Shown here piece by piece: positions 1-64,000 of a stretch of DNA of 64,000 nucleotides (within the stretch, counting starts at the first letter, position 1; the number at the start of each line of letters is the position of its first letter). This DNA is from Escherichia coli (GTDB lineage Bacteria; Pseudomonadota; Gammaproteobacteria; Enterobacterales; Enterobacteriaceae). Under the pieces are notes generated by a model that worked only from the letters and a program-made list of their open reading frames with translations, had not been told where the DNA came from and did not search any database. The DNA is taken from NCBI RefSeq assembly GCF_011045215.1, contig NZ_CP049201.1; one strand, given 5' to 3'. The position numbers and the translations under genes were made by a program.

Positions 1-10887: not shown

Positions 10888-12428
10888 AAATCCGTTCGCA
10901 AGTCGGCATGGTGCTTAATCTCGATAAATGTATCGGCTGCCATACCTGTTCGGTGACCTGTAAAAACGTCTGGACCGGACGCGAAGGCATGGAGTACGCA
11001 TGGTTTAACAACGTCGAAACCAAACCGGGCATTGGTTATCCGAAAAACTGGGAAGATCAGGAAGAGTGGCAAGGCGGCTGGGTGCGTGATGTGAATGGCA
11101 AGATACGCCCGCGTCTGGGCAACAAGATGGGCGTAATAACCAAAATCTTCGCCAACCCGGTGGTGCCGCAGATTGATGATTACTACGAACCTTTCACCTT
11201 CGACTACGAACATTTGCATAGCGCACCGGAAGGCAAACATATTCCTACTGCTCGCCCGCGTTCACTGATTGACGGCAAACGGATGGACAAAGTGATCTGG
11301 GGGCCAAACTGGGAAGAACTGCTGGGCGGTGAGTTCGAAAAACGTGCCCGCGACCGCAACTTCGAGGCCATGCAAAAGGAGATGTACGGGCAGTTTGAAA
11401 ACACCTTCATGATGTACCTGCCGCGCCTGTGCGAACACTGCCTCAATCCCAGCTGCGTGGCGACCTGCCCAAGCGGCGCTATCTACAAACGCGAAGAAGA
11501 CGGCATTGTGCTGATTGATCAGGATAAATGCCGTGGCTGGCGTTTGTGCATAAGCGGTTGTCCGTACAAAAAAATCTACTTCAACTGGAAAAGCGGCAAG
11601 TCAGAAAAATGCATCTTCTGTTACCCACGAATTGAGTCCGGTCAACCGACCGTGTGCTCAGAAACCTGCGTGGGTCGCATCCGGTATCTGGGCGTGCTGC
11701 TTTACGACGCCGACCGCATCGAGGAAGCGGCGAGCACCGAGCGCGAAGTTGACCTCTATGAACGCCAGTGCGAAGTGTTCCTCGATCCACACGATCCCTC
11801 AGTGATCGAGGAAGCCCTGAAACAAGGTATTCCACAAAATGTGATTGACGCTGCCCAGCGTTCGCCAGTCTACAAAATGGCGATGGACTGGAAACTGGCA
11901 CTACCGTTGCACCCTGAATACCGCACCCTGCCGATGGTCTGGTACGTTCCTCCGCTGTCACCGATTCAGTCCTACGCAGATGCGGGCGGTTTGCCGAAAA
12001 GCGAAGGCGTGCTGCCCGCCATCGAAAGCCTGCGTATTCCGGTGCAATATCTCGCCAATATGTTGAGTGCCGGCGATACCGGTCCGGTACTGCGGGCGCT
12101 GAAACGGATGATGGCGATGCGCCACTATATGCGTTCACAAACCGTGGAAGGCGTTACTGATACTCGTGCCATCGACGAAGTAGGCCTGAGCGTCGCCCAG
12201 GTCGAAGAGATGTATCGCTATCTCGCCATTGCCAACTATGAAGATCGTTTTGTTATCCCGACCAGCCATCGGGAAATGGCGGGCGATGCCTTCGCAGAAC
12301 GCAACGGCTGCGGTTTTACCTTTGGCGACGGTTGCCACGGTTCGGACAGTAAATTCAACCTGTTCAACAGTAGCCGTATCGATGCCATCAACATCACCGA
12401 AGTGCGCGACAAAGCGGAGGGCGAATAA
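10884..12428 (+). CDS. narY: Nitrate reductase 2 beta subunit NarY (Fe-S)
   Basis: 514 aa with ferredoxin-type Cys clusters (CIGCHTC...C); start overlaps narZ stop. Confidence 0.93.
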   Translation: MKIRSQVGMVLNLDKCIGCHTCSVTCKNVWTGREGMEYAWFNNVETKPGIGYPKNWEDQEEWQGGWVRDVNGKIRPRLGNKMGVITKIFANPVVPQIDDYYEPFTFDYEHLHSAPEGKHIPTARPRSLIDGKRMDKVIWGPNWEELLGGEFEKRARDRNFEAMQKEMYGQFENTFMMYLPRLCEHCLNPSCVATCPSGAIYKREEDGIVLIDQDKCRGWRLCISGCPYKKIYFNWKSGKSEKCIFCYPRIESGQPTVCSETCVGRIRYLGVLLYDADRIEEAASTEREVDLYERQCEVFLDPHDPSVIEEALKQGIPQNVIDAAQRSPVYKMAMDWKLALPLHPEYRTLPMVWYVPPLSPIQSYADAGGLPKSEGVLPAIESLRIPVQYLANMLSAGDTGPVLRALKRMMAMRHYMRSQTVEGVTDTRAIDEVGLSVAQVEEMYRYLAIANYEDRFVIPTSHREMAGDAFAERNGCGFTFGDGCHGSDSKFNLFNSSRIDAINITEVRDKAEGE

Positions 12429-13123
12429 TGCAGATCCTCAAAGTGATCGGCCTGTTGATGGAGTATCCGGACGAGCTGTTGTGGGAATGCAAGGAGGACG
12501 CGCTGGCGTTGATCCGCCGCGACGCGCCGATGCTTACGGATTTCACCCACAACCTGCTTAACGCGCCGCTGCTGGATAAACAGGCCGAATGGTGCGAAGT
12601 GTTTGACCGCGGGCGCACTACGTCGCTGCTGCTGTTCGAACATGTTCATGCCGAGTCCCGCGATCGCGGCCAGGCAATGGTGGACCTGCTGGCGGAGTAT
12701 GAAAAGGTCGGCCTGCAGCTGGATTGTCGGGAACTGCCCGATTATCTACCGCTGTATCTGGAGTATTTAAGCATACTGCCTGACGATCAGGCGAAAGAAG
12801 GATTGCTCAATGTTGCGCCGATCCTCGCCCTGCTTGGCGGTCGCTTAAAACAACGCGAGGCACCGTGGTACGCGTTGTTTGATGCTCTGCTGCAACTGGC
12901 GGGAAGTACACTTTCAAGTGACAGTGTCACAAAACAAGTAAACAGCGAAGAGCGCGATGACACCCGCCAGGCGCTTGATGCAGTGTGGGAAGAGGAACAG
13001 GTGAAGTTTATTGAAGATAACGCCACGGCGTGTGACAGCTCGCCGCTTAATCAATATCAGCGACACTTTAGCCAGGATGTCGCGCCGCAGTATGTCGATA
13101 TCAGTGCGGGAGGTGGGAAATGA
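12428..13123 (+). CDS. narW: Nitrate reductase 2 assembly chaperone NarW
   Basis: 231 aa, [18 protein letters not shown]; position in operon. Confidence 0.9.
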
Positions 13124-13800
13124 TTCAGTATCTGAACGTCTTTTTTTACGATATCTACCCGTACATTTGTGCGACGGTGTTTTTCCTCGGCAGCTGGCTG
13201 CGCTACGACTACGGGCAGTACACCTGGCGCGCCTCCTCAAGTCAAATGCTCGATAAACGCGGGATGGTGATATGGTCGAATCTGTTCCATATTGGCATTT
13301 TGGGGATTTTCTTCGGGCACCTGTTCGGCATGTTAACGCCGCACTGGATGTACGCGTGGTTTTTGCCGGTGGCAGCGAAACAACTAATGGCGATGGTGCT
13401 CGGAGGCATTTGCGGTGTGTTGACGTTGATTGGTGGCGCAGGACTGCTGTGGCGCAGGCTGACAAATCAGCGCGTGCGTGCCACTTCCACTACGCCGGAT
13501 ATCATCATCATGAGCATTTTGCTGGTCCAGTGTCTGTTGGGGCTAAGCACCATACCGTTTTCAGCACAGTATCCTGATGGTAGCGAAATGATGAAGCTGG
13601 TGGGTTGGGCGCAAAGCATTGTCACTTTCCGTGGTGGATCGTCAGAGATGCTTAACGGTGTAGCGTTCGTTTTCCGCCTGCATCTGGTGTTGGGAATGAC
13701 CATCTTCCTGCTCTTCCCGTTCACTAGACTGGTGCATGTGTGGAGCGCGCCGTTTGAGTACTTTACTCGTCGGTATCAGATTGTGCGTTCGCGGCGATAA
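13120..13800 (+). CDS. narV: Nitrate reductase 2 gamma subunit NarV (cytochrome b)
   Basis: 226 aa membrane protein, [15 protein letters not shown]; overlaps narW stop. Confidence 0.9.
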
Positions 13801-13879
13801 TTTTCACCCTGGCCGGATAGCCCTTCGCTCTCCGGCCACTTGCAGGCTATGATAGTTCTCCAGTCACAGGAGAACGTTA

Positions 13880-14773
13880 ATGAAACCGCAGGTTTACCAC
13901 GTCGATGCTTTTACCTCTCAACCATTTCGCGGCAATTCTGCCGGTGTTGTTTTCCCCGCCGATAATCTTAGCGAAGCGCAAATGCAGCTTATCGCCCGCG
14001 AATTAGGTCATTCGGAAACTGCTTTTCTGCTGCACAGCGACGACGGCGATGTGCGCATCCGCTACTTTACGCCAACCGTTGAAGTGCCAATTTGTGGTCA
14101 CGCGACAGTAGCTGCGCACTATGTACGTGCGAAGGTGTTAGGTTTAGGAAATTGCACGGTCTGGCAAACATCGCTGGCAGGAAAACATCGCGTGACTATC
14201 GAAAAGCACCACGATGGTTATCGTATTTCGCTGGAACAAGGTACGCCGGGCTTTGAGCCACCGCTGGAAGGTGAAACACGTGCGGCGATTATCAACGCGC
14301 TTCATCTCACTGAGGACGATATTCTGCCAGGCTTGCCAATTCAGGTGGCAACAACAGGACACTCAAAAGTGATGATCCCACTGAAACCGGAAGTGGATAT
14401 CGACGCCCTTTCGCCTGACCTTAATGCGCTGACCGCTATCAGCAAACAGATTGGCTGCAATGGTTTCTTCCCGTTCCAGATCCGCCCAGGCAAAAACGAA
14501 ACCGATGGTCGCATGTTCTCGCCTGCGATTGGTATTGTGGAAGATCCGGTGACTGGCAATGCCAATGGCCCGATGGGTGCATGGTTGGTACATCACAACG
14601 TATTGCCCCACGATGGCAAGGTGCTGCGTGTTAAAGGCCATCAGGGGCGCGCATTGGGGCGTGACGGCGTGATTGAAGTGACGGTGACAATTCGTGATAA
14701 CCAACCGGAAAAAGTCACCATTTCTGGCGCGGCGGTGATTTTGTTTCATGCCGAATGGGCAATTAAACTCTGA
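13880..14773 (+). CDS. yddE: PhzF-family isomerase-like protein YddE
   Basis: 297 aa, MKPQVYHVDAFTSQPFRGNSAGVVF (PhzF-like). Confidence 0.85.
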   Translation: MKPQVYHVDAFTSQPFRGNSAGVVFPADNLSEAQMQLIARELGHSETAFLLHSDDGDVRIRYFTPTVEVPICGHATVAAHYVRAKVLGLGNCTVWQTSLAGKHRVTIEKHHDGYRISLEQGTPGFEPPLEGETRAAIINALHLTEDDILPGLPIQVATTGHSKVMIPLKPEVDIDALSPDLNALTAISKQIGCNGFFPFQIRPGKNETDGRMFSPAIGIVEDPVTGNANGPMGAWLVHHNVLPHDGKVLRVKGHQGRALGRDGVIEVTVTIRDNQPEKVTISGAAVILFHAEWAIKL

Positions 14774-14780
14774 AACCGTT

Positions 14781-14856
14781 GCCTGATGCGCTTCGCTTAT
14801 CAGGTCTACAACCGAGCTAATGTATGCCGGATAAGGCGTTTACGCCGCATCCGGCA
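14781..14856. repeat. REP/BIME element (two REP units) between yddE and nhoA
   Basis: gcctgatgcgcttcgcttatcaggtctaca and gccggataaggcgtttacgccgcatccggca are classic REP palindromes. Confidence 0.75.
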
Positions 14857-14868
14857 ACCTGACATAAA

Positions 14869-15714
14869 TTATTTTCCCGCCTCCGGGTGCGTATCAAACG
14901 CCGCCATCACCAGCGCTAACTCATCCACGGTTAAGCCATGTTTCGCATCATCCACGCCCAGACCAAACTGTTCTTGCATCACAGCATATAACGACGCCAC
15001 ATCCGGTAGATTTCGCTGCTCCACAGCGTGCCCATTTTCATAATGGGTAAAATGAAAATTGGTCAGTGTCAGCTTGCCGCCGTCCGGCAAATGGCGGCAC
15101 ATCAGCAAATGATGGCGAAAATGCGACTGCGGCCAGTGCGCCGACCAGAAATTGCCCATCACATAATCGCTTTGTTGCTGCTCGCAGAGATCAAAACGGT
15201 ACATCGACTGCCAATGCTGATGATGATTAAACTGCAACACCCAATCATCACCCTCCTGCAACAACCGATACTCTCCGTGTGGCGTGGTCTGCACGAGATC
15301 GGGAACTAAACGAATCGGCGCGGTTAGCGTCTGCCCACCGAAACCGACATCAGCAATCCATTTTTCCTCTTCCAGTTCCACCAACAGCAAACGATGGGTG
15401 CGCGGGGGTAATGCTGGCGGATTTGATAACACTACCCGCCCTAACAAGCTGCGAACGTGAAACCCCAGCTCGCGTAACACCCGCTCAAACACGCCATTCT
15501 GCTCAAAACAGTAACCGCCACGACGGGCTATCACGAGTTTCTCTTCCAGCGATTGATCATCAAGCTGCATTTCCCTCGGCAGCAAAACGTCGAGGTTTTC
15601 AAACGGAATGGTGCAATTGTGTTTCAGGTGCAATGCACGAAGCGTATCAATATTGACCGCAGCAGTTCCCGACCAGTTAATACGGGCAAAATAGTGATTC
15701 AGAATGGGCGTCAT
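14869..15714 (-). CDS. nhoA: Arylamine N-acetyltransferase / N-hydroxyarylamine O-acetyltransferase NhoA
   Basis: 281 aa, MTPILNHYFARINWSG...GGYCFEQN (NAT catalytic Cys motif). Confidence 0.9.
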   Translation of the reverse strand: MTPILNHYFARINWSGTAAVNIDTLRALHLKHNCTIPFENLDVLLPREMQLDDQSLEEKLVIARRGGYCFEQNGVFERVLRELGFHVRSLLGRVVLSNPPALPPRTHRLLLVELEEEKWIADVGFGGQTLTAPIRLVPDLVQTTPHGEYRLLQEGDDWVLQFNHHQHWQSMYRFDLCEQQQSDYVMGNFWSAHWPQSHFRHHLLMCRHLPDGGKLTLTNFHFTHYENGHAVEQRNLPDVASLYAVMQEQFGLGVDDAKHGLTVDELALVMAAFDTHPEAGK

Positions 15715-15886
15715 CAGGCGTTTCCCTTAGTGGTTTTCTCAACTTATAACCTGGAATAGACGCCGCACCGGCTATTTTGTGCGATCGCGGACATGCATCA
15801 CGTTCGCAAATCGCCAATCCCGTTAATTTCGTTACTTATTGCGTTACGGACTACGCTTAAAAAAACCTTCTTCGCGAGGCGATACC

Positions 15887-16456
15887 ATGAGCCGATTCAT
15901 CCCCATAGAATTACACCATGCCAGCCGTCTGTTAAATCATGGCCCAACTGTCTTGATCACCAGTTTCGATGAGCAATCCCAGCGGCGTAACATTATGGCT
16001 GCAGCCTGGTCAATGCCGGTGGAGTTTGAACCTCCACGCGTGGCGATTGTGGTAGATAAATCGACATGGACCAGGGAGTTGATTGAACATAACGGTAAAT
16101 TTGGCATCGTTATCCCGGGCGTTGCAGCAACTAACTGGACGTGGGCAGTGGGAAGTGTATCTGGGCGTGAAGAAGATAAATTTAATTGCTACGGCATTCC
16201 GGTGGTGAAAGGTCCGGTGCTTGGTTTGCCACTTGTTGAAGAGAAATGCCTGGCGTGGATGGAGTGCCGCCTGCTACCTGCGACTTCTGCGCAACAAAAA
16301 TACGACACGCTGTTTGGCGAGGTGGTATCAGCAGCGGCAGACGCACGGGTATTTGTCGAAGGCCGCTGGCAGTTTGATGATGATAAGCTCAATACGTTGC
16401 ATCATTTAGGTGCTGGCACGTTTGTTACCAGCGGCAAGCGAGTTACGGCAGGTTAA
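15887..16456 (+). CDS. yddH: Flavin reductase-like protein YddH
   Basis: MSRFIPIELHHASRLLNHGP; ATG at 15887 gives the recalled 189 aa. Confidence 0.8.
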   Translation: MSRFIPIELHHASRLLNHGPTVLITSFDEQSQRRNIMAAAWSMPVEFEPPRVAIVVDKSTWTRELIEHNGKFGIVIPGVAATNWTWAVGSVSGREEDKFNCYGIPVVKGPVLGLPLVEEKCLAWMECRLLPATSAQQKYDTLFGEVVSAAADARVFVEGRWQFDDDKLNTLHHLGAGTFVTSGKRVTAG

Positions 16457-16459
16457 GCA

Positions 16460-16687
16460 TTACATGCTGTAACCGGGTTTCTTTATCAAAGCCTCCATTT
16501 GGGGCGCGATTTCGGCATCCCAGATAGCTTGCCAAGATTCTGGTTGAATCTGCTGTAGAGCAATGCTTATCGAAATGTCTTTACTGTTCAGATGGCGAAT
16601 AATAACGTCGGTAATATCTGCAGCAAGTGCTGCTTTTTGTTGTTCGTCCAGTTCACGCGGAAAACATTTAATGTCGATGTGCGGCAT
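16460..16687 (-). CDS. pptA: Tautomerase PptA (4-oxalocrotonate tautomerase family)
   Basis: [33 protein letters not shown]; Pro2 tautomerase signature; ATG at 16685-16687 with an upstream AGGAG. Confidence 0.85.
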
Positions 16688-16978
16688 GATTGTGCTCCTT
16701 TTGAAAGATGTCAGTAAAATTAACACACATTGTGAATGTCGTATGTCCGGTGATGCGTTTTTACGACAATAATGCCTACTTGAAATTGTAGATATTTGCA
16801 CTACACCCTTTTAAATAAAGCACCAACAAATCGTCAACTTGCAGAACATATTCTTCTGCCTACATACCATTAAGAAAACATCAAGTTTCCGACTTGCCAA
16901 TTTATTAATGCCCATTATAGACGCTGAAACAAGCCACGGACAAAGAAGATGCCAAAATTACCGGCGATGCAGAAAAAC

Positions 16979-17350
16979 TCAACGAACCAGGGCAAGATTA
17001 CGAAAGCCCGCTCCCGCAAGGACTGACGCCAGATAGTTTCTGTCCATGGCTGCTTTTCGCATCTTACGTCTTAACCCTGCCTTGAATACCTTATCATTCG
17101 TCAAAATATTAATAGCAATGTGCCGTATCCCTGAAAATAATTCTGCAGCATTTCCTCTTCTTATTTTGCAGTCGTCTTCATTCATTACCACGTCCAGACG
17201 CCAGTGCAGCTTATTCTCCACGTGCCAGTGGTTTCGGATTGCTGTGGCGAACTTCTCTGCGGTTAAATCAGCAGAACTGATATAATATCTGACCGTCATT
17301 TCTGGCTCTTTCTTTTGTTCTGCTATTATTGACCGAAAGGAGACTGCCAC
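16979..17350 (-). mobile_element. Truncated H-repeat-associated (ISAs1-family) transposase remnant, C-terminal 123 aa only
   Basis: [30 protein letters not shown] is the conserved C-terminal DDE region of H-rpt/ISAs1 transposases (K-12 ydcC/yncI lie at the equivalent place). The N-terminal two-thirds is missing. Confidence 0.7.
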
Positions 17351-17667
17351 GCATAATTTCTTCAGTCCTTTCCATTCAAACGTGAAATCAATAAGTTCAT
17401 CAGGGACATCGCAAACAATATGAAGACGGATTTCTTCTCTGCCGTGACTAAAATGCGAATTATTTAGTACAAAAAAAGCGGCGCACCTTGTTCTTTCCCA
17501 GATTCCTAATATGGCAACTTTAAGTTATCGCCGTCTATACTTATAGAAATTTCATCAGGGGTGACGTAAATAGAATTTTTTTCATCCTCAATTGCCCATA
17601 ACTGATTAATAAAAAAGTATTTTTTTCATCTAATAAAAAATTATCACATGTAGTAAAATTATTAATA

Positions 17668-18327
17668 TCAAAAAAAATCATCAGCACAATTAATTTTTAA
17701 ATTTAAAAAATAAAGAAAAATATTATTGATTGATTTGAGTGTAAACCACTTGTCATTAACAAATTTATAGCCAGATGATTTTATAAAATAATAATTATCT
17801 CCTGGTATAAAGGCATACATATCATTTAAGGTTATACTCAACAAAAAACTACGACCTGGTTTAATAGTATTCCACCGTTCAGGATTCGTATTAATTTCAA
17901 AAGGACATGAACCACCTAAGTAGTCCAACGTGATATTCCCAGAGTTGATTCTGAATGGTTTTTTGCATATCGCATCATATTCATCTCCTTTTCCATCTTT
18001 TACTTTCATAGGTAGATAATATTTAGAAAAAAAATACGTGGTAGAGCTATTGTTAGTAAAGGTTATGTTAGCAAAAATCCTGTTATTTTTTTTACTCATA
18101 GCTAATTGAGCATTGACATCCGCTATATAATTTATATGATTACATTTTTTCTTACACTCATCATAATTTTCGATAGGATAAATTAATGGCCTTCCTTTGA
18201 TATCTCTCTCAAGCCCAAACCCGTATTTTTTTATTAAAACCATTTCATCCGCAGTCGATTGAAAGGAATAGAAAAATATAATATTTACGATTGTCATTAT
18301 TATGATTTTTTTTATAGCTTGCAGCAT
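17668..18327 (-). CDS. Hypothetical exported protein (219 aa) with N-terminal signal peptide; AT-rich island ORF
   Basis: Hydrophobic N-terminus IIIMTIVNIIFFYSFQSTADE; strongly AT-rich; no family recognised. Confidence 0.45.
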   Translation of the reverse strand: MLQAIKKIIIMTIVNIIFFYSFQSTADEMVLIKKYGFGLERDIKGRPLIYPIENYDECKKKCNHINYIADVNAQLAMSKKNNRIFANITFTNNSSTTYFFSKYYLPMKVKDGKGDEYDAICKKPFRINSGNITLDYLGGSCPFEINTNPERWNTIKPGRSFLLSITLNDMYAFIPGDNYYFIKSSGYKFVNDKWFTLKSINNIFLYFLNLKINCADDFF

Positions 18328-18350
18328 TAATATATTTCTCGACTTATTAG

Positions 18351-18653
18351 TTAATGGAGAAGTGCTTTTTCTAATTCCGCTATTTTTTTCTTAACTGAAT
18401 TGCTTAATATTTCATCATTAATCGAGTCTATCTCACTTTCAATTAATCTTATTTCAAAATATCTTTCTATGTTATATGCATTCTCAAATATTTGATCTTT
18501 TTGTTTAGAGATCAGTTTAGTTGCAATACGGATATGTTCGTCATATGAAACTTCATCCTCTTTGCACGTTGAATATTTATCAGTAGTTGTATAATTCTGT
18601 GACCACATACCACCTTTTTTATTATCCCCATAATACCACTGAATATGAGACAT
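18351..18653 (-). CDS. Hypothetical small protein (100 aa), candidate immunity or accessory protein
   Basis: ATG at 18651-18653 with GGAAAGGA upstream; AT-rich; inside the VgrG island. Confidence 0.4.
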   Translation of the reverse strand: MSHIQWYYGDNKKGGMWSQNYTTTDKYSTCKEDEVSYDEHIRIATKLISKQKDQIFENAYNIERYFEIRLIESEIDSINDEILSNSVKKKIAELEKALLH

Positions 18654-18691
18654 TTCATGACATAAAGTAGCAACATGAGAATCCTTTCCCG

Positions 18692-19141
18692 TTACTGGAT
18701 TTTTTTGCCATCTCTATACTCAAATTTTGCGCCTATGTTAATTATATAGGGCATATCCTTACTTGGGCTGACGAATGCTGCAAATTCATTACAACCTGTA
18801 TAATTTATAAAACTGCTCATTGTTAAATCATTAGCTATAATCATTAATCTTCTCACACCATCCATCATAAGAAATCTAGCATTCATGCGCCTAACTGTAT
18901 TATGTCCATATTTTCTTATATTAACTTCCTTATTTCCTTTAACACCAAAGATCTTACTGAAATCATATTCCTCCTGTGCTCCCCATCTCAAAAGATCATC
19001 TGCTCTTTTTATCAAAACCAACTTTTGTGCCTTACGAACCTTATCAATCATTATTTTAAAATGATCAGTTATTTTTTGCTCTTTCACACATTCTTCTGGC
19101 TCTGGCTTTGGTTGTCCAGAAGTTTGATTATTATCGTCCAT
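18692..19141 (-). CDS. Hypothetical protein (149 aa from the ATG with an RBS; the longest ORF runs to 19198)
   Basis: GGAAGGA then ATG (MDDNNQTSGQ...) at 19141; AT-rich; no recognisable domain. Confidence 0.4.
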   Translation of the reverse strand: MDDNNQTSGQPKPEPEECVKEQKITDHFKIMIDKVRKAQKLVLIKRADDLLRWGAQEEYDFSKIFGVKGNKEVNIRKYGHNTVRRMNARFLMMDGVRRLMIIANDLTMSSFINYTGCNEFAAFVSPSKDMPYIINIGAKFEYRDGKKIQ

Positions 19142-19327
19142 AGTGTCCTTCCATTGAGAGAAAATCATCATTCGCAAATAGCAACTAAAAAGCAGCATTA
19201 CTTGACCTTTCCCTGCATAACAATATTTATAAAATAATACGTTTTATGATCTCACCTTGGGCTCCCAACAAGATAATTTCAGTTTTAAAGACTTTCACGA
19301 AAAAATATAGAAATACCTCACCACCCT

Positions 19328-19618
19328 TCACTTACCAATTAATCTCACAGGAAATCCAACTTCCTTACCACAAATACAATCCCAAGTAACATTTCCCAAA
19401 ATTTTTGATACTTTAGGCTGCAATGGCATTATTGACATTATAAATTTATCAAGTTCTTCGCTATATTTAATTCCCTTTATATTTCTTATTATTGATATTC
19501 TAGCAGTAAAGATAGCCGTCTCTCCATCTACACTAAAAGTGTAATTACAATTTTTTGTAATCTCATCAAATTCAACCGATAACAAATCAATATTATGGTT
19601 TGTAAACACTATGCCCAT
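19328..19618 (-). CDS. Putative cognate immunity protein (96 aa) for the upstream T6SS toxin
   Basis: Start overlaps the toxin stop by 26 nt, a typical toxin-immunity arrangement; small and AT-rich. Confidence 0.5.
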   Translation of the reverse strand: MGIVFTNHNIDLLSVEFDEITKNCNYTFSVDGETAIFTARISIIRNIKGIKYSEELDKFIMSIMPLQPKVSKILGNVTWDCICGKEVGFPVRLIGK

Positions 19619-21032
19619 TCCATACCTCCTTAAATTCCTGTTCAGTCATCAGATATCGACTCCCTTGATATGGATCATATATTATCACATTCCCAGCATC
19701 ATCAACACCCTTAACAAGTACCCAATGTCCTACTTTACTTCCAGAATCCCACATCATTGCTCCCCATGAACCAGTATTACTGAGGGCATATAAACTAGAT
19801 TCGCTCACTGCATTCCCTTCCCAGCCGACATCAAATTTATTAAGCTTGTTTGCCAGCGACGTCATAGATGTTAATTCTGTTCCAATTACATTTTGCGTGA
19901 CAAAAATATACCTATCCCTAAGCAACATTTCCCCACAGGCCGCTCCACAGCCTGTTAAAGTCAATTGCTTTATTACATTTGAATCTAAAACCTCATCAAA
20001 TACTGTCCAATTGCCACCAGCACCACCTTCTAAAACTACCGGCTCTACAAATACTTTCCCAGAGATATTTTCTTCTGGTATTTTTGCGGGTATCATAAAG
20101 CCCCATAAAAAGCTGGAAAAATGCTCCAGAGCAATCTGATCACCATTATTTGCATCCATTATCATTTTTTTAAGTGCATCCCATGCTTGCCCATTTATCA
20201 ATGAATCACTAATATTAAATAAAGCCTGTTCTTTTTCGTTTAAATTTATATTTGCCTGTTCACATAACCCATCTTCGCCTATCGGGCAAGCAACCGTTGC
20301 CGTTGCCGTATCTAACAGAGCATCGAATGTAACTAAGGCTAAATCCGCCACACCATGTAAAGTGGTGATTGCTCCATTCCCCATTTGAGTAAGTGTGTTC
20401 TCTCCAAACCATTCTCTAATTTGAGATTTATCTCCTTCAATACCATTCCTGAGAGATTCTCTGATATTCTTTATTGAAAAAAACTCCCCCCATGATTGGT
20501 CAGGATCTTTTATTTGGAATAAATCATTTTTAACCTCAGGTGAAATATCTCCGTCAAAAATATTACCAACAGAGAGGAGATCCTTCAGAAGCAGTAAATC
20601 GTGTATTACTTCAGCAGTCCTTTCATAATTAAAACTTCTATCAATGACAGAAATCATTGGTGATTTTATTTTGGTATATAATTTACCAAGGCAGTTATGG
20701 TTATTAATCCCAACAACTGAACCATGATAAGCAACAGGTTTCCCTTCTATTGTTACAGTCGGACTTCCCGTTAAAATAACACAGTCACCCGTTCCTTGAG
20801 ATGTACCGGATATGACACCTTTACCGGCATTACTTTGAGTTCCAGCAATCACTGAACCAACATTTAAAGCTCTGCATCCACGCGCCCATACCGTTGAACT
20901 GTACTGTCTTTCACTATCTAAAGTCTGGTAACTGTCAAAAGGAACCTTGTAACCTCCTACTTCACATACATCTGGTGAAGTACACACGACTCTAAATCTA
21001 GATTCACCATCCCCGATATGATAGTTACCCAT
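19593..21032 (-). CDS. T6SS polymorphic toxin: N-terminal PAAR-like (DUF4150-type) domain, C-terminal papain-like cysteine peptidase (C39-like) domain; 479 aa
   Basis: N-terminus VCTSPDVCEVGG...GSPTVTIEGKPVAYHGS resembles PAAR-like spike-capping domains. C-terminus has a CGAAC motif at residues 362-366 and GHWVLV...D...IYDP at 436-453, a Cys/His/Asp arrangement like peptidase C39 folds. Follows vgrG and the DUF2169-like gene. Confidence 0.6.
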   Translation of the reverse strand: MGNYHIGDGESRFRVVCTSPDVCEVGGYKVPFDSYQTLDSERQYSSTVWARGCRALNVGSVIAGTQSNAGKGVISGTSQGTGDCVILTGSPTVTIEGKPVAYHGSVVGINNHNCLGKLYTKIKSPMISVIDRSFNYERTAEVIHDLLLLKDLLSVGNIFDGDISPEVKNDLFQIKDPDQSWGEFFSIKNIRESLRNGIEGDKSQIREWFGENTLTQMGNGAITTLHGVADLALVTFDALLDTATATVACPIGEDGLCEQANINLNEKEQALFNISDSLINGQAWDALKKMIMDANNGDQIALEHFSSFLWGFMIPAKIPEENISGKVFVEPVVLEGGAGGNWTVFDEVLDSNVIKQLTLTGCGAACGEMLLRDRYIFVTQNVIGTELTSMTSLANKLNKFDVGWEGNAVSESSLYALSNTGSWGAMMWDSGSKVGHWVLVKGVDDAGNVIIYDPYQGSRYLMTEQEFKEVWNGHSVYKP

Positions 21033-22071
21033 AATATTTTTTCCCTATACATTCAGGAATAATACAACTCAGCACTCCTTCTTTCATTCCAAAAAAATCA
21101 GGTATTGTTAATCTCCAGGTAAGGTATATTTCCTGTCGACTTAAATCGATAACCATTGTATCCGCAACAGGTAAGAACATATGTGATGTATTATGCTTGG
21201 TTTTTAATATAAGTACAGGTCGTATACCTGGCAATTTTGTCTTAACAACCTGTTCAAATTTAAAAAAACCTTCAAGAGAGATGTTTTCATCGCCAGAGAG
21301 AAACCCCGTGTATATCATATCCGGATGAGCACTATTGTAGAACCGCTCATCAAAATCATCCGGCAAATAGGGATAGCGCTTTTCACGCCATACTTCATTG
21401 TAGGTTCCTGCATACTGGAGGCGACTTTTCCACCATCGAGATACAGGGCCAACACCTTGAAAAAAGTCAGATTCCCCATTAAAAATGGTAGCGTTTTCTG
21501 ACAAAGCAGAGCTGGTTATTTGTGGGAGTTTATATTGACAACTTGTATTAAGTTGGGAAATATCAGGATAATATCCACAACCTACAGGGTTTGCTGAAAA
21601 AACCAATTTCTCCATACCATCTGGTTGCCAAATACCACCGTAAGCAAGCTCATAGCGTAGAGGAATATTAATAATTTTATCTGGTAAGCTCATCTGCCAA
21701 CGATTTCGCTCATATTGTAAGTAGCGGACACCAGATAAACTCAGTTCTTTAGAAAAACTATTAACCCTCACACAAGCCTTCCACTGAGACTTATCCCCTG
21801 AAGGGGCATGAGCACTACCTGTCACGTGAATATCTGTATTTCTTTTACAAAGAACTAAGTCTGTTTCAGATTTTAGACTACTTGTTTCAGGCTCCCCATA
21901 GTATTCATCAGACATGGACAATTCTCTTTGAAATTCAGCAAGATCAGCATAAAATCCATTTTTAATTCGCAATGACATTTTAATAGCAATAACATCAAAC
22001 AAAAGACCATAACGACCATATTTTTCAAATGACAACAAAGGAAATGGCGTGTTATTTTTCATTTCTATCAT
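21025..22071 (-). CDS. DUF2169-like T6SS adaptor/chaperone protein (348 aa)
   Basis: Called mainly by context: lies between vgrG and a PAAR-like toxin, and its stop overlaps the toxin start by 8 nt (translational coupling). Confidence 0.5.
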   Translation of the reverse strand: MIEMKNNTPFPLLSFEKYGRYGLLFDVIAIKMSLRIKNGFYADLAEFQRELSMSDEYYGEPETSSLKSETDLVLCKRNTDIHVTGSAHAPSGDKSQWKACVRVNSFSKELSLSGVRYLQYERNRWQMSLPDKIINIPLRYELAYGGIWQPDGMEKLVFSANPVGCGYYPDISQLNTSCQYKLPQITSSALSENATIFNGESDFFQGVGPVSRWWKSRLQYAGTYNEVWREKRYPYLPDDFDERFYNSAHPDMIYTGFLSGDENISLEGFFKFEQVVKTKLPGIRPVLILKTKHNTSHMFLPVADTMVIDLSRQEIYLTWRLTIPDFFGMKEGVLSCIIPECIGKKYYG

Positions 22072-22177
22072 GCTTATTGATCCCTGAATAAGTCATGCTA
22101 TGATTAATTTAAACAATCACAAATGGTGATTCACAGGCGTATAAAGCAAATACAATCACCATGTTTTATATTCTGCA

Positions 22178-24160
22178 CTATCCGTTCAGATGAATATCTT
22201 TTCCTTTAATATCTACAGGACCGGTAGCCTCAAATAGAAACTCCGTCCCCCGTATTATTATCTTTCCTGTTTTCTCCAGTTTTATGGAACAAGTCCCGCT
22301 CTCTCCCTGCCCACAAATTAGCTCAATACTGTCCCCAGATATGATTTTTGTACCATGCTCAACTTTCAGTTCGTAATTATCACCTATTTTAATACTCTGT
22401 TTTTTGACGACTTCTTCGGTATCAGTTCCCGTCACCTTGCTTGTCTGGTTGTTATTCACAACCTTGTGCCGGTCATTTTTTATCGTGAGATGCTGATCGT
22501 TCGCTACCGTCACTTTCTGGTCATGACCACCTTCCTTTTTGCTCCCCACATTCACCGTCTGGCCCTTCACCACCGTTATCTTCTGGTTGTTACCGATGGT
22601 TTCCGTATGGTCATGTTTCACATCCGTTGTCCGGTCGTTGAGCACCTCCGTATCCATGTTCTTCTGGGCATGGATATACACCTGCTCATTACTGGTGGCG
22701 TCTTCAAACCGTAGCTCGTTAAATCCGCTTCCTTTATAGGTTTTTGACCGGATGGTCATCTGCGTCTTCGTTCCCGGCAGGTCGCCCGGGGAGCGGTTAT
22801 CTTCATGGTAGGTCCGTCCCGTGACGATGGGCTGGTCCGGGTCGCCGTTCAGGAAGTCAACAATCACCTCCTGGCCCACCCGCGGTATCGCCAGGTTACC
22901 GAACCCCGGCCCCGCCCACGCCTGCGATACCCGCACCCAGCATGAACTCGCCTCCGTCATCCCGTGATAACGGTCCCAGTGGAACTTCACCCGTACCCGG
23001 CCATGTTCGTCGCAGAATATCTCCTCACCCTTCGGCCCGGTCACAATGGCACTCTGCGGCCCGTCCACCTTCGGTTTGCTTTGCAGCCGTGGACGCCACG
23101 TCCGGTCTGCCGGTATCACCTCTAACTGATTTCCCAGCGTGGTTCCCCTCCCCTGGCTGCCGTGCAGCGCCTGCGGCTGGCTTCCTGACAGTATGCTCTG
23201 TACCACCTGCCATTCACGGTTCAGCATCTTCTGCGGATGCCCCGTCAGCGTAAACCGCGTTCCCGGCCACAGCTTCGGTGAATTACTCTGCCCTGTGGCC
23301 TTTTCCGCATCACTGCGCAGGCTGTCCATCTGGTACAGCGTGAAATCCTTGCCGTGCTGCTCATCCTTGAACCTTCCCGGATAATCAAATATCTCGTACT
23401 GCGCCAGCTGTCCGTTCAGGTTCTCACCCTGCTGCTCATACATCCCCGGCCAGTCCGGCACCTTAAACGTGTAATCCTGACTCTGCACCGACGACGGGCG
23501 GACATGCGCCTCATAACGGAACGTACTGAGACACTCCGTCTCCGCTCCTGCCGATGTGTCCGGGTTAAACGGAAGCTCTCCCGCCTGTGACAGCCCCGCC
23601 ACATCGTCGCACAGCGTCAGCTTCTGCTCCGGGCTGTCCGCCGCAAACCGCTCAAAGAAGAAAATCCCCTCCTCCGCCCACAGCCGCGCCAGAAACGCCA
23701 GGTCGCTCTCTCCGTACTGGACACAGAACTCCCGCGCCGGATGGTCTTCATAAAACAGCGGCGTCCACTCCGTGACGCCGTTCTCATTCAGTAACGTGGC
23801 CGATATCGTCCGGATATCCTGCTGCTGGAAGATACGGAAGTTCTGCCGCAGCCCGCACCGCCATAACGGCGGCTCAATACGCAGGTGATAACGCATCTGC
23901 CAGCCATTGTTCTCCTGCATGCCAAAACCCGCCACCACGCCGGTGACATAACGCAGCGGGATGACGCCCTGCCAGATGGTCAGCGTCGCCTTCTTCTCCA
24001 GCAGCATCTCCGCCGTCTGCATAAAAGAGTCGCTGGCAACATCCACACTCATCACAAACGGATATGACTGGTTCTGGATTAACCTGAAGCTCACCACTGC
24101 AAAGGTGTCCGGCTCCTGGCCGTCAACCTCCAGCGTAAAGCGCAGACCTTTTAAGGACAT
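22178..24160 (-). CDS. vgrG: Type VI secretion spike protein VgrG (660 aa)
   Basis: N-terminus MSLKGLRFTLEVDGQEPDTFAVVSFRLIQ and central gp27/gp5-like regions (IFDYPGRF, HWDRYHG, VGQEVIVDFLNGDPDQPIVTGRTYH) are hallmark VgrG motifs. The C-terminal third is AT-rich and repetitive. Confidence 0.88.
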   Translation of the reverse strand: MSLKGLRFTLEVDGQEPDTFAVVSFRLIQNQSYPFVMSVDVASDSFMQTAEMLLEKKATLTIWQGVIPLRYVTGVVAGFGMQENNGWQMRYHLRIEPPLWRCGLRQNFRIFQQQDIRTISATLLNENGVTEWTPLFYEDHPAREFCVQYGESDLAFLARLWAEEGIFFFERFAADSPEQKLTLCDDVAGLSQAGELPFNPDTSAGAETECLSTFRYEAHVRPSSVQSQDYTFKVPDWPGMYEQQGENLNGQLAQYEIFDYPGRFKDEQHGKDFTLYQMDSLRSDAEKATGQSNSPKLWPGTRFTLTGHPQKMLNREWQVVQSILSGSQPQALHGSQGRGTTLGNQLEVIPADRTWRPRLQSKPKVDGPQSAIVTGPKGEEIFCDEHGRVRVKFHWDRYHGMTEASSCWVRVSQAWAGPGFGNLAIPRVGQEVIVDFLNGDPDQPIVTGRTYHEDNRSPGDLPGTKTQMTIRSKTYKGSGFNELRFEDATSNEQVYIHAQKNMDTEVLNDRTTDVKHDHTETIGNNQKITVVKGQTVNVGSKKEGGHDQKVTVANDQHLTIKNDRHKVVNNNQTSKVTGTDTEEVVKKQSIKIGDNYELKVEHGTKIISGDSIELICGQGESGTCSIKLEKTGKIIIRGTEFLFEATGPVDIKGKDIHLNG

Positions 24161-24178
24161 AAATACCTCTCAGACATA

Positions 24179-24463
24179 TCAGCCTATATTTACCGTACCG
24201 CCACCAATGACCACGCCGCCGCAGTCAACAGCATCACCGCTTCTGGCGGCGGGCAGGCCGTCAATAAAGACGGTTGAAGAACCTCTGGCGATTTTACGGG
24301 GATGAGGGGGATGCTTCGGTTTAGCATGCGGCGTCAGCGGATCTCCCTGACGGGCTGCGGGGAGACCATCGATAAAAACGGTGGATGACCCGGCGGTGAT
24401 GACGGTCTCGTAATAACCGTCGTGCTGAGTGCCTTTGTCGGTGAGTTTGGCTGCTAAAGGCAT
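24179..24463 (-). CDS. PAAR-repeat protein (T6SS spike tip), 94 aa
   Basis: Two copies of SSTVFIDGLPAAR(Q/S)GD plus an N-terminal AAKLTD motif; 18 nt upstream of vgrG on the same strand. Confidence 0.75.
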   Translation of the reverse strand: MPLAAKLTDKGTQHDGYYETVITAGSSTVFIDGLPAARQGDPLTPHAKPKHPPHPRKIARGSSTVFIDGLPAARSGDAVDCGGVVIGGGTVNIG

Positions 24464-25002
24464 AATTTCTCCTGTTCAGAATTTCTACAGCAGCAGGTTT
24501 CAAAAATCCGGAGAAATATTCAACGAAATATTAATCACTTCACCGGATATTCTGATACGTACCTTCACTGGTCTATTTAAGTAATACAAATTGTTGGCGT
24601 GTATTAAGTTCCATTTTGTTCTCCTTAATTATGTAAGGAGTATTTGATCATGTATAAGCAATAAAAACAGCTTCAGGAAATAAGGAATATCGCAATTTTT
24701 AAACATAAAATGCGAATCGTTCAATACAAAAAAGCAGCGTTGCGTAATCTTTCCCTGATTAAATACGCTACCGCCCTACCCTGATGACATGATCTGCACT
24801 GCACTATCATATCGACATGTTTCTCTACATGCGAAAAGATGTTTTATTTTCGGATTATATTAAATTGACATTTCATATAAAAAACGAAATTACATCAATC
24901 ATATAAATAATTGTACCAACTTTAATTACTATTCATAGCAAACAAATGGATATCCAGTTAACTACGCCAGTGATTCATTAACATTAACCTCCGGCATTAT
25001 TG

Positions 25003-25620
25003 TTAAATAATGACATTCCTTTTTAATACTTCTTGTAATTTCGGTAACTGACATACTGCATCAGCAATCGCACTGATATTCGTGGCATTATCCTGAAACC
25101 ATTCATGCCCAGGCCCCCATGTGCGCATAGTGCAAAGATAACAGTCCACCAGCGTTAGTTGCTCACCAAACGCATAAGGTTCAGCGGTCAATTGTGAATT
25201 CAGCCAGATATAAAGCGATTTACGATATTCAATAACATTCTTCTTTAACTGTTCAGGTGCGTCAGATGCCCAACGCTCAGGGTAATCGGCGAAAGTGAAT
25301 GTTGGATAGACATTAGCAACCAGCCAGACCAATAGCCGTTGAAACTGCTGACGTTCGGCGCGCCCAACCGGTGGCGCAAGGTCCGGGCGACGATCGAGAA
25401 CCATCAATGCAATCGCCGCTGTCTCCGTCATAATCTCGTCATTTTCCAGAGCCAGTGTCGGAACCTGACACAACGGGTTCAGGGTTTTCAATAACTCGCG
25501 TGAAGTTCCCTCGTGGTCAAAACCACTGACATCAACGAACTGATAAGGAATATCAGCTAGTGTTAGCATCAGCTCACTGATTGTAGAGCCCCATCCGGGT
25601 ACGCCATACACCTTAATCAT
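25003..25620 (-). CDS. yncG: Glutathione S-transferase homolog YncG
   Basis: 205 aa, MIKVYGVPGWGSTISELMLTLADIPYQFVDV (GST N-terminal fold). Confidence 0.85.
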   Translation of the reverse strand: MIKVYGVPGWGSTISELMLTLADIPYQFVDVSGFDHEGTSRELLKTLNPLCQVPTLALENDEIMTETAAIALMVLDRRPDLAPPVGRAERQQFQRLLVWLVANVYPTFTFADYPERWASDAPEQLKKNVIEYRKSLYIWLNSQLTAEPYAFGEQLTLVDCYLCTMRTWGPGHEWFQDNATNISAIADAVCQLPKLQEVLKRNVII

Positions 25621-25886
25621 ATGCCCCTCACAATCTTTTAAAGATTAAGTGTAGGACAGTACACAGGTTAACCAGCAAAAGGATTTGTCATTTTTTCGTC
25701 AGTTGTATTGATCCCCTTCAGGATTGTAAGGGGATGTTTTGCATCGTTTATCGATAACGGGTAGGATGCTGCGCCGATAGTTTTATACCCATAAAGAATA
25801 ATGGTGATAACTATCATCGCCAGGATGAATAAACATTGTTCATGGCAACTTATATGACTTTTTCATTAAAGCAATCAGGGAGAGCA

Positions 25887-27386
25887 ATGAGTAAACACGA
25901 CACCGACACTTCAGATCAACACGCCGCGAAACGCCGCTGGCTTAATGCCCACGAAGAGGGGTATCACAAAGCGATGGGCAATCGCCAGGTGCAGATGATC
26001 GCCATTGGCGGCGCGATTGGTACGGGTTTGTTTTTAGGCGCAGGAGCCCGACTGCAAATGGCGGGGCCAGCACTGGCATTGGTCTATTTGATCTGCGGCC
26101 TGTTTTCATTTTTTATTCTGCGTGCATTGGGTGAGCTGGTGTTACACCGCCCTTCCAGTGGCAGTTTTGTCTCTTATGCCCGCGAGTTTTTGGGTGAGAA
26201 AGCCGCTTATGTTGCGGGCTGGATGTACTTCATCAACTGGGCGATGACGGGGATTGTCGATATCACCGCCGTCGCTCTGTATATGCATTACTGGGGTGCG
26301 TTTGGCGGCGTGCCGCAGTGGGTCTTTGCGCTCGCTGCACTTACCATCGTTGGCACCATGAATATGATCGGTGTGAAATGGTTTGCGGAGATGGAGTTCT
26401 GGTTTGCGCTTATTAAAGTGCTCGCCATTGTGACCTTTTTGGTCGTGGGTACAGTGTTCCTCGGTAGTGGTCAGCCGCTGGATGGCAACACCACTGGCTT
26501 TCATTTAATCACCGATAATGGCGGCTTCTTCCCCCACGGTTTGCTGCCTGCGCTGGTGTTGATTCAGGGCGTAGTGTTTGCTTTTGCCTCCATTGAAATG
26601 GTGGGTACAGCTGCCGGAGAATGTAAAGATCCGCAGACCATGGTGCCTAAAGCCATTAACAGTGTGATTTGGCGTATTGGCCTGTTTTACGTCGGCTCCG
26701 TGGTGTTGCTGGTTATGTTATTGCCGTGGAGCGCGTATCAGGCGGGGCAAAGTCCGTTCGTGACGTTTTTCTCTAAACTGGGTGTGCCATATATCGGCAG
26801 CATTATGAACATTGTGGTGCTGACCGCTGCCCTCTCCAGCCTGAACTCAGGCCTGTACTGCACCGGGCGTATTCTGCGCTCGATGGCGATGGGCGGTTCC
26901 GCACCGAGTTTTATGGCGAAAATGAGTCGTCAGCATGTGCCGTATGCCGGGATTCTGGCGACACTGGTTGTGTATGTCGTCGGCGTATTCCTCAACTATC
27001 TGGTGCCGTCGCGCGTATTTGAGATTGTGTTGAACTTCGCGTCGCTGGGAATCATCGCTTCATGGGCGTTTATCATCGTGTGCCAGATGCGCCTGCGTAA
27101 AGCGATTAAAGAAGGCAAAGCAGCGGATGTCAGTTTTAAACTGCCTGGCGCGCCCTTCACTTCCTGGCTGACATTACTGTTTTTACTGAGTGTCCTTGTG
27201 CTGATGGCGTTCGATTACCCGAACGGGACTTATACTATCGCGGCGCTGCCGATTATCGGTATTCTGCTGGTTATAGGCTGGTTTGGTGTGCGCAAACGCG
27301 TTGCTGAAATTCACAGCACTGCGCCAGTCGTCGAGGAAGATGAAGAAAAACAGGAAATCGTGTTTAAGCCTGAAACGGCGAGCTAA
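25887..27386 (+). CDS. ansP: L-asparagine permease AnsP (APC family)
   Basis: MSKHDTDTSDQHAAKRRWLNAHEEGYHKAMGNRQVQMIAIGGAIGTGLF; 499 aa from the ATG at 25887. Confidence 0.9.
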   Translation: MSKHDTDTSDQHAAKRRWLNAHEEGYHKAMGNRQVQMIAIGGAIGTGLFLGAGARLQMAGPALALVYLICGLFSFFILRALGELVLHRPSSGSFVSYAREFLGEKAAYVAGWMYFINWAMTGIVDITAVALYMHYWGAFGGVPQWVFALAALTIVGTMNMIGVKWFAEMEFWFALIKVLAIVTFLVVGTVFLGSGQPLDGNTTGFHLITDNGGFFPHGLLPALVLIQGVVFAFASIEMVGTAAGECKDPQTMVPKAINSVIWRIGLFYVGSVVLLVMLLPWSAYQAGQSPFVTFFSKLGVPYIGSIMNIVVLTAALSSLNSGLYCTGRILRSMAMGGSAPSFMAKMSRQHVPYAGILATLVVYVVGVFLNYLVPSRVFEIVLNFASLGIIASWAFIIVCQMRLRKAIKEGKAADVSFKLPGAPFTSWLTLLFLLSVLVLMAFDYPNGTYTIAALPIIGILLVIGWFGVRKRVAEIHSTAPVVEEDEEKQEIVFKPETAS

Positions 27387-27394
27387 TTGCAAAA

Positions 27395-27417
27395 TTGCCC
27401 GGCTACGTGCCGGGCAA
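27395..27417. terminator. Bidirectional hairpin terminator between ansP and yncE
   Basis: ttgcccgg-ctacgtg-ccgggcaa inverted repeat flanked by A/T runs. Confidence 0.6.
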
Positions 27418-27500
27418 CTTCAAATTACTGACGAAGGTGTGCCGCATACGGCGTGATAAAAGTCAGGCAAGTCTCTCCGTTTTCACCCTCGCCATATCTA

Positions 27501-28562
27501 TTACAGCGCAATACGAATCACATCGTCCGGCTGGGTAGCTTCCTGCTGTTTAGTGGATTTTTGTTTTACACTGACATACAGCGTTTTGCCATCGGCAGAC
27601 AGCGCCAGGCTGTTCGGATGAGTCGGCGTATCGAACGTTTTCACCACTTTATAGCTTTTCGCGTCAATCACACTGACTTTACCTGCCTGACGATGCGTTA
27701 CGTAGGCTTCATTACGCGCTGGGTTAAACAGCACAGCCAGTGATTCCGGTGCCGCAACCTTCGCCAGAATATTGCCATTACGGGTATCGACCACTAACAC
27801 TTCTGCCGCTTTAGAATCGGTGATAAATGCACGCTGCCTGGCGGTATCAAGGCTAATGTTGATAAAGAAGTGCTCTTTGCCGTCATCCAGCAGCTTTTTA
27901 CGGCTGAGGATTTTATTGTCGGCGGTGTCGATGGTAATCAATTCGCCGTCAGCGTTAGTGGTGTAAAGACGTTTGCCTTTGCTATCCAGCGCCAGACCGG
28001 TACTCATTTTACCGGTGTTCTGGATGGCGGTTTTCAGTTTGATATTCTCGCCATCAACGACCCAAATCACGCTCTCTTTACCAATACCACTGATGTAAAC
28101 GGTGTTCGTGGCATCATCAGCTACCAGCTCACGCGGTTGCAGCGGGCGCACCTCTTCCGTGCGCTTACGATCATCCAGCACCAGACGGCCTTTCACTTCG
28201 CCCGTTTTGGCATCTATCGCCGTGACCGCGCTGTTTACGGTGTTACCAAACCACAACGTCTGAGTCGTGTTATTGATGGTGGCACCAAACGGCTTGAGAT
28301 CGTTATGGATCGCCTGCGTCACTTCCAGAGTGACCGGATCAAGACGATAAACCACGCCACCTTTATCCAGTTTGCGGCTTTGCGAAGTGGCGAGCCACAG
28401 TGCGTTTTCTTGCTGGCTATAAGCCATTTCGTAGGCACCTTTACCTACCGCTTTACGCAGCATTTCTTCTGCGGCCTGCGTACTGAATGATGAAGCAACA
28501 AGCAATGAACCTAACAGTAATGAACCACGCAGGCGCGATGAAAACAGATGACGTAAATGCAT
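27501..28562 (-). CDS. yncE: Periplasmic beta-propeller protein YncE (353 aa)
   Basis: Signal peptide MHLRHLFSSRLRGSLLLGSLLVASSFSTQA-AEE; length matches recalled YncE. Confidence 0.88.
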   Translation of the reverse strand: MHLRHLFSSRLRGSLLLGSLLVASSFSTQAAEEMLRKAVGKGAYEMAYSQQENALWLATSQSRKLDKGGVVYRLDPVTLEVTQAIHNDLKPFGATINNTTQTLWFGNTVNSAVTAIDAKTGEVKGRLVLDDRKRTEEVRPLQPRELVADDATNTVYISGIGKESVIWVVDGENIKLKTAIQNTGKMSTGLALDSKGKRLYTTNADGELITIDTADNKILSRKKLLDDGKEHFFINISLDTARQRAFITDSKAAEVLVVDTRNGNILAKVAAPESLAVLFNPARNEAYVTHRQAGKVSVIDAKSYKVVKTFDTPTHPNSLALSADGKTLYVSVKQKSTKQQEATQPDDVIRIAL

Positions 28563-28648
28563 GACGACTCCCTTTGATGAACCGATATTTTTGCTGCTTC
28601 ACAATGCTTCGCTAAGCGTAATCATCGTTACGCTCTTGTTATAAATGG

Positions 28649-28667
28649 GAATGGTAATCATTATTTT
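28649..28667. promoter_or_regulatory. Putative Fur box in the yncE-yncD divergent promoter region
   Basis: gaatggtaatcattatttt is close to the Fur consensus GATAATGATAATCATTATC; both flanking genes are iron-related. Confidence 0.45.
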
Positions 28668-28803
28668 CTCAAATGTGGAGCATTTCTTGCCGTTACGACT
28701 ACAATTTTCTCAATTACTTAACGTATCGTGCCGTTTCGTTTCCCATAAATTTACAATTTCATTACCATAACGGCGTTTTCCCATTCTTAACCTGGCTTTT
28801 TTC

Positions 28804-30906
28804 ATGAAGATTTTTTCCGTCCGACAGACCGTTTTGCCCGCACTACTTGCCCTTTCCCCCGTTGTTTTTGCCGCTGATGAACAGACCATGATTGTCAGTG
28901 CCGCACCGCAGGTGGTTTCAGAACTGGATACCCCAGCAGCAGTAAGCGTGGTGGATGGCGAGGGGATGCGCCTGGCAACACCGCGCATTAACTTGTCCGA
29001 ATCACTGACCAGCGTGCCTGGTTTGCAGGTACAAAATCGGCAGAACTATGCGCAAGATTTACAGCTGTCGATTCGCGGATTTGGCTCCCGCTCCACTTAC
29101 GGAATTCGCGGTATTCGCCTGTATGTGGACGGTATTCCCGCTACCATGCCCGACGGGCAAGGGCAAACATCCAACATCGATTTAAGCAGTGTGCAAAATG
29201 TGGAAGTGCTGCGTGGCCCCTTCTCTGCCCTGTATGGCAACGCGTCTGGCGGTGTAATGAATGTCACCACCCAGACCGGGCAACAGCCACCAACCATTGA
29301 AGCCAGCAGTTACTACGGCAGTTTTGGCAGCTGGCGCTATGGGCTCAAAGCAACGGGTGCAACGGGCGACGGCACACAGCCCGGCGATGTCGATTACACC
29401 GTCTCAACCACGCGTTTTACGACCCACGGCTATCGTGACCATAGTGGCGCACAGAAAAATTTAGCTAATGCCAAACTGGGCGTACGCATTGATGACGCCA
29501 GCAAATTAAGCCTGATTTTCAATAGCGTGGATATCAAAGCAGATGACCCTGGTGGGCTAACCAAAGCAGAATGGAAAGCGAATCCGCAACAAGCGCCACG
29601 CGCTGAACAATACGACACGCGAAAAACCATCAAGCAAACTCAGGCTGGGTTGCGCTATGAACGTAGCCTGAGTTCGCGGGATGATATGAGTGTGATGATG
29701 TATGCCGGAGAGCGAGAAACGACCCAGTACCAGTCAATACCCATGGCACCACAACTTAACCCGTCACATGCGGGCGGCGTGATTACCCTGCAGCGCCATT
29801 ACCAGGGAATAGACAGCCGCTGGACACACCGTGGTGAACTGGGCGTTCCGGTCACGTTCACTACCGGCCTGAACTACGAAAACATGAGTGAAAACCGCAA
29901 GGGCTACAATAACTTCCGCCTGAATAGCGGCATGCCGGAGTACGGGCAAAAAGGTGAGTTGCGTCGCGACGAACGCAATCTGATGTGGAACATCGATCCC
30001 TATTTACAGACGCAGTGGCAGCTGAGCGAAAAACTGTCGCTGGATGCTGGCGTGCGCTACAGCTCCGTGTGGTTTGATTCCAACGACCATTACATTACTC
30101 CGGGTAACGGCGATGACAGCGGTGATGCCAGTTATCACAAATGGCTACCAGCCGGATCGTTAAAATATGCAATGACCGATGCCTGGAATATCTATCTGGC
30201 AGCCGGGCGTGGTTTTGAAACGCCGACGATTAATGAGCTGTCTTATCGGGCTGATGGGCAAAGCGGTATGAACTTTGGTTTAAAACCATCCACCAACGAT
30301 ACAATTGAGATCGGCAGTAAAACGCGTATTGGTGATGGGCTGCTTAGTCTCGCATTGTTCCAGACCGACACCGATGATGAAATTGTTGTCGATAGCAGTA
30401 GCGGTGGGCGTACGACTTACAAAAATGCTGGAAAGACCCGTCGTCAAGGCGCTGAACTGGCATGGGATCAACGTTTCGCGGGAGATTTTCGCGTAAACGC
30501 GTCCTGGACCTGGCTTGATGCGACCTATCGCAGCAATGTTTGCAATGAACAGGATTGTAACGGTAATCGGATGCCAGGGATCGCCCGTAATATGGGCTTT
30601 GCGTCGATAGGTTATGTACCGGAAGATGGCTGGTATGCAGGCACGGAAGCGCGTTATATGGGCGATATTATGGCAGATGATGAAAATACGGCCAAAGCGC
30701 CGTCTTATACTCTCGTCGGCTTATTCACCGGGTATAAATACAATTACCACAATTTAACTGTGGATTTATTTGGTCGTGTCGATAATTTATTCGATAAAGA
30801 ATACGTTGGTTCTGTCATTGTCAATGAGTCAAACGGGCGATATTACGAACCTGCGCCCGGGCGAAATTATGGTGTCGGCGTGAATATAGCATGGCGATTT
30901 GAGTAA
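28804..30906 (+). CDS. yncD: TonB-dependent outer-membrane receptor YncD (700 aa)
   Basis: Signal peptide, TonB-box-like DEQTMIVSA, plug and barrel features, C-terminal aromatic (WRFE). Confidence 0.88.
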   Translation: MKIFSVRQTVLPALLALSPVVFAADEQTMIVSAAPQVVSELDTPAAVSVVDGEGMRLATPRINLSESLTSVPGLQVQNRQNYAQDLQLSIRGFGSRSTYGIRGIRLYVDGIPATMPDGQGQTSNIDLSSVQNVEVLRGPFSALYGNASGGVMNVTTQTGQQPPTIEASSYYGSFGSWRYGLKATGATGDGTQPGDVDYTVSTTRFTTHGYRDHSGAQKNLANAKLGVRIDDASKLSLIFNSVDIKADDPGGLTKAEWKANPQQAPRAEQYDTRKTIKQTQAGLRYERSLSSRDDMSVMMYAGERETTQYQSIPMAPQLNPSHAGGVITLQRHYQGIDSRWTHRGELGVPVTFTTGLNYENMSENRKGYNNFRLNSGMPEYGQKGELRRDERNLMWNIDPYLQTQWQLSEKLSLDAGVRYSSVWFDSNDHYITPGNGDDSGDASYHKWLPAGSLKYAMTDAWNIYLAAGRGFETPTINELSYRADGQSGMNFGLKPSTNDTIEIGSKTRIGDGLLSLALFQTDTDDEIVVDSSSGGRTTYKNAGKTRRQGAELAWDQRFAGDFRVNASWTWLDATYRSNVCNEQDCNGNRMPGIARNMGFASIGYVPEDGWYAGTEARYMGDIMADDENTAKAPSYTLVGLFTGYKYNYHNLTVDLFGRVDNLFDKEYVGSVIVNESNGRYYEPAPGRNYGVGVNIAWRFE

Positions 30907-30916
30907 TTACTTTGAG

Positions 30917-30934
30917 GCCCGGTATTTGCCGGGC
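30917..30934. terminator. Hairpin terminator between yncD and mcbR
   Basis: gcccgg-tatttg-ccgggc followed by T-rich sequence. Confidence 0.55.
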
Positions 30935-30941
30935 ATTTACT

Positions 30942-31607
30942 TTAACGATTGTATTGCTGGTATAAAATAGCAATATTTTGTTGCATAATTTCAGCAAGAC
31001 AATGTCTGCATCCCTCTTTGTCTTTTGCTTTTAACGCAGCGAGTAACAGATGATAGTTTTCTATATGCTCCCGTAATTCCGCTGGATTAATCGCTTCATA
31101 GAGATAATGTAAACCAGGCCCCATCCTGACCCACAGTTGCTCAATCATCTCACACAGGATGGGCATATTTGAGCGATGATAAATCGCTAAGCGAAATAGC
31201 CTGTTTACATTAATGATTTGTTCCATGTCGCCCTTTTCTTGCGCCTGCTGTAATTTCTCGAGCAATTCCTGGAGTTCCGCCAGGTCTTGCGGGGTAAGGT
31301 TTTCAACAGCCAGAGCAACTGCCATTAATTCCAGTTCGTAGCGGATCCGATTGATTTCGTCTAATTGACGTTTCCCCACTTCCGGAACTGTAAATGCTTG
31401 CGCTGGTGCGACAGAAAGCGCATTCACCGAAACCAGACGTAATAATGCTTCACGCACAGGTGTAATACTCATACCTAATTGCTCCGCCAGATTTTTAGTA
31501 ATCAGGCGTGCGCCAGGTTTTAGTGCGCCAATACTAAGCTGATGTTTCAGGTCGTTCTCAACCTGCAGAGTCAAACTGACATGTTTCATTTTTTCCGTTC
31601 CAGGCAT
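30942..31607 (-). CDS. mcbR: GntR/FadR-family transcriptional regulator McbR (YncC)
   Basis: HTH region LKPGARLITKNLAEQLGMSITPVREAL; 221 aa from the internal Met. Confidence 0.85.
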   Translation of the reverse strand: MPGTEKMKHVSLTLQVENDLKHQLSIGALKPGARLITKNLAEQLGMSITPVREALLRLVSVNALSVAPAQAFTVPEVGKRQLDEINRIRYELELMAVALAVENLTPQDLAELQELLEKLQQAQEKGDMEQIINVNRLFRLAIYHRSNMPILCEMIEQLWVRMGPGLHYLYEAINPAELREHIENYHLLLAALKAKDKEGCRHCLAEIMQQNIAILYQQYNR

Positions 31608-31804
31608 TTTAATTCCTTCGCGTGTTTTCTGTCCAACCCTGCCTGCATGGCAGAAGGAATTCACCTGGTGTATTAAAGTGAATAATCATAAACCACTCAC
31701 CTTTGTTGTTATTAGCAGCAGAACAATGATGTGGTTAGTTAATTAAAGCTGAAAATAAGCTTTTTGCCTGGATTTTTATGGCGGCTTACGCCGCCGTTGA
31801 AACT

Positions 31805-32842
31805 TTAATCATCACCCGCCACGCGGATCACCACTTTGCCGAAGTTTTTACCCTTCAGCAGGCCGATAAACGTCTGTGGCGCATTCTCTAAACCGTCAGT
31901 AATTTCTTCTCGGTAGTGGATTTTATCCTCTTTCACCCATTGCCCCATCTCCTTCTGAAACTCATGGATGCGGTGACCATAATCCTGAGCGATAATAAAC
32001 CCTTGCAAGCGAATACGTTTTTTCAGCACCGTTGCCATCAACAGGGGTAAACGATCCGGACCGGGTGGTAGCTCTGTAGCGTTATAGCTGCTCACTAATC
32101 CGCAGACGGGAATGCGCGCAGATGTATTAAGTAATGGTAGCACTGCATCAAATACCTTACCGCCCACGTTTTCATAATAGATATCAATACCTTTTGGGCA
32201 CGCTTTCGCCAGTTGTTCGGCAAAATCATCCGCGTGGTGATCAAGACAAACATCGAAGCCTAACACCTCGGTAGCATGGCGGCATTTTTCCGCGCCACCG
32301 GCTACCCCCACCACTCTGCAACCTTTAAGTTTGCCGATTTGCCCCACCGTCGCCCCCACTGGTCCTGTCGCCGCAGCTACCACCAACGTTTCGCCCTCTT
32401 TAGGCTGACCGATATCCAGTAGGCCCATATAAGCGGTAAAGCCTGGCATCCCTAGCACACCCAGCGACCACGATGGATTTTGCGGATGATCGCCAAGTTT
32501 CACCAGATCATCACCACTGGATATGTCATAGTCTTGCCATCCACTGTAGCCCAGCACCCAGTCGCCAGACTGATAATCAGGATGATTCGACTCCACGACA
32601 CGGCTCACCGTACCGCCGACCATCACGCCGCCAATATCAACCGGCGGTGAATAAGATGGCTCATCGCTCATACGTCCACGCATATACGGGTCCAGGGACA
32701 AATAAACTGTGCGCAGTAACACCTGTCCTTCACCCGGTGTGGCGACATCATCTTCTTCAAGACGGAAATTCTCCGGAACCGGTGCGCCATGTGGACGCGA
32801 GGCCAGAACCCAACGTCGATTACGCTGCTTTTGTTGCCCCAT
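31805..32842 (-). CDS. curA: NADPH-dependent curcumin/dihydrocurcumin reductase CurA (YncB)
   Basis: MGQQKQRNRRWVLASRPHGAPVPENFRLEE; MDR/zinc-independent oxidoreductase; 345 aa. Confidence 0.88.
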   Translation of the reverse strand: MGQQKQRNRRWVLASRPHGAPVPENFRLEEDDVATPGEGQVLLRTVYLSLDPYMRGRMSDEPSYSPPVDIGGVMVGGTVSRVVESNHPDYQSGDWVLGYSGWQDYDISSGDDLVKLGDHPQNPSWSLGVLGMPGFTAYMGLLDIGQPKEGETLVVAAATGPVGATVGQIGKLKGCRVVGVAGGAEKCRHATEVLGFDVCLDHHADDFAEQLAKACPKGIDIYYENVGGKVFDAVLPLLNTSARIPVCGLVSSYNATELPPGPDRLPLLMATVLKKRIRLQGFIIAQDYGHRIHEFQKEMGQWVKEDKIHYREEITDGLENAPQTFIGLLKGKNFGKVVIRVAGDD

Positions 32843-33022
32843 AATGCTCTCCTGTGCTTTTGGCATGAATCCATCAATAGTAGCAGGCTCACGGGATTGG
32901 TTTTGTTTGCAGCCGTCACATCCCCTCTGCAACACGCAATAATTTCATCGAGGAATCCGTTGCTTCGGGCTGTTTTCGATAGTATTGATAACATCATCAT
33001 CATTATTTTATCGAGGCCAGAC

Positions 33023-33541
33023 ATGTCCATCCGTTTTGCCCGCAAAGCCGACTGTGTTGCCATTGCGGAAATTTATAACCACGCCGTGTTGTATACGGCG
33101 GCTATCTGGAATGACCAAACGGTGGATGCAGATAACCGCATTGCCTGGTTTGAAGCGCGGACCATAGCAGGTTATCCGGTGCTGGTAAGTGAAGAAGATG
33201 GCGTAGTGACGGGATATGCCTCGTTTGGCGACTGGCGTAGTTTCGATGGTTTTCGCCATACCGTGGAACATTCGGTTTATGTCCATCCCGATCATCAGGG
33301 CAAAGGTCTGGGGCGTAAATTGTTAAGCCGATTGATTGATGAAGCGCGGGATTGCGGGAAGCATGTCATGGTCGCCGGGATCGAATCGCAAAACCAGGCT
33401 TCGCTGCATCTCCACCAGTCGCTGGGATTTGTCATCACCGCACAAATGCCGCAGGTAGGCACTAAATTTGGGCGCTGGCTGGATCTGACATTTATGCAGT
33501 TGCAACTCGACGAGCGCACTGAACCGGACGCGATTGGATGA
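33023..33541 (+). CDS. mnaT: L-amino acid N-acyltransferase MnaT (YncA), GNAT family
   Basis: MSIRFARKADCVAIAEIYNHAVLYTAAIWN; 172 aa. Confidence 0.85.
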   Translation: MSIRFARKADCVAIAEIYNHAVLYTAAIWNDQTVDADNRIAWFEARTIAGYPVLVSEEDGVVTGYASFGDWRSFDGFRHTVEHSVYVHPDHQGKGLGRKLLSRLIDEARDCGKHVMVAGIESQNQASLHLHQSLGFVITAQMPQVGTKFGRWLDLTFMQLQLDERTEPDAIG

Positions 33542-33987
33542 ATCAGTCGCTCACCCTTGCTTTTTTGATTGCCGCCGGAATTGGTCTGGTAGTCCAGAAC
33601 ACGCTGATGGTGCGCATCACCCAGACCTCCTCTACCATTCTCATCGCCATGTTGCTGAACTCACTGGTGGGGATTGTGCTCTTTGTTTCTATTTTATGGT
33701 TTAAACAAGGTATGGCGGGGTTTGGCGAACTGGTGTCCAGCGTGCGCTGGTGGACACTTATACCCGGCTTGCTGGGATCGTTTTTTGTCTTTGCCAGTAT
33801 CAGCGGATATCAGAATGTGGGAGCGGCGACAACTATTGCAGTACTGGTCGCCAGCCAGCTGATTGGCGGTCTGGTGCTGGATATCTTCCGCAGTCATGGC
33901 GTACCACTACGGGCATTGTTCGGCCCAATTTGTGGCGCAATTTTACTTGTGGTTGGCGCCTGGTTGGTGGCCAGACGCTCATTTTAA
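33538..33987 (+). CDS. ydcZ: Inner-membrane protein YdcZ (149 aa)
   Basis: Multi-TM 149 aa protein; start overlaps mnaT stop; synteny. Confidence 0.8.
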   Translation: MNQSLTLAFLIAAGIGLVVQNTLMVRITQTSSTILIAMLLNSLVGIVLFVSILWFKQGMAGFGELVSSVRWWTLIPGLLGSFFVFASISGYQNVGAATTIAVLVASQLIGGLVLDIFRSHGVPLRALFGPICGAILLVVGAWLVARRSF

Positions 33988-34221
33988 TCACAGGATGGTG
34001 CCGCCTTTGGTTAACTGTTCGTGGCGCGCTTCCGTATCTTCTTTATGCTTGCGACCGTGATGAGCAATAGCGGTGCGCAAACGCTGCTGCTGGGTGTAGC
34101 GATCTTCCCGACTTAACTCCGCGTCATCGCTCAGGGCGATTAATAATTCGTTCATATGGGCAATGACGCTCTCTTCAATCGCGGCATCCACACGCGCGAT
34201 GACTTCATCCAGATGCGACAT
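33988..34221 (-). CDS. ydcY: Small protein YdcY (77 aa)
   Basis: MSHLDEVIARVDAAIEESVIAHMNELL; length and position. Confidence 0.75.
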   Translation of the reverse strand: MSHLDEVIARVDAAIEESVIAHMNELLIALSDDAELSREDRYTQQQRLRTAIAHHGRKHKEDTEARHEQLTKGGTIL

Positions 34222-34306
34222 ACTTTCTCCTTAGCCACTTGTGAAATTTATCGATTCATCCAAATGATATAAGTCTGCGTGGTGCCGTCAAGCCAGTGAG
34301 TAAGAT

Positions 34307-34480
34307 TTAAAACAGTGAAAACAACAGCGCCACCGGGAAACTCATCGGCCATGTTGCCCCCACCAGAAAGGCGCTTAAGAAACGGATGCGTTTCTTATCG
34401 TGAGAAAGAAACCAAGTGATAAGAAATGAGATTGCTGCCATAACCGCATAAAAAACAAGCATGTGTTGATAGAGAGACAT
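34307..34480 (-). CDS. ortT: Orphan membrane toxin OrtT (YdcX), 57 aa
   Basis: MSLYQHMLVFYAVMAAISFLITWFLSHDKKRIRF... small hydrophobic peptide. Confidence 0.75.
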   Translation of the reverse strand: MSLYQHMLVFYAVMAAISFLITWFLSHDKKRIRFLSAFLVGATWPMSFPVALLFSLF

Positions 34481-34674
34481 GTACGGGCGTCCAGCCAGAT
34501 GAATAAAACGCGCGCAAATATGCGTCATTTTTTGATGTGCATCAAGTTTTTTAACCGGTTTGAGAAAAAAACATCAAACAGCAACTTGCCCTTATCCATC
34601 TTCAGAATGAGTATTATTGCGGATTTTCTTAACCCGTACTATACACATAGGGGCAATGATAAAAGGTGGCAAAA

Positions 34675-34770
34675 ATGAATGTTTCCAGTAGAACTGTAGT
34701 ACTGATAAATGTCTTTGCTGCTGTTGGTTTGTTTACTCTTATCTCTATGAGATTTGGCTGGTTTATTTGA
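34675..34770 (+). CDS. yncL: Small membrane protein YncL (31 aa)
   Basis: MNVSSRTVVLINVFAAVGLFTLISMRFGWFI with AAAGGTGG RBS upstream. Confidence 0.7.
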   Translation: MNVSSRTVVLINVFAAVGLFTLISMRFGWFI

Positions 34771-35171
34771 TGTAGTGATTTTGCACGCAGCACGTACTGT
34801 CAGAGAAATCAGTGCTCTGACAGTACGCAAGATCTTCTCATACTCTCCAGGTTTACAACATTATCCTTAATATTTACTTCTTTTTGCTGGTATCTACATT
34901 GAAATGAGTAGAAAACATCCCCCTACTGTCGTCTATACAAACAGCTTACTGATTCAAAGGGAATCTTGTTTTCACATTTTTCTATCATGAATACTTTATA
35001 CGCGCGGGAGTCTATAAATGCTTTATACTTTCAAGGAATAACGTAAATATAAAAAGATGGCGTGAAGTATATGCATGGCAGGATGTTTGCAACCTCCTTG
35101 ATGACGCTGCCCCATTGAAATTGCAAACCCCGCCCTGGTTATCTTGCCCATTTATCATGCAAAACAGATAA

Positions 35172-35981
35172 TTATAGGCCTCTGAATACCTCAGAAAGAT
35201 TGAATTTTTTATAGTCCCTCTCTTGAATATTTCCATTTGAAATCAATCGATTCATCTCTTCAACAAAATAATTTATATCATCACACTTGTTATTATCCGG
35301 AAGATCTGAGTAGTTATAATTCCACCATTTTATTCTCAACAGTTCATCAATAACATTTGAATCAAACCTAAATCTGATTATTTTTGCAGGAACTCCTGCA
35401 ACTATGGCATATGGGGGCACATCTTTGGTAACAACGGAATTGGCAGCAATAACAGCACCATCACCTATTACGATGCCACCTTTCAATACAACATCATTTC
35501 CTATCCAGACATCATTTCCTATAATCGGATTTTCAGGTTTGGTAATGAATGGTTTCAATGTCCAGCTACGTTCAAACTCACTCATAGCAAACTTATCAAA
35601 TTCACCGTTATAAGTCATCATGTGAGTAGTAAAACGATTCAAAGGATGATTTCCACCCATTATTTTTACATTTGATGCAATACTACAAAATCGACCTATA
35701 CGTATATTCCCTGAAAAATGACAGGTCGGAAATGAAAAAGCGCCGACACTGGAGAAATTTTTTACAGGCATTGTTGAATATTCTTCAGCAATAACATTAT
35801 CTTCAATTGTTATCTTGTCACCTTTTGAGAAAAGAAATAAATTCCTTTCTTTATAAGACTTCTTCCCCTTATGATTTAAAAAGATTTTATTATCCATACA
35901 AAACTCAAAGTGTTTTTTCGTCCATCTGAAGGTAAGGGTTTTATTTTTATCTTCCGTGAATTTGTACAATTGAACTTTCAT
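35172..35981 (-). CDS. Hexapeptide-repeat xenobiotic acetyltransferase (XAT family; resembles Vat streptogramin A acetyltransferases / CatB); start uncertain (alternative ATGs would give about 241 or 199 aa)
   Basis: C-terminal block IGNDVWIGNDVVLKGGIVIGDGAVIAANSVVTKDVPPYAIVAGVPAKIIRFRFDSNVIDELLRIKWWNY closely parallels the recalled VatD/SatA core; NHPLNRFTTH His region also present; AT-rich gene. Confidence 0.7.
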   Translation of the reverse strand: MKVQLYKFTEDKNKTLTFRWTKKHFEFCMDNKIFLNHKGKKSYKERNLFLFSKGDKITIEDNVIAEEYSTMPVKNFSSVGAFSFPTCHFSGNIRIGRFCSIASNVKIMGGNHPLNRFTTHMMTYNGEFDKFAMSEFERSWTLKPFITKPENPIIGNDVWIGNDVVLKGGIVIGDGAVIAANSVVTKDVPPYAIVAGVPAKIIRFRFDSNVIDELLRIKWWNYNYSDLPDNNKCDDINYFVEEMNRLISNGNIQERDYKKFNLSEVFRGL

Positions 35982-36190
35982 TGTTAATACTTCTACTTAT
36001 AAATTATTAGTTTAATAACAATACTCTAAAGCCTTATGCTAATCAACTGTGACAGGATGAAAAATCGCCATCAAACATTTAGTCTAATTTTTACGCTAGT
36101 TATTAATGTAATCATTCTAATACTTAACCGCCATTAAACTCAGAACCTAAAACGATAGTGGCCGTCCTATAACAGCCACTAACATCTAAC

Positions 36191-37615
36191 TTAATGTTTA
36201 ACCATGACGTGGCGGACGACGGTGTAATCCTCCAGCCCATAAAGTGACATATCCTTGCCGTAACCAGAAAGTTTCTGCCCACCGTGCGGCATTTCACTCA
36301 CCAGCATAAAATGGGTATTGACCCAGGTACAACCATATTGCAGCCGTGCGCTGACGCGATGCGCCCTGCCCACATCTTTCGTCCATACCGAAGATGCAAG
36401 TCCGTACTGGCTGTCATTCGCCCAGTTCACCACCTGTTCTTCGTTGTCAAAGGGCGTAACACTCACTACTGGACCAAATACCTCTTTTTGCACGATGGCA
36501 TCGTCCTGTAATGCGCCAGCCAGCAGCGTCGGCGCATAGTAATAGCCATTACCCTTGCGCTTTTCACCACCGGTGATCACTTTGATATGCCCTGTCGCTT
36601 TCGCCTCTTCTACTGCCTTGCTGACGCGTTCGAGATGCGCCAGCGAGCTTAAAGGTCCAAGCTCCGTAAACTCGTCATCCGGCGCACCAGATTTTAACGT
36701 TGCCACCGCAGCACCCAGTTTTTCCACCAGCGTATCGTAAATGCCTTTTTGCGCGTAGATCCGACAAGCCGCAGTACAATCCTGTCCGGCATTGTAATAG
36801 CCAAATGTACGTACACCTTCGACCACTGCTTCAATATCCGCATCATCAAAAACAATCACTGGCGCTTTGCCACCAAGTTCCATATGAGTACGCTTAATGG
36901 AGGGCGCGGTATGGCTGATGATGTGCTCGCCGGTGGCGATAGAGCCCGTCAGCGACACCATCCGCACTTTAGGATGTCCGGTCAGCGGATCGCCCACCGT
37001 TTTGCCTCTGCCAAACAGTACGTTAATCACGCCTGCCGGGAAGATATCTTTCGCCAGCTCCGCCAACTTCAACGCGGTCAGCGGGGTAATTTCTGATGGT
37101 TTAAGCACTACGCAGTTCCCTGCCGCCAGCGCCGGAGCCAGTTTCCACGCTGCCATCATCAGCGGATAATTCCACGGTGCGATAGAAGCCACGACCCCCA
37201 ACGGATCGCGACGGATCATCGAAGTATGACCTTCAAGATATTCACCTGCCGCCAGACCATTCAGACAGCGCGCCGCACCCGCGAAAAAGCGAAAAACATC
37301 GACAATCGCCGGGATTTCATCATTGAACGCACTATGCAGCGGTTTGCCACAATTACGGGACTCCAGTTCGGCAAAAACCTGACCATTTTCTTCGATTACA
37401 TCAGCCAGTTTCAGCAGACATTCCGCACGCACTTTCGGCGTGGTTTGCCCCCATTCGGCAAATGCTGCATCTGCCGCGCGCACAGCAGCATCGACCTGCT
37501 CTGCGGATGCCTCGGCAATCTCCAGTAAAACGTCCCCCGTTGCCGGATTATAGACAGGCTGTTTTTCCCCTTCGCCGCTAACCAGTTCTCCGTTAATCAG
37601 TAACTTATGTTGCAT
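36191..37615 (-). CDS. patD: Gamma-aminobutyraldehyde dehydrogenase PatD (YdcW/Prr)
   Basis: 474 aa ALDH with catalytic [10 protein letters not shown] motif; synteny. Confidence 0.9.
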
Positions 37616-37636
37616 AGCATATTCCTGTATCAGTGG

Positions 37637-38431
37637 TTATTGACCATTGTCGCCTTCGCGGGTTAGCCACCAGGCCCCCAGGATCGGCAAGGTTGTTACC
37701 AACATAACCAGCAGTGCCACCACGTTAGTTACCGGTACATCACGCGGTCGCCCAAGCTGATTGAGCAACCACAACGGTAACGTTCGTTCATGACCTGCCG
37801 TAAAGGTCGTAACGATGATTTCATCGAACGACAAGGCAAACGCCAGCATTCCTCCTGCCAGTAATGCCGAACTGAGATTCGGCAACACTACGTAGCGGAA
37901 GGTTTGCCAGCCATTGGCCCCAAGATCCATTGACGCCTCAACCAGACTCCACGAGGTGCGGCGAAAACGGGCGATGACATTGTTAAACACCACAACTACA
38001 CAAAAAGTCGCATGACCGACCACGATGGTGAAAAATCCCGGCTCCAGATTGATGGTTTTAAAGGCGGTTAATAACGCCAGACCAGTGACAATGCCCGGCA
38101 GCGCAATGGGCAGCAGCAGTAACAGCGAAATGGCGTTTTTGCCGAAAAAGTCTCGTCGCCACAGCGCGGCAGCTGCCAGCGTCCCTAACACCAGCGCCAT
38201 TAATGTCGCCAGCGCCGCCACTTTAAGTGACAATGTCACGGCATCAAGAATATCACTACGCTGTGCTGCCACGCTAAACCAGCGCAGCGTCAGGCCCTGC
38301 GGTGGAAAACTAAACGCCGCATCTTCAGTGTTAAACGCATAGGCGGCGATTATCAGGATGGGAAAATGTAGGAAAACAACGCCGCCCCAGGCCGCCAGTT
38401 TGAGGAAAAACGGTGCGCGTTCAGAGTGCAT
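37637..38431 (-). CDS. ydcV: ABC transporter permease YdcV
   Basis: 264 aa multi-TM permease; ydcSTUV operon order. Confidence 0.85.
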
Positions 38432-39362
38432 CGAACGCTCCCAGACGTTTCACGAACGCCAGGTACAGTGCGATAAGAACAATCGGCACCAGGGTGAATG
38501 CCGCCGCCATCGGCATATTGCCAATCGCCCCCTGCTGGGAATAAACCATATTGCCGATAAAATATCCTGGCGGGCCAACCAGCTGCGGGACGATAAAATC
38601 GCCCAGTGTGAGTGAGAAGGTAAAGATAGAGCCAGCGGCAATACCCGGGATCGCCAGCGGCAGCACCACATAGCGAAAGGTTTGTCGTGGACGTGCGCCG
38701 AGATCAGCTGACGCCTGCAACAATGACGGCGGCAAACGCTCAAGCGCCGCCTGCACGGGCAGGATCATGAACGGCAGCCAGATATAGAGAAACACCAGAA
38801 AGCGCCCCAGCCCGGAAGTTGACAGCGTATTGCCGCCCACCGCAGGTAATGTAAGGAACGCAGTCAGCAGTGGTTCCAGCCCAAGATGTTGTAAAAACCA
38901 CTGAGCCACGCCATCTTTTGCCAGCAATAACGTCCAGGCATAGGCTTTAACAATGTAGCTCGCCCACATCGGCAACATTACCGCAATATAAAAAAACGCT
39001 TTCATTTTCCCGCTGGTATAGCGCGCCATATACCACGCCATTGGAAAAGCCAGAATGGCGCTGGCGATAGTGACTGCCACAGCCATAGTCAGCGTGCGGA
39101 GAATGATGTCGTAATTCGCCGGATTAAACAGCGCACGGATATTCGCCAGCGTCAGTTCCGGCGTTACCGACATGGTGAAATCGTCAAAAGTATAAAAGCC
39201 CTGCCATAACAGCGTTAGCAGCGAGCCGAAATAGACAATGCCAAACCACATTAGCGGGCCAAGCAGCAGCAAAAACAGCCCCAGCCCCGGATTCCGCCAG
39301 AAGAAACCGGACACCTTACCCAGACCTGGACGTGAAGGTGATTGCAATACGTTCATCGCCAT
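38421..39362 (-). CDS. ydcU: ABC transporter permease YdcU
   Basis: 313 aa permease; overlaps ydcV start. Confidence 0.85.
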
Positions 39363-40376
39363 TCACCTCTCCTCAACCAGCGGCACCATCACATCACGCG
39401 ACCAGGAAACCATCACCTGTTGTCCGGGCGTGAGCGTGGCAGGCAGTTCTTCGCCTGTCATATTGGCCTGACTCACAAGCAGTTTTTCACCGCCATTCAA
39501 TTTCAGTTCAAAACGGGTCGCTGCGCCCTGATATTGCACCGCCTGGATCGTGCCATTAGCCTGCATTTCGCCGGGGGTATTGAGACGGATATGTTCCGGT
39601 CGCAGGGCGAAGCTTCCCGTCATGCCGCAAAGATTCTCGGCCATTAGCGGATCAAAAACGTTGGATGTCCCGACGAATCCGGCAACAAACGGCGTGCGCG
39701 GGCGCATATAGAGATCGCGCGGGGAATCGACCTGCTCAATGCGTCCATTATTGAAAACCGCCACACGATCGGACATCGATAACGCTTCGCCCTGATCGTG
39801 GGTAACGAAGATAAAAGTGATACCGAGAGACTGTTGCAGTTTTTTCAGTTCCAGCTGCATCTGCTCACGCAATTTGAGATCCAGTGCGCCGAGCGGTTCA
39901 TCCAACAGCAATACGCGCGGTTCATTCACCAATGCTCTGGCGATAGCAACCCGCTGGCACTGACCACCAGAAAGTTGTGACGGTTTACGTTGCTGTACAA
40001 ACCCCAACGCCACTTTCTCCAGCGCCTCTTGCGCCATTGCGTGCCGCTGCTTTTTATTCACGCCTTTGACCATCAGCCCATAGGCGACATTGTCAAGAAT
40101 CGACATATGCGGAAATAGCGCGTAGTCCTGAAAGACAGTATTCACGTCCCGCTCCCACGGTGGCAGATTGCTGGCGGGTTTACCAAAGATAGAGATAGCC
40201 CCGCCGGAAAGCTGTTCGAAGCCAGCAATCAGGCGCAGGCAGGTGGTTTTGCCGGAGCCGGACGGCCCCAGCATAGAGAAGAACTCACCATCTTTTATCG
40301 CAATACTGACGCCATCTACTGCGCGCACGTCACCGTACAACCGCGAGACGTTGTCAAACTCCACTGCGTACGTCAT
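39363..40376 (-). CDS. ydcT: ABC transporter ATP-binding protein YdcT
   Basis: Walker A GPSGSGKTT, signature LSGGQ, Walker B LLLDEP. Confidence 0.9.
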   Translation of the reverse strand: MTYAVEFDNVSRLYGDVRAVDGVSIAIKDGEFFSMLGPSGSGKTTCLRLIAGFEQLSGGAISIFGKPASNLPPWERDVNTVFQDYALFPHMSILDNVAYGLMVKGVNKKQRHAMAQEALEKVALGFVQQRKPSQLSGGQCQRVAIARALVNEPRVLLLDEPLGALDLKLREQMQLELKKLQQSLGITFIFVTHDQGEALSMSDRVAVFNNGRIEQVDSPRDLYMRPRTPFVAGFVGTSNVFDPLMAENLCGMTGSFALRPEHIRLNTPGEMQANGTIQAVQYQGAATRFELKLNGGEKLLVSQANMTGEELPATLTPGQQVMVSWSRDVMVPLVEER

Positions 40377-40393
40377 AAAGCACCCCAGCGAAG

Positions 40394-41539
40394 TTAGCGA
40401 CCGCCCATAATGGCAATGTAATCCTGCGTCCAGCGACTGTAGGGAACAAACTTGCCCCCTTCTGCTATAGGCGTTTTCCAGAAGGCGATTTTGTCGAAAT
40501 AGTTAAAACCGTTGGTTTCACAACCTTTTTCGCCTAATAACGGACTGGCTTTACACCCTTGCGGCACTACCGGTAACGAGCCAAACCAGGCCGCCACATC
40601 GCCCTGCACTTTTGGCGTTAATGACCAGTTCATCCATTTGTAGGCGCAAACCGGATGTTTCGCTTCGCTATGCAGCATGGTGGTATCAGCCCAACCGGTA
40701 ACACCCTCCTTCGGGAAAACGGTAGCAACAGGCTGGCCTTCGGCTTTCAGGGCGTTGGCCTGATAGGGCCAGGCACTGGAAGCAACCACACCCTCGTTTT
40801 TGAAATCGCTCATTTGCACGGTAGTGTCATGCCAGTAGCGATGGATCAAACTGTGTTGAGCGCGCAGCACTTTCAGCACCGCCTGGTACTGTTCTTCGGT
40901 GAGTTGATACGGATCGCTGATGCCCAACTGCGGCTGAGTGGCTTTAACGAACAACGCAGCGTCCGCAATATAGATAGGGCCATCATAAGCCTGAACGCGG
41001 CCTTTATTGCTCTTGCCGTCCGGCAGATTTTGCTCAACAAAAACCACTTGCCAGCTATCCGGCGGCGTCGGGAAGGTTTTAGTGTTGTACATCAGCAGGT
41101 TCGGCCCCCATTGGTAAGGTGTGCCGTAAACTTTGCCGCCAACGTTAAACCAGTCGCCTTTAACCACGCGCGGATCGAGCGTTTTCCAGTTGGGAATCAA
41201 GGCGGTATTAATCGGCTGCACGCGTTTACCCATAATCAAACGCAGCGAGGCATCGCCGGATGCCGTAACCAGATCGTAACCCCCTTTGGTCATCAGACTG
41301 ACCATTTCATCGGAAGTCGCGGCGGTTTTAACATTCACCGCGCAGCCTGTCTCTTTTTCGAATTGCGTTACCCAGTCGTATTGTTTATCAGTTTGTCCGC
41401 GTTCGATATATCCCGGCCAGGCGATAATATCCAGTCGCCCTTCCGGTTTATCTAAATTGGTAGGCGGTTCGGCGGCGTGAGCGGTCATTATTGTCATGCT
41501 GAGCGCACACAGGCTGCTGCGGGCAAATGTCTTGCTCAT
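40394..41539 (-). CDS. ydcS: Periplasmic substrate-binding protein YdcS (polyamine-type)
   Basis: 381 aa with signal peptide; first gene of the ydcSTUV operon. Confidence 0.88.
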   Translation of the reverse strand: MSKTFARSSLCALSMTIMTAHAAEPPTNLDKPEGRLDIIAWPGYIERGQTDKQYDWVTQFEKETGCAVNVKTAATSDEMVSLMTKGGYDLVTASGDASLRLIMGKRVQPINTALIPNWKTLDPRVVKGDWFNVGGKVYGTPYQWGPNLLMYNTKTFPTPPDSWQVVFVEQNLPDGKSNKGRVQAYDGPIYIADAALFVKATQPQLGISDPYQLTEEQYQAVLKVLRAQHSLIHRYWHDTTVQMSDFKNEGVVASSAWPYQANALKAEGQPVATVFPKEGVTGWADTTMLHSEAKHPVCAYKWMNWSLTPKVQGDVAAWFGSLPVVPQGCKASPLLGEKGCETNGFNYFDKIAFWKTPIAEGGKFVPYSRWTQDYIAIMGGR

Positions 41540-41783
41540 AAGGTCTTACTCCTGTCGTAATTAATTGTTCAGCCGCCGTGCCGTAAAAATATCTCCTTGT
41601 TTAACCATAGACGGCGGCTTGCAGGCACACCTTCGCCCCTGAGAAAATTTAATCAGGTTGTGAGCTACCGCGCATTATGCCGTCTGTAAGGTTATCTTCT
41701 GGAGTATAGTCAAGGAGTTAGGAAATATGACTGCTATTCGAAATTCATATTACCCAATCTAAGAGGAATTAAATTAAACGCTA

Positions 41784-43190
41784 TTACAGCCGTTCTTGAA
41801 TAAGTTTGCCTAATTGTTTTACCGCCTGTTCTTCACGTTCTCCCCACTGCCACACGGTATTAAAACGAAAAAAACGTGACCAGTTTTCACCGGTAGAAAA
41901 CATTGTACCCGGCGCAATACTGATATGATGCGTCAGTGCCGCCAGGCTCAATTCGCCGGCATCTAACGGCTCGGGGAGCTCCAGCCAGAGAAAATAACCG
42001 CTGTCATTATGATGAATTTTCACTTCCGCAGGCAGATAACGCAGCAGTGCCTGCCAGGCACGTTGTTTACGTTCCGCAAGCTGGCGACGCAGGCGACGAA
42101 GATGGGCGTCGTATCGGCGCGTGGAAAGGTAATCCACCAGCGCAAGCTGCATCGGTGAGCTGGTGGAAAGCGTACTCATCAACTGCAAGCGTTGAATTTT
42201 ACGTGCATGTTTTCCGGCGGCGACCCAACCAATACGAAAACCAGGCACCAGACATTTCGAAAACGAAGAGCAATGCAAAACGCCATCGTGGCGATCCCAC
42301 GCTTTCGCAGGCAGCGGTTTTTCCCGTCCAAAATAAAGTTCGCTGTAAACGTCATCTTCAATCAGCGTTACGTTGTACTGATTGAGCAACGCCACCAGTT
42401 GTGCTTTTTTTTGCGGCGTTAAGGTAAATCCGAGTGGATTCTGGCTATTAGTCATCAGCCAGCACGCTTTCACCGGATACTCCTGCAACGCCAGTTCCAG
42501 CGCCTGAAGATCGATCCCTTCTTTAACATCCGTCGCCACCGATAACGCCTTCAGCCGTAGCCGCTCCAGCGCCTGCAACGCACCGTAGAAACAAGGATTC
42601 TCTACTATCACCCAATCGCCCGGTTCAGTTACCGCTTGCAAACTGAGGTTTAATGCCTCTAACGCCCCGGCAGTAATGACAATTTCATCAGGAGAAATGG
42701 TGATGCCCTGTAAGGCATAGCGACGGGCAATAGCCTGACGCAGTTCTGCGTTTCCTGGCGGCAAGTTTTCAATCACGCTCATCGCCGTGGCGGTTTTGCT
42801 TACCTGCGCCAGCGAGCGGTTTAGTTGTTGGAGGGGGAAAAGTCGCGGGTCGGGAAAGGCCGAGGCAAACGGAACGACCGACGGATCGCGACTGGCCTGC
42901 AACATATCAAAAATATAAGTGTTGATATCGACTGCTTCATCTCGAGTGACTGGAATGACTGGCGCTTTCGGCATTTTTATTGCCTGTGGCGCAACGTAAT
43001 AACCCGACTGCGGTCGTGCGATAATATATCCCTGACTTTCGAGCAACTGATAGGCATGGCTGACAGTCATAAAGCTCATGCCAGAAAGCGCCACCTGGTC
43101 ACGCAACGAAGGTAAACGATCGCCGGGTTGCCAGATACCCGACGCAATCTGCTCGCGTAATTGTTCTGCAAGCTGCTGGTATTTTTTCAT
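41784..43190 (-). CDS. ydcR: MocR-family transcriptional regulator YdcR (GntR HTH + aminotransferase-like domain)
   Basis: 468 aa; N-terminal HTH followed by a PLP-fold domain; synteny. Confidence 0.85.
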   Translation of the reverse strand: MKKYQQLAEQLREQIASGIWQPGDRLPSLRDQVALSGMSFMTVSHAYQLLESQGYIIARPQSGYYVAPQAIKMPKAPVIPVTRDEAVDINTYIFDMLQASRDPSVVPFASAFPDPRLFPLQQLNRSLAQVSKTATAMSVIENLPPGNAELRQAIARRYALQGITISPDEIVITAGALEALNLSLQAVTEPGDWVIVENPCFYGALQALERLRLKALSVATDVKEGIDLQALELALQEYPVKACWLMTNSQNPLGFTLTPQKKAQLVALLNQYNVTLIEDDVYSELYFGREKPLPAKAWDRHDGVLHCSSFSKCLVPGFRIGWVAAGKHARKIQRLQLMSTLSTSSPMQLALVDYLSTRRYDAHLRRLRRQLAERKQRAWQALLRYLPAEVKIHHNDSGYFLWLELPEPLDAGELSLAALTHHISIAPGTMFSTGENWSRFFRFNTVWQWGEREEQAVKQLGKLIQERL

Positions 43191-43268
43191 TATCGAATCG
43201 TAATTATGTGCAGATGATTCGGCAGTCTATATCAGTTGTTAAAAATGACAACTTTTCGTTAACTGTAA

Positions 43269-43706
<438 letters not shown>

Positions 43707-43730
43707 GTCATTAACCTTTTTAATTGGCGA

Positions 43731-43907
43731 TTAACTCAAACCGAGTTGTTTCAGGATTGCTTTACGCAATGGTTCTTTAATCTCATCGCAGGGGTGACGC
43801 GGCATGACACTGCGCCTCCCATGAAACCTGAGTTTCAAATGGTTGCTGCCATTCGCTACATCGACGCCCTGAGATTCGAGCCAACGTCTGAACTCGCTTT
43901 GTTTCAC
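43731..43907 (-). CDS. hicA: mRNA interferase toxin HicA (58 aa, GTG start)
   Basis: Hand translation of the minus strand gives (V/M)KQSEFRRWLESQGVDVANGSNHLKLRFHGRRSVMPRHPCDEIKEPLRKAILKQLGLS. Below the 60-aa cutoff of the ORF track. Confidence 0.8.
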   Translation of the reverse strand: MKQSEFRRWLESQGVDVANGSNHLKLRFHGRRSVMPRHPCDEIKEPLRKAILKQLGLS

Positions 43908-44128
43908 ATCGCCTCCCTGCCGCTGAGTATATCAACAAAGTAAACATTAGTGTTTACCTCCGTGTGTAATTTGCTCGAAAATAGCACTAAATCGCCGCAA
44001 CGGCAGAATGCAATGCAAAATCAGGAAGGAAGATTCCAGAATTTCTTTGCGCTAATTTGCAAAACTGAATAATAACCTCAAGAAACGATCGGCATCATAG
44101 CGGCAAAAGGTAAGAAAAAGGTGGCAGG

Positions 44129-44359
44129 ATGTTTACGAAGGCGTTATCGGTTGTCTTATTAACGTGTGCGCTGTTCTCAGGACAACTCATGGCAGGGCAC
44201 AAAGGACATGAATTTGTGTGGGTAAAGAATGTGGATCATCAGCTGCGTCATGAAGCAGACAGCGATGAATTGCGTGCTGTGGCGGAAGAGTCGGCGGAAG
44301 GTTTGCGCGAGCATTTTTACTGGCAAAAATCGCGCAAACCAGAAGCGGGACAACGTTGA
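44129..44359 (+). CDS. yncJ: Small exported protein YncJ (76 aa)
   Basis: Signal peptide MFTKALSVVLLTCALFSGQLMA. Confidence 0.8.
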   Translation: MFTKALSVVLLTCALFSGQLMAGHKGHEFVWVKNVDHQLRHEADSDELRAVAEESAEGLREHFYWQKSRKPEAGQR

Positions 44360-44366
44360 GTCGTTT

Positions 44367-44399
44367 GATGCCGGATGCGGCGTAACGCCTTACCCGGCA
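44367..44399. repeat. REP element downstream of yncJ
   Basis: gatgccggatgcggcgtaacgccttacccggca matches the REP consensus. Confidence 0.65.
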
Positions 44400-44450
44400 G
44401 GCAATATCATGCAGATTCAATAAGTTGTGAGTAACCAGAAAACTGGCGTT

Positions 44451-46454
44451 TTACCCTTTTCGCTTCGGCAATGTTTTCAGCAGCTCATCCGGACTTACGG
44501 ATGCCACTACGCTTCCCGGTAACGGCATTTTCAGTATGTGATTTTTGATTTTGCCAATGACGTGCATCTCGCATGGGCGGCAATCAAACTTTAGCGTTAA
44601 TACTTCATCGCCGTTTACCAGTTGCATTGGCGTCGCCTTCCAGCTTTTGATATTGCCTTTCGCCTGTTTCGGGCACAGATTAAAGGCAAAGCGCAGACAA
44701 TGCTTGGTGATCATCACCGGGACTTCGCCCTTCTCTTCATGTGCCTCATACGCCGCGTCAATCAGCTGCACACCATAGCGATGATAAAATTCACGCGCTT
44801 TCTGGTTGTAAACGTTCGCGAGGAAACTCAGATGCGTTTGAGGATAAACCGGCGCAGGATCAGCAACCGGTTTACGGCTGCCGCGCTGGTAACTGGCAAG
44901 ACGCGCAGCATCCAGCATGTCAGCAGCTTCACGGCGGAACTGGTTTAACAGACTGTTTGGTACAAACAGCGCCCCCGGCAAATTAATTTGCACATCGCGG
45001 GCGTAATAGATGGTTTGCCCCAGTTTTGCCAGACCATCCTTCAGATTGTTCATTGCTTTTTCGGCGTTATTGGCTTCGTCGAACTGCCCATCCAGCGTAT
45101 GCGTGATGCTGACCCCCTCTTCACTGGTGAGGGTCAGAATCAGTTGTTCCTGCCAGCCGCCCAGTTCAATGTCTACCGCCACCCGACGTTCGCTGGAGGT
45201 TTTTGTCAGTGCCTGCTGCCAGTTATGATCAAGATTACGGTTTAGTGGGTGATGCGGGCGAATTTTGTGCAAATCTGCTGGCATTTCATTGGGCCAGACG
45301 CGGTACTGATTTTCTCCGGTTTTCTCGACCGTATTGGCACGAAAACCGACGACTTCACGTTTAATCAACACGTTCAGGCCATCGCCATTTGCCAGTGGAT
45401 CGGTAACGGCAACATCGAGATGATCTTTCGCCACTTTCAATACTTCACCCACCGGCAGGCCGATAAATTTCGGCGAATCGAACGCGCCAATATCGCCTTT
45501 ACGGGCATTCACAAAATAATCTGTGCTACCACGATGGAAAGTCTTTTCCGTCGATGGAACAAAGAAATGTTCAGTACGACCTGATGAAGCGCGCGCCAGA
45601 TCGCCACGTTCTTCAATAATGGCATCCAGCATCTGGCGATAATGGGCGGTGATATTCTTCACGTAGCTCATATCTTTGTAACGCCCTTCAATCTTGAAGG
45701 AGCGTACGCCAGCATCAATCAGCGCGCCGAGGTTGGCAGTCTGATTGTTATCTTTCATCGACAGCAGATGTTTTTCATAGGAAACCACCCGCCCCTGATC
45801 GTCTTTCAATGTGTATGGCAAACGGCACGCCTGCGAGCAATCGCCACGGTTGGCGCTACGCCCTGTTTGCGCATGAGAAATGTAGCACTGACCCGAATAG
45901 GCCACGCACAATGCGCCATGAATAAAGAATTCAATGGTCGCGTCCGTGGCCTGGTGAATCGCGCGGATCTGCTCAAGATTCAGCTCTCGCGCCAGCACAA
46001 TCTGCGTGAAGCCAACATCAGAGAGGAACTTCGCTTTTTCTACTGTACGAATGTCGCACTGCGTACTGGCGTGCAGTTCAATCGGCGGAATATCAAGTTC
46101 CAGAATCCCCATATCCTGAACAATCAGCGCATCGACACCGGTCTGGTAGAGGTCGGTAATCAGCCGTTGCGCGGGTTCCAGCTCATCATCATGCAAAATG
46201 GTGTTAAGTGTGACGAAAATTTTTGCACCATAACGATGGGCAAACGGCACCAACTCGGCAATATCTTTCAGGCTATTACTGGCATTATGACGGGCACCAA
46301 AACCAGGGCCGCCGATATAAACAGCATCGGCACCGTGCAAAATAGCTTCGCGGGCAATGGCGGCATCGCGTGCCGGGCTTAACAGTTCAAGTCGATGAGA
46401 AGATACGGTCACATTCTTATCCAGTAGCTGAAAAATGGCGGCTATTTTAGCCAC
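44451..46454 (-). CDS. rlhA: Peptidase U32-family protein YdcP / RlhA (23S rRNA 5-hydroxycytidine synthase); exact start uncertain
   Basis: About 660 aa U32 family protein; synteny between yncJ and ydcN. Confidence 0.85.
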   Translation of the reverse strand: MAKIAAIFQLLDKNVTVSSHRLELLSPARDAAIAREAILHGADAVYIGGPGFGARHNASNSLKDIAELVPFAHRYGAKIFVTLNTILHDDELEPAQRLITDLYQTGVDALIVQDMGILELDIPPIELHASTQCDIRTVEKAKFLSDVGFTQIVLARELNLEQIRAIHQATDATIEFFIHGALCVAYSGQCYISHAQTGRSANRGDCSQACRLPYTLKDDQGRVVSYEKHLLSMKDNNQTANLGALIDAGVRSFKIEGRYKDMSYVKNITAHYRQMLDAIIEERGDLARASSGRTEHFFVPSTEKTFHRGSTDYFVNARKGDIGAFDSPKFIGLPVGEVLKVAKDHLDVAVTDPLANGDGLNVLIKREVVGFRANTVEKTGENQYRVWPNEMPADLHKIRPHHPLNRNLDHNWQQALTKTSSERRVAVDIELGGWQEQLILTLTSEEGVSITHTLDGQFDEANNAEKAMNNLKDGLAKLGQTIYYARDVQINLPGALFVPNSLLNQFRREAADMLDAARLASYQRGSRKPVADPAPVYPQTHLSFLANVYNQKAREFYHRYGVQLIDAAYEAHEEKGEVPVMITKHCLRFAFNLCPKQAKGNIKSWKATPMQLVNGDEVLTLKFDCRPCEMHVIGKIKNHILKMPLPGSVVASVSPDELLKTLPKRKG

Positions 46455-46484
46455 AAGCGCGACGTTGCGAAATAGTTTTCCCGC

Positions 46485-47036
46485 TTAACTGCGCGGGTAA
46501 TGGATGAGGGAATGAAAATGTACGGTTTGCTCCCCACCATTACGATAGACATGCGTGACGTCTGCAGCAAATCGAACGCCTTCCCCACAATTAAGGCTCT
46601 GCCATTCACCATCAACGCACAGATCAAGTTGTCCATCAATGACGACGACATGTTCGATTACCCCCTTCTCATGGGGCGTCGATTCGCTTATTGCACCGGG
46701 TGCCATCTGAATCGAGAAGTGTTCAAAGCAGAGTTGTGGATCATAAGGAAACAGCGAAGTGATCACCATCGCCTGCTGTTGTGGATCATAAACTGAAGGC
46801 GTAGCGGACTGTGGCGGAGAAATAAATGTCGAAAATGGCACGTTCAACCCAGTGGCAATTTTCCATAATGTCGCGACCGTCGGGCTGGACTCATTACGCT
46901 CAATCTGTCCTAACATTGCTTTAGAAACGCCCGTCGCTTCTGCCAGTCGCGAAAGACTCCAGCCGCGCTGCTGACGTAGTTGTTTAAGTGTGGTGGTAAA
47001 AAGCGAGCGAGATTTTCCATGCGACTCCTCCGGCAA
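46485..47036 (-). CDS. ydcN: XRE-family HTH regulator with cupin domain, YdcN
   Basis: N-terminal HTH (LKQLRQQRGWSLSRLAEATGVSKAMLGQIER) and C-terminal cupin. Confidence 0.85.
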   Translation of the reverse strand: MPEESHGKSRSLFTTTLKQLRQQRGWSLSRLAEATGVSKAMLGQIERNESSPTVATLWKIATGLNVPFSTFISPPQSATPSVYDPQQQAMVITSLFPYDPQLCFEHFSIQMAPGAISESTPHEKGVIEHVVVIDGQLDLCVDGEWQSLNCGEGVRFAADVTHVYRNGGEQTVHFHSLIHYPRS

Positions 47037-47111
47037 AACGGAAGTTTATCACTTGTGCGTTATAACGGACAAATGCTACGGTACCTGTACGCTATAACGC
47101 ACGAGGTGACT

Positions 47112-48284
47112 ATGCGTCTGTTTTCTGTTCCTCCACCCACGCTACTGGCGGGGTTTCTGGCGGTATTAATTGGCTACGCCAGTTCAGCGGCAATAATCTG
47201 GCAAGCAGCGATTGTCGCCGGAGCCTCCACTGCACAAATCTCTGGCTGGATGACGGCGCTGGGGTTGGCAATGGGCGTCAGTACGCTGACTCTGACATTA
47301 TGGTATCGCGTACCTGTTCTCACCGCATGGTCAACGCCTGGCGCGGCTTTGTTGGTCACCGGATTGCAGGGACTAACACTTAACGAAGCCATCGGCGTTT
47401 TTATTGTCACCAACGCGTTAATAGTCCTCTGCGGCATAACGGGACTCTTTGCTCGTCTGATGCGCATTATTCCGCACTCGCTTGCGGCGGCAATGCTTGC
47501 CGGGATTTTATTACGCTTTGGTTTACAGGCGTTTGCCAGTCTGGACGGTCAATTTACGTTGTGTGGAAGTATGTTGCTGGTATGGCTGGCAACCAAGGCC
47601 GTTGCGCCGCGCTATGCGGTAATTGCCGCGATGATTATTGGGATCGTGATCGTTATCGCGCAAGGTGACGTTGTCACAACTGATGTTGTCTTTAAACCCG
47701 TTCTCCCCTCTTATATTACCCCTGATTTTTCGTTTGCTCACAGCCTGAGCGTTGCACTCCCCCTTTTTCTGGTGACGATGGCATCGCAAAACGCACCGGG
47801 TATCGCAGCAATGAAAGCAGCCGGATATTCAACTCCTGTTTCGCCATTAATTGTATTTACTGGATTGCTGGCACTGTTTTTTTCCCCTTTCGGCGTTTAT
47901 TCAGTCGGTATTGCGGCAATCACCGCGGCTATTTGCCAAAGCCCGGAAGCGCATCCGGATAAAGATCAACGTTGGCTGGCAGCTGCCGTTGCAGGCATTT
48001 TCTATTTGCTCGCAGGTCTGTTTGGTAGTGCCATTACCGGGATGATGGCTGCCCTGCCCGTAAGTTGGATCCTGATGCTGGCAGGTCTGGCTCTGCTAAG
48101 TACTATTGGCGGCAGTTTGTATCAGGCGCTGCATAATGAGCGTGAGCGAGACGCGGCGGTGGTGGCATTTCTGGTAACGGCAAGTGGATTGACGCTGGTC
48201 GGGATTGGTTCTGCGTTTTGGGGATTAATTGCCGGAGGCGTTAGTTACGTGGTGTTGAATTTAATCGCTGACAGAAACCGATAA
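47112..48284 (+). CDS. ydcO: BenE-family transporter YdcO
   Basis: MRLFSVPPPTLLAGFLAVLIGYASSAAIIW; 390 aa multi-TM protein. Confidence 0.85.
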   Translation: MRLFSVPPPTLLAGFLAVLIGYASSAAIIWQAAIVAGASTAQISGWMTALGLAMGVSTLTLTLWYRVPVLTAWSTPGAALLVTGLQGLTLNEAIGVFIVTNALIVLCGITGLFARLMRIIPHSLAAAMLAGILLRFGLQAFASLDGQFTLCGSMLLVWLATKAVAPRYAVIAAMIIGIVIVIAQGDVVTTDVVFKPVLPSYITPDFSFAHSLSVALPLFLVTMASQNAPGIAAMKAAGYSTPVSPLIVFTGLLALFFSPFGVYSVGIAAITAAICQSPEAHPDKDQRWLAAAVAGIFYLLAGLFGSAITGMMAALPVSWILMLAGLALLSTIGGSLYQALHNERERDAAVVAFLVTASGLTLVGIGSAFWGLIAGGVSYVVLNLIADRNR

Positions 48285-48290
48285 TAAAAA

Positions 48291-48310
48291 GCGCCATCTA
48301 ACGATGGCGC
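48291..48310. terminator. Hairpin terminator between ydcO and ydcL
   Basis: gcgccatc-taac-gatggcgc perfect inverted repeat. Confidence 0.55.
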
Positions 48311-48318
48311 AACTGGTA

Positions 48319-48987
48319 TTACTTTTTGTTAACGTCAAACATGGTGGCATCGGTCGCCATGTCATCAATAACTTGTTTAATATTTTCGAAAGCCATTGGC
48401 GTACTTTCGTTATTCAGGTCTTTACCTTCGCCCTGACGAACGACTTTGATAACCGGTTTATTAGTCGCTGCATCAATCAGCTCACCTTCAAAATAGAGGC
48501 GAGTATCCATGGTACGGTGGCCTGTAGCCATTTGCGTCCCCGCAACCACTAATGCAACAGGAACCACTTCATAGAATTGCAGCCCTTCTTTGCTGGTATC
48601 TACACCGGTAATGGCCCCACGGAAAATCAGACTACGCGGCCCAGCGGTGGTAACCAGTGGTTTACGCTGCGCTATCGCTTCTTTCATTTCGGTGTTGGTA
48701 TAGTTCAAAATTTTATCCAGAACTTTCTGCCCTACCTGGGTTGAAGGTTTCGGTACCGGATAATAAGTGATTGGGTTCCAGACGATGCTGTCATATTTGC
48801 TTTGATCAAAACTCGGGTCTACCCAACGTAAAACCGGTTTACCTGTAGCCGAGGTTGTTTCTTTTAAATCAGAGTAATTGTTTAAAAAACCAGAATATTT
48901 ATCTGGCTGGGTGATTTTAGAGGCACAACCAGACAGAGCCAACAAGCCGCATAAAGCTGCAACTTTCGCAAATGATGTGGTACGCAT
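48319..48987 (-). CDS. ydcL: Lipoprotein YdcL (222 aa)
   Basis: Lipobox LALSGC in MRTTSFAKVAALCGLLALSGCASK. Confidence 0.85.
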   Translation of the reverse strand: MRTTSFAKVAALCGLLALSGCASKITQPDKYSGFLNNYSDLKETTSATGKPVLRWVDPSFDQSKYDSIVWNPITYYPVPKPSTQVGQKVLDKILNYTNTEMKEAIAQRKPLVTTAGPRSLIFRGAITGVDTSKEGLQFYEVVPVALVVAGTQMATGHRTMDTRLYFEGELIDAATNKPVIKVVRQGEGKDLNNESTPMAFENIKQVIDDMATDATMFDVNKK

Positions 48988-49289
48988 GAATAGTTTCCTG
49001 AGATGATTATATTACTTTTTAAGTTATAGCAAAAAGCGCCGCTTCGTGTTGTGGCAAAAAAAGTGTTGGTGAAAATAAATTTTTTAGCCCCTTTTCAGAC
49101 GACATAGTCAATGCCGAAAAAGGGGCTAAGTCAATCATCAGTAGTTAAATTTCAGTAAGTTAAGCTGCTAAAAAACTTCGACTACTGTGATTAATTTCAC
49201 ATCCCTTCGATAAAAAATATGCTTACCGAAAAGAAGAACAGTAAACCATCTCAGCGTGGGGAATTTTCACGTGCTTTGTTCTTACCGGG

Positions 49290-49883
49290 TCATTTTTTAC
49301 GTGCCAGCATCGTGGCGAAACGCAGTTTAATACGATTACCGTTGGCGTCGGTGCGGTGCAGCTCGCCGACGTCCTCATTGTATTTCACCATCTCCCAGTC
49401 TTCGTAATATCGACGTAATTCTCCCTCTTTGAAGGCAAATGGGAAGCCGACGGTACATGGATAATCAGCGGTATCCATCGCCGCCACAATCAGGTTGTAA
49501 CCGCCAGGTTTCGTGCAACGTTGCATATTGGCAATCAGCCCTGGGATGGTTTTAGCCTCAAGGAACATCAGCACCACAGTCGAAAGAATAAAATCGTACT
49601 GTCCAGCAAATGTGAGGTTATTCAGATCAACGACCCGGGTGTGTAAATTATCCAGATTTTCAATAGATTTAATGCGCTCGACGTTGGCGATACTCATGGC
49701 ATTTTTATCCCATGCGTCAACATCATAACCATTGGCTGCCAGGTAAAGACTGTTACGACCATTGCCACAGCCCAGATCCAGCGTTTTACCCGGTTTAACC
49801 ACTTTCACCGCTTCCAGTACTTCAGAGTGTGTGCGGGTTAATTCATATTTATCAGTAAAATAGTTTTCGTCACGAATGATCAT
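49290..49883 (-). CDS. tehB: Tellurite methyltransferase TehB (SAM-dependent)
   Basis: 197 aa; SAM motif [15 protein letters not shown]. Confidence 0.9.
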
Positions 49884-50872
49884 TCTTTGTCCTCTGCTTT
49901 CATTAAAACGGCGCGCTCGGTTCTGACTAACAATTTTCCCTGCATCAGAAGCGCAAAAGTACGGATGAGCAGTATTGCAATAATAAAATTGGTAAAGATA
50001 AACAGCGGCACCGCCAGCGTATGGAAAAATCCATTATCGCTGCCACTCCCCAGATGCAAACCGGTGGTTGCCAGTGCAGATACGCCGAACGAGAAACTCC
50101 AGAATGAAGCATTAAATGGCTGGGAGAGATACCATGGCATCAGACGTAGCATAAACAGCAGTTGCAGCAGTCCATAACCGAAAAGCATTTTCGCCAGCGT
50201 GTCACCCTCGCCGCCGTTGACGCTCAGCCAGGCACTACAGGCCACCAGCGCAGGAGCGAGTTGAATGCCGAGAGATGTCCGCAGTGCCGTGGGTAATTCT
50301 CCCGAACTGCGCAGACGCTGCAAGATCACCGGTTCAAGGCTTAGCCATGAGAAAACGCCTGCGCCTAAAAACACCAGACCGGCGTCGGTGTAGCCCAACG
50401 CACCACAGGCCATTGCGCTGATAAAGTTGTTGGCAACTGTCGGCAGATACAGTCCAGGCGTGGTAGCTTCTTCAGGGTGAGATCCGCGCCATAATCCCGC
50501 AGTTTGCCAGGCGGCATAAGCCAACTGAACCACGACACCAAAACTGAACAGGCACACCGCCAGTGGGCGAAACCACGGAACAAAACCAATCGCCACCAGC
50601 ATCGTCGTTGCCGGAAACAAACTCACAAAACTGCTCAGCACTGGATGGCGAACTTCCGCCAGCACGCTATGCGGAAAGCGTATGAGTCGGGTAATAAATG
50701 CGCTAGTCAATAATCCCCAGATGATCATCGCCAGAATCACCAGCCCATCCCCTAACCAGTGGCTGACCTGCCAAACCTGGCTGGCATAGCGCCAGGCAAA
50801 TCCCATCCCTATCGTCCCCAACACAATACCAAAGTAGCCTGCCGGCAAATTGAGCACTTTATCGCTCTGCAT
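49880..50872 (-). CDS. tehA: Tellurite resistance / dicarboxylate-transporter-family membrane protein TehA (330 aa)
   Basis: [30 protein letters not shown]; 3' end overlaps tehB start. Confidence 0.9.
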
Positions 50873-50995
50873 CTTCTTACTCATTTTGTTTAATTTATAA
50901 AGTATATTTGAAATGCATTTTATGGAATTTTCTCGAGCATAGCCAGAGCCGCAGAATTTGCTACGGTTATAGTAAGTCACCTGTGGGAAAACGCT

Positions 50996-51976
50996 ATGCG
51001 CAAATATCGTCTAAGTGAAGAACAGCGAGCCTTTAGTTATCAGGAAGATGGCACTAAAAAAAATGTGTTATTACGGCAGATTATCGCCATTAGCGATTTT
51101 AACGATGTGATAGCAGGAACCGCTGGCGGCTGGATCGATCGCGAAACGGTGTTAGCACAGGAAGGAAATTGCTGGATTTACGACCAGAATGCTATTGCGT
51201 TCGGCGGAACGGTGATTTCCGGTAATACGCGCATCACCGGCACCAGCGTACTGTGGGGAGAGGTTTACGCAACGGATAATGTCTGGATCGATAATAGTGA
51301 AATCAGCCAGGGTGCATATATAAGTGACAGTGTCACCATTCATGACTCACTGGTTTGCGGTCAATGTAGAATATTTGGTCACGCCTTAATTGATCAACAT
51401 TCTATGATCGTCGCCGCACAAGGCTTAACGCCCGACCATCAACTCCTGCTCCAAATTTATGATCGCGCAAGGGTTAGCGCCTCGCGTATTGTCCACCAGG
51501 CACAAATTTATGGCGATGCCGTCATCCGGTATGCTTTTATTGAACATCGCGCCGAAGTTTTTGATTTTGCCAGTATTGAAGGTAATGAAGAGAACAACGT
51601 CTGGCTATGCGATTGCGCTAAAGTCTACGGTCACGCGCAGGTGAAAGCTGGCATAGAAGAAGATGCCATTCCAACGATTCATTACAGTTCGCAGGTGGCG
51701 GAATATGCCATTGTGGAAGGTAATTGTGTGTTAAAACATCATGTCTTGATTGGCGGAAATGCCGTGGTACGTGGCGGACCGATTCTGCTCGACGAGCACG
51801 TTGTAATACAAGGTGAGAGCCGTATTACAGGTGCGGTGATAATTGAAAACCATGTGGAGTTAACCGACCACGCCGTCGTTGAAGCCTTTGATGGCGACAC
51901 GGTTCATGTCCGTGGTCCAAAAGTCATTAACGGCGAGGAGCGCATTACGCGAACGCCGCTGGCAGGGTTATTATGA
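50996..51976 (+). CDS. ydcK: Hexapeptide-repeat protein YdcK (326 aa)
   Basis: Left-handed beta-helix repeats; synteny. Confidence 0.85.
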
Positions 51977-52507
51977 ATCGATAATACGCGCGTATAAGTT
52001 CACATCATCATAGGCATCATTCAGGAACTCAGCCTGTTTCAGGCAACCTTCAAGGATAAAACCATTGCGCAAAGCGACCTGGTTGCTTTGCGGATTGTCC
52101 ACCCGACATTTGATCACGAAGCGTCTAAGTTCACCAGACTGGGCGTAATGATGAATCAGTGCCTGCAGCGCCTGAGAAATGATCCCCTGCCCCTGATGAG
52201 ATTCGTCCAGCCAGTAGCCGATTTCAGCGGTTTTATTCAGTGGTTCAATACGATTAAACGAGATAACGCCGATAAGTTCATCTTCTTTGAAAATCATGAA
52301 CATTTTGGCATAGCCGCGTTGATGCAACATCACATTACCCTGCACCGTTTTTCGCGTGTCCTCTTCACTCTGAACGAACTGCGGCCAGTTTAGCGACTGC
52401 TGTAACCAGGTTTTATTTTTACAGATTAACTGATAAAGAGGAGTGACGTGATTTTCTGCAACAGCATGTAATTCAAGTGATTCGCTTACTTTTATCGTTT
52501 CAGTCAT
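51971..52507 (-). CDS. rimL: Ribosomal protein L7/L12-serine acetyltransferase RimL (GNAT)
   Basis: [27 protein letters not shown]. Confidence 0.85.
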
Positions 52508-52569
52508 CTTATCTCCAGTCAATCCATGCAGTTGTTAAAAAAGCCGCCTGGCTGGCGGCTTAGGAAAGT

Positions 52570-52794
52570 TTACACCTCTTTGACGCTCTCATGCTGCAGG
52601 ATTTTGAGCATCTCATCTTTTAACTGTAGCTTTTGTTTTTTCATGCGGACCACTTCCGCATTGTACCCTCGACCGTCGGAACCTTCCTTTCTGGCAATTT
52701 CATGATCAAGTTTATTGTGTTTATCGAACAAGGACATAAAGCGAGGATTTTCGTTTTTCAGACGGGATATTAAATCTCGATATTCTGGAAACAT
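52570..52794 (-). CDS. ydcH: DUF465-family small protein YdcH (74 aa)
   Basis: MFPEYRDLISRLKNENPRFMSLFDKHNKLDHEI. Confidence 0.8.
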   Translation of the reverse strand: MFPEYRDLISRLKNENPRFMSLFDKHNKLDHEIARKEGSDGRGYNAEVVRMKKQKLQLKDEMLKILQHESVKEV

Positions 52795-52933
52795 ACGCAC
52801 TCCCTGTTAGTGGCTGACAAGGTGTATCTGAAATACACACCATCAGATTACTCATTTAACTTAGGGAAAAATGCGAGCGGGATCGTGTTTAACCAGACGG
52901 CACCTCCCGAAGAAGGTGCCGAAGAAAAAACGA

Positions 52934-54589
52934 TTAACTCATCACGCGGTCGTCAACATACTGACGTTTATCCGGCGCTGGCGGGAAATACTGATACAGC
53001 CATGTTTCACTGATAGCGTCCCCCTGACAACGCAGATACATCCGCATATCGACCGGATCAGTGGAGTCCGACGTCGGATACCAGTCAAACTGAATACGAT
53101 AACCATCAATGGGTTCAATATAGAGAATTTCGATTTGCTTCGCTTCCCCACTGGAAAGCGTAATCACCGGCTCAATGCCTTTTGGTGCGGCAGCTTTCAG
53201 ATCACCACCAACGAAATCGACGGCAAAACGACGCGCCCATTTTTCGGGATAGTGTTCACCTGGCGCCCAACCTTCCGGGAAACCGCCCATGCCGGTACGC
53301 GTCGCCATAACGCGCGCTAATGGGCAATGAACAGGCGGTTGCGCACTCCAGTACAGACGATACTGGAATGCAAACTCATCACCCGCTTTTACAGCTTTTT
53401 CTGGCTGCCAGAAGCAGACAATGTTATCCAGCGTTTCGCCCGTTGTTGGGATTTCCATCAGGCCGATGGTGCCCTTACCCCACTTGTTACGCGGTTCCAC
53501 CCACAGACTTGGGCGTTTGTTATACCAGCCCATAATGTCCTGATAATGGGAGAAGTCACGATCCAGTTGCAATAAACCAAACCCTTTCGGGTTGTTGTCG
53601 GTGTAAGCATTGAACTGCAATTTTTGCGGATTATTCAGCGGACGGCAAATCCACTCGCCGTTGCCCCGCCACATGGACAGACGATCAGAGTCATGAATTT
53701 GCGGATGAATGGTATCGCACATCCGACGTTCATTAGTACCGCAGCTGAACATACTGGTCATCGGCGCAATGCCCAGCTGTTTAATGTCTTTGCGCGCATA
53801 CAGGTGATTTTCCACATCCATAATCACCTGACTTTTCTCACAATGGATAGTGAACTTATAGGCACCAGTAATGCTGGCGCTATCGAGCAACGCATAAACG
53901 GTAAAGGTAGTTGCCCCCGGTTTTACCGTATCAAACCAGAAGGCGGTAAAGTCGGGGAACTCTTCTTTACTGTCGGTGTAAGTGTCAATCGCCAGGCCGC
54001 GGGCCGACAAACCGTATTGATATGTGTCATCAACGGCGCGGAAATAACTCGCTCCGAGGAATGATACTACATCACGGCGCGCCAGTTCGGGGGCTTTAAA
54101 CACGCGAAAACCGGCAAAGCCGAGATCGCTTTGCCCTTCTAATTGTTTGGTATCAACACCTGCATCGTTGTATTTGAACAACTCCGGGCGAAAGTGAATT
54201 TCACGCGCCAGATGTGTTGCTGGATCTACAGAAAACATACGAACGCGGCGACGGAATCCCATTCCCATATGGAAGAACTGAGCGTCCAGTTGACGGTTCT
54301 CAACGTTATGCCAGAGCGATTTTTCGGCGTCGTATTGAATACTGTTATAAGCCTGCGGCGTCATTGTCGCCAGCGTGTCAGGTAACGGACGAGGCGCACC
54401 ACGCCACGCTGTTTGCGCTAAGTCGTGCGCCATTGACTGTAGAATGGAGAAGTCAAAACGCTGGGTTTGCCCGTCGGCAATATCAGAATCTGCCGCGAAT
54501 GCCGCCTGAGAAAAAAGAGAAGCAATGCCGCTGGTACCGCACACGGCGGCCATAGCCATTGAACCTTTAATAAATCGTCTACGATCCAT
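52934..54589 (-). CDS. opgD: Osmoregulated periplasmic glucan biosynthesis protein OpgD (MdoD), Tat-exported
   Basis: 551 aa; twin-arginine signal [18 protein letters not shown]. Confidence 0.9.
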
Positions 54590-54813
54590 ACCTGAAAGTG
54601 AGTCCTTCTGGTGTTGTGAATGGTCCCGCGCTGGTCGTTTTCAGCGGCAAGAAAGTGCTTATTTATGACCGCTCACTCTAGACAATATTTATTAATAATC
54701 CAATTGTTGAACTCAGAGAATATGCATAAATCGGCAATTTTTTTATGTCGATGGGATGAGCCTGATTCGTTTGTAAAATCAGGCAAATTTTTGCAAAGGC
54801 GGATGGTCAGAAT

Positions 54814-56157
54814 TTAAAGCAAACCACAGCGATGTTTACTGCGTTCTTCCGCTTCCTGATAAAGCTGGAACTCATCCAAAACAGGACAACCCAACGCCTG
54901 CTCAAATGCCTCGCGACTGGCATTACCGTGATTGCGTGCCTGCGTTTCATTACCCAGATTTGACTGGAAGATCCCCGCCGCGCTAACGGGCAAGAAATCT
55001 TCATAGGTAATGGGTTGCGCCGCGACCCAACCACGTTCAATTAAGGGCTGTGGATCGTCTCCGGGATGAATCGCCTGACGATGCGCCTCACCTGAAGGCG
55101 TCAGACGGTACCGGAACCATGCCAGCCCTTGCTGACGCATTAAAAACTCACTGTCAGGAAAAGTGCGGAAGGTTTCCTGTAAATGCATTTGGTGAGTGAG
55201 ATTATCCTGCCCGGTTCCAGCGTTACGCAGAAGATCATCATACAGTTGTCGCCCTTTCGGCGTTAATGCCACGCCACGCTGCTCAATTTCACCAAAGCGC
55301 GCGGTATGCGTGCCCTGTTTCTGCCCCGCAAACAACACCATCTCTTCCAGTGCCTTAAAGCTGGTCTGCCGTAGTAAAATCAGCACCTCGCGGCGCGGCG
55401 GCCCTTCGATCAGAATTTTGGGTTCAATCCCGCATTCAGGCATCATCGACTGCACCCGGTCAATATCCAGCGTACGTGGCGTCAGGTGGTTGATATGGCA
55501 TCCAGGGAAACAGACCACATCAGCAATCAACCGATGTTCGTTGTGCAAGGCGCGATAGGTTTCTTCATCTACCGTTGCTGACTGGTGCCAACGGAACGTT
55601 TCCAGGGCTTCCTGCACAAACTCCTGTGCCTGTGTTTCGTTAAAACCGCCCTGCTGCTCATATTCCTCTAACAGTTGTCGACAACGTGGGGTGAAGATAT
55701 CGCGCTGACGCAGAATCTCCGCCGCTTTCTGGCGCAAAATTTCGTTCTCGATAAGCTCAAGGCGGAGTAAGGAGGTAAAAACGCGGAAGGGATTACGCGC
55801 CAGAGAAGCATCATCAATGGGCCGAAATGCTGTCGAATGTACCGGCACCCCTGCCTGCGAGAGATCGTAATAGCTCACCGGGTACATCCCCATAATGGCA
55901 AACATCCGCCGAAGAGTAGCAAGCTCTTGTGCAGTCCCAACGCGAATCGCCCCATGACGTTCAACATTCAGTCGCGCCAGCTCGTCTGCATTTACCATTT
56001 TTTCGTGCAGTTGAGGATTGTTTTCCAGCACAGCCAGATTCACATCAGCTACCAGTTCCAGCAGCGTGCCATATTGCGGAACTTCTTGCTGGTACATGGC
56101 TGACATTGCCTGCGAAAACTGTTCCCGAATCTCATCCGCCGTGATGCTGTTCGCCAT
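54814..56157 (-). CDS. ydcJ: DUF1338-family protein YdcJ (447 aa)
   Basis: Length and synteny between opgD and ydcI. Confidence 0.85.
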   Translation of the reverse strand: MANSITADEIREQFSQAMSAMYQQEVPQYGTLLELVADVNLAVLENNPQLHEKMVNADELARLNVERHGAIRVGTAQELATLRRMFAIMGMYPVSYYDLSQAGVPVHSTAFRPIDDASLARNPFRVFTSLLRLELIENEILRQKAAEILRQRDIFTPRCRQLLEEYEQQGGFNETQAQEFVQEALETFRWHQSATVDEETYRALHNEHRLIADVVCFPGCHINHLTPRTLDIDRVQSMMPECGIEPKILIEGPPRREVLILLRQTSFKALEEMVLFAGQKQGTHTARFGEIEQRGVALTPKGRQLYDDLLRNAGTGQDNLTHQMHLQETFRTFPDSEFLMRQQGLAWFRYRLTPSGEAHRQAIHPGDDPQPLIERGWVAAQPITYEDFLPVSAAGIFQSNLGNETQARNHGNASREAFEQALGCPVLDEFQLYQEAEERSKHRCGLL

Positions 56158-56373
56158 AGTGTCTGCCTCCAGTGGTCAGTAATGTGGAGTGTAGGTAACC
56201 GCATTCACTCTGGCGGGAAGAATTTACAAACTGTGATCTCGCCGCGAAAACATCAATATTATCCATTTTGCTGTAACATAATTGCTTTAATTGTTAATAA
56301 TATTTTGCAATCAAGTTATCATAATCAAACAACTTCACTTGTCAGCGACACCGCTTCGTTTTTAACATCGCTT

Positions 56374-57297
56374 ATGGAAAAAAATAGTCTGTTTAGTCAG
56401 CGCATCCGTTTGCGCCACCTTCATACATTCGTAGCTGTCGCACAACAAGGAACTTTGGGGCGCGCGGCTGAAACCCTTAATTTGAGTCAACCTGCGCTCT
56501 CTAAGACATTGAATGAACTGGAGCAACTGACGGGCGCTCGCTTGTTTGAGCGTGGTCGTCAGGGGGCGCAACTTACCTTACCCGGCGAACAATTTTTAAC
56601 GCATGCAGTCAGAGTTCTTGACGCCATCAACACTGCTGGACAGTCGCTTCATCGTAAAGAAGGTCTTAATAATGATGTCGTCAGGGTTGGTGCACTACCT
56701 ACTGCGGCACTGGGGATATTACCTTCGGTTATAGGTCAGTTTCATCAGCAACAAAAAGAGACGACCTTGCAAGTTGCGACAATGAGTAACCCTATGATTC
56801 TGGCGGGTTTGAAAACCGGGGAAATCGATATCGGCATTGGTCGGATGTCAGATCCTGAACTGATGACCGGGCTTAATTACGAACTGCTGTTTCTTGAATC
56901 GCTGAAGCTGGTTGTCCGCCCTAATCACCCGCTACTTCAGGAGAACGTAACGCTAAGCCGGGTGCTGGAATGGCCGGTCGTTGTATCACCAGAAGGCACT
57001 GCACCACGCCAGCATTCAGATGCATTAGTACAGAGCCAGGGATGTAAAATTCCTTCGGGTTGTATCGAAACGCTGTCTGCTTCGCTATCTCGTCAACTTA
57101 CGGTTGAATACGACTACGTGTGGTTTGTCCCTTCTGGCGCGGTAAAAGACGACCTGCGTCATGCCACGCTGGTGGCCCTGCCTGTTCCGGGACATGGTGC
57201 AGGCGAACCGATTGGAATACTGACCCGCGTAGATGCGACGTTCTCTTCTGGTTGCCAGTTGATGATTAACGCTATTCGAAAATCAATGCCGTTCTGA
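56374..57297 (+). CDS. ydcI: LysR-family transcriptional regulator YdcI (307 aa)
   Basis: LysR HTH IRLRHLHTFVAVAQQGTLGRAAETLNLSQPALSKTLNELE. Confidence 0.88.
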   Translation: MEKNSLFSQRIRLRHLHTFVAVAQQGTLGRAAETLNLSQPALSKTLNELEQLTGARLFERGRQGAQLTLPGEQFLTHAVRVLDAINTAGQSLHRKEGLNNDVVRVGALPTAALGILPSVIGQFHQQQKETTLQVATMSNPMILAGLKTGEIDIGIGRMSDPELMTGLNYELLFLESLKLVVRPNHPLLQENVTLSRVLEWPVVVSPEGTAPRQHSDALVQSQGCKIPSGCIETLSASLSRQLTVEYDYVWFVPSGAVKDDLRHATLVALPVPGHGAGEPIGILTRVDATFSSGCQLMINAIRKSMPF

Positions 57298-57304
57298 AAG
57301 GTGA

Positions 57305-57326
57305 AGGGATCTGTCGATCCCTCCTT
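57305..57326. terminator. Hairpin terminator between ydcI and trg
   Basis: agggatc-tgtc-gatccct inverted repeat between convergent genes. Confidence 0.5.
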
Positions 57327-57334
57327 TAACATTT

Positions 57335-58975
57335 TCACACCGTAGCGAAACTAACTGGTTCACCCGCTCCGCGAGGTTCTGCCAACACAGATTGTTTGTT
57401 CAGACGGAATACGTCCACCGCCTCAGTTAATTGTGCCGCCTGTTCTTCAAGGGACACCGCCGCCGCTGAGGCCTCTTCTACCAGAGAAGCATTCTGTTGC
57501 GTCACCTTATCCATTTCAGAAATCGCCTGGCTAACCTGCGTTATGCCCCTACTTTGCTCATCCGAGGCGGCGGCAATTTCCTGCATGATATGTGTGACAC
57601 TCGCGACGGCATCAACAATAGTGCTCATGGTTTTCCCGGCCGTTGCCACCTCATCCGATCCCAGGTCAATTAACCTGACTGATTCACTGATCAAGCCTTC
57701 AATTTCTTTTGCCGCCTGGGCGCTGCGGCTTGCGAGTGTCCGTACTTCGCTGGCGACAACGGCAAATCCACGCCCTTGCTCACCCGCTCGCGCAGCTTCA
57801 ACGGCAGCATTCAGTGCCAGAATATTCGTCTGGAAAGCAATACTGTTGATGACGGCGGTGATCTCAGAAATTTTCTTCGAACTCGTGGAGATAGCGCCCA
57901 TCGTTTTTACTACACCGGAAACCGTCTGCCCGCCATCGCTGGCTTTAATAGAAGCCTCTTGCGCCAGTTTGCTGGCATAATGCGCGTTATCCGCATTCTG
58001 TTTCACCGTCGCAGTGAGTTGCTCCATGCTGGCGGCAGTTTGTTCGATAGCCGCCGCTTGTTCTTCGGTGCGAGATGACAGGTCCGCATTGCCAGCTGAA
58101 ATTTCGCTGGTGCCACGATAAATCTCTTCCGCACCCTGTCGAACAGTCCCTACGGTCATCCCCAGTGAATGCTGCATTTGCTGTAAATGACGACTTAAGC
58201 GACCGATTTCATTACGACCCGCCGGTTCATCCTTCATCGTCAGATCGCCACTAGCGATTTTTTCAATCCGTTGTGCGGCATGTTGCAGTGGACGAATGAC
58301 GATCCGACGTAGCACCATAAATGTTATCAGCGTCATGACCAGGGCAAGCACAAACGCACCAATCATGAACATCCCGCCCAGGCGGGTGCGCTGATGGGCC
58401 AGTTCCGCCAGTTGGTTGGCTCTGGTGCTACGTATCTTAACGGCTTTGTTCAAAATATCGGTATAAGCATTATCCAGCGTTCGGATCTGCTCACTTTCAT
58501 GATTGATAATTGCTTCAAACATACCATTTTTGGCATATTTCAACATAGGTTGCATACCCGTGATATAAGCCTGAAAGCGTTGATTTAATTCAGTGTCGAG
58601 GGCTTCATCAGCAGGTGTTTTCACCGGCCGATTCTGATAAGCACGATAACCTTGCTGCGACTGTTTAATCTCCGATTCGGCTTGCGCAATATTTCGCTTC
58701 ATTGCTTCCATTTCCGCAATACGACTCGCAGCCCCGGCCTGAATCATATTGATCCGGGCTGAACGCAAAAAATCTGAACTGTTCGCTAACCCGGTCCGAA
58801 TCTCAATCTCCGCAGTAACATCACGCTGATCGCGATCGGCCTGCCAGAGGAAATAGCCAGCCAGGGCTGAACTTAATGCGAATAGAACTAAGATACCGCC
58901 AAGAATGCAGGCAAATAACGGAACCAGCCTGATGTGATGCAAAAAACCTAATCGCTGTGAGGGAGTTGTATTCAT
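57335..58975 (-). CDS. trg: Methyl-accepting chemotaxis protein III (ribose/galactose sensor) Trg
   Basis: 546 aa MCP with two TM segments, HAMP and the conserved signalling domain. Confidence 0.9.
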
Positions 58976-59261
58976 TACCGTTGTCTCTCGTCCAGGTTTA
59001 CTCCTGATAGAAAGTCATCGGCACTTGACGGTAATTACTTATGACCAAATACCTCTTTGCGTCACATTTTTACAACAATTATTGCAGAGAAAATTAATGC
59101 TATTGGAATGAAGAGAGTAACGAATGGCTAAACCGAATGACGAAAAATTCTGGAAAACAGCACGCAATTTCGTGAAGTGATTATTTTCGTCCCTAAGGAA
59201 ACCTCATAGGATGCCTGCGGGTGCCTGAGACTTTCTGTTTTCAGGCTAACCGGGAATCAGA

Positions 59262-59306
59262 AAGACGAAGGCCCCGACCGATATTTCTATCAACCGAGGC
59301 CAACGA

Positions 59307-59317
<11 letters not shown>
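59262..59317 (-). ncRNA. sokB: Antisense RNA SokB (antitoxin of the hokB type I TA locus), approximate
   Basis: Placed by the canonical hok/sok layout: antisense to the mokB leader and start. Coordinates from recalled K-12 spacing, not an independent motif. Confidence 0.45.
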
Positions 59318-59514
<197 letters not shown>

Positions 59515-59520
59515 GGGCAA

Positions 59521-59541
59521 GCGCGGGGATTTTCCCCGCGC
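59521..59541 (+). terminator. Hairpin terminator just after hokB
   Basis: gcgcgggga-tttt-ccccgcgc inverted repeat. Confidence 0.6.
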
Positions 59542-59585
59542 ATCTGACTAGCAGATTCATTTTCTCATGGCACCCCTTTTACACT

Positions 59586-59759
59586 TCAGTTAGTGCATGT
59601 TTTTTTCGATGCACTAATAGAACCATCATTACAGACAAATTTGCCGCCTGCCGTACAGTGTGAGATCCCCCCTTTCGAACCAGAACAGGGTTTGCGCCCG
59701 GCATCGGCATAAAAGGAAACAAGCGTTCCCATAAACAAAATAAGTGCCAGTTTTTTCAT
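59586..59759 (-). CDS. ydcA: Small exported Cys-containing protein YdcA (57 aa)
   Basis: Hand translation: MKKLALILFMGTLVSFYADAGRKPCSGSKGGISHCTAGGKFVCNDGSISASKKTCTN. Confidence 0.7.
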   Translation of the reverse strand: MKKLALILFMGTLVSFYADAGRKPCSGSKGGISHCTAGGKFVCNDGSISASKKTCTN

Positions 59760-59929
59760 ATAACCTCCATGGTTTATCGAATCTTATGTTCGATTTGAAC
59801 GTTATACGCTGGTTTATTTTGATACCGTTGATGAGATCAAAGATCGGGTGAATTGATTAAAAATAAGGCAGATGGACGTATGGGCAAGGATTATGGTTTT
59901 ATTTGTCATACAAATAAATATAATAGGCG

Positions 59930-59993
59930 CTTCCGATGTAGACCCGTATTCTTCGCCTGTACCACGGGTCGGTTTTAGTACAGGCGTTTTCTT
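59930..59993 (+). ncRNA. rydC: Hfq-dependent small RNA RydC
   Basis: cttccgatgtagacccgtattcttcgcctgtaccacgggtcggttttagtacaggcgttttctt matches the recalled RydC sequence; convergent with cybB as in K-12. Confidence 0.7.
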
Positions 59994-60003
59994 TAAATAT
60001 CCT

Positions 60004-60534
60004 TCAGGAACGTTTACGCGGCATCATGCGTAGAAGTGTGTTGTCCTTCCAGAAATAGTGGTGTGCCAGTGCAACCGCAGCGTGCAAACCGATGACAAAA
60101 TATCCCAGATTCGCCAGCGTTTCATGCCACGACTTTAAGCTATCTACCCGTTCGAAATTGGCCTCTGAAGCGTAAGGCATCGTCAAACCAAACGCAAACC
60201 ACGGGTTGCCCAGGTTATACATCATCACCAAACCAATCACTGGCAGCGCAATAAACAGGAGATAAATCACCAAATGTCCCAAATGCGCCAGTCCCGTCAT
60301 CATCGGTTTCGGCTTAGGTATAATCGGCGGGGTTGGGTATTTCAGTCTTAACAAAAGACGAACCACCATCAGCACGAGAATTGAGATGCCACAGGAAACA
60401 TGAATCATGTTGATGAGCGGCCGATCGCTACGTGGGAAGAAACCCCGAAACTCCATTGCGCAATACGCTGCGATAACCAGCAAAAAGACCAGCCAGTGAA
60501 TGCTGATTTGTAACCTTGAGTATTTATTTTCCAT
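60004..60534 (-). CDS. cybB: Cytochrome b561 CybB (176 aa)
   Basis: MENKYSRLQISIHWLVFLLVIAAYCAMEFRGFFP; conserved His ligands. Confidence 0.9.
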   Translation of the reverse strand: MENKYSRLQISIHWLVFLLVIAAYCAMEFRGFFPRSDRPLINMIHVSCGISILVLMVVRLLLRLKYPTPPIIPKPKPMMTGLAHLGHLVIYLLFIALPVIGLVMMYNLGNPWFAFGLTMPYASEANFERVDSLKSWHETLANLGYFVIGLHAAVALAHHYFWKDNTLLRMMPRKRS

Positions 60535-60722
60535 AACATTTCCTGCTTTAACATAATTTTCCGTTAACATAACGGGCTTTTCTCAAAATTTCATTAAATA
60601 TTGTTCACCCGTTTTCAGTACGTTACGTTTCACTGTAAGAATGGAGATTGCCCATCCCACAATCCTGGGCTAAGCCTGGAAAGGATCAATTTTCATCCGA
60701 ACGTTCCTGACAGGAGAAAACC

Positions 60723-61724
60723 ATGAGTAAAGTTGGTATTAACGGTTTTGGTCGTATCGGTCGACTGGTGTTGCGTCGATTACTTGAAGTCAAAAGCAAC
60801 ATAGACGTTGTCGCTATTAATGATCTTACTTCCCCAAAAATTCTCGCCTATCTGCTGAAACATGATTCAAACTATGGTCCGTTCCCCTGGAGCGTTGATT
60901 TTACGGAAGATTCACTTATCGTTGATGGGAAAAGTATCGCGGTTTACGCCGAAAAAGAGGCTAAAAATATTCCGTGGAAAGCGAAAGGTGCAGAAATCAT
61001 TGTCGAATGTACTGGCTTTTATACCTCCGCCGATAAATCGCAGGCGCATCTTGATGCTGGTGCGAAGAAGGTGTTGATTTCCGCTCCTGCCGGTGAAATG
61101 AAAACCATCGTTTATAACGTTAATGACGACACTCTGGATGGCAACGATACCATTGTTTCCGTGGCGTCATGCACCACTAACTGCCTTGCGCCGATGGCCA
61201 AAGCCTTGCATGACAGTTTCGGGATAGAAGTCGGCACGATGACGACCATTCATGCCTATACTGGCACCCAGTCACTGGTGGATGGCCCGCGTGGTAAAGA
61301 TTTACGTGCTTCACGCGCCGCGGCAGAAAATATCATTCCCCACACTACGGGCGCGGCAAAAGCCATTGGTCTGGTGATCCCGGAACTGAGCGGCAAACTG
61401 AAAGGTCATGCGCAACGCGTGCCGGTGAAAACAGGTTCGGTCACTGAACTGGTATCGATTCTCGGAAAAAAAGTGACTGCCGAAGAGGTGAATAACGCAC
61501 TTAAACAAGCAACCACCAATAACGAGTCATTTGGTTATACCGATGAAGAAATAGTCTCTTCCGATATCATTGGCAGCCATTTCGGTTCGGTGTTTGATGC
61601 CACGCAAACGGAAATTACCGCCGTGGGCGATTTACAACTGGTGAAAACGGTCGCCTGGTACGATAACGAATATGGCTTCGTCACGCAGCTTATTCGCACC
61701 CTCGAAAAATTCGCTAAACTCTGA
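60723..61724 (+). CDS. gapC: Glyceraldehyde-3-phosphate dehydrogenase GapC, apparently intact (333 aa)
   Basis: Rossmann [10 protein letters not shown] and catalytic [10 protein letters not shown] motifs in one uninterrupted frame. Confidence 0.88.
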
Positions 61725-61731
61725 CGCGCAC

Positions 61732-61760
61732 AGGCGGAGGAAAAAACCTCCGCCTCTTTC
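61732..61760. terminator. Bidirectional hairpin terminator between gapC and aldA
   Basis: aggcggagg-aaaaaac-ctccgcct followed by a T-rich run. Confidence 0.6.
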
Positions 61761-61765
61761 ACTCA

Positions 61766-63205
61766 TCAAGACTGTAAATAAACCACCTGGGTCTGCAGAT
61801 ATTCATGCAGGCCATGTTTACCATCTGCGCCGCCAATACCGGATTTACGCCATCCGGCGTGGAAGCCTTGCATAGCTTCGAAGTTTTCACGGTTGATGTA
61901 AGTTTCACCAAACTTCAGCCCTTTAATGGCTTTCATCGCGACGTTCAGATTTTGGGTATAGATTGATGAGGTCAGGCCGTAATCACTGTCATTAGCCATT
62001 GAGATAGCATCTTCCAGCGTGTCAAATGCGACAACTGGCAGCACCGGGCCAAAGGTTTCCTCATGCATAATCGACATTTCCTGGCGAACATCCAGCAGCA
62101 ATGTCGGCGGATAATAATATCCTTTCCCCTCTACCGCTTTGCCACCCAACGCCACTCTCGCCCCTTCTTCTACTGCGCGCGCCACTTTTTGCTCGACCCT
62201 TTCCAGCGCCGCGGCGTTAATCAACGGCCCCATCGCAATGTCGTTGCGTTCAGCGGGGTTACCAAATTGAACCGCCTGCATCGCTTCACCCAGCCGATTG
62301 ACGAACTGATCATAAATGCCTTTCTGTACATAAACACGTTCTGCACAGTTACACACTTGCCCACTATTAATGACGCGTGAATCAACGATGGCTTTGACTG
62401 CCAGTTCAAGATCGGCATCGTCCATTACGATAGCTGGTGCTTTACCACCCAATTCCAGACACACTTTAGTGATGTTTTTCGCCGCAGTCGCCATGATCTT
62501 CTCACCTGCAGAGACGCTGCCTGTCATACTGACCATTGCGACCTTTGGGTTACCCGCCAGTTCTTGCCCAACGGTTTCACCACGCCCCAGAACAAGGTTA
62601 AACACGCCGCGCGGAAGGCCTATTTCATCGACGATTTTGGCGAATGCAATCGCATTGTTTGGCGTAAATTCACTGGGTTTAATGACGATGGTATTACCGG
62701 TCAAAAGAGCGGGAGCCATTTTGCGGGCAATGAGGAAGAACGGGAAGTTCCACGGCAGAATGCCGGTAGTCACGCCAAGTGCACGTTTAAACAGAAGAAT
62801 ATTTTCTCCTGGACGATCGCTTTGAATAATCTCGCCCTCGTAACGCCGTGCCCACTCCGCCATGTAATCGATATAGTCCGCAGTAAAAGCCACTTCGACT
62901 TCAGCCAGCTGCTGGATCTTGCCCCCTTCTTCAACAATCAGCGCACTGATTTCACTGGCGCGTTCGCGGATCCCGGCGGAGATTTTGCGCAACCAACTGG
63001 CGCGTTCAATGGCAGGCAACGCTTCCCATTCTGGTTGTGCACGTTCTGCTGCATCGATTGCCTTACGGGCATCCTCGGCCTGACCATCGGGAATGCGGGA
63101 AATGACAGCCTCTGTAGCAGGGTTTACCACATCAATCCATGCGTCTCCACGCCAGGTAACAAACTGTCCATCAATATACATAGGATGTTGAACGGGTACT
63201 GACAT
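61766..63205 (-). CDS. aldA: Lactaldehyde dehydrogenase AldA (479 aa)
   Basis: MSVPVQHPMYIDGQFVTWRGDAWIDVVNPATE; ALDH Cys motif GQVCNCAERV. Confidence 0.92.
   Translation of the reverse strand: MSVPVQHPMYIDGQFVTWRGDAWIDVVNPATEAVISRIPDGQAEDARKAIDAAERAQPEWEALPAIERASWLRKISAGIRERASEISALIVEEGGKIQQLAEVEVAFTADYIDYMAEWARRYEGEIIQSDRPGENILLFKRALGVTTGILPWNFPFFLIARKMAPALLTGNTIVIKPSEFTPNNAIAFAKIVDEIGLPRGVFNLVLGRGETVGQELAGNPKVAMVSMTGSVSAGEKIMATAAKNITKVCLELGGKAPAIVMDDADLELAVKAIVDSRVINSGQVCNCAERVYVQKGIYDQFVNRLGEAMQAVQFGNPAERNDIAMGPLINAAALERVEQKVARAVEEGARVALGGKAVEGKGYYYPPTLLLDVRQEMSIMHEETFGPVLPVVAFDTLEDAISMANDSDYGLTSSIYTQNLNVAMKAIKGLKFGETYINRENFEAMQGFHAGWRKSGIGGADGKHGLHEYLQTQVVYLQS

Positions 63206-64000: not shown

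Follow-up and report, generated by a model that had tools for sequence, protein, structure and literature searches.

The DNA at 16988-17501 on the minus strand of the 64,000-nucleotide stretch of Escherichia coli sequence analysed here (the window) is, with a probability of about 0.9, a dead copy of ISEc1, the 'H-repeat' (H-rpt), an insertion sequence of the ISAs1 family; it has undergone an internal deletion of approximately 777 bp, and represents the same insertion as the ydcC element of K-12. Nothing found contradicts the identity of the element, which is both ordinary and already known, being treated as a pseudogene by automatic annotation in hundreds of genomes.

Anatomy and identity of the relic

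[quoted passage not shown] The K-12 ydcC element so delimited is 1,291 bp long (L003 11673-12963, K-12 locus numbering), a value with which the published length of H-rpt/ISEc1 agrees, and the CAGGG tip seen in these K-12 copies is that with which, according to ISfinder, the terminal inverted repeats of ISAs1 begin. Deployed as a blastn query against the window, the ydcC element matched with nt 829-1291 at 17449-16988 (98.06% over 463 columns) and with nt 26-52 at 17475-17449 (96%), a third match placing nt 1-155 at a separate site, 24757-24604. The resultant anatomy is as follows.

16988..17501 (514 bp), minus strand: whole ISEc1/H-rpt relic, delimited by blastn with the K-12 ydcC element and by left-end alignment to the left inverted repeat (IRL) at 17501
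16988..17449, minus strand: right arm, ISEc1 nt 830-1291 (462 bp), encoding YdcC residues ~229-377 including the inferred catalytic E306 (HVENKLH)
17450..17501, minus strand: left arm, ISEc1 nt 1-52, with a degenerate IRL, first base 17501
16979..17350, minus strand: 123-aa ORF starting at the first in-frame GTG and containing the peptide quoted in the preliminary description

The deletion junction lies between 17449 and 17450 (CGCATTTT / AGTCACGG; 28-nt sequence AATTCGCATTTTAGTCACGGCAGAGAAG), where nt 1-52 are fused directly to nt 830-1291 and nt 53-829 are missing. The right inverted repeat (IRR) is intact, ending ...TTTCGTAATCTTGCCCTG, also given as ...CTTGCCCTG, with its terminus at 16988. 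At the opposite end the IRL reads CTGGGAAAGAAC... in place of CAGGGAAAGATC... (CTGGG versus CAGGG, a substitution at position 2), and retains 22 of 32 matches to the external IRL against a whole-window background maximum of 20/32. The preliminary description had considered the element truncated, with only its C-terminal part remaining: that is accurate for the detectable protein homology, but the alignment to intact H-rpt copies which it had proposed as a check reveals an internal deletion with both inverted repeats present.

A simple 5' truncation, in which the incoming neighbouring island broke the IS internally and removed the N-terminal two-thirds of the transposase gene, would be in keeping with the detection of a C-terminal protein part only, and with the label 'ISAs1 family transposase, incomplete, missing N-terminus' which PGAP assigns to the same relic in O145, AP027877 and PapM-32-1. 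It is nevertheless refuted by the left-end alignment, the 52 nt beside the island being the ISEc1 left end with its inverted repeat, and is extremely unlikely. The same IRL/island junction is present in O145, AP027877, FDAARGOS_1301 and PapM-32-1, and in FDAARGOS_1301 this identical junction is joined to a different internal IS segment (a remnant of nt ~1-72 plus 621-783), pptA also having been lost. Since the IRL stands at the island junction in two types of remnant, the island must border the outer end of an element that was formerly complete, and what was lost came from its interior; the FDAARGOS_1301 remnant further shows that such a complete element at this position has decayed along separate paths in different lineages.

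Neither the internal deletion junction nor the deletion endpoints beside the IRR have more than 1 nt of microhomology, which gives no indication of a repeat-mediated mechanism. A target-site duplication, which in the ISAs1 family is 8-10 bp long, is absent, the flanks (...attaggaat and gttcgttga...) sharing no repeat, as one would anticipate had the neighbouring DNA subsequently been removed or exchanged.

At the protein level, tblastn with YdcC residues 226-377 gave 96% identity in the right arm, and the homology covers about 150 residues (YdcC 226/229-377) instead of the ~123 previously estimated, the latter being the count from the first in-frame GTG. The extended open frame at 16979-17458 scored 127.9 bits (E=4.7e-37) against NCBIfam NF033564, 'ISAs1 family transposase', for which the cutoff is 70 bits, and the 123-aa ORF matched Pfam DDE_Tnp_1 at 6e-9; together with the blastn identity, these values uphold the original recognition of an ISAs1-family H-rpt transposase remnant, a recognition that had been made dependent on such similarity. 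However, the match of the relic is confined to the final third of the model (positions 204-314 of 314), whereas intact YdcC scores 416 bits over positions 1-314. Although the family cutoff is passed, the complete domain architecture with D, D and E is lacking; likewise, where a full-length copy has ~1.29 kb and a single intact transposase ORF, the relic has 514 bp, no nt 53-829 and a frameshifted 3' end. As judged from these profile matches, it is a fragment of an ISAs1-family transposase and not a functional member of the family.

Coding capacity and distribution

Intact YdcC consists of DDE_Tnp_1_assoc (aa 9-94) followed by DDE_Tnp_1 (aa 102-343), whereas in the relic Pfam detects DDE_Tnp_1 profile positions 139-200 of 200 only, and no DDE_Tnp_1_assoc. 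Both the AIDGK (D109) and TTDAMG (D172) motifs were within the deleted part, leaving HVENKLH (E306) as the sole survivor of a catalytic triad assigned by reference to IS4-like DDE motifs. The transposase start codon (ISEc1 nt 145) was lost with the same deletion, as presumably were the promoter and ribosome-binding site in the region upstream. In addition, a 1-bp deletion in the C-run at 17013-17015 (ISEc1 nt 1263), confined to the window copy among the eight copies compared, shifts the frame near the 3' end, so that the 123-aa ORF reads through the IRR into the flank and stops at 16979; this frameshift is a later event than the internal deletion. With its start codon, N-terminal domain and two inferred catalytic residues gone, and its 3' end frameshifted, the relic cannot make transposase and is without activity of its own.

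The frame nonetheless remains open from the IRL to the stop (up to 159 codons), and apart from the frameshifted tail the encoded sequence equals the consensus of the other seven copies compared, its only two differences from K-12 YdcC both falling at sites where K-12 stands alone against all the remaining copies. Such conservation might be read as a sign that the fragment has been domesticated for some cellular function, such as inhibition or regulation, but that reading is scarcely credible: the fusion point and its vicinity lack a start codon, the earliest being the GTG at 17350; the C-terminus is frameshifted in the window copy; another lineage has a different, non-overlapping remnant of the same insertion; PGAP treats the sequence as a pseudogene; and the right arm holds too few substitutions for selection to be assessed.

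A promoter and terminator consensus scan of 16400-17800 returned eight promoter-like sites against 4.4 ± 2.1 expected and nothing compelling, and an Rfam scan of 13000-27000 at gathering thresholds returned no RNA family. A promoter-like site at 16914-16943 on the minus strand (TTGTCC-18-TATAAT, 10/12), pointing toward pptA across the sulfatase-deletion junction at 16919/16920 (see below), is probably fortuitous.

The distribution of the relic was surveyed in 5,426 complete E. coli genomes, a hit requiring at least 80% coverage of the query. With a 97-nt query for the deletion junction alone there were 219 such genomes, and with 39 nt of island flank added to the junction there were 221; these figures give no hint that the derivative occurs elsewhere or has behaved as a MITE. 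The counts bear on the notion that intact ISEc1 copies continue to mobilise the 514-bp derivative in trans, as the retention of both termini and the presence of intact copies in many E. coli genomes might allow. Besides the want of extra contexts, the substitution at position 2 of the IRL and the missing target-site duplication both tell against such mobility, as does the fact that among the O145 genomes listed the relic is the only match to the 97-nt query, which detected no other ISEc1 copy there; MITE-like mobilisation is accordingly very unlikely.

The dead, locus-bound copy of ISEc1 shows few SNPs in its right arm. The window differs from strain EC1515 at five sites in nt 848-945 and the comparison is uninformative thereafter. 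A clean crossover between a PapM/O145-like island and an EC1515-like flank was considered, but is not apparent in the SNP mosaic; a crossover within nt 946-1291 would be allowed by the SNPs, though it is not shown by them. More generally, an arm of 462 bp and ~98% identity might serve as the distal crossover point in inter-strain cassette exchange, a putative anchoring role with which the sequence data are compatible.

The bordering island and the pptA flank

On its IRL side the relic adjoins an orphan type VI secretion (T6SS) effector island, in which, and at the far edge of which, two further H-rpt relics were located.

24604..24757 (154 nt), minus strand: second H-rpt relic, ISEc1 nt 1-155 (IRL through transposase codon 4), 88.4% over 155 columns
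17502..24603, minus strand: T6SS orphan effector island bordered by the relics (ORFs and Pfam)
24179-24463, minus strand: PAAR (Pfam)
22178-24160, minus strand: VgrG, 660 aa (Pfam)
21025-22071, minus strand: DUF2169 (Pfam)
19593-21032, minus strand: PAAR-like/C39 toxin (Tox-PAAR-like/peptidase-C39, 479 aa; Pfam)
19328-19618, minus strand: 96-aa ORF (ORF list)
19184..19215, minus strand: third H-rpt relic, a 32-nt IRL, CAGGGAAAGGTCAAGTAATGCTGCTTTTTAGT, with 27/32 matches to the external IRL against a background maximum of 20/32
18351-19198, minus strand: M35 peptidase, frameshifted (ORFs of 168 and 100 aa)
17668-18327, minus strand: hypothetical protein, 219 aa (ORF list)

The GC content of the island is 27-39% except in the VgrG core. 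The unit at 19593-24463 is the most complete version seen of the PAAR-VgrG-DUF2169-Tox-PAAR-like/C39 arrangement, O145, PapM-32-1 and AP027877 having deletions or an IS600 insertion in VgrG/DUF2169. By comparison with PapM-32-1, in which the M35 gene is intact (263 aa) and the adjacent hypothetical gene encodes 247 aa, the window has an M35 gene split by a frameshift near 18701-18707 and a hypothetical protein of 219 aa; the distal, displaced effector module is, on this comparison of reading frames, decaying in this strain.

The second relic, with 29/32 matches to the external IRL, stands at the island edge nearer to yncG and separates the PAAR gene from the yncG flank. The third lies at the toxin/immunity-M35 boundary, between the 96-aa ORF and the M35 gene, and homology to the simpler PAAR-VgrG-M35 island of FDAARGOS_1301 stops at 19186, that is, at this relic, which by this alignment marks a module boundary inside the island. 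All three relics are co-oriented, and all are kept in O145 and PapM-32-1; AP027877 has the middle and distal ones, the stretch compared ending short of the proximal position. Their break points differ, falling after ISEc1 nt 155, 32 and 52, a pattern that argues for serial insertion and decay during cassette accretion and displacement instead of site-specific capture. Integron-like capture of cassettes was rejected on the same grounds, there being different break points and no common crossover site.

No inverted-repeat pair in the region is longer than that formed by the IRL at 24733-24760 and the IRR at 16985-17012 (28 nt, 79% complementary). As the left end at 24757 and the right end at 16988 have the correct relative orientation, the 7.77 kb from 16988 to 24757 could in principle be a single ISEc1-bracketed 'transporter IS', or composite element, in which the T6SS genes would travel as a block of passengers; a proximal left-end fragment also occurs in the PAAR-VgrG-type islands of O145, FDAARGOS_1301 and PapM-32-1, and strain MRSN346647 has H-rpt copies on either side of its Rhs. 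Such a unit is distinctly improbable, however, given that a target-site duplication is absent, that the distal end is the insertion of the K-12 and EC1515 ydcC, both of which are without a proximal H-rpt, that all examples inspected are at the same chromosomal locus, and that the internal third IRL relic fits serial insertion and decay better.

On the other side of the relic the relevant features are as follows.

16460..16687, minus strand: pptA (tautomerase), conserved core-genome-side neighbour (translation MPHIDIK...GYSM followed by a stop; pptA annotation in homologous loci)
16777..16986, strand not applicable: 210-bp scrap between the IRR and the conserved pptA flank (comparison with other strains)

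The gene pptA is indeed the neighbour of the relic, as described previously, but at a distance of 300 bp, made up of 89 bp of conserved flank and the 210-bp scrap. Comparison with MRSN346647, the pptA and intergenic region of which match 16400-16920, identified 16777-16920 as pptA-sulfatase intergenic DNA and 16919-16985 as a 67-bp piece of an alkyl/aryl-sulfatase gene, derived from its 3' end. Of the span 16860-17500 originally attributed to the remnant, 16860-16987 (128 bp) therefore consists of intergenic and sulfatase scraps, while the H-rpt sequence proper occupies 16988-17501.

The order in MRSN346647 is pptA - alkyl/aryl-sulfatase - GGDEF protein - H-rpt (partial) - immunity - RHS core - H-rpt, with an intact sulfatase gene and a GGDEF diguanylate cyclase gene between pptA and the H-rpt (L004 5146-8266). 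AP027877 keeps 509 bp more than the window, made up of the sulfatase gene end, part of a GGDEF gene and a second, degenerate H-rpt right end of 42 nt, whereas in K-12, O145 and PapM-32-1 the 210-bp scrap is missing and the IRR abuts the pptA flank directly. AP027877 and O145/PapM-32-1 are the configurations nearest to that of the window, the 210-bp scrap, relic and island in one piece being found in no complete genome. The window junction between IRR and sulfatase sequence does occur in ~27 complete genomes, where the matched feature is annotated as ydcC or ISAs1 family transposase.

Three different sequences thus adjoin an identical IRR terminus, at nested positions of the MRSN346647-type arrangement, which suggests that other lineages have shed the sulfatase and GGDEF genes in steps, each loss reaching precisely to the IS terminus. 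Nested loss of flanking DNA ending at an IS terminus is the classical footprint of IS-promoted adjacent deletion, and most likely the once-active parent element promoted these deletions; illegitimate recombination, or a single event spread by recombination, could also have produced them. A difference of one G between the K-12 and O145 IRR junctions makes it slightly less certain that the two share an origin.

The second H-rpt right end of AP027877, CCGTCAGTCCTTGTTAAGAGCGAAGATACGTAATCTAGCCAG, lies just outside the IRR (L002 6756-6797), and a 42-nt end of the same type in MRSN346647 (L004 ~8277-8318) is the right end of a diverged H-rpt. These tandem right ends hint at an older H-rpt at the same spot.

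The yncG-pptA locus and comparison with known systems

In the window, genes of the narZ family, yddE, nhoA, yddH and pptA flank the region on one side and yncG and ansP on the other. The same interval in K-12 contains yncH, rhsE (a pseudogene), ydcD, yncI (an H-rpt pseudogene) and, immediately by pptA, intact ydcC, annotated as 'H repeat-associated putative transposase'. In EC1515, the one genome inspected among the ~27 sharing the IRR/sulfatase junction, the order is yncG-yncH-VgrG-RHS core-immunity-(group II intron)-ydcC-[same 210 bp]-pptA, with ydcC intact. Among strains the interval has at least six different cassette contents, of which the PAAR-VgrG-DUF2169-toxin island is the one present here, in agreement with the cassette replacement at a hotspot previously proposed. 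The locus b1455-b1461 is among the recognised Rhs loci listed in PMC3032704 (Table 6), under the name Rhs region 5, for E. coli W, K-12, B and Crooks. A passage of the same paper, citing its ref. 110, states that transposition of H-rpt has reportedly never been observed in E. coli.

The general premise that H-rpt elements sit at the distal end of Rhs elements is supported by K-12, in which rhsB...yhhI, rhsC...ybfQ/ybfL/ybfD and rhsE...yncI/ydcC all have this arrangement. H-repeat relics distal to Rhs or T6SS cassettes have been described since the 1990s. The present relic occupies the same site as the distal H-rpt of K-12 rhsE...ydcC and of EC1515 VgrG-RHS...ydcC, and to that extent its interpretation as the old boundary of an Rhs-type insertion is sound. 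Its right junction is nevertheless not the original boundary, because the sulfatase and GGDEF genes were deleted stepwise up to the end of the element, and no Rhs core ORF is present in the window: blastn gave no match between 13000-26000 and K-12 rhsE/ydcD, nor between 16400-26500 and the RHS core genes of EC1515 or MRSN346647.

From these comparisons it would follow that a complete ISEc1 once lay distal to an effector cassette, at the pptA-proximal edge of the yncG-pptA hotspot (the K-12 RhsE locus). The relic and K-12 ydcC are most probably one insertion, in view of their common orientation, right terminus and neighbour, and the internal deletion has fused the left-end 52 nt to the last 462 nt. 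On this view the relic is the fossilised remainder of the H-rpt that lay beyond the effector cassette of the hotspot, and its role would be historical and passive, that of a marker of H-rpt distal to Rhs and non-Rhs T6SS effector cassettes alike.

A more active part, in which ISEc1 ends would mobilise or capture effector cassettes as transposase-dependent passengers during the assembly of T6SS arrays, is suggested by the three co-oriented left-end relics at module boundaries and by the IRL...IRR pair bracketing the 7.8-kb island; we consider it very unlikely. Were it true, the nested IRR deletions would constitute a first, if indirect, sign that H-rpt transposase has been active in E. coli. 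The fossil matters little alone, but its refined anatomy (an internal deletion retaining both ends, two extra left-end relics at module borders, and stepwise sulfatase/GGDEF loss) provides landmarks for reconstructing the swapping of T6SS cassettes between yncG and pptA, and a modest hint of former H-rpt activity in this species.

Compared with known systems, the closest counterpart is the K-12 ISEc1/H-rptE copy (ydcC, b1460), which has the same site, orientation, right terminus by pptA and left-end sequence. That copy, however, has the full 1,291 bp and a 378-aa ORF, where the relic has lost nt 53-829 and has a CTGGG tip and a 1-bp frameshift, and it is without the 210 bp that separate the relic from the pptA flank. 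Like MITEs and other internal-deletion IS derivatives, the relic keeps both inverted repeats around a gutted transposase gene; unlike MITEs, it is single-copy, fixed at one locus and without a target-site duplication, and shows no evidence of mobilisation.

Other K-12 copies (yncI, ybfL, ybfD and ybfQ, 'inactive transposase') are also decayed H-rpts distal to Rhs/T6SS cassettes, and defective K-12 copies often occur several in tandem in one orientation. The lesions differ, those of the K-12 copies being point mutations or other truncations, whereas the window relics are cut to 514, 154 and 32 nt. The RhsE element at the yncG-pptA locus (b1455-b1461) is the same hotspot, of which EC1515 has the complete form, VgrG-RHS core-immunity-ydcC. 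By contrast, the window has neither Rhs core nor tip at this locus, its VgrG is only ~70% identical to that of EC1515, and its effector genes encode an M35 peptidase and, together with a DUF2169 adaptor, a PAAR-like/C39 protein.

Follow-up and report, generated by a model that had tools for sequence, protein, structure and literature searches.

A probable auxiliary T6SS vgrG island of apparently chimeric origin, matching the known Cpe1-Cpi1 toxin-immunity pair, at the RhsE locus of Escherichia coli

What occupies the interval between pptA and yncG in an Escherichia coli chromosome that lacks the Rhs core found there in K-12, and how did it come to be assembled? The window (the whole stretch of DNA analysed, 64 kb of contig NZ_CP049201.1) is collinear with the K-12 RhsE region and has pptA and yncG as the flanks of the interval, which a sequence-only reading had interpreted as a VgrG/PAAR cargo island with a DUF2169 adaptor and a DUF4150 PAAR-like toxin ending in a peptidase domain, an interpretation with which our domain searches agree. 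We hold it very probable that the region is an auxiliary ("orphan") T6SS vgrG island in the pptA-yncG (RhsE) hotspot, with the chimeric origin and the Cpe1 mechanism set out below. The T6SS toxin island is real, yet its toxin and antidote have already been characterised and the same island is present in public genomes, so that it is ordinary.

All ORFs were recovered at the positions previously assigned to them and all lie on the minus strand, and the tight junctions are borne out by their coordinates. Profile searches recovered the PAAR, VgrG, DUF2169 and DUF4150 domains with scores far beyond chance. The island begins with a canonical PAAR protein of 94 aa (24179-24463; NF033420, 156.5 bits, the cut-off being 124), encoded 18 nt upstream of a vgrG (tssI) gene of 660 codons (22178-24160; TIGR03361, 1.4e-180, 601 bits against a cut-off of 186) whose product comprises Phage_GPD, Phage_base_V and Gp5_trimer_C domains. 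A DUF2169 accessory (chaperone) protein of 348 aa follows (21025-22071; PF09937, 1.7e-72, profile positions 7-294 of 294), its gene overlapping that of the effector by 8 nt; this protein is identical to main-cluster copies at 344 of 348 residues. The limits of the island, formerly placed at 16979-24463, are 16988-25004. Next to pptA lie the 3' 462 nt of an ISAs1-family element (ISEc1, H-repeat; 16988-17449, minus strand), within which the ORF at 16979-17350 falls and which matches the NF033564 transposase profile at positions 241-314 of 314 (2e-29). This remnant was correctly recognised as a retained H-repeat, being orthologous to the pptA-proximal 3' end of K-12 ydcC (98% identity, same junction with the pptA flank), and it is annotated in five other genomes (L004-L006, L026 and L027). 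Between PAAR and yncG there is in addition an ISEc1/ISAs1 5'-end fragment of about 155 nt (24604-24757, minus strand), with 92-94% identity to the ISEc1 5' end in L003 and in K-12 ydcC, which also matches ISAs1 transposase annotations genome-wide.

The toxin and its antidote can be named. The 479-aa effector (19593-21032) has a PAAR-like DUF4150/PIPY domain at its N-terminus, joined by a linker to a papain-like cysteine protease domain of C39 type at its C-terminus (Tox-PAAR-like, 8e-12; Peptidase_C39, 1e-5), and its residues 337-479 are identical at 143 of 143 positions, including the catalytic C362, to chain A of PDB 9L5U, the crystallised toxin domain of Cpe1 from E. coli ATCC 11775 (Song et al., PLoS Biol 2025, PMC12136450). 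It also matches TsaP of ExPEC RS218, the other published name of Cpe1 (PMC10434152), one peptide reading WDALKKMIMDA here and WDALKKMIMDT in TsaP. The 96-aa product of the gene overlapping it by 26 nt (19328-19618) agrees with chain C of 9L5U, Cpi1, at 95 of 96 residues (E 2.6e-61), the sole difference being N76 for G76. RefSeq annotates these genes as cpe1 and cpi1, and its copies annotated cpe1 share 472-473 of 479 residues with the effector in the window. By sequence identity, then, the pair is the already characterised Cpe1/TsaP with Cpi1; the peptidase-like toxin and overlapping immunity gene had been rightly discerned, but the effector is not an uncharacterised one.

By extension from published work on these proteins and their families, DUF2169 would maintain the PAAR-like DUF4150/PIPY domain of Cpe1 in a state able to cap the VgrG trimer, and a T6SS encoded elsewhere in the genome would fire the resulting spike into neighbouring bacteria. 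There the papain-like protease would cleave GyrB and ParE, in each case at a double-glycine site within the ATPase domain, which would block topoisomerase activity, replication and chromosome segregation, and Cpi1 would shield the producing cell through competition for the surface that binds the substrate. A DUF2169-PIPY-VgrG spike has been described (Sachar et al., JBC 2025, PMC11883445). Two features of the island run counter to this spike model, namely that a canonical PAAR protein and a PIPY-domain effector are both encoded around one vgrG, and that residues 29-32 of Cpe1 read KVPF, agreeing with the motif P(I/V)P(Y/F) at three of four positions.

Base composition and homology point to a composite origin. 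The block had been thought AT-rich throughout, but PAAR has 57.5% GC and vgrG 55.6%, and the AT-rich stretch is confined to 17450-22600 (35% GC). Within vgrG the composition changes near aa 471, the core up to about that residue having 60% GC, above the 51-53% of the flanks; PAAR and the VgrG core are at 58%, as against about 35% for the cargo alone. Sliding identity changes partner within vgrG: 22099-22541 is 98-100% identical to L001/L003 and 27-65% to EC6868 (L027), and 22542-22841 is 90-99% identical to L027 and 82-87% to L003. The segment 24142-24976 is 97-100% identical to EC6868. The PAAR gene and the vgrG core (about 22542-24160) belong to the locus-resident backbone, and the AT-richer C-terminal ~120 codons of vgrG (22178 to ~22541) arrived with the Cpe1 cassette.

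Comparison with other genomes shows the island to be a chimera of a Cpe1 cargo cassette with a resident island of the order PAAR, VgrG (801 aa), M35 effector, immunity gene and truncated ISAs1. A native island of this kind occupies the locus in many E. coli, including EC6868, and in it the 801-codon vgrG precedes and overlaps the M35 gene. A 3.35-kb cassette (19187 to ~22541), which comprises the vgrG C-terminus, the DUF2169 gene, cpe1, cpi1 and a tail of ~141 nt and is 99-100% identical to the copy that other strains carry where their main T6SS cluster ends, recombined into it, one crossover falling within the conserved GC-rich vgrG core near 22541 and the other 44 nt short of the stop codon of the old vgrG. 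Comparison with L027 (vgrG801-M35) and L003 (cpi1 tail) identifies 19143-19186 (minus strand) as what is left of the 3' end (~44 nt) of the 801-codon vgrG and as the downstream recombination junction: homology to M35-type islands stops at 19186 and homology to the main-cluster Cpe1 module at 19184. The non-coding tail (19187-19327, minus strand) that moved with cpi1 equals the post-cpi1 sequence of main-cluster L003, single-base differences apart, up to '...GCTGCTTTTT'. The succession of events here is established, and the transfer may have run from the main cluster to the RhsE locus or in the reverse direction.

By this route the aspzincin (M35) effector of the older island was pushed downstream together with its partner, leaving an orphaned, decaying pair that lacks a cognate VgrG, and the effector has since been frameshifted. 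What had been listed as three unknown ORFs are in fact these two genes. The ORFs at 18692-19198 and 18351-18653 are halves of a single 263-aa M35-like metallopeptidase gene, a T6SS cargo effector with an aspzincin fold that is now a pseudogene (18351-19142, minus strand), its reading frame broken by the loss of 1 nt from an A8 run near 18707, just ahead of the HEMSH zinc motif. The 219-aa protein encoded next to it (17668-18327, minus strand) carries a signal peptide and found no match in Pfam or NCBIfam; synteny and homologous partners make it the predicted periplasmic M35 immunity protein. Homologues (42%, 40% and 25% identity), all with hydrophobic N-termini, follow an M35-like gene in T6SS loci of Salmonella, Buttiauxella and E. 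coli, and in the loci compared, members of the M35-like family invariably sit behind a vgrG and come with a co-varying signal-peptide partner. The 219-aa allele also adjoins the intact vgrG-M35 of EC6868; alleles in other genomes have 247, 263 or 273 aa, differing by homopolymer length.

Could the split gene and the shorter partner ORF be homopolymer sequencing errors, leaving two working effector-immunity pairs? All indels among 12 copies of this 1.9-kb segment do fall within A/T runs of 6-9 nt, as is typical of errors on some sequencing platforms, but the A7 state near 18707 recurs in independent assemblies (L009, L012 and the closed O145:H28 genome L006) and the same split is annotated in several O145 complete genomes; even an intact M35 effector here would lack its cognate 801-aa VgrG, of which 44 nt are left, and we judge this explanation improbable. 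Still less credence, indeed hardly any, attaches to the sequence-only reading of the locus as a novel VgrG/PAAR island whose new peptidase-like toxin replaced the Rhs module of RhsE and kept the H-repeat. Gene order and domains are as it described, the H-repeat is orthologous to ydcC, and the Rhs core is indeed absent: no part of the island matches K-12 rhsE, and a search for Rhs-core remnants within 17450-25004 found none. Among 5,426 complete RefSeq genomes, moreover, none has the intact island here, and at least 80% of the region is covered in one, in which the copy is degraded. Novelty is nevertheless refuted, because Cpe1/TsaP and Cpi1 have been characterised (crystal structure included) and intact same-locus islands, up to 99.7% identical, are public in draft assemblies. 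Nor does direct replacement of an Rhs module hold: the immediate ancestor was the PAAR-VgrG(801 aa)-M35-immunity island of the same locus, and the vgrG of the Rhs allele, itself a vgrG-rhsE island (PMC7216683), is only ~70% identical to that of the window.

The interval is a polymorphic vgrG-island site, PAAR lying directly beside yncG in 686 of 5,426 complete genomes, and aligned genomes give the same island intact at the same locus in six drafts (L009-L012, L014 and L016), near-identical at up to 99.7% over 18 kb. Among the relatives in complete genomes, most are products of deletion (O145:H28, 33F4 and ECNB21-M121 lack 20095-22686, PapM-32-1 lacks 21200-23915, and 2018-05-2CC carries IS600), a pattern that points to weak selection on the offensive genes here. 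It is conceivable, if on balance doubtful, that the island is intact by sequence but a functional relic, with a compatible T6SS absent or silent and immunity the only selectable function, cpi1 and perhaps the M35 partner protecting against Cpe1- or M35-armed competitors. Every degraded variant examined (L002, L004, L005, L006 and L026) keeps cpi1 intact and has lost vgrG, DUF2169 or the Cpe1 N-terminus; the M35 partner ORF persists beside its frameshifted effector; T6SS core genes (tssA-M, hcp, clpV) are absent from the 64-kb window; T6SS killing by ATCC 11775 was assayed in a delta-hns donor, a mutation made to up-regulate T6SS activity; and the AT-rich cargo would fit H-NS silencing. Against this, all five offensive-module ORFs are full length, and across L012, L014 and L016 DUF2169 (348/348), Cpe1 and Cpi1 are unchanged (100% identity) and VgrG has only 5-10 differences in 660 residues, conservation more in keeping with recent spread or purifying selection than with decay.

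The auxiliary-island reading places this region among several known systems. With Cpe1-Cpi1 of ATCC 11775 and TsaP of RS218 it shares the toxin domain, the 479-aa architecture and the same neighbours, PAAR-VgrG-DUF2169 upstream and an overlapping immunity gene. The Cpe1 copies examined in complete genomes lie where the main T6SS cluster ends, next to yafV-ivy-fadE, and are followed directly by an ISAs1 element, whereas the copy at the pptA-yncG locus is followed by the orphan M35 pair and differs by 6-7 substitutions in the N-terminal two-thirds of Cpe1 and by N76 in Cpi1. The order vgrG, single-domain DUF2169 and N-terminal-DUF4150 effector, with tight or overlapping junctions, is that of "synteny type B" (Sachar et al., PMC11883445), from which the window differs in its KVPF motif and in the canonical PAAR gene upstream of vgrG, DUF2169 having been reported as rarely adjacent to PAAR genes (PMC11883445). 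The M35 family is 15-20% identical to known aspzincin/M35 metalloendopeptidases (Grifola peptidyl-Lys endopeptidase 1G12, AsaP1 2X3A and deuterolysin 1EB6), but is found in Enterobacterales, always behind vgrG and paired with a signal-peptide partner, and is frameshifted here. K-12 RhsE and the full vgrG-rhsE-ydcD-H-rpt allele (p10A, EDL933; PMC7216683) occupy the same yncG-pptA site with an orthologous pptA-proximal ISAs1/H-repeat end. These alleles share the logic of a polymorphic toxin gene and its immunity gene placed behind a vgrG, but the window has no Rhs/YD core, yncH or ydcD, and its vgrG is of another lineage. Effector modules are swapped in vgrG auxiliary clusters, and orphan toxin-immunity modules arise by C-terminal displacement in rhs and CDI loci. 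The likeness to these lies in a new cassette entering through a conserved GC-rich upstream core and in an old effector-immunity pair left decaying downstream without a delivery domain; here, however, the recombining core is vgrG rather than rhs or cdiA, and the displaced effector a separate M35 cargo gene rather than a fused C-terminal tip.

The island between yncG and pptA (16988-25004, minus strand) lies in a known hotspot and carries an effector-immunity pair and a loading system that are likewise known, and it is already annotated in public genomes. Every open reading frame named in the sequence-only reading was recovered in a six-frame ORF list at the same coordinates, all on the minus strand, together with the tight junctions described there (an 18-nt gap, an 8-nt overlap and a 26-nt overlap), and profile searches recovered its VgrG, PAAR, DUF2169, and DUF4150 plus peptidase domain calls. 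The PAAR gene (24179-24463), which lies 18 nt upstream of vgrG, encodes a protein matching NF033420 over its full length (residues 1-94) at 156.5 bits against a curated cut-off of 124. VgrG (TssI; 22178-24160) scores 601.3 bits against TIGR03361, above its curated threshold of 186, and combines the parts expected of a T6SS spike, namely a gp27-like hub, a gp5 OB-fold and a C-terminal beta-helix (Phage_GPD, 1.9e-74; Phage_base_V, 5.8e-14; Gp5_trimer_C, 2.3e-21). A 348-aa DUF2169 accessory or chaperone protein (21025-22071; PF09937, 1.7e-72) is encoded between vgrG, 106 nt upstream, and the effector gene, which it overlaps by 8 nt. The 479-aa effector (cpe1, 19593-21032) joins a Tox-PAAR-like domain (PF13665, DUF4150; 8.2e-12, residues 15-115) to a Peptidase_C39 match (1e-5), and is followed by the gene for its 96-aa immunity protein (cpi1, 19328-19618). 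At the pptA end stands a 123-aa ORF (16979-17350) that is the remnant of an ISAs1 transposase (C-terminal 74 residues, 2e-29). The NCBIfam and PADLOC collections returned zero matches for DUF2169, Cpe1, Cpi1 and the two proteins encoded farther downstream, and a promoter and terminator scan upstream of PAAR returned consensus-level matches only (e.g. 24881-24854, minus strand), which do not count as evidence for operon structure.

The identity of the effector is settled by comparison with the crystal structure of the Cpe1-Cpi1 complex (PDB 9L5U). Residues 337-479 of the window protein are identical to chain A (Cpe1tox) at 143 of 143 positions, with the Cys-His-Asp triad of the toxin domain and its catalytic Cys at residue 362, and the 96-aa protein encoded directly downstream, in a 26-nt overlap with cpe1, matches chain C (Cpi1) at 95 of 96 positions, the sole change being N76 for G76. 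The names cpe1 and cpi1 are already attached to the same genes by RefSeq in the complete-genome collection. The notion of a new, uncharacterised toxin at this locus thus falls away, for the island proves to be an annotated variant with a characterised effector, the outcome that the sequence-only reading had itself named as contrary to its claim. Cpe1 is a papain-like cysteine protease that cuts the ATPase domains of GyrB and ParE at a double-glycine site, blocking DNA relaxation and chromosome segregation; its toxicity is lost in a C362A variant, and Cpi1 neutralises it by competitive binding at the substrate site (Song et al., PMC12136450). In E. coli ATCC 11775, Cpe1 is used in T6SS-dependent competition against MG1655 in a delta-hns background, the deletion having been introduced to up-regulate T6SS activity (PMC12136450). 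Given its identity to the published toxin domain, the window Cpe1 is predicted to cleave GyrB and ParE and to kill in a T6SS-dependent manner.

The genes around cpe1 point to how the toxin may be loaded. DUF2169 proteins are chaperones that keep DUF4150 (“PIPY”) domains competent to cap VgrG, and the need for them in loading PIPY effectors onto VgrG has been shown for homologs in P. aeruginosa and V. parahaemolyticus (PMC11883445). By analogy, the DUF2169 protein of the window is a putative loader of the Cpe1 PIPY domain onto VgrG. The PIPY-type motif here is KVPF (residues 29-32), in agreement with P(I/V)P(Y/F) at three positions out of four, Lys standing in for the first Pro. Whereas DUF2169 genes rarely adjoin PAAR genes in the reported contexts (PMC11883445), the window has a canonical PAAR gene at the same vgrG, so that a PAAR gene and a PIPY effector gene stand on either side of a single spike gene.

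The base composition of the island is more structured than had been proposed. The whole block was described as AT-rich against its flanks, and this is incorrect: GC content is 57.5% in PAAR and about 60% in the vgrG core (to approximately residue 471), compared with 51-53% in the flanks, and the AT-rich part (35% GC) is confined to 17450-22600. How this mosaic arose bears on the further proposal that a VgrG module directly replaced an Rhs module while the H-repeat remnant was kept. The retained H-repeat was borne out, in that a 462-nt remnant on the pptA side is 98% identical to the 3' end of K-12 ydcC and ends at the same junction; consistent with the claimed lack of an Rhs core, none of the island ORFs has an Rhs or YD-repeat match, and K-12 rhsE has no counterpart in 17450-25004. 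A direct swap is nevertheless rejected in favour of an M35-type ancestor at this locus, since native islands of the order PAAR, 801-aa VgrG and peptidase M35-like protein occupy the same site in other strains. Insertion of the cargo into a single ISEc1 copy was also considered, as 24604-24757 corresponds to the 5' end of the element and 16988-17449 to its 3' end in the same orientation. This was rejected: the fragments cover only ~617 of ~1,291 nt, and in strain A30 the ISAs1 next to pptA possesses a 5' end of its own alongside the PAAR-upstream fragment, so the two fragments derive from two separate IS copies.

The M35-type ancestor is favoured by the way in which homology switches along the island. 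The Cpe1 module of the main T6SS cluster is matched from a point upstream of PAAR as far as window position 19184, and the M35-type islands are matched from the ISAs1 remnant as far as 19186. Read along the minus strand, the cpi1 stop codon is followed by ~141 nt matching main-cluster sequence and then by ~44 nt from the very end of the 801-aa vgrG, which natively overlaps the M35 start codon; on sequence, this stretch is the vestige of the displaced vgrG. At the other end, a sliding comparison finds 22099-22541 to be 98-100% identical to main-cluster copies and 27-65% identical to EC6868, a strain with the M35-type island, and finds everything between 22542 and yncG, PAAR and the spacer included, to be closest to EC6868 (90-100%), which places the upstream crossover near 22541. 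From these two switches, we conclude that a 3.35-kb cassette comprising the C-terminal ~120 codons of vgrG, DUF2169, cpe1, cpi1 and a tail replaced the C-terminal part of the resident vgrG801, with the conserved GC-rich PAAR-vgrG core serving as the upstream homology arm, and thereby stranded the M35-immunity pair. A crossover in this core also accounts for the switch in GC content inside vgrG. The sequence shows the order of events at the RhsE locus, but not which of the two chromosomal sites was the donor.

Three ORFs of no assigned function had been counted downstream of cpi1, and these are in fact two genes, a split M35 gene and its partner. The stretch under ORFs 18692-19198 and 18351-18653 is annotated in other genomes as a single 263-aa “peptidase M35” gene, and fold and profile searches assign its product to the aspzincins; a single-sequence PDB search with it gave no significant match. 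In the window, the A8 run near 18707, which shortly precedes the HEMSH motif, has lost one A, and the frameshift is probably real rather than an artefact because the same state is found in two draft copies (L009, GCA_016674245.1; L012, GCA_016672445.1) and in a closed O145:H28 genome. Among 12 copies compared over window 17583-19306, all 12 indel columns fall in A/T homopolymers of 6-9 nt, and ORF patterns vary widely, from 263 to 149+100 or 228+85 aa for the M35 gene and from 263 to 247, 219 or 106+113 aa, among others, for the partner; these indels could be decay, phase variation or sequencing error. The M35-like family is small and occurs in Enterobacterales. In Salmonella, Buttiauxella and one E. 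coli main T6SS cluster, the end of a full-length vgrG overlaps its gene in every case, and a co-varying gene for a 266-308-aa protein with a hydrophobic N-terminus always follows. CHExSH and NAYNIERYF are invariant in the family. Orthologs are intact ORFs with HExxH and an aspzincin fold directly after their cognate vgrG, whereas the window copy is frameshifted before HEMSH and its own vgrG is reduced to 44 nt. The analysis found no functional study of this vgrG-linked family.

The pptA-yncG interval is polymorphic across E. coli and hosts vgrG islands in several allelic forms. K-12 coordinates 1,547,537 to 1,487,437 are collinear with the window, and the island stands in place of K-12 yncH-rhsE'-ydcD-yncI-ydcC. 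K-12 itself carries a deleted remnant of a full Rhs allele, which is present as yncG-yncH-vgrG-rhsE-ydcD-ISAs1-ISAs1-pptA in p10A and at the same locus in EDL933 (PMC7216683), and whose vgrG is only ~70% identical to that of the window. PAAR abuts yncG, as in the window, in 686 of 5,426 complete genomes, and many genomes (EC6868, A33 and CFT073 among them) carry PAAR-VgrG(801 aa)-M35-immunity-ISAs1' at this site. The cpe1 cargo segment was found in 335 genomes, nearly complete in 299 and always as a single copy. Where the module is intact in the complete genomes examined, it forms the end of the main T6SS cluster, beside yafV-ivy-fadE, and copies at the RhsE locus are deletion derivatives, lacking window 20095-22686 in O145:H28, 33F4 and ECNB21-M121 and 21200-23915 in PapM-32-1, or carrying IS600 plus a deletion in 2018-05-2CC. 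Despite the loss of offensive genes, cpi1 is intact in all examined degraded derivatives. Strain A30 carries PAAR-VgrG-DUF2169 and the first ~317 cpe1 codons and then diverges. The complete island does occur between yncG and pptA in several draft genomes, of which L012 and L009 are 99.7% and 99.3% identical to the window over 18 kb, and DUF2169, Cpe1 and Cpi1 of L012 and two further intact copies (L014, L016) are 100% identical to those of the window. The exact Cpe1 protein is encoded in 61 blocks of public assemblies; an exact-sequence look-up of the window VgrG gave no match, the closest copies differing at 5-10 residues.

Several smaller features of the locus can be recorded alongside. Two independent rearrangement endpoints, the A30 divergence (20081) and the deletion common to O145:H28, 33F4 and ECNB21-M121 (20094/20095), fall within 14 nt of each other (20081-20094), immediately ahead of the toxin domain (Cpe1 residues ~313-317), and suggest that the border between delivery and toxin parts is prone to recombination. 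K-12 and most E. coli have yncH after yncG; the window lacks it, and 24464-25004 instead holds a 155-nt ISEc1 5' fragment together with a 245-nt spacer found only in the PAAR-type islands. A 210-nt AT-rich insertion (16777-16986, 37% GC) separates the ISAs1 remnant from the region upstream of pptA and is shared only with L009, L012 and a third copy, L002, in which a diguanylate-cyclase gene fragment follows; it is absent in K-12 and most relatives. Finally, a segment of OU349847.1 (L015 7509-12521, within 4,970,498-4,991,937) holds a truncated vgrG (448 aa), DUF2169, cpe1, cpi1 and part of the M35 gene, with 99.3% identity to window 18381-23816. It lies among P2-like phage genes, flanked by Phage_GPA/DUF2732 genes on one side and a portal gene on the other and close to a reverse-transcriptase gene; a variable region of a prophage seems here to carry a T6SS cargo/immunity module.

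All five offensive genes of the island are intact in this strain. T6SS core genes (tssA-M, hcp, clpV) are absent from the 64-kb window, whose collinearity with K-12 is broken only by five small segments. Silencing of the island by H-NS is plausible in view of its AT-rich cargo and the delta-hns donor of the published assays. Among the other differences from K-12, non-K-12 segments at 1793-3329 and 3656-4290 accompany an intact gene for a 366-aa OmpC/OmpF-family porin (1509-2609; NF007841, 497.6 bits against a cut-off of 484) where K-12 has only yddL/yddK fragments, and a 222-aa ORF beside it (3369-4037) has no family match. A 1.3-kb insertion directly after the patD stop codon (34877-36189) encodes a 269-aa hexapeptide-repeat acetyltransferase (35172-35981, minus strand), Vat/CatB-like with all scores under curated cut-offs. 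At 48283/48284, the K-12 IS609 (1,503,161-1,504,908, insQ) is missing and the flanks join cleanly.

Beyond correct annotation, for which the names paar, vgrG, DUF2169 accessory gene, cpe1 (tsaP), cpi1, M35-family effector pseudogene and putative immunity gene are appropriate, the importance of the island is small. We put forward, as possible rather than probable, a joint reading in which the M35 protein and its signal-peptide partner form an experimentally uncharacterised Enterobacterales T6SS effector-immunity family, always placed after vgrG and acting in the periplasm, the island is an unusually clean record of cassette displacement (the 44-nt vgrG vestige and the vgrG-core crossover), and the PAAR and PIPY tips compete or alternate on the same spike. 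No part of it would be a new kind of system, and only the cassette-displacement reconstruction and the vgrG-linked aspzincin family are mildly new. The locus is a tidy case of T6SS cargo swapping at the RhsE hotspot of E. coli, in which recombination in the vgrG core installs a new toxin cassette and strands the prior effector-immunity pair, with homopolymer-frameshift decay to follow. The window holds, without deletions, the locus that is degraded in O145:H28 and other strains, and could aid reconstruction of T6SS effector repertoires and the reading of orphan cpi1 genes. Such cassette displacement is similar to the C-terminal displacement of rhs and CDI loci, and the effector shares its 479-aa architecture, a PAAR-like N-terminus with a C39 C-terminus, with TsaP of ExPEC RS218, in which the peptide WDALKKMIMDT takes the place of WDALKKMIMDA in the window Cpe1.

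Follow-up and report, generated by a model that had tools for sequence, protein, structure and literature searches.

Behind the genes of a Cpe1-type toxin and its immunity protein, a 64,000-nt stretch of Escherichia coli DNA from contig NZ_CP049201.1 (the window) carries three open reading frames (ORFs), and the question is what they encode and why they lie in this place. An earlier note on this DNA had read them as three separate minus-strand genes of a VgrG island, AT-rich and of no recognisable family, and proposed that they are orphan immunity genes or displaced toxin C-terminal cassettes. All three ORFs were recovered at the coordinates reported for them (ORF list):

18692-19198, minus strand: ORF of 168 aa (149 aa from the ATG at 19141)
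18351-18653, minus strand: ORF of 100 aa
17668-18327, minus strand: ORF of 219 aa

The stretch is indeed AT-rich, its GC content being 26-34% versus ~52% in the nar/yddE flank. A scan of positions 16500-25000 against Rfam gave nothing at gathering score. Between 17300 and 19700, neither promoter predictions (17 versus 13.5±4.2 in shuffled sequence) nor terminator predictions (1 versus 0.7) exceeded expectation.

An effector gene split by a frameshift

The locus contains two genes, not three. Alignment with three other E. coli genomes (33F4, MS20675 and W224N) showed that the 168/149-aa and 100-aa ORFs are a single 792-nt gene that has lost one base and is thereby split. With one A inserted, the translation is a 263-aa protein that matches WP_069913544 from strain 33F4 at every residue. 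The family is a recognised one after all: NCBI records name it 'peptidase M35' or 'M35 family metalloendopeptidase', in ~10% of complete E. coli genomes. The locus is thus an ordinary one, already annotated in other genomes. The features of the split gene are as follows:

18351-19141, minus strand: pseudogene of a 263-aa M35/aspzincin-like type VI secretion system (T6SS) cargo effector, 791 nt (792 nt when intact); from alignment to 33F4, MS20675 and W224N and from 'peptidase M35' in NCBI records
18700-18706, minus strand: A7 homopolymer, the frameshift site (A8 when intact); from alignment and exact k-mer counts
18692-18694, minus strand: stop codon ending the N-terminal fragment, reached after A7
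18645-18659, minus strand: codons H162-E163-M-S-H166, the HExxH zinc/catalytic motif; from the repaired translation
18594-18596, minus strand: codon 183, AAT (Asn), where the family has Asp; from the family alignment

The ATG at 19141 is preceded by GGAAGGA and is the real start of the effector, so that the ribosome-binding site proposed for the 149-aa ORF stands. The one proposed for the 100-aa ORF is coincidental, because this ORF starts at Met164, within the HEMSH motif. A deletion junction (described below) runs through the first 19 codons of the 168-aa reading, which are not ancestral coding sequence. The frameshift falls just 5' of the zinc motif, which lies downstream of A7 and is thereby cut from the N-terminal half. 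The codons for H162 and E163 are outside both ORFs and neither half holds a complete HExxH, so the 149-aa protein alone is not expected to be toxic. The 149-aa and 100-aa ORFs are the dead halves of one metallopeptidase effector. Residues C161, H162, E163 and H166 are invariant in all 32 family members; position 183 is Asp in 31 of the 32 (GAT in MS20675 and W224N), whereas the window allele has Asn there, as does the A8 allele of 33F4.

The assignment to a VgrG island was borne out. In all eight other contexts (from E. coli, Salmonella, Buttiauxella, Franconibacter and metagenomes) the effector homolog lies directly 3' of vgrG and is followed by a homolog of the 219-aa protein. The effector start overlaps the annotated 3' end of vgrG by 8-14 nt in six of these, and in the other two it begins 1-5 nt past an upstream ORF cut by the contig end. 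A Rhs- or PAAR-toxin C-terminal cassette was considered and rejected: the ORFs align full-length to a stand-alone effector gene, not to Cpe1, and comparison with Cpe1, Cpi1 and Rhs tips revealed no similarity. Of the two origins proposed earlier, an orphan toxin-immunity remnant is thus retained and Rhs-style cassettes are not. The earlier note had also named degenerate fragments without conserved homologs as the result that would go against it; the fragments are degenerate, but conserved homologs exist.

The effector fold and its closest known systems

The effector gene is predicted to encode a leaderless zinc metallopeptidase of the aspzincin (MEROPS M35-like) fold, as computed here from a structural model. 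The AF2 model of the effector reached a pLDDT of 89, and its six best matches in the PDB (Foldseek) were all aspzincins, with E-values of 2.5e-4 to 1.5e-2 (4/6 at E <= 0.001), probability 1.0 and TM-scores up to 0.65 on target length; no non-aspzincin PDB entry matched below E 1.7. The significant matches are 1ge6, 2x3a, 1g12 and 1eb6. The family profile matched AsaP1 at E 1e-6 and the Grifola peptidyl-Lys endopeptidase at 4e-5. Against Pfam Aspzincin_M35 (PF14521), the repaired protein alone scored E 0.0046 (17.8 bits), which is below Pfam significance; across the family, E <= 0.1 was reached in 20 of the 32 members and E <= 0.001 in four. A single-sequence PDB search with the effector gave marginal matches only, and NCBIfam and PADLOC scans of the effector and partner proteins found no family.

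The effector family has in common with AsaP1 of Aeromonas salmonicida (2x3a), the Grifola enzyme (1g12/1ge6) and deuterolysin (1eb6) the HExxH motif with a downstream (G)TxD Asp, the NA-N-E-YF C-terminal motif and the predicted fold. It keeps the (G)TxD Asp and a NAYNIERYFE motif, and the YG part of GTxDxxYG is unconserved; in the short subfamily this Asp follows the second His at +9, the spacing of the Grifola enzyme. Asp183 is accordingly the predicted third zinc ligand, an assignment made by alignment and spacing, the HMMER pairwise alignment to AsaP1 placing the aspzincin Asp elsewhere. The window allele reads Ser-Gln-Asn (Asn183) at this site, and the putative ligand that the family possesses is lost. 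The effector differs from known aspzincins by an additional helical N-terminal region and by an insertion of 8-10 residues between HExxH and TxD. Moreover, aspzincins are made as secreted zymogens that carry a signal peptide and, N-terminally, a propeptide, whereas the effector has neither a signal peptide nor a β-sandwich pro-domain; the propeptide-like fold is found here in the separate partner protein, not in the effector chain. Aspzincins favour Lys at P1'; since meso-DAP resembles Lys, peptidoglycan might be considered as a substrate, though only speculatively.

The closest known system is the 'M35-peptidase, module 5' of strain BCE049, an ortholog at the same chromosomal locus (the yncG-yddH vgrG island) whose protein has 4 substitutions in 263 residues relative to the repaired window protein. 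The two loci have the downstream partner and the ISAs1 remnant in common. However, the BCE049 copy is intact, has Asp183 and stands behind its own PAAR-VgrG (801 aa), whereas in the window the gene is frameshifted, encodes Asn183 and is without its cognate vgrG. The BCE049 effector, FQU84_13640 (WP_000342575), was reported to be toxic only with a PelB leader and not in the cytoplasm (PMC7904677). In E. coli PAR, AKO63_2955 is toxic (expressed from pET22b), is neutralised by the downstream protein AKO63_2956 and binds VgrG via DUF2345 (PMC10673891); primer mapping identified AKO63_2955/2956 as the P0023-type paralogous pair. This M35PAR-AKO63_2956 pair belongs to the same families as the window pair (effector identity 30-34%, partner phmmer E 3e-22) and occupies the same position after vgrG, but it is located in a T6SS main cluster behind a DUF2345-type VgrG, whereas the window-type effector follows a VgrG with a Gp5_trimer_C-type C-terminus.

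VgrG2b C-ter/PA0261 and Tpe1-Tpi1 (PMC6899460) resemble the window pair in that a T6SS HExxH metallopeptidase with periplasmic toxicity is paired with an immunity protein that faces the periplasm. The Tpe/VgrG2b-type immunity proteins of enterobacteria are lipoproteins, whereas the window partner has no lipobox. VgrG2b C-ter is labelled 'M35' in PMC10673891; it is a thermolysin-like gluzincin with Glu983 as third ligand and is fused to VgrG (Wood et al., PMC6899460). Homology to it was rejected on this ground and because neither the family profile against PDB sequences nor Foldseek against the PDB returned a match.

The exported partner

The 219-aa ORF is a truncated form of the gene that follows the effector elsewhere:

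17668-18327, minus strand: 219-aa ORF, cognate signal-peptide (periplasmic) immunity-type gene, truncated; homologous to the gene 3' of every M35 homolog examined
~18250-18327, minus strand: signal peptide of the 219-aa protein; conserved in homologs
17670-17677, minus strand: T8 homopolymer (T7 in the 261-273-aa forms), which puts the TGA stop at 17668-17670 in frame; from alignment
17506-17667, minus strand: out-of-frame 3' remainder of the immunity gene; from translation and alignment

The export predicted for this protein earlier is upheld by a Sec-type N-terminus (MLQAIKKIIIMTIVNIIFFYSFQSTA|DE), the signal peptide being kept in the homologs. Full-length partners have 273 aa; the window form is shortened at the C-terminus by the T8 frameshift, and the ...IDGxxxKLPY C-terminus, which is conserved in the Salmonella and Buttiauxella homologs, persists out of frame up to the ancestral stop at 17506-17508. 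The last part of this remainder is returned to the original frame by another indel, also in a homopolymer (an A-run), but lies behind several stop codons. Each M35 homolog that was examined is followed by a homolog of the partner (phmmer E-values from 1e-71 to 1e-15), and a pair of cysteines is conserved among these partners together with the signal peptide. In the AF2 model, an N-terminal helix is followed by a β-sandwich. The 219-aa form adjoins an intact effector in MS20675.

The 219-aa protein most likely binds and blocks the protease in the periplasm and so would shield the producer and its kin. It is unlikely that it serves instead as a folding pro-domain in trans, as a co-effector or as an unrelated periplasmic protein. 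The closest structural match to it is a protease pro-domain, and such domains also serve as folding chaperones; the gene is, moreover, frameshift-polymorphic even beside intact effectors, with two annotated ORFs in BCE049, and some genomes with an intact effector have a disrupted partner gene. Yet in 8/8 contexts its occurrence and divergence strictly follow those of the effector. It is also exported to the very compartment in which the effector acts as a toxin, whereas the effector, having no leader, remains in the cytoplasm of the producer, and the paralogous AKO63_2956 neutralises its own effector (PMC10673891).

The structural match, which is to a pro-domain of the AsaP1 type, would go further if taken at face value: the immunity protein may be an aspzincin pro-domain turned into a separate gene, making the pair a 'split zymogen'. 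We hold this tentatively, at somewhat under an even chance, the match being one of fold alone in an AF2 model built from nine sequences. The effector would then correspond to the catalytic domain of an AsaP1-type protease and the exported partner to its inhibitory β-sandwich propeptide, blocking the active site in the periplasm as it does within the zymogen. By sequence, a link between partner and propeptide was not detected with profiles against PDB sequences or a large protein database: the former gave spurious matches only for the immunity family (iota-carbonic anhydrase and hemocyanins), and the latter retrieved the same family only and no M35 zymogens. If true, this relationship would offer a simple evolutionary route from a secreted zymogen to an effector-immunity pair, and the likeness to propeptides is the sole part of our findings of wider interest.

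The deletion junction and the decay of the effector

The surroundings of the pair are made up of parts of different origin:

19142-19186, minus strand: 45-nt 3' remnant of the cognate 801-aa vgrG, including the ribosome-binding site of the effector; homology to the W224N vgrG-M35 sequence begins here
19186-19187: deletion/recombination junction, with sequence from downstream of cpi1 on the 19187 side and the vgrG 3' remnant on the 19186 side
16979-17470, minus strand: ISAs1 (H-rpt) transposase remnant, a module boundary; a partial ISAs1 is present in all related records
19328-24463, minus strand: upstream module now abutting the pair (from annotations of homologous records), comprising:
24179-24463, minus strand: PAAR
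22178-24160, minus strand: VgrG, 660 aa
21025-22071, minus strand: DUF2169
19593-21032, minus strand: PAAR-like Cpe1-type C39 toxin
19328-19618, minus strand: Cpi1

Cpe1 and Cpi1 have been described previously (PMC12136450). The junction joins the vgrG remnant to the Cpe1-Cpi1 module, and with only 45 nt of its cognate vgrG left next to it, the window copy of the effector is an orphan. The window is identical to FDAARGOS_1254 as far as the exact base at which an ISAs1 end starts in that genome and is of the W224N type from there on. BCE049 shows the two modules in a tandem, ancestor-like layout. The earlier note had advised a search for a recombination junction upstream of each cassette; the boundary turned out to be a deletion scar at the ISAs1 end.

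The lesions of the effector gene are unevenly distributed among genomes. The intact effector is carried by ~9% of complete E. coli genomes. Among ~519 complete genomes that carry the gene, an exact 72-mer with A8 is present in 453 and an exact 71-mer with A7 in 33; the Asn183 allele has an exact match in four. The 81-mer spanning the deletion junction of the window is identical in 34 complete genomes. Of these junction carriers, 26 have A7 and four N183, against seven and none of the ~485 genomes in which the cognate vgrG is retained, an excess that reflects largely one clonal O145:H28 lineage and thus few independent events. A7 is present in all complete O145:H28 genomes. The exact 149-, 168- and 100-aa products of the window occur on 7 contigs, a sister 149-aa fragment (also A7) on 402 contigs from many independent projects, and the 219-aa form of the partner on at least 1000 contigs. 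PGAP lists the effector fragments as separate CDSs in O145 genomes.

These counts bear on three further explanations. According to the first, which appears improbable, the A-run is a site of recoding or phase variation, at which -1 slippage on AAAAAAA or reversible mutation between A7 and A8 keeps the toxin switchable. A -1 slip on A7 would give exactly the ancestral ...GKKNPVT... reading, the sporadic A7 in the seven genomes outside the junction lineage indicates that the tract does slip, and at least five homopolymers of variable length were seen when the effector and partner genes were aligned. On the other hand, an A8 run keeps the gene in frame in 453 of ~519 genomes, and homologs from other genera all consist of a single ORF; there is no conserved shift, and the tract is short for a contingency locus. 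A7 was mostly inherited clonally within O145:H28, and the repaired product would still have N183 and no cognate VgrG. The second, that the frameshifts are homopolymer assembly errors and the genes of this strain are intact, is highly improbable. Both lesions are single-base changes of length in A/T runs, the classic type of long-read error, and annotated lengths of the immunity gene differ widely among assemblies; nevertheless, the recurrence of the window products, of the sister A7 fragment and of the 219-aa form on the numbers of contigs given above, together with the agreement of the complete O145:H28 genomes, speaks against it. The third, three small genes each functional alone (orphan immunity genes and/or a displaced toxin tip), can be practically discarded in spite of the three start codons and the separate PGAP CDSs, for hundreds of genomes have one gene that is collinear with the two upstream ORFs, the 100-aa ORF begins inside HEMSH, the 168-aa ORF takes its 5' end from junction sequence and nothing resembles Cpe1, Cpi1 or Rhs tips.

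The region thus very probably holds a T6SS aspzincin effector that was orphaned and is decaying, together with its periplasmic immunity gene. As in other strains, translation of the ancestral effector gene would have been coupled to the 3' end of its own dedicated vgrG (801 aa), and its product was presumably loaded on the VgrG spike and fired into the periplasm of rivals, where it would be toxic; a Sec-exported partner with a putative disulfide-containing β-sandwich accompanies every member of the effector family. A deletion whose end coincides exactly with the ISAs1 terminus then probably took away an ISAs1 copy together with the PAAR gene and spared only 45 nt of the cognate vgrG, leaving the pair behind the unrelated VgrG-DUF2169-Cpe1-Cpi1 module. 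Deletions adjacent to an insertion sequence normally retain that element. As it is gone here, the mechanism of the deletion is uncertain. The effector gene, now lacking its carrier, appears to have decayed through Asp183Asn and the loss of one nucleotide in the A8 run, while the immunity gene persists as the common 219-aa form. The gene structure, its lesions, the junction, synteny, fold and population frequencies come from the comparisons above, and toxicity of the ortholog in the periplasm and neutralisation within a paralogous pair from the literature; from these we infer the succession of events, decay through relaxed selection, the mode of inhibition and protection by the 219-aa form. Orphan modules of vgrG and Rhs islands likewise consist of a toxin-immunity unit stranded after its carrier was replaced or deleted, with the immunity gene kept. 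The window differs from them in that a whole cargo-effector gene was stranded by a deletion at an ISAs1 end, not a swapped tip with a recombination motif.

For annotation, 'three hypothetical ORFs' become one pseudogene and one truncated partner gene, and this two-gene reading accounts for their position behind an unrelated toxin-immunity pair. The locus would be a tidy example of the fate of a T6SS cargo effector after loss of its spike gene, in which the toxin gene gathers inactivating lesions and the likely protective partner persists. That the partner persists agrees with the view of orphan immunity genes as a defence retained against relatives that are still armed.

An orphaned effector-immunity module next to cpi1

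What remains at this locus is a copy, orphaned and in decay, of a type VI secretion system (T6SS) effector-immunity module that is already known and annotated and has been tested in part. The chromosomal segment in the window runs narZYWV-yddE-nhoA-yddH-pptA and then an ISAs1 (H-rpt) remnant, beyond which the minus strand carries, in order:

17668-18327, minus strand: 219-aa ORF, immunity-type partner gene
18351-18653, minus strand: 100-aa ORF, second effector fragment
18692-19198, minus strand: 168-aa ORF (149 aa from the ATG at 19141), first effector fragment
minus strand: cpi1
minus strand: 479-aa PAAR-like C39 toxin (Cpe1 type)
minus strand: DUF2169 gene
minus strand: 660-aa vgrG
minus strand: PAAR gene

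The three-ORF stretch has a GC content of 26-34%, against about 52% in the flank. The earlier note had placed three separate ORFs at these positions, which are confirmed, and had read them as displaced toxin or orphan immunity genes of no recognisable family. The ORFs are real and an orphaned effector-immunity module is borne out by junction and synteny; the division into three is not, since alignment joins the 168-aa and 100-aa ORFs into a single broken gene, leaving two genes. A megablast search of 5,426 complete E. coli genomes showed that about 510-520 carry this DNA, with one 792-nt gene spanning both ORFs. It is annotated as 'peptidase M35', 'M35 family metalloendopeptidase' or 'zinc-dependent metallopeptidase', so a family name was already on record.

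A four-way alignment revealed seven A residues at 18700-18706 (A7), versus A8 in the other three sequences, and adding one A yields a 263-aa protein identical to WP_069913544 (strain 33F4). The frameshift lies 16 codons 5' of HEMSH; the N-terminal fragment terminates ...DGKKIQ*, the 100-aa ORF starts at Met164 within that motif, and residues 148-163, His162 and Glu163 among them, are absent from both. A separate A6/A7 run near the effector 3' end gives 253 rather than 263 aa in W224N (L003 6930-7691), ATCC 11775 (L020 7821-8582) and APEC O1 (L025 3766-4527), the C-terminal helix of the shorter form ending 10 residues early.

Loss of the cognate vgrG and decay

In the phylogroup-B2-type layout (APEC O1, ATCC 11775, PAR, W224N and MS20675), PAAR-VgrG (801 aa)-M35-partner-ISAs1 remnant lies between yncG and yddH, and the first 11 nt of the effector gene overlap the end of vgrG. 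BCE049 has two tandem modules split by an ISAs1 copy: PAAR-VgrG-DUF2169-PAAR-like toxin, ISAs1, PAAR-VgrG-M35-partner. On the 3' side of cpi1, the window is identical to FDAARGOS_1254 up to the exact first base of the latter's ISAs1 end; past that base (19187|19186) it continues into the 801-aa vgrG, of which just the final 45 nt are present, and then into the effector gene. This is most simply read as a tandem arrangement that suffered a deletion, in which the ISAs1 copy and the PAAR gene would have gone together with almost the whole cognate vgrG; the mechanism is uncertain because no ISAs1 copy is left at the junction. In all, 34 complete genomes share this 81-nt junction, so it arose once and was then inherited. 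The whole window arrangement is rare, with at least 80% of 17400-25400 covered in only one complete genome.

The true effector start is the ATG at 19141, preceded by GGAAGGA. Codons 1-19 of the 168-aa ORF (19142-19198) cross the junction, and the ATG at 19198 is not ancestral because its sequence comes from the other side, sitting in other strains between cpi1 and the ISAs1 end; the extra N-terminal residues arose by accident in the rearrangement.

A GC(T/C)GCTTTTT motif flanks the stranded module on either side, at the junction 3' of cpi1 (19187-19197) and directly before the ISAs1 remnant (17470-17490; GCCGCTTTTTTT|GTACTAAATAAT), and may mark an ISAs1 target or end sequence involved in rearrangement. 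Two proteins annotated as partial VgrG (P0075, 425 aa; P0078, 338 aa), with Phage_GPD, Phage_base_V and Gp5_trimer_C domains, also match between a third and two thirds of the partner's length with 87-91% identity, which suggests further deletion variants fusing vgrG to the immunity-type gene.

A second lesion affects codon 183, which is AAT (Asn) in the window and 33F4 and GAT in MS20675 and W224N; the 71-mer bearing Asn183 matches only 4 of about 519 carrier genomes.

Effector lesions in carrier genomes
Junction carriers: 34 genomes; A7 in 26, Asn183 in 4, neither in 4
Carriers retaining the cognate vgrG: about 485 genomes; A7 in 7, Asn183 in 0, neither in about 478

Both lesions are combined in the window allele, whose exact fragments occur on 7 public contigs. 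The A7 junction carriers belong mostly to one O145:H28 clone and therefore represent few independent events; the excess of lesions in junction carriers fits relaxed selection on a toxin no longer loadable.

A probable divergent aspzincin family

The repaired effector alone gave weak Pfam matches (Aspzincin_M35, E 0.0046; Peptidase_M91, E 0.023), and an NCBIfam scan matched no model. The family is small: clustering at 90% identity gives 29 clusters, and 1.84 billion proteins yield 46 representatives at 50% identity. Its named members are Enterobacterales throughout. Across a 32-member alignment, C-H-E-x-x-H is invariant, NAYNIERYFE is near-invariant, and a (G)TxD motif C-terminal to the former retains its Asp, the predicted third zinc ligand, in 31, the window allele being the single exception. 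NAYNIERYFE resembles NADNHEYFAE of AsaP1, an Aeromonas salmonicida aspzincin; the Asp is at +9 from the second His in the Grifola enzyme, as in the shortest effector subfamily, and longer members have an 8-10-residue insertion there. The family profile matched AsaP1 (1e-6) and Grifola peptidyl-Lys endopeptidase (4e-5) among PDB sequences, and the only significant structural neighbours of the effector AF2 model (pLDDT 89) were aspzincins. Based on these motifs, profile matches and neighbours, the family is filed as a divergent aspzincin.

'T6SS effector locus 1' of BCE049 (FQU84_13600-13645), which includes an 'M35-peptidase' (PMC7904677), is the same locus as the window's. Four residues, including position 183, distinguish this protein (WP_000342575) from the repaired window protein, and it inhibited E. 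coli growth only when periplasmic via a PelB leader (PMC7904677). Published primers for 'M35PAR' (AKO63_2955) and its immunity gene (AKO63_2956) map to a paralogous effector (P0023 type) and its 308-aa downstream gene, both included in our alignments; that pair was reported as toxic and neutralised by the downstream protein, with VgrG binding through the DUF2345 domain (PMC10673891). The same paper, from 2023, applies the label 'M35' to the C-terminal domain of VgrG2b and treats that domain and the E. coli PAR effector as equivalent. Membership of that domain in the effector family was rejected: it is a thermolysin-like gluzincin according to Wood et al. (PMC6899460), and profile and fold searches with the effector family gave no link to it. 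It works like the PAR-type effector but belongs to another family, and because these searches left the two unconnected the label looks loose. Cpe1/Cpi1 are described in PMC12136450, where the genes downstream go unmentioned.

Paralogous effector-partner pairs also occur in E. coli T6SS main clusters (L007/L008 3615-7554; L009/L010 3498-7800; L016 1498-8741), one type 3' of Hcp-VgrG and another 3' of ClpV-VgrG(DUF2345). At locus L016 there are two tandem VgrG-effector units, so several versions of the toxin family can be present in one genome.

The partner and its probable resemblance to a propeptide

A gene without a Pfam match lies 3' of every effector homolog looked up (Salmonella, two further E. 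coli paralogs, Buttiauxella, Franconibacter and two metagenome contigs), and all the products are homologous to the 219-aa protein (phmmer E 1e-71 to 1e-15). The signal sequence proposed earlier for the latter holds, and all partners whose gene is called in full share a Sec-type signal peptide. The two cysteines C121 and C141 are invariant, and a C-terminal ...I-IDG-x-x-K-x-x-Y segment is conserved. Since the C-termini of the Salmonella and Buttiauxella partners resemble that of the 273-aa E. coli form, the comparison indicates that the window's ORF is a shortened partner: a T8 run (T7 elsewhere) puts a TGA in frame at 17668, and the rest of the gene is still recognisable as far as the old stop at 17506. 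The 219-aa form is real and probably tolerated or functional; it is the commonest form in public assemblies (at least 1000 contigs) and adjoins an intact effector in MS20675. Other length-variable homopolymers are an A7/A8 run in the signal-peptide codons (33F4) and an A-run close to the 3' end.

Broken or shortened partner ORFs are annotated in BCE049 (L024 29063-29834), O145 RM9872 (L011 8004-8345) and 2018-05-2CC (L012 1656-2111). The BCE049 partner adjoins an effector that is intact and was toxic in the published test; either the gene is dispensable there or these assemblies contain homopolymer errors. A 273-aa protein of Salmonella enterica subsp. arizonae/indica (P0092) clusters with the E. 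coli partner at 90% identity, which points to a recent exchange of the module between genera.

The AsaP1 PDB entries matched by the partner are inactive-mutant zymogens, and the propeptide of AsaP1 reportedly inhibits the enzyme intramolecularly. The effector AF2 model matches the same entries via the catalytic domain; the part matched by the partner model is almost certainly the propeptide, because the partner is a β-sandwich. Sequence-profile searches with the partner family against PDB sequences and a large protein database gave no signal for a propeptide link, and a literature search found no paper joining aspzincins with T6SS. The locus is ordinary as a finding, and the propeptide resemblance, which may be a new lead, is the sole element worth following up. 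If true, the pair would represent a zymogen whose two parts are encoded by separate genes, and immunity would be a pro-domain-style blockage of the effector active site.

Follow-up and report, generated by a model that had tools for sequence, protein, structure and literature searches.

An allele of the type VI secretion effector Cpe1 and its immunity gene in an orphan chromosomal island of Escherichia coli

We analysed a stretch of 64,000 nucleotides of Escherichia coli DNA (the window) that carries an ORF for a 479-amino-acid cysteine protease. Judged by its sequence, this ORF is an allele of the characterised effector Cpe1, also described as TsaP, and the effector-immunity pair that it forms with cpi1 is already known. 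Its identity was settled by searches of the PDB, the literature and E. coli genomes. With a probability of about 95%, we regard it as a Cpe1 allele, that is, a three-module antibacterial effector belonging to a type VI secretion system (T6SS) and encoded together with cpi1, which would act by the five-step mechanism laid out below. The original prediction, made from the bare sequence, had located both the 479-aa ORF and a 96-aa ORF downstream of it. Both exist, on the minus strand, and the smaller one encodes the immunity protein Cpi1. The accompanying view that the C-terminal domain does not correspond to a characterised effector was wrong, since Cpe1/TsaP has a solved structure (9L5U) and known substrates (GyrB and ParE). 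The features of the gene pair and of the encoded effector are as follows.

19593-21032, minus strand: cpe1 (synonym tsaP), ORF for the 479-aa cysteine protease effector.
20688-20990, minus strand: Tox-PAAR-like (DUF4150) domain, residues 15-115 (Pfam PF13665, E 8.2e-12).
20064-20468, minus strand: helical entry-type domain, residues 189-323, assigned by homology to the cytoplasm-entry domain of StbD-CT.
20286-20288 and 20262-20264, minus strand: cysteine pair C249/C257 in the helical domain, aligned with StbD-CT C70/C77.
20019-20027, minus strand: predicted self-cleavage site G336-G337/A338 (the slash marks the cut), aligned with StbD-CT G157-G158/A159.
19596-20021, minus strand: C39/papain-fold protease toxin domain, residues 338-479, assigned by identity to 9L5U chain A.
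19947-19949, 19725-19727 and 19674-19676, minus strand: catalytic residues C362, H436 and D453, accompanied by the oxyanion residue Q356.
19328-19618, minus strand: cpi1, 96-aa immunity protein, overlapping the 3' end of cpe1 by 26 nt.

In a PDB sequence search, the toxin domain (residues 338-479, 142 residues) was 100% identical to chain A of 9L5U, which is the Cpe1 toxin domain of E. coli ATCC 11775. The full-length protein has the same length (479 aa) as Cpe1 of E. coli ATCC 11775 and shares 473 of the 479 residues with it. The six substitutions (window to ATCC 11775: S11C, T18S, S133T, D276N, A294T and S306A) all lie outside the toxin domain, and three of them (D276N, A294T and S306A) fall within the entry domain. 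The protein is identical to WP_088129690.1 of strain PapM-32-1, and the DNA of the cpe1/cpi1 pair is likewise 100% identical to that of E. coli PapM-32-1. The published residue numbering for Cpe1 (Song 2025) fits the ORF exactly, and the published exosite residues L387, M390, A408, M426, W428 and V434 are all present. The peptide WDALKKMIMDT of the TsaP paper corresponds to residues 284-294 of the window protein, with the A294T polymorphism. RefSeq labels the genes in some genomes as "cpe1: cysteine protease effector protein Cpe1" and "cpi1", in identical gene order. A search with the NCBIfam HMMs found no family to match Cpe1, Cpi1 or the DUF2169 protein encoded upstream; the RefSeq naming of cpe1 and cpi1 is presumably not derived from an HMM in the library that we searched. 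Matches to cpe1/cpi1 were found in 335 of 5,426 complete E. coli genomes, 300 of which contain most of the pair.

By sequence comparison, Cpe1 is a three-module effector, composed of a PAAR-like domain, an entry domain of the type found in contact-dependent inhibition (CDI) toxins, and a C39 protease. The first and the last module had been predicted as a PAAR-like N-terminus and a papain- or C39-like Cys/His/Asp domain, and both assignments hold. The N-terminal domain matches PF13665 and contains a weaker match to the Pfam PAAR_motif at residues 81-105. The C-terminal domain matches Peptidase_C39 (PF03412) at residues 352-474, covering model positions 3-124 of 133 with a moderate score (E 1.2e-5, 25.6 bits), in addition to its identity with the crystallised chain. 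Both Pfam matches are far beyond chance. The CGAAC motif is located at residues 362-366 (nt 19935-19949), exactly as claimed. The His/Asp motif had been placed at residues 436-453; H436 was picked correctly and the Asp of IYDP is D453, but the segment GHWVLVKGVDDAGNVIIYDP is one residue wider on each side (residues 435-454, nt 19671-19730). The choice of C362 and H436 as catalytic residues was also right, and C362A is a published non-toxic mutant (PMC12136450). The ordered Gln-Cys-His-Asp set (Q356, C362, H436 and D453) aligns with the corresponding Gln, C183, H258 and D275 of StbD-CT; besides the conserved Q356, the second cysteine C366 of Cpe1 corresponds to StbD-CT C187. With nothing but the letters to go by, the earlier reader had both the architecture and the catalytic residues right.

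The region between these two domains had been taken for a linker. It instead holds a third module (about residues 189-323) that is related to a CDI entry domain and is followed by the GG/A site. The relevant homologue is StbD-CT, which together with StbI forms a CdiA-type toxin pair of Citrobacter rodentium DBS100 (PDB 8SSK, 8SSM and 12AJ; Nhan et al. 2026 preprint). In the PDB sequence search, the match to StbD-CT (8SSK) spans residues 189-477 of Cpe1 (E 4e-82), and residues 116-335 alone still match 8SSK with an E value of 2.1e-25 (phmmer). As counted from the alignment, the two proteins are 37% identical in the stretch 189-323, while the linker (324-345) and the protease domain reach 59% and 57% identity, respectively. 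The motif EGGAGGNW is conserved at the Cpe1 linker, and the construct used for 9L5U begins at A338, directly behind the predicted cut. The N-terminal seven-helix domain of StbD-CT is a cytoplasm-entry domain that needs the inner-membrane protein YajC and contains a C70-C77 disulfide (Nhan et al. 2026 preprint). The StbD-CT linker is cut by the toxin itself in cis, only under reducing conditions and after G157-G158, as mapped by mass spectrometry (Nhan et al. 2026 preprint). The same authors credit Cpe1 with both the processing site and the entry domain, and describe it as the first T6SS effector predicted to take the CDI entry route.

All features needed for the YajC route, namely the homology to the entry domain, the disulfide cysteines and the GG/A site, are conserved in the window. 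Because all of these StbD-CT features are present, YajC-dependent entry of Cpe1 can be proposed by homology. We lean towards the view that Cpe1 reaches the cytoplasm through a YajC-dependent entry domain borrowed from CDI, rather than by means of the spike, and that reduction-triggered self-cleavage at G336-G337/A338 then frees the protease. This proposal for Cpe1 is already in print (Nhan et al. 2026 preprint), and the window adds nothing new to it.

The gene pair belongs to an island, further genes of which are listed here.

24179-24463, minus strand: canonical T6SS PAAR protein, 94 aa, first gene of the island (NCBIfam NF033420 T6SS_PAAR_dom, E 1.4e-46, 156.5 bits against a cut-off of 124).
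22178-24160, minus strand: VgrG/TssI spike protein, 660 aa (TIGR03361, E 1.4e-180).
21025-22071, minus strand: DUF2169 T6SS accessory/adaptor protein, 348 aa (Pfam PF09937, E 1.7e-72), the stop of which overlaps the start of cpe1 by 8 nt.

The five genes (PAAR, vgrG, DUF2169, cpe1 and cpi1) are all full length and arranged head to tail on the minus strand. Since they follow each other in this way and the last three overlap, they are most likely cotranscribed and translationally coupled. The start codon of cpi1 lies inside the effector gene and is preceded by its own Shine-Dalgarno sequence (AAGGAGG just 5' of the ATG). Our scan for promoters and terminators between 17400 and 25000 yielded 35 AT-rich consensus matches, with about 23 expected, and no clear promoter or terminator of the operon. 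RefSeq names the third protein 'DUF2169 family type VI secretion system accessory protein'; from work on Agrobacterium Tde2 (Bondage et al., PNAS 2016), such proteins are reportedly adaptors that load DUF4150 effectors on VgrG. Compared to their counterparts in ATCC 11775, the DUF2169 protein carries three substitutions and VgrG, which adjoins cpe1 in that strain, 27.

The G+C content of the island is 0.30-0.39, compared to about 0.5 in the flanks. Its neighbours are yncG/ansP at one end and, at the other, an ISAs1 remnant with pptA, yddH and nhoA; we take this site to be the rhsE position on the K-12 map. The rest of the window is colinear with PapM-32-1 and consists of ordinary core genes. 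This location distinguishes the module from that of ATCC 11775, where cpe1 lies at the end of the T6SS-1 core cluster (tssBC, hcp, vgrG, DUF2169, cpe1, cpi1, then yafV). Here, it forms an orphan island between yncG/ansP and pptA/nhoA, with a PAAR gene in front of it and a pair of M35-like genes behind. The three-module layout, the upstream genes for VgrG and DUF2169, the overlapping 96-aa immunity gene, and the catalytic and exosite residues are common to both.

The adjoining M35-like gene is frameshifted in the window. Its intact version in PapM-32-1 (WP_069913544.1) gives weak Pfam matches to Aspzincin_M35 (E 0.0046) and Peptidase_M91 (E 0.023), and its partner, a downstream protein with a signal peptide, has no Pfam match. 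The downstream ORFs encode 168, 100 and 219 aa; for these, the PDB sequence searches gave nothing significant and the NCBIfam search gave nothing.

Copies of the island in other strains are eroded. PapM-32-1 has lost the DUF2169 gene and most of vgrG at this site, O145 RM9872 retains a truncated vgrG and a 111-aa C39 fragment, and 2018-05-2CC carries IS600 within vgrG; cpi1 is intact in all three. Of the complete E. coli genomes, a single one matches the 7.1-kb island, used as query, over at least 80% of its length, and the copy in that genome is interrupted by IS600.

These observations bear on the alternative that survives best, which is compatible with our explanation of the protein function. 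According to this, the genes are intact but belong to a silent or decaying orphan island, in which cpi1 mainly protects from neighbours armed with Cpe1, and cpe1 takes no part in attack. The copy may be silent, because the island has decayed in other strains and because the reference strain needed a delta-hns background: the published competition assays were performed with ATCC 11775, and measurable activity required delta-hns (PMC12136450). No T6SS core genes are present in the 64-kb window, which points in the same direction, as do the eroded yncG-pptA copies with intact cpi1 and the frameshift in the neighbouring M35-like gene. On the other hand, all five module genes are full length with coupled starts, and Cpe1 differs from the active reference by merely six conservative-looking substitutions. 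We consider a silent island possible, though the less probable state of affairs. The serious caveat concerns the use of this copy, not the identity of the protein.

The effector-immunity pair itself has been characterised by structure and biochemistry. TsaP of the ExPEC strain RS218 is the earlier description of the same protein, identical in kind; there, it was divided into three parts, namely PAAR, middle and C39 (Lu et al. 2023, PMC10434152). The C39 part alone was toxic, and a delta-tsap mutant resembled a delta-clpV mutant, as would be expected for a T6SS effector (PMC10434152). The crystal structure of Cpe1tox (9L5U) revealed a papain-like fold with the C39 domains of ComA and LahT as nearest relatives (Song et al., PLoS Biol 2025, PMC12136450). 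The identical toxin domain is toxic upon expression in the cytoplasm, and the C362A exchange abolished toxicity and reduced the competitive advantage (PMC12136450). Photo-crosslinking and in vitro assays identified GyrB and ParE as substrates, which are cut in their ATPase domains, GyrB at G101/G102 and ParE at G97/G98 (PMC12136450). StbD-CT, studied by the Hayes and Goulding groups, has the same target, and its action leads to loss of supercoiling, unsegregated nucleoids and filamentation.

The immunity protein is equally close to its reference. The 96-aa ORF is identical to Cpi1 (9L5U chain C) at 95 of 96 positions, with N76 where the reference has G. This position is four residues from the contact residue K72, and the allele recurs with the same Cpe1 allele in PapM-32-1. 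The window protein retains each of the contact residues (I47, M61, M64 and K72), and it is homologous to the StbD immunity protein StbI (E 3.2e-9). Cpi1 leaves the active site of Cpe1 open; it occupies a neighbouring hydrophobic exosite and thereby competes with the substrate (PMC12136450).

Taken together, the window ORF as a Cpe1 allele would act in five steps. First, the PAAR-like/DUF4150 domain and the DUF2169 adaptor would mount Cpe1 on the VgrG spike, as suggested by the domains and the gene order and consistent with the published T6SS dependence. A T6SS encoded elsewhere in the genome would then fire it into a neighbouring cell, a step for which the domain content and the published work on the reference strain argue. 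Second, residues 189-323 would use YajC to reach the cytoplasm, like their homologue in StbD-CT. Third, in the reducing cytoplasm, the protease is predicted, again by homology, to cut its own linker after G336-G337 and so release residues 338-479. Fourth, the C362/H436/D453 protease would cut the ATP-binding loop of GyrB (G101/G102) and that of ParE (G97/G98), as shown for the identical domain. As a consequence, gyrase and topoisomerase IV would be inactivated, supercoiling would be lost, chromosome segregation would fail and the cells would filament. Fifth, Cpi1 would shield the producer through the hydrophobic exosite beside the open active site, as shown for a protein identical at 95 of 96 positions.

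The original prediction had offered two kinds of activity for the C-terminal domain, a protease or a peptidoglycan amidase. The protease stands; the amidase and the periplasmic option do not, since Cpe1 acts in the cytoplasm on type II topoisomerases. Some T6SS effectors with a papain/NlpC-P60 fold are cell-wall amidases. Given such precedents and the merely moderate Pfam C39 match (E 1.2e-5), a periplasmic papain-fold amidase or peptidase attacking peptidoglycan or envelope proteins might be considered. But cytoplasmic expression of the identical domain is toxic, and GyrB and ParE, both cytosolic, are crosslinked to it and cut by it at defined GG sites. Moreover, supercoiling is lost through the action of StbD-CT, which depends on an inner-membrane factor for entry, and the Cpi1 sequence contains no signal peptide. 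The peptidoglycan-amidase reading was rejected on the published substrate data, and we regard it as very improbable. Least probable of all, and hardly credible, is a C39 protease that processes leader peptides as a housekeeping function in the maturation of bacteriocins or microcins, or a membrane-active protein resembling antimicrobial peptides: the closest structural relatives are indeed the peptidase domains of ComA and LahT, and Lu et al. (PMC10434152) derived membrane-active peptides from residues 284-294, but the maturation reading was rejected on gene context, as there is neither a fused or adjacent ABC transporter nor a gene for a GG-leader peptide and the neighbours are genes for PAAR, VgrG, DUF2169 and immunity proteins, while the peptides are engineered cationic variants of the 11-residue stretch and the native toxicity resides in the C39 part and needs C362.

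The C39 domains of ComA (3K8U) and LahT (6MPZ) are fused to ABC transporters and act in housekeeping maturation, cutting after the GG of leader peptides. In contrast, Cpe1 is secreted as a toxin and makes its cut inside the glycine pair of a folded ATPase domain; its sequence similarity to them is low (Pfam E 1.2e-5). StbD-CT is much more similar: both toxins attack the GG motif of GyrB and ParE, and the immunity proteins of both bind an exosite. They differ in delivery, as StbD-CT is delivered, following VENN cleavage, by a CdiA filament, whereas Cpe1 possesses a PAAR-like domain for the T6SS spike. YajC dependence and redox-gated self-cleavage have been demonstrated for StbD-CT and are predicted for Cpe1 by homology.

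The claim of novelty falls, since the literature already covers the protein, its structure, its substrates, the immunity mechanism and the likely role of the middle domain, and the gene has a name in RefSeq. What the window provides is the module in intact form at a second site in the chromosome, where other strains mostly carry eroded versions and have kept cpi1. With three of its six substitutions located in the entry domain, the window allele is a possible natural variant for testing the YajC route. The persistence of cpi1 in the eroded islands fits the general pattern that immunity genes outlive toxins.

By comparison with three loci in other E. coli (L002, L005 and L006), the island carrying cpe1 and its immunity gene cpi1 (16979-24463 of the window) lies at the yncG-pptA position, which is that of rhsE in K-12, and not at the T6SS-1/yafV position of the reference strain ATCC 11775. 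It contains a single vgrG together with two PAAR-type cap proteins, and strain AHB7 shows the same arrangement. The features discussed here are:

24179-24463, stand-alone PAAR protein of 94 aa, one of the two PAAR-type caps
20688-20990, PAAR-like domain of Cpe1, the other PAAR-type cap
17668-19198, minus strand, second gene pair, directly 3' of cpi1
17668-18327, minus strand, 219-aa ORF with a hydrophobic N-terminus, second gene of the pair
16979-17350, minus strand, truncated ISAs1-family (H-repeat) transposase remnant
35172-35981, minus strand, 269-aa hexapeptide-repeat acetyltransferase ORF

The first gene of the second pair encodes an M35-like metallopeptidase, which in the comparison strain PapM-32-1 has 263 aa and the motif HEMSH; its Pfam match to Aspzincin_M35 is weak (E 0.0046). 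In the window this gene is broken into two ORFs (18692-19198 and 18351-18653) by a run of A7 instead of A8 near position 18707. All differences from PapM-32-1 across 17668-19198 are changes in homopolymer length and could therefore be sequencing errors. The hydrophobic N-terminus of the 219-aa ORF looks like a signal peptide. Since T6SS toxins of the M35 type, accompanied by immunity proteins, are known from E. coli PAR and from VgrG2b of P. aeruginosa, the M35-like gene and the 219-aa ORF may represent an orphan effector-immunity pair of this kind. Of 5,426 complete E. coli genomes, more than 500 carry the pair, which is commoner among them than cpe1.

On the pptA side, the island is bordered by the ISAs1-family remnant, as is also seen at Rhs loci. 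The adjoining ∼210 bp (16777-16986) have no counterpart in PapM-32-1. The chromosome of this otherwise colinear strain also lacks a 1.3-kb segment of low G+C content (∼0.34) between yncL and patD (34877-36189), which harbors the acetyltransferase ORF. Among NCBIfam models, its product scores best against those for Vat-type streptogramin and CatB-type chloramphenicol acetyltransferases (E ∼1e-36 to 1e-30); none of these matches comes near the curated cut-off. The segment showed no terminal repeats of the kind found in insertion sequences. Another stretch of low G+C content (0.33-0.38), at about 3000-6000 between yddG and narU, coincides with yddK-like genes for leucine-rich-repeat proteins, one of which is frameshifted in PapM-32-1; a porin gene annotated as ompC adjoins them.

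Elsewhere in E. coli, the yncG-pptA island is variously eroded: one form has a deletion affecting vgrG and the DUF2169 gene, another carries an IS600 insertion, and in a further one only a 111-aa C39 fragment of cpe1 is left. Because cpi1 is intact in all eroded islands compared, these data suggest that the immunity gene is kept after loss of the toxin.

Follow-up and report, generated by a model that had tools for sequence, protein, structure and literature searches.

An overlapping 96-codon ORF behind the type VI effector gene cpe1 of Escherichia coli is very probably the immunity gene cpi1

Identification of the ORF

The 96-codon ORF described here lies in a 64-kb window of Escherichia coli DNA (the window being the whole stretch that was analyzed). 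There is little doubt that it is cpi1, the cytoplasmic immunity gene against the cysteine protease Cpe1, which is encoded immediately upstream. The Cpe1-Cpi1 pair is already known; its structure, substrates, and immunity mechanism were published in 2025, and it is named in current RefSeq. The differences seen in this window are minor and consist of a rare N76 allele, a location at the rhsE locus, and an apparently decayed M35-like cassette downstream. The coordinates of all features are given in Table 1.

Table 1. Features of the cpe1-cpi1 island and its surroundings, in positions of the window.
Feature	Position	Strand	Basis or remark
ISAs1/H-repeat transposase remnant, island end toward pptA	16979-17350	-	
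219-aa ORF with hydrophobic N-terminus (…MTIVNIIFFYSFQSTADE…), after the M35-like gene	17554-18327	-	
M35-like metallopeptidase gene, HEMSH motif, next after cpi1	18351-19198	-	Aspzincin_M35, E 0.0046 (weak)
cpi1 (96-aa Cpi1, N76 allele)	19328..19618	-	ATG start; ORF finder listing
Shine-Dalgarno AAGGAGG of cpi1	19625..19631	-	Within final cpe1 codons; read from sequence
cpe1, T6SS effector (PAAR-like, entry-like, and C39 cysteine protease regions), 479 aa	19593..21032	-	
Cpe1 protease (toxin) domain, aa 338-479	19596..20021	-	Match to 9L5U chain A
Cpe1 catalytic Asp453	19674-19676	-	Alignment to StbD
Cpe1 catalytic His436	19725-19727	-	Alignment to StbD
Cpe1 catalytic Cys362	19947-19949	-	Paper numbering
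Cpe1 middle region, aa 189-337, entry-domain homologue	20022..20468	-	8SSK chain A alignment
Cpe1 PAAR-like domain, aa 15-115	20688..20990	-	Pfam PF13665
DUF2169 T6SS accessory (adaptor) gene	21025..22071	-	ORF; 345/348 identical to S88 WP_000571853.1
vgrG, spike protein, 660 aa	22178..24160	-	ORF; 633/660 identical to S88 WP_000053636.1
Small stand-alone PAAR gene, 94 aa, island head	24179..24463	-	92/94 identical to PapM-32-1 WP_001127493.1

The identification is based on a search of solved structures, on RefSeq naming, and on the literature. In the search of PDB chain sequences, the ORF product is identical to chain C of 9L5U ("Cpi1") at 95 of 96 residues (E 2.6e-61). The single difference is at residue 76, which is Asn here and Gly in the crystallized protein (G76N). 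The second PDB match is chain C of 8SSM, "CdiI (immunity protein)", over residues 15-94 (E 3.2e-9). The ORF product is also 100% identical to WP_069913508.1, the RefSeq "cysteine protease immunity protein Cpi1", and the corresponding pair in strain S88 bears the gene names cpe1 and cpi1. Residues I47, M61, M64, and K72, which were mutated together in the published work described below, are all present at their published positions. An earlier note, made from the sequence alone, had proposed that the product of this ORF is a cognate protein conferring immunity to the toxin encoded upstream. The near identity to crystallized Cpi1 and the identity of the toxin's protease domain to Cpe1tox bear this out. 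The cues available to that note (the overlap, a small ORF behind a polymorphic toxin, and the lack of a signal peptide) had thus led to the right answer.

Family models do not recover the protein. It has no match in Pfam, even at E <=10, and none in NCBIfam; no model that detects Cpi1 exists in Pfam-A or in NCBIfam release 20. NCBIfam likewise returned nothing for the toxin, the DUF2169 protein, or the three downstream ORFs of the island. Annotation of the immunity protein is inconsistent. Most complete genomes list the same protein, or one differing by a single residue, as a "hypothetical protein", and the name "Cpi1" is confined to those annotated recently; WP_069913508.1 itself is labeled Cpi1 in strain 33F4, and older annotations have it as a "hypothetical protein". 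For practical purposes, it is useful to know that an N76 allele exists, that many RefSeq records say hypothetical, and that the Pfam and NCBIfam models miss Cpi1.

The cpe1/cpi1 junction and coding signals

Both ORFs are on the minus strand, which is the one correction to the earlier note; its coordinates for the 96-codon ORF are correct. The overlap spans 19593-19618 and is 26 nucleotides in length, including the toxin TAA. The earlier wording that the ORF begins 26 nucleotides before the toxin stop codon was loose on this point, as the 26 counts the TAA itself; the cpi1 ATG begins 23 nucleotides ahead of the first base of the TAA. The minus-strand junction reads GAATTTAAGGAGGTATGGAATGGGC. 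A perfect AAGGAGG was found by sequence inspection, with the cpi1 ATG 6 nucleotides downstream. The same 26-nucleotide overlap is present in the RefSeq annotation of S88 and of ATCC 11775.

The G+C content of cpi1 is 29.9%, compared with 47.8% for the whole window. AT-rich DNA of this kind raises the alternative that the ORF is a chance or untranslated overlapping frame. Such a reading would fit the absence of any Pfam or NCBIfam family and the "hypothetical protein" label that still stands in many RefSeq records. A 96-codon stop-free frame, however, arises about once in 10,000 shuffles of the cpi1 ORF and about 2 times in 1,000 sequences drawn at random to match the composition of the AT-rich island, so that frames of this length occur in roughly 1e-4 to 2e-3 of random sequences of the same composition. 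The remaining frames of the cpi1 interval contain 1 to 15 stops each. The perfect Shine-Dalgarno sequence also speaks against a chance frame, as do the purification and crystallization of a nearly identical protein and the existence of a homologue in Citrobacter rodentium, about one-third identical and also crystallized. A chance origin is therefore vanishingly improbable, and the ORF is treated below as the coding sequence of Cpi1.

By inspection, the Cpi1 N-terminus, MGIVFTNHNIDLLSVEFDEITK, has neither a basic n-region nor a hydrophobic core, in agreement with the earlier remark that no signal peptide is evident. Inspection of the N-terminus (MGIVFTNHNIDLLSVEFDE) for an export signal showed none, in keeping with a location in the cytoplasm.

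A simple scan of 19000-20300 found no convincing terminator after cpi1. Promoter-like sites in the same interval are weak, with matches of 9 of 12 positions at best, and nine were found against 5.0 ± 2.6 expected. The scan speaks neither for nor against an internal promoter of cpi1. The gene is presumably transcribed, and cpe1 and cpi1 are probably co-transcribed and translationally coupled.

The Cpe1 effector

Pfam identifies two regions in Cpe1, a Tox-PAAR-like domain (E 8.2e-12) and a Peptidase_C39 domain at residues 352-474 (E 1.2e-5). Residues 338-479 are identical to chain A of 9L5U, and the sole mismatch in the alignment is the aligned residue 337. Residues 189-477 align with chain A of 8SSK (StbD-CT) with an E value of 4e-82. 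StbD residues C183, H258, and D275 served as the alignment reference for the catalytic triad, with His436 of Cpe1 corresponding to His258 and Asp453 to Asp275. The toxin directly upstream of cpi1, in the same orientation, therefore has an intact Cys-His-Asp triad (C362, H436, and D453). Cys362 and the exosite residues L387, M390, A408, M426, W428, and V434 are all at their published Cpe1 positions. Over its full length, this Cpe1 is 100% identical to WP_088129690.1 of PapM-32-1. It differs from the Cpe1 of ATCC 11775 and S88 at 6 of 479 residues, none of which is in the protease domain.

The middle region ends in an auto-processing motif, LEGG/AGGNW (G336-G337/A338), and by analogy with StbD-CT, Cpe1 is predicted to cut itself between G337 and A338. 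The analogy also suggests that residues 189-337 may serve in entry into the cytoplasm, as judged from the preprint on StbD-CT (10.64898/2026.05.07.723447). A CDI-type entry module (that of StbD-CT, which is YajC-dependent) is thus carried by a T6SS effector, an observation that the 2026 preprint also makes.

The published work on the pair (Song et al. 2025, PLoS Biol 23:e3003208, PMC12136450) was done with the ATCC 11775 proteins, which include the G76 allele of Cpi1. There, Cpe1 proved to be a papain-like cysteine protease of the T6SS, with cytoplasmic GyrB and ParE as its substrates; it cuts the ATPase domain of each behind the Gly-Gly of LHAGGKF (PMC12136450). Expression of Cpe1tox causes growth arrest, and co-expression of Cpi1 rescues the cells (PMC12136450). 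Cys362 is needed for toxicity and for T6SS-dependent competition against MG1655 (PMC12136450). Cells are not rescued by cleavage-resistant GyrB and ParE (PMC12136450), and for this reason other targets of Cpe1 may exist.

The crystal structure of the Cpe1-Cpi1 complex was solved at 1.87 Å (PMC12136450). Cpi1 docks on a hydrophobic concave exosite made of L387, M390, A408, M426, W428, and V434, with an interface of 1,050 Å² that leaves the active site unoccluded (PMC12136450). It binds with a Kd of 8.58 nM, compared with 343 nM for the substrate, and displaces the ParE ATPase domain (PMC12136450). A quadruple mutant of Cpi1 (I47, M61, M64, and K72) lost both binding and protection, and protection persisted when the four interface residues were substituted singly (PMC12136450). 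Rescue, pull-down, affinity, and protection in T6SS competition have thus all been published for the ATCC 11775 allele (PMC12136450). What the window itself shows is identity of sequence, the order of the genes, and conservation of the interface and catalytic residues; the functional data are those of the literature for the G76 allele. From its sequence, the Cpi1 of the window would bind and neutralize Cpe1 as the published G76 allele does.

The folds of the papain-like and NlpC/P60 type include T6SS peptidoglycan amidases. The earlier note, having first favored a toxin acting in the cytoplasm, had added that a peptidase/amidase fold could suggest a periplasmic target. Under that alternative, Cpi1 would act in the periplasm against a toxin of the cell-wall amidase type; the existence of such amidases within these folds and the moderate C39 match in Pfam speak for it. 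The ORF has no signal peptide, however, and the toxin domain is identical to Cpe1tox, whose targets GyrB and ParE are cytoplasmic and against which a cytoplasmic Cpi1 protects. The domain is a C39/papain-like cysteine protease and no cell-wall amidase, and Cpe1 also contains the cytoplasm-entry domain of StbD-CT. The periplasmic alternative accordingly has next to no probability. The cytoplasmic target that the earlier note had preferred agrees with the published cleavage of GyrB and ParE (PMC12136450), and Cpi1 is retained here as a cytoplasmic immunity protein.

The N76 allele

Codon 76 is AAT (Asn) in the window and GGT (Gly) in ATCC 11775, S88, and 2018-05-2CC. Apart from these two neighboring nucleotides, the gene is the same in the window and in those three strains. 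The G76 sequence (99.3% identity) prevails, being present in almost every one of the 332 complete genomes with cpi1. Translation showed N76 in PapM-32-1 and 33F4; strains 32F4 and 33E match the window equally closely, the translations covering PapM-32-1 and 33F4.

In the alignment with StbI, Gly75 of Cpi1 corresponds to His75, and the following StbI residue, at position 76, is Lys. StbI His75 is in backbone contact with the peptidase (10.64898/2026.05.07.723447). Residue 76 of Cpi1 therefore borders the interface, as its neighbor makes contact in the StbI complex.

The change could mean that the ORF is Cpi1 by descent and that the rare G76N substitution weakens or re-tunes binding, leaving an immunity protein that is partly defective or shifted in specificity. 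The substitution involves two adjacent nucleotides (GGT to AAT), each non-synonymous for codon 76, nearly all of the 332 genomes keep G76, and in the homologue StbI, residue 75 touches the backbone of the peptidase. Against this, the toxin domain to be neutralized is identical to the crystallized one. A full-length and apparently intact cpe1 stands beside N76 both here and in PapM-32-1, where a failure of immunity would mean self-poisoning. Position 76 is also variable, being Lys in StbI, and only the quadruple interface mutant lost protection, which single substitutions did not. An impaired or re-tuned allele is thus very unlikely. The N76 allele is expected from its sequence to work, because an intact full-length cpe1 coexists with it and because single interface substitutions kept protection.

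A broader proposal is that Asn76 alters affinity or cross-protection, that the module moved to the rhsE locus, and that cpi1 is kept beside a truncated cpe1 in about one-tenth of its carriers. Taken as a whole, this proposal is rated improbable. If true, it would mean ongoing exchange of cassettes and retention of orphan immunity for a topoisomerase-cleaving toxin in natural E. coli.

Organization and chromosomal site of the module

The genes form a co-oriented run on the minus strand in the order PAAR, vgrG, DUF2169, cpe1, and cpi1, and the DUF2169 gene overlaps the start of cpe1 by 8 nucleotides. The RefSeq counterparts are named "type VI secretion system PAAR protein" (WP_001127493.1 of PapM-32-1), "type VI secretion system Vgr family protein" (WP_000053636.1 of S88), and "DUF2169 family type VI secretion system accessory protein" (WP_000571853.1 of S88). 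The arrangement is that of a T6SS PAAR effector, with a PAAR-like domain on the effector itself and vgrG and a DUF2169 adaptor gene upstream on the same strand. No T6SS core (tss) genes were recognized within the 64-kb window. The strain that carries it presumably has an active T6SS.

Two other classes of toxin system were considered and set aside. A type II toxin-antitoxin pair was rejected because vgrG and the DUF2169 gene precede the toxin, which itself has a PAAR-like domain. A CDI system of the CdiA-CT/CdiI kind is recognized by a CdiA-type carrier, a toxin demarcated by a VENN-type motif, and a cdiB gene nearby. The toxin of the window is instead carried by a PAAR-like domain and follows vgrG; its immunity protein is a true homologue of StbI but does not belong to a CDI system.

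The module is located between yncG and pptA, which is the rhsE locus of K-12. In K-12, this interval contains yncH, the rhsE pseudogene, ydcD, yncI, and the H-repeat gene ydcC, and the island stands in place of the segment from yncH to ydcC (yncH-rhsE-ydcD-yncI-ydcC). The island is AT-rich (16800-24600), with 34.6% G+C over 17400-22100 compared with 47.8% for the window. In ATCC 11775, S88, and UTI89, the pair forms the last part of the main cluster of T6SS genes (tssBC, hcp, vgrG), adjoining yafV-ivy-fadE, and there too it lies beside ISAs1 remnants. The presence of ISAs1 remnants at both sites suggests that the cassette moves by recombination at ISAs1/H-repeat elements. It is of practical note that the module occurs at two chromosomal sites and that some lineages, for example O145:H28, keep an orphan cpi1.

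Proposed action of the locus

From the literature, Cpe1 is expected to attach to VgrG by way of its PAAR-like domain, together with the DUF2169 adaptor. It would then be fired into neighboring cells and reach the target cytoplasm, where the C39/papain-like domain would cut GyrB and ParE after the Gly-Gly of LHAGGKF. As a result of this cleavage, supercoiling control, chromosome segregation, and growth would all stop.

In the producer, Cpi1 would be made from the cpe1 message, probably by coupled translation from the AAGGAGG within the toxin gene and across the 26-nucleotide overlap. It would take the hydrophobic exosite beside the catalytic pocket with nanomolar affinity and outcompete GyrB and ParE, with the active site left open. 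Cpi1 would in this manner shield the producer and its kin from Cpe1. By analogy with StbD-CT and StbI, it probably also prevents Cpe1 from cleaving itself at G337/A338 inside the producer.

Comparison with related systems

The closest system is that of ATCC 11775. Its Cpi1 (WP_000513317.1; 9L5U chain C) is also 96 residues long and is the protein with which the window ORF shares 95 of 96 residues. The two loci have in common the 26-nucleotide overlap, the vgrG-DUF2169-cpe1 order, residues I47, M61, M64, and K72, and an identical protease domain. They differ in location, with the ATCC 11775 module following hcp as the last part of the main T6SS cluster and the window module placed between yncG and pptA with a small PAAR gene at its head. 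The downstream neighbors also differ, being an M35-like cassette in the window and ISAs1 remnants in ATCC 11775.

The Hayes and Goulding groups described the StbD-CT/StbI pair in a 2026 preprint (Nhan et al., 10.64898/2026.05.07.723447), with structures 8SSK, 8SSM, and 12AJ. StbI of Citrobacter rodentium DBS100 (8SSM chain C) has 95 residues, is about one-third identical to Cpi1, and conserves Met61 and Met64. Like Cpi1, it docks on an exosite outside the active site, which stays open, and keeps GyrB from binding; like Cpe1, StbD-CT cleaves GyrB and ParE after Gly-Gly. StbD-CT has a YajC-dependent cytoplasm-entry domain and cuts itself in cis after a linker Gly-Gly, a cut that StbI blocks (10.64898/2026.05.07.723447). 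According to the authors, the entry domain and the processing site are common to Cpe1 (10.64898/2026.05.07.723447). The systems differ in their carriers, which are of the CDI type for StbD-CT (CdiA-like) and of the PAAR/T6SS type for Cpe1. The contacts of StbI are mainly hydrogen bonds, whereas the emphasis for Cpi1 is on a hydrophobic patch, and the sequences are divergent.

TsaP (gene 1835) of ExPEC RS218 (Lu et al. 2023, PMC10434152) has the architecture of Cpe1 under an earlier name, a likeness drawn here from its description. It is encoded by a 1440-bp gene at the end of a T6SS cluster and has a PAAR domain, a middle region, and a C39 domain (PMC10434152). Its C-terminal part is toxic in E. 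coli; the paper named neither a downstream immunity gene nor substrates (PMC10434152).

The immunity proteins of the nuclease colicins, Im9/E9 and Im7/E7, are analogous in that a small cytoplasmic protein encoded directly after the toxin binds very tightly beside the active site and not within it. The comparison, which is made in both papers (PMC12136450; 10.64898/2026.05.07.723447), is an analogy only, as there is no relationship of sequence or fold, the colicin toxins are nucleases, and their delivery route is different.

Distribution and the downstream cassette

The cpi1 gene is present as a single copy in 332 of 5426 complete E. coli genomes, and in the rows inspected, it always adjoins cpe1 or a cpe1 remnant. 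The whole island was found intact in none of the complete E. coli genomes searched. The best match to the whole island is 2018-05-2CC, in which IS600 is inserted in vgrG. PapM-32-1 is 100% identical over cpe1-cpi1 and lacks the DUF2169 gene and most of vgrG.

About 30 of the roughly 330 complete genomes with cpi1 cover less than 80% of the cpe1 plus cpi1 query. In 33F4 (L001 6929-7529), an intact cpi1 is located beside a 111-residue, 5'-truncated cpe1, behind a truncated vgrG. This cpe1 remnant begins at Met367, and the catalytic Cys362 is therefore missing. Similar C39-fragment annotations are found beside cpi1 in O145:H28 genomes. The cpi1 genes of 33F4 and O145:H28 look like orphan immunity genes kept after loss of the toxin. 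The one divergent cpi1 copy is that of E. coli SCU-485 (NZ_CP053245.1, 2885596-2885888), with 98.0% identity and 293 bases aligned with the 291-base query. There is no cpi1 CDS annotated beneath this match, and the gene may be frameshifted.

The M35-like gene next to cpi1 is intact, at 263 residues, in PapM-32-1 and 33F4 (WP_069913544.1). In the window, the gene falls into two ORFs of 168 and 100 residues because the A-run near 18699 is A7 and is A8 in the relatives. The A7 reflects either a genuine frameshift or an error in sequencing the homopolymer. The 219-residue ORF that follows has no Pfam family, and its counterparts are 263 residues long in 33F4 and 247 in PapM-32-1. Over 17575-18306, the window differs from both strains by several single-base indels and by substitutions. 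A second effector cassette, now in decay, may lie here, with this ORF as its immunity or partner gene.

Follow-up and report, generated by a model that had tools for sequence, protein, structure and literature searches.

A single-domain DUF2169 gene between vgrG and cpe1 in Escherichia coli, and its probable role as a chaperone of the Cpe1 toxin

What is the product of the gene that separates a type VI secretion spike gene from a toxin gene, and is its synthesis tied to that of the toxin? In the 64-kb stretch of Escherichia coli DNA analyzed here (hereafter, the window), a 348-aa open reading frame (21025..22071, minus strand, from the ORF list) begins with an ATG at 22071 and has the end of its stop codon at 21025. 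As a previous sequence-only reading had described, it sits between vgrG and a PAAR-like toxin gene. These neighbors span 22178..24160 and 19593..21032, respectively, and all three genes are on the minus strand. The upstream gene, vgrG (tssI), encodes a 660-aa spike protein (TIGR03361, E = 1.4e-180; TIGR01646, E = 7.9e-126), and 18 nt upstream of it lies the gene of a canonical PAAR protein of 94 aa (24179..24463, minus strand) that matched the NCBIfam family NF033420 (T6SS_PAAR_dom) above the curated cutoff (E = 1.4e-46).

The same reading had assigned the 348-aa protein to the DUF2169 family from its context and had proposed a Pfam search, which proved positive: PF09937 (DUF2169, IPR018683) matched aa 27–320 of the query over positions 7–294 of the 294 in the model (E = 1.7e-72, 244.8 bits). 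This is the single Pfam domain in the protein, which has no pentapeptide-repeat extension. A phmmer search matched the protein to 8VTH, the only solved DUF2169 structure (E = 8.8e-16). An AF2 model (pLDDT 93.4, pTM 0.91) consisted almost wholly of strands and displayed the all-beta fold, with three sheets forming two sandwiches, that is seen in PDB 8VTH. When this model was compared with the PDB using Foldseek, 8vth_A was the sole significant match (E = 1.7e-25, TM 0.78/0.84 over 344 columns), the next match having an E of 9e-3 and a TM of 0.11. The genetic linkage expected of the family was also present, with vgrG 106 nt upstream and a PF13665 gene overlapping by 8 nt downstream.

The protein clearly belongs, as a single-domain member, to DUF2169 (TvpA), a family of type VI secretion chaperones, and it is already annotated in RefSeq, where WP_000571854.1 (E. 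coli, 98.9% aa identity) carries the name "DUF2169 family type VI secretion system accessory protein". Neither the ORF nor the toxin matched an NCBIfam family at E ≤ 0.01; as RefSeq appears to have based its name on the Pfam domain, this says nothing against DUF2169 membership. The gene is an ordinary, already known feature: papers from 2016 to 2026 have described the family and its fold, the domain that it partners and how it serves to load PAAR-like effectors, and with the E. coli protein already named in RefSeq it has little importance beyond correct annotation.

The ORF is not a chance one, given its match to the Pfam family and the probability of about 6e-12 that 348 codons are free of stops at 37% GC. 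The start of the 348-aa form is supported because the alignment with homologues of 346–351 aa begins at residue 1, N6 does not vary, and residues 1–52 are confidently predicted strands in the AF2 model. A start at M53, which yields the 296-aa form found in the representative of one database cluster (P0001), was ruled out by this conservation and by the fold.

The order vgrG–DUF2169–PIPY effector–immunity is that of synteny type B (Sachar et al. 2025) or Tvp class I (Monlezun et al. 2026; PMC13373197 defines the TvpA classes), the simplest layout known. The neighbors of the DUF2169 gene encode PAAR, VgrG, Cpe1 and Cpi1 and include an M35-like pseudogene, and no DUF6484, thiolase-like, ARM-like or DUF3540 gene was found in the cluster of this single-domain DUF2169 protein. 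Two of the loci we compared depart from this layout: one (L011) has a DUF6484 gene upstream of DUF2169, and the other (L010) has two unassigned genes between DUF2169 and the PAAR-like gene. In gene order, the minimal vgrG–DUF2169–DUF4150 effector–immunity architecture is shared with Atu3641 of Agrobacterium tumefaciens C58, the Tde2 adaptor/chaperone that serves as the class I model, although the effector there is an Ntox15 DNase and not, like Cpe1, a papain-like protease; a further difference is the PAAR gene that immediately precedes vgrG in E. coli. The DUF2169 proteins of Vibrio parahaemolyticus (VP1398) and V. xiamenensis (PDB 8VTH) are likewise single-domain proteins of ~340 aa and share the fold and the aromatic residues of the thumb loop described below, but they are only 22% identical to the E. 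coli protein, their gene is in a synteny type A/class II cluster with DUF6484, thiolase-like and ARM-like genes that the E. coli locus lacks, and the motif of their partner reads PIPY where Cpe1 has KVPF. In TvpAB of Serratia marcescens Db10 (class III), a DUF2169 (TvpA) domain also stabilizes a DUF4150/PAAR protein on VgrG (PMC13373197), whereas the C-terminal pentapeptide-repeat extension, TvpB and TvpC (DUF3540), and two-step pre-complex of that class have no counterpart in E. coli. The DUF4123 (Tap-1/TEC) and DUF1795 (Eag) chaperones follow the same logic, in which a small gene between vgrG and the effector gene directs a specific effector to a specific VgrG, but their folds and families are unrelated to DUF2169, and the E. 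coli protein matches DUF2169 only.

Judged by sequence identity, the downstream toxin (479 aa) is E. coli Cpe1: it is 98.5% identical to the Cpe1 annotated in RefSeq and retains the catalytic residue C362. Its PAAR-like N-terminus (DUF4150, "PIPY") matched Tox-PAAR-like (PF13665; E = 8.2e-12, aa 15–115 against positions 2–107 of the 108 in the model) and is followed by a papain-like cysteine protease toxin that matched Peptidase_C39 (PF03412; E = 1e-5, aa 352–474). Cpe1 is a cysteine protease that cleaves GyrB and ParE (PMC12136450). The immunity gene cpi1 (19328..19618, minus strand; 96 aa, 99% identical to RefSeq cpi1) starts within the end of cpe1, overlapping it by 26 nt, and its start is preceded by AAGGAGG.

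We propose that the ORF product very probably acts as a dedicated cytoplasmic chaperone/adaptor of the PAAR-like N-terminal domain of Cpe1. The function of the DUF2169 protein in E. coli is inferred from homology, and we likewise infer that it binds its partner physically, that Cpe1 delivery requires it, that the two genes are translationally coupled and that the system is active in this strain. The expectation of the sequence-only reading that a DUF2169 protein is needed to load DUF4150 effectors onto their cognate VgrG agrees with the literature (PMC6945064, PMC11883445, PMC13373197). Atu3641 is required for Tde2/VgrG2 in A. tumefaciens, where, in this class I model, deletion of DUF2169 blocks secretion of the cognate VgrG (PMC6945064), and VP1398 is required in V. 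parahaemolyticus (PMC11883445). Topoisomerase-cleaving Cpe1 very probably depends on a class I DUF2169 chaperone, a dependence left unconsidered by the Cpe1 paper, in which DUF2169 is nowhere mentioned (PMC12136450).

The steps of the mechanism that we envisage are borrowed from characterized relatives. The flat, all-beta DUF2169 protein would grasp the cone-shaped PIPY domain of Cpe1, and a flexible aromatic thumb loop (Y224, W228 and F240) would cover a hydrophobic V-P-F patch. The chaperone would thereby keep Cpe1 soluble and allow it to cap, at the tip, the trimer of the VgrG whose gene immediately precedes its own, and a type VI secretion system (T6SS) encoded elsewhere in the genome would fire the loaded spike. 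In the target cell, Cpe1 would then cleave GyrB and ParE; the producer would be shielded by Cpi1.

Alignment to 8VTH placed the predicted protruding thumb loop at about aa 209–246 (21334..21447, minus strand). Y224, W228 and F240 in this loop are equivalent to F209, W213 and F225 of VP1398, and the first two align with F210 and W214 of 8VTH. In V. parahaemolyticus, both PIPY binding and killing are lost when the VP1398 aromatic residues are mutated (PMC11883445). Among 48 homologues, W228 was invariant and Y224 and F240 were each conserved in at least 90%. On the partner side, alignment of PIPY domains placed the P(I/V)P(Y/F) motif of Cpe1 at K29-V-P-F32 (20937..20948, minus strand), so that of the two prolines with a predicted chaperone contact Cpe1 lacks the first (K29), a point against the chaperone reading. 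The position of this proline is variable across the enterobacterial clade (K, V, P or A, in KVPF, VVPF, PVPF and AVPF), the second proline and the aromatic residue are conserved, and distant PIPY members read PIPY or PVPY. When DUF2169 was folded as a (G4S)5-linked fusion to Cpe1(1–125), using an alignment in which nine homologue rows were paired and further DUF2169 rows unpaired, the chaperone was modeled confidently and the PIPY part had a pLDDT of 25–64 (pTM 0.70); values under 50 covered the linker and most of PIPY, and the last ~30 PIPY residues scored 53–64. This model therefore lends no computational support to binding. The PIPY alignment was probably too shallow, and a word-indexed protein search with the PIPY domain alone, which returned only nine near-identical fragments, did not deepen it.

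Is expression of the toxin tied to that of the chaperone? The 8-nt overlap between the DUF2169 stop and the toxin start that the sequence-only reading had reported can be read directly from the DNA as ATGGGTAA (21025..21032, minus strand). On the minus strand the DUF2169 frame ends with ...AAA TAT TAT GGG TAA, and that of the toxin opens with ATG GGT AAC. The pair thus has the structure of coupled genes, with an overlapping stop and start and a Shine–Dalgarno (SD)-like AGGGA inside the coding end of DUF2169 (21042..21046, minus strand), 9 nt before the cpe1 ATG; at this position relatives have AAGGGGG, AAAGGAG or AAGGGAG. The order vgrG–DUF2169–PIPY effector recurred in nine further homologue loci at 41–59% identity, eight of which have an overlap of 8 or 11 nt. 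The 8-nt form, as ATGGCTGA, ATGGCTAA or GTGGCTGA, was found in six of them (L004, L013, L014, L006, L016 and L009) and the 11-nt form in two (L008 and L015), and the remaining locus (L017) has no overlap but a 3-nt gap. The toxins of these nine loci have differing C-terminal domains (Ntox15, Rhs, EndoU or colicin-DNase) or none that Pfam recognizes. In this clade the stop/start overlap has been conserved, and its conservation favors coupled expression of the chaperone and the toxin, short of proof. Overlap and SD together probably tie synthesis of the toxin to that of the chaperone, which is consistent with the mostly 1:1 ratio of DUF2169 to DUF4150 genes (Sachar et al. 2025).

Alternatively, the overlap could be mere genome compaction, with cpe1 translated independently from its own SD and no real coupling. 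We regard this as a serious possibility but a somewhat doubtful one. The AGGGA before the cpe1 ATG and the AAAGGAG-type SDs of relatives could recruit ribosomes de novo, and, besides the gapped locus, there are more distant systems in which the two are separated by 31 nt or by other genes. A neutral arrangement would not, however, be expected to keep an ATGGNTRA overlap across six further lineages and an 11-nt overlap in two more, at protein identities as low as 41%, when the overlap forces the last residues of the chaperone to H/Y/R-G. Scans of 17000–26000 yielded nothing convincing in the way of a promoter or terminator between DUF2169 and cpe1: the eight terminator-like sites matched expectation (6.8 in shuffles), and the 37 promoter-like sites were moderately enriched (24.4 in shuffles), as expected of AT-rich DNA.

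The module PAAR–vgrG–DUF2169–cpe1–cpi1 of the window forms an orphan island at the yncG/pptA (K-12 RhsE) site, flanked by narZ...pptA and by yncG-ansP-yncE. The gene of WP_000571854.1, which encodes a protein of equal length, is elsewhere, in the main, aspV-side T6SS cluster near yafV/ivy (for example, in NZ_OZ547152.1), and that copy has the same order of five genes, the same 8-nt overlap and the same 106-nt spacer. In a 100-nt sliding comparison with the aspV-cluster copy (L001), identity rose from 83–87% to 99–100% at about 22563, and GC content fell from 57–61% to 37–39% at the same point, setting off the 3' part of vgrG (22178..22563, minus strand; about aa 533–660) as part of a low-GC cassette. 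The cassette, which comprises the C-terminal ~128 aa of VgrG, DUF2169, cpe1 and cpi1, was 97–100% identical per 100-nt window between the two chromosomal sites, compared with 74–98% for the rest of vgrG and the PAAR gene. Over whole genes, the PAAR gene was 87% identical in nucleotides and vgrG 93.5%, its 5' ~1.6 kb ranging from 83 to 98% per 100-nt window. Overall, the low-GC cassette is ~99% identical to its counterpart in the main T6SS cluster of other strains.

A cassette that includes the VgrG C-terminus moves between chromosomal sites. Its co-inheritance with that C-terminus fits the finding of Bondage et al. (2016; cited in PMC6945064) that cargo specificity is set by the C-terminus of VgrG. 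Tentatively, and aware that the odds are against it, we suggest that the unit of exchange may be the last ~128 vgrG codons with DUF2169, cpe1 and cpi1, recombined within vgrG onto locus-specific PAAR–vgrG "heads"; VgrG would then have two alternative tips, the canonical PAAR and the chaperone-dependent PIPY domain of Cpe1, with DUF2169 deciding between a Cpe1-armed and an empty spike. The two E. coli DUF2169 copies differ at six codons (two synonymous and four nonsynonymous), too few for a meaningful dN/dS.

Could this DUF2169 gene be bona fide and functionally idle, part of a decaying orphan vgrG island that is silenced or lacks a compatible T6SS and so has no secretion role here? The 64-kb window contains no T6SS core genes, and a DUF2169 gene was found at the yncG/pptA site in just two of 5426 complete E. 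coli genomes, both with damaged modules, one with IS600 in vgrG and a truncated DUF2169 and the other with a frameshifted VgrG end and a truncated Cpe1; on these grounds the island may be silent or unusable in its host. O145:H28 strains have at this site a deletion spanning the VgrG C-terminus to the Cpe1 N-terminus. The adjoining M35 peptidase gene is frameshifted in the window, and DNA of 37–39% GC is of the type silenced by H-NS, a delta-hns donor having been needed in the Cpe1 study (PMC12136450). We nevertheless consider idleness unlikely: the module has its five genes undamaged and at full length, 99% identical to the main-cluster copy of other strains, C362 and the chaperone contact residues are kept, and it is common for orphan vgrG islands to rely on a T6SS whose genes lie at another locus.

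It is highly improbable that the upstream canonical PAAR caps VgrG instead of the Cpe1 PIPY domain, with DUF2169 acting as a bridge by which Cpe1 is fixed to the flank or C-terminal region of VgrG. In favor of this reading, the PAAR gene closely precedes vgrG at this site and in the aspV-cluster copy alike, this locus is atypical in that a DUF2169 gene seldom has a PAAR gene nearby (Sachar et al. 2025), and Cpe1 lacks the first proline of the motif. Against it, the N-terminus of Cpe1 matches the Tox-PAAR-like cone domain, published AF3 models and mutagenesis of relatives put DUF2169 around a tip-bound PIPY cone (PMC11883445), and the PAAR gene is not carried along with the cassette (87% versus 99% identity between sites) and is therefore not specifically tied to Cpe1 loading.

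Hairpins in the 106-nt spacer between vgrG and DUF2169 (22072..22177, minus strand), including one formed by ATGGTGATT and AATCACCAT, were no more stable than those of shuffled sequences (z = −1.7, with 11 of 200 shuffles equally good), and we claim no regulatory element there. The spacer carries an SD-like AGGGA 10 nt before the DUF2169 ATG, and it is just 15–17 nt long in relatives outside E. coli.

The 348-aa ORF begins with ATG and occupies 21025..22071 in the ORF list. At 37% GC, a frame of 348 codons would stay open by chance with a probability of about 6e-12. The sequence-only reading had placed it between vgrG and a PAAR-like toxin gene, and the ORF list together with the profile matches of the neighbours bore this out; the sole correction is that the gene lies on the minus strand. 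The neighbours, also on the minus strand, encode a 94-aa PAAR protein (24179..24463; NF033420, E=1.4e-46), a 660-aa VgrG (22178..24160; TIGR03361, E=1.4e-180), a 479-aa Tox-PAAR-like toxin (cpe1, 19593..21032; PF13665 and Peptidase_C39-like) and the 96-aa product of cpi1 (19328..19618), recognized from the ORF list and from the RefSeq naming of the same module. The 348-aa start is backed by homologues of 346-351 aa that align from residue 1 with an invariant N6, and residues 1-52 form confident strands in an AlphaFold2 model. A 296-aa start at M53, as in the representative of the 90%-identity database cluster P0001, was ruled out by this N-terminal conservation and the predicted strands. The existence of that representative indicates that some pipelines call a truncated gene without three conserved N-terminal strands.

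Membership in the DUF2169 family, previously inferred from context, was confirmed by profile search (PF09937, E=1.7e-72, model positions 7-294 of 294). Among solved structures, the only relative is 8VTH, a DUF2169 protein of Vibrio xiamenensis (sequence match, E=8.8e-16). An alignment of 48 homologues, drawn from a search with 91 DUF2169 hits, served as input for AlphaFold2. The resulting model (mean pLDDT 93.4, pTM 0.91) consists nearly entirely of beta strands, and when the PDB was searched with Foldseek only 8vth_A matched it significantly (E=1.7e-25, TM 0.78/0.84), all other matches having TM values of ~0.1. In DUF2169 proteins a flexible protruding loop contacts the partner domain, and the substitutions F209A and W213A in VP1398 abolished or weakened binding and killing (Sachar et al., PMC11883445). 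In the 8VTH alignment, F209, W213 and F225 of VP1398 correspond to Y224, W228 and F240 of the window protein; among the 48 homologues W228 never varies, and conservation of Y224 and F240 reaches at least 90%.

Two Pfam domains were matched in the predicted client: Tox-PAAR-like (DUF4150; PF13665, E=8e-12) at the N-terminus, over aa 15-115, and a Peptidase_C39-like domain at the C-terminus, over aa 352-474 (E=1e-5). By megablast, the five-gene module occurs in 299 of 5426 complete E. coli genomes at 96-97% identity, and RefSeq names its genes PAAR, Vgr, 'DUF2169 family type VI secretion system accessory protein', cpe1 and cpi1, so the feature is already known and annotated. Cpe1 is a T6SS effector, a papain-like cysteine protease that cuts GyrB and ParE at a GG motif through catalytic residue C362 and is neutralized by Cpi1 (PMC12136450); C362 is kept in the window Cpe1. 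The paper describing Cpe1 makes no mention of a DUF2169, adaptor or accessory gene (PMC12136450). At the position of the P(I/V)P(Y/F) motif of its DUF4150 (PIPY) domain, the window Cpe1 reads K-V-P-F; the first proline varies throughout the enterobacterial clade (VVPF, PVPF, AVPF), and PIPY or PVPY occurs in distant members.

An 8-nt overlap between the adaptor stop and the toxin start had also been reported, and the sequence itself shows it: on the minus strand, the junction runs TAT TAT GGG TAA in the 348-aa frame and ATG GGT AAC in the 479-aa frame, the two genes sharing ATGGGTAA at 21025-21032. We compared this junction with those in the fetched loci of eleven further homologues. The overlap is again 8 nt, with ATGGCTGA, in Escherichia sp. 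(L004, 59% identity), Salmonella salamae (L013, 57%), a metagenome (L016, 44%) and a MAG (L009, 41%), with ATGGCTAA in another metagenome (L014, 56%) and with GTGGCTGA in Hafnia paralvei (L006, 56%); it is 11 nt, with ATGGCGGATAA, in a metagenome (L008, 50%) and a Logan sequencing-run assembly (L015, 49%). One metagenomic locus (L017, 43%) has a 3-nt gap and no overlap, and the distant L010 and L011, whose layout is not the minimal type B, are arranged differently. Because the downstream toxins vary among these loci (Ntox15, Rhs, EndoU and colicin-DNase, with three lacking a recognized toxin domain), it is the chaperone/PIPY junction that is conserved and not the toxin. Nearly all homologue loci have an SD-like, purine-rich element 6-10 nt ahead of the toxin start, and the window has AGGGA at a distance of 9 nt. 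Conservation of the overlap gives good comparative support for coupled expression of chaperone and client, which would fit the mostly 1:1 ratio of DUF2169 to DUF4150 genes across genomes (Sachar et al., PMC11883445). A second tight operon junction lies downstream, where the cpi1 start, preceded by a strong SD (AAGGAGG), overlaps the cpe1 end by 26 nt (19593-19618, minus strand).

DUF2169 loci have been sorted into syntenies A, B and C (Sachar et al., PMC11883445) and into Tvp classes I to III (Monlezun et al., PMC13373197). Since the window protein is single-domain and its cluster contains no DUF6484, thiolase-like, ARM-like, DUF3540 or pentapeptide-repeat genes, the locus is a minimal system of synteny type B, class I. 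The experimental model of this class is Atu3641-Tde2-VgrG2 of A. tumefaciens, in which VgrG2 is no longer secreted once the DUF2169 gene is lost (PMC6945064). Two features are atypical: the K-V-P-F partner motif, and a canonical PAAR gene (24179-24463, minus strand) 18 nt upstream of the same vgrG, although DUF2169 genes are rarely found near PAAR genes (Sachar et al., PMC11883445). Sequence and predicted structure make the window protein a textbook example of a class I DUF2169/TvpA chaperone, and the earlier adaptor interpretation is supported by the PF09937 match, the 8VTH fold, the contact residues and the gene order.

In the literature on the family, a thumb loop of DUF2169 binds a hydrophobic patch of the PIPY cone (PMC11883445) and keeps the effector able to cap VgrG, export of the cognate VgrG and effector needs DUF2169 (PMC6945064), and comparison with Eag chaperones has led to the proposal that DUF2169 remains in the cytoplasm. 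The pairing of DUF2169 with PIPY has been linked with cytoplasm-acting toxins, of which Cpe1 is one. By analogy, the 348-aa protein would chaperone Cpe1 onto the adjacent VgrG. When it was co-folded with Cpe1 residues 1-125 as a linker fusion, the PIPY part was modelled with low confidence (pLDDT 25-64; pTM 0.70 for the model), which lends binding no computational support. Translation of cpe1 is probably coupled to that of the 348-aa gene.

The island lies in the E. coli chromosome between narU-narZ...nhoA-yddH-pptA and yncG-ansP-yncE...pqqU, where K-12 carries its RhsE element. The 64-kb window contains no T6SS core genes, and this is therefore an orphan vgrG island. We compared it with the main T6SS cluster copy of strain AHB7. 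The PAAR gene has 87% nucleotide identity (74% in its first 100 nt) and falls outside the conserved cassette, and the first ~1.6 kb of vgrG has 83-98% per 100-nt window; from ~22563 onward, the part of vgrG for residues ~533-660 is co-inherited with the spacer, DUF2169, cpe1 and cpi1 at 97-100% identity per 100-nt window. Where identity rises, GC drops from 57-61% to 37-39%. Because of this identity rise and GC step at ~22563, the mobile unit appears to comprise the chaperone, effector and immunity genes along with the sequence for the VgrG C-terminus. Joint transfer would be expected if the VgrG C-terminus specifies the accepted chaperone-effector complex, and that it specifies cargo is the finding stated in the title of Bondage et al. 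2016 (cited in PMC6945064). Recombination breakpoint and GC step coincide inside vgrG, at ~22500-22600. The vgrG-DUF2169 spacer (22072-22177) is 106 nt in E. coli versus 15-17 nt in Hafnia, Escherichia sp. and metagenomic relatives; its inverted repeat ATGGTGATT/AATCACCAT does not fold significantly better than shuffles.

At the yncG site the module is intact in the window, and all other complete E. coli genomes with a module there have lesions in it: one has IS600 in vgrG and a truncated DUF2169 gene (L002), baboon strain A30 has a frameshifted VgrG end and Cpe1 truncated to 331 aa, and O145:H28 has lost a segment reaching from the C-terminus of VgrG to the N-terminus of Cpe1. In both yncG-site loci where cpi1 is identifiable (O145:H28 and 2018-05-2CC) it is intact, which looks like retention of orphan immunity. 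Downstream of cpi1, a 'peptidase M35'-like gene with a HEMSH motif (18351-19198, minus strand) is split into ORFs at 18692-19198 and 18351-18653 because of a 1-nt deletion in an A8 run near 18700, as seen by comparison with E. coli 2018-05-2CC, where the 263-aa gene is intact; this pseudogene is possibly a decayed second island toxin. Just downstream, a 219-aa ORF (17668-18327, minus strand; 27% GC) with a hydrophobic signal-like N-terminus has no NCBIfam match and may encode an immunity protein or be an orphan gene of the island.
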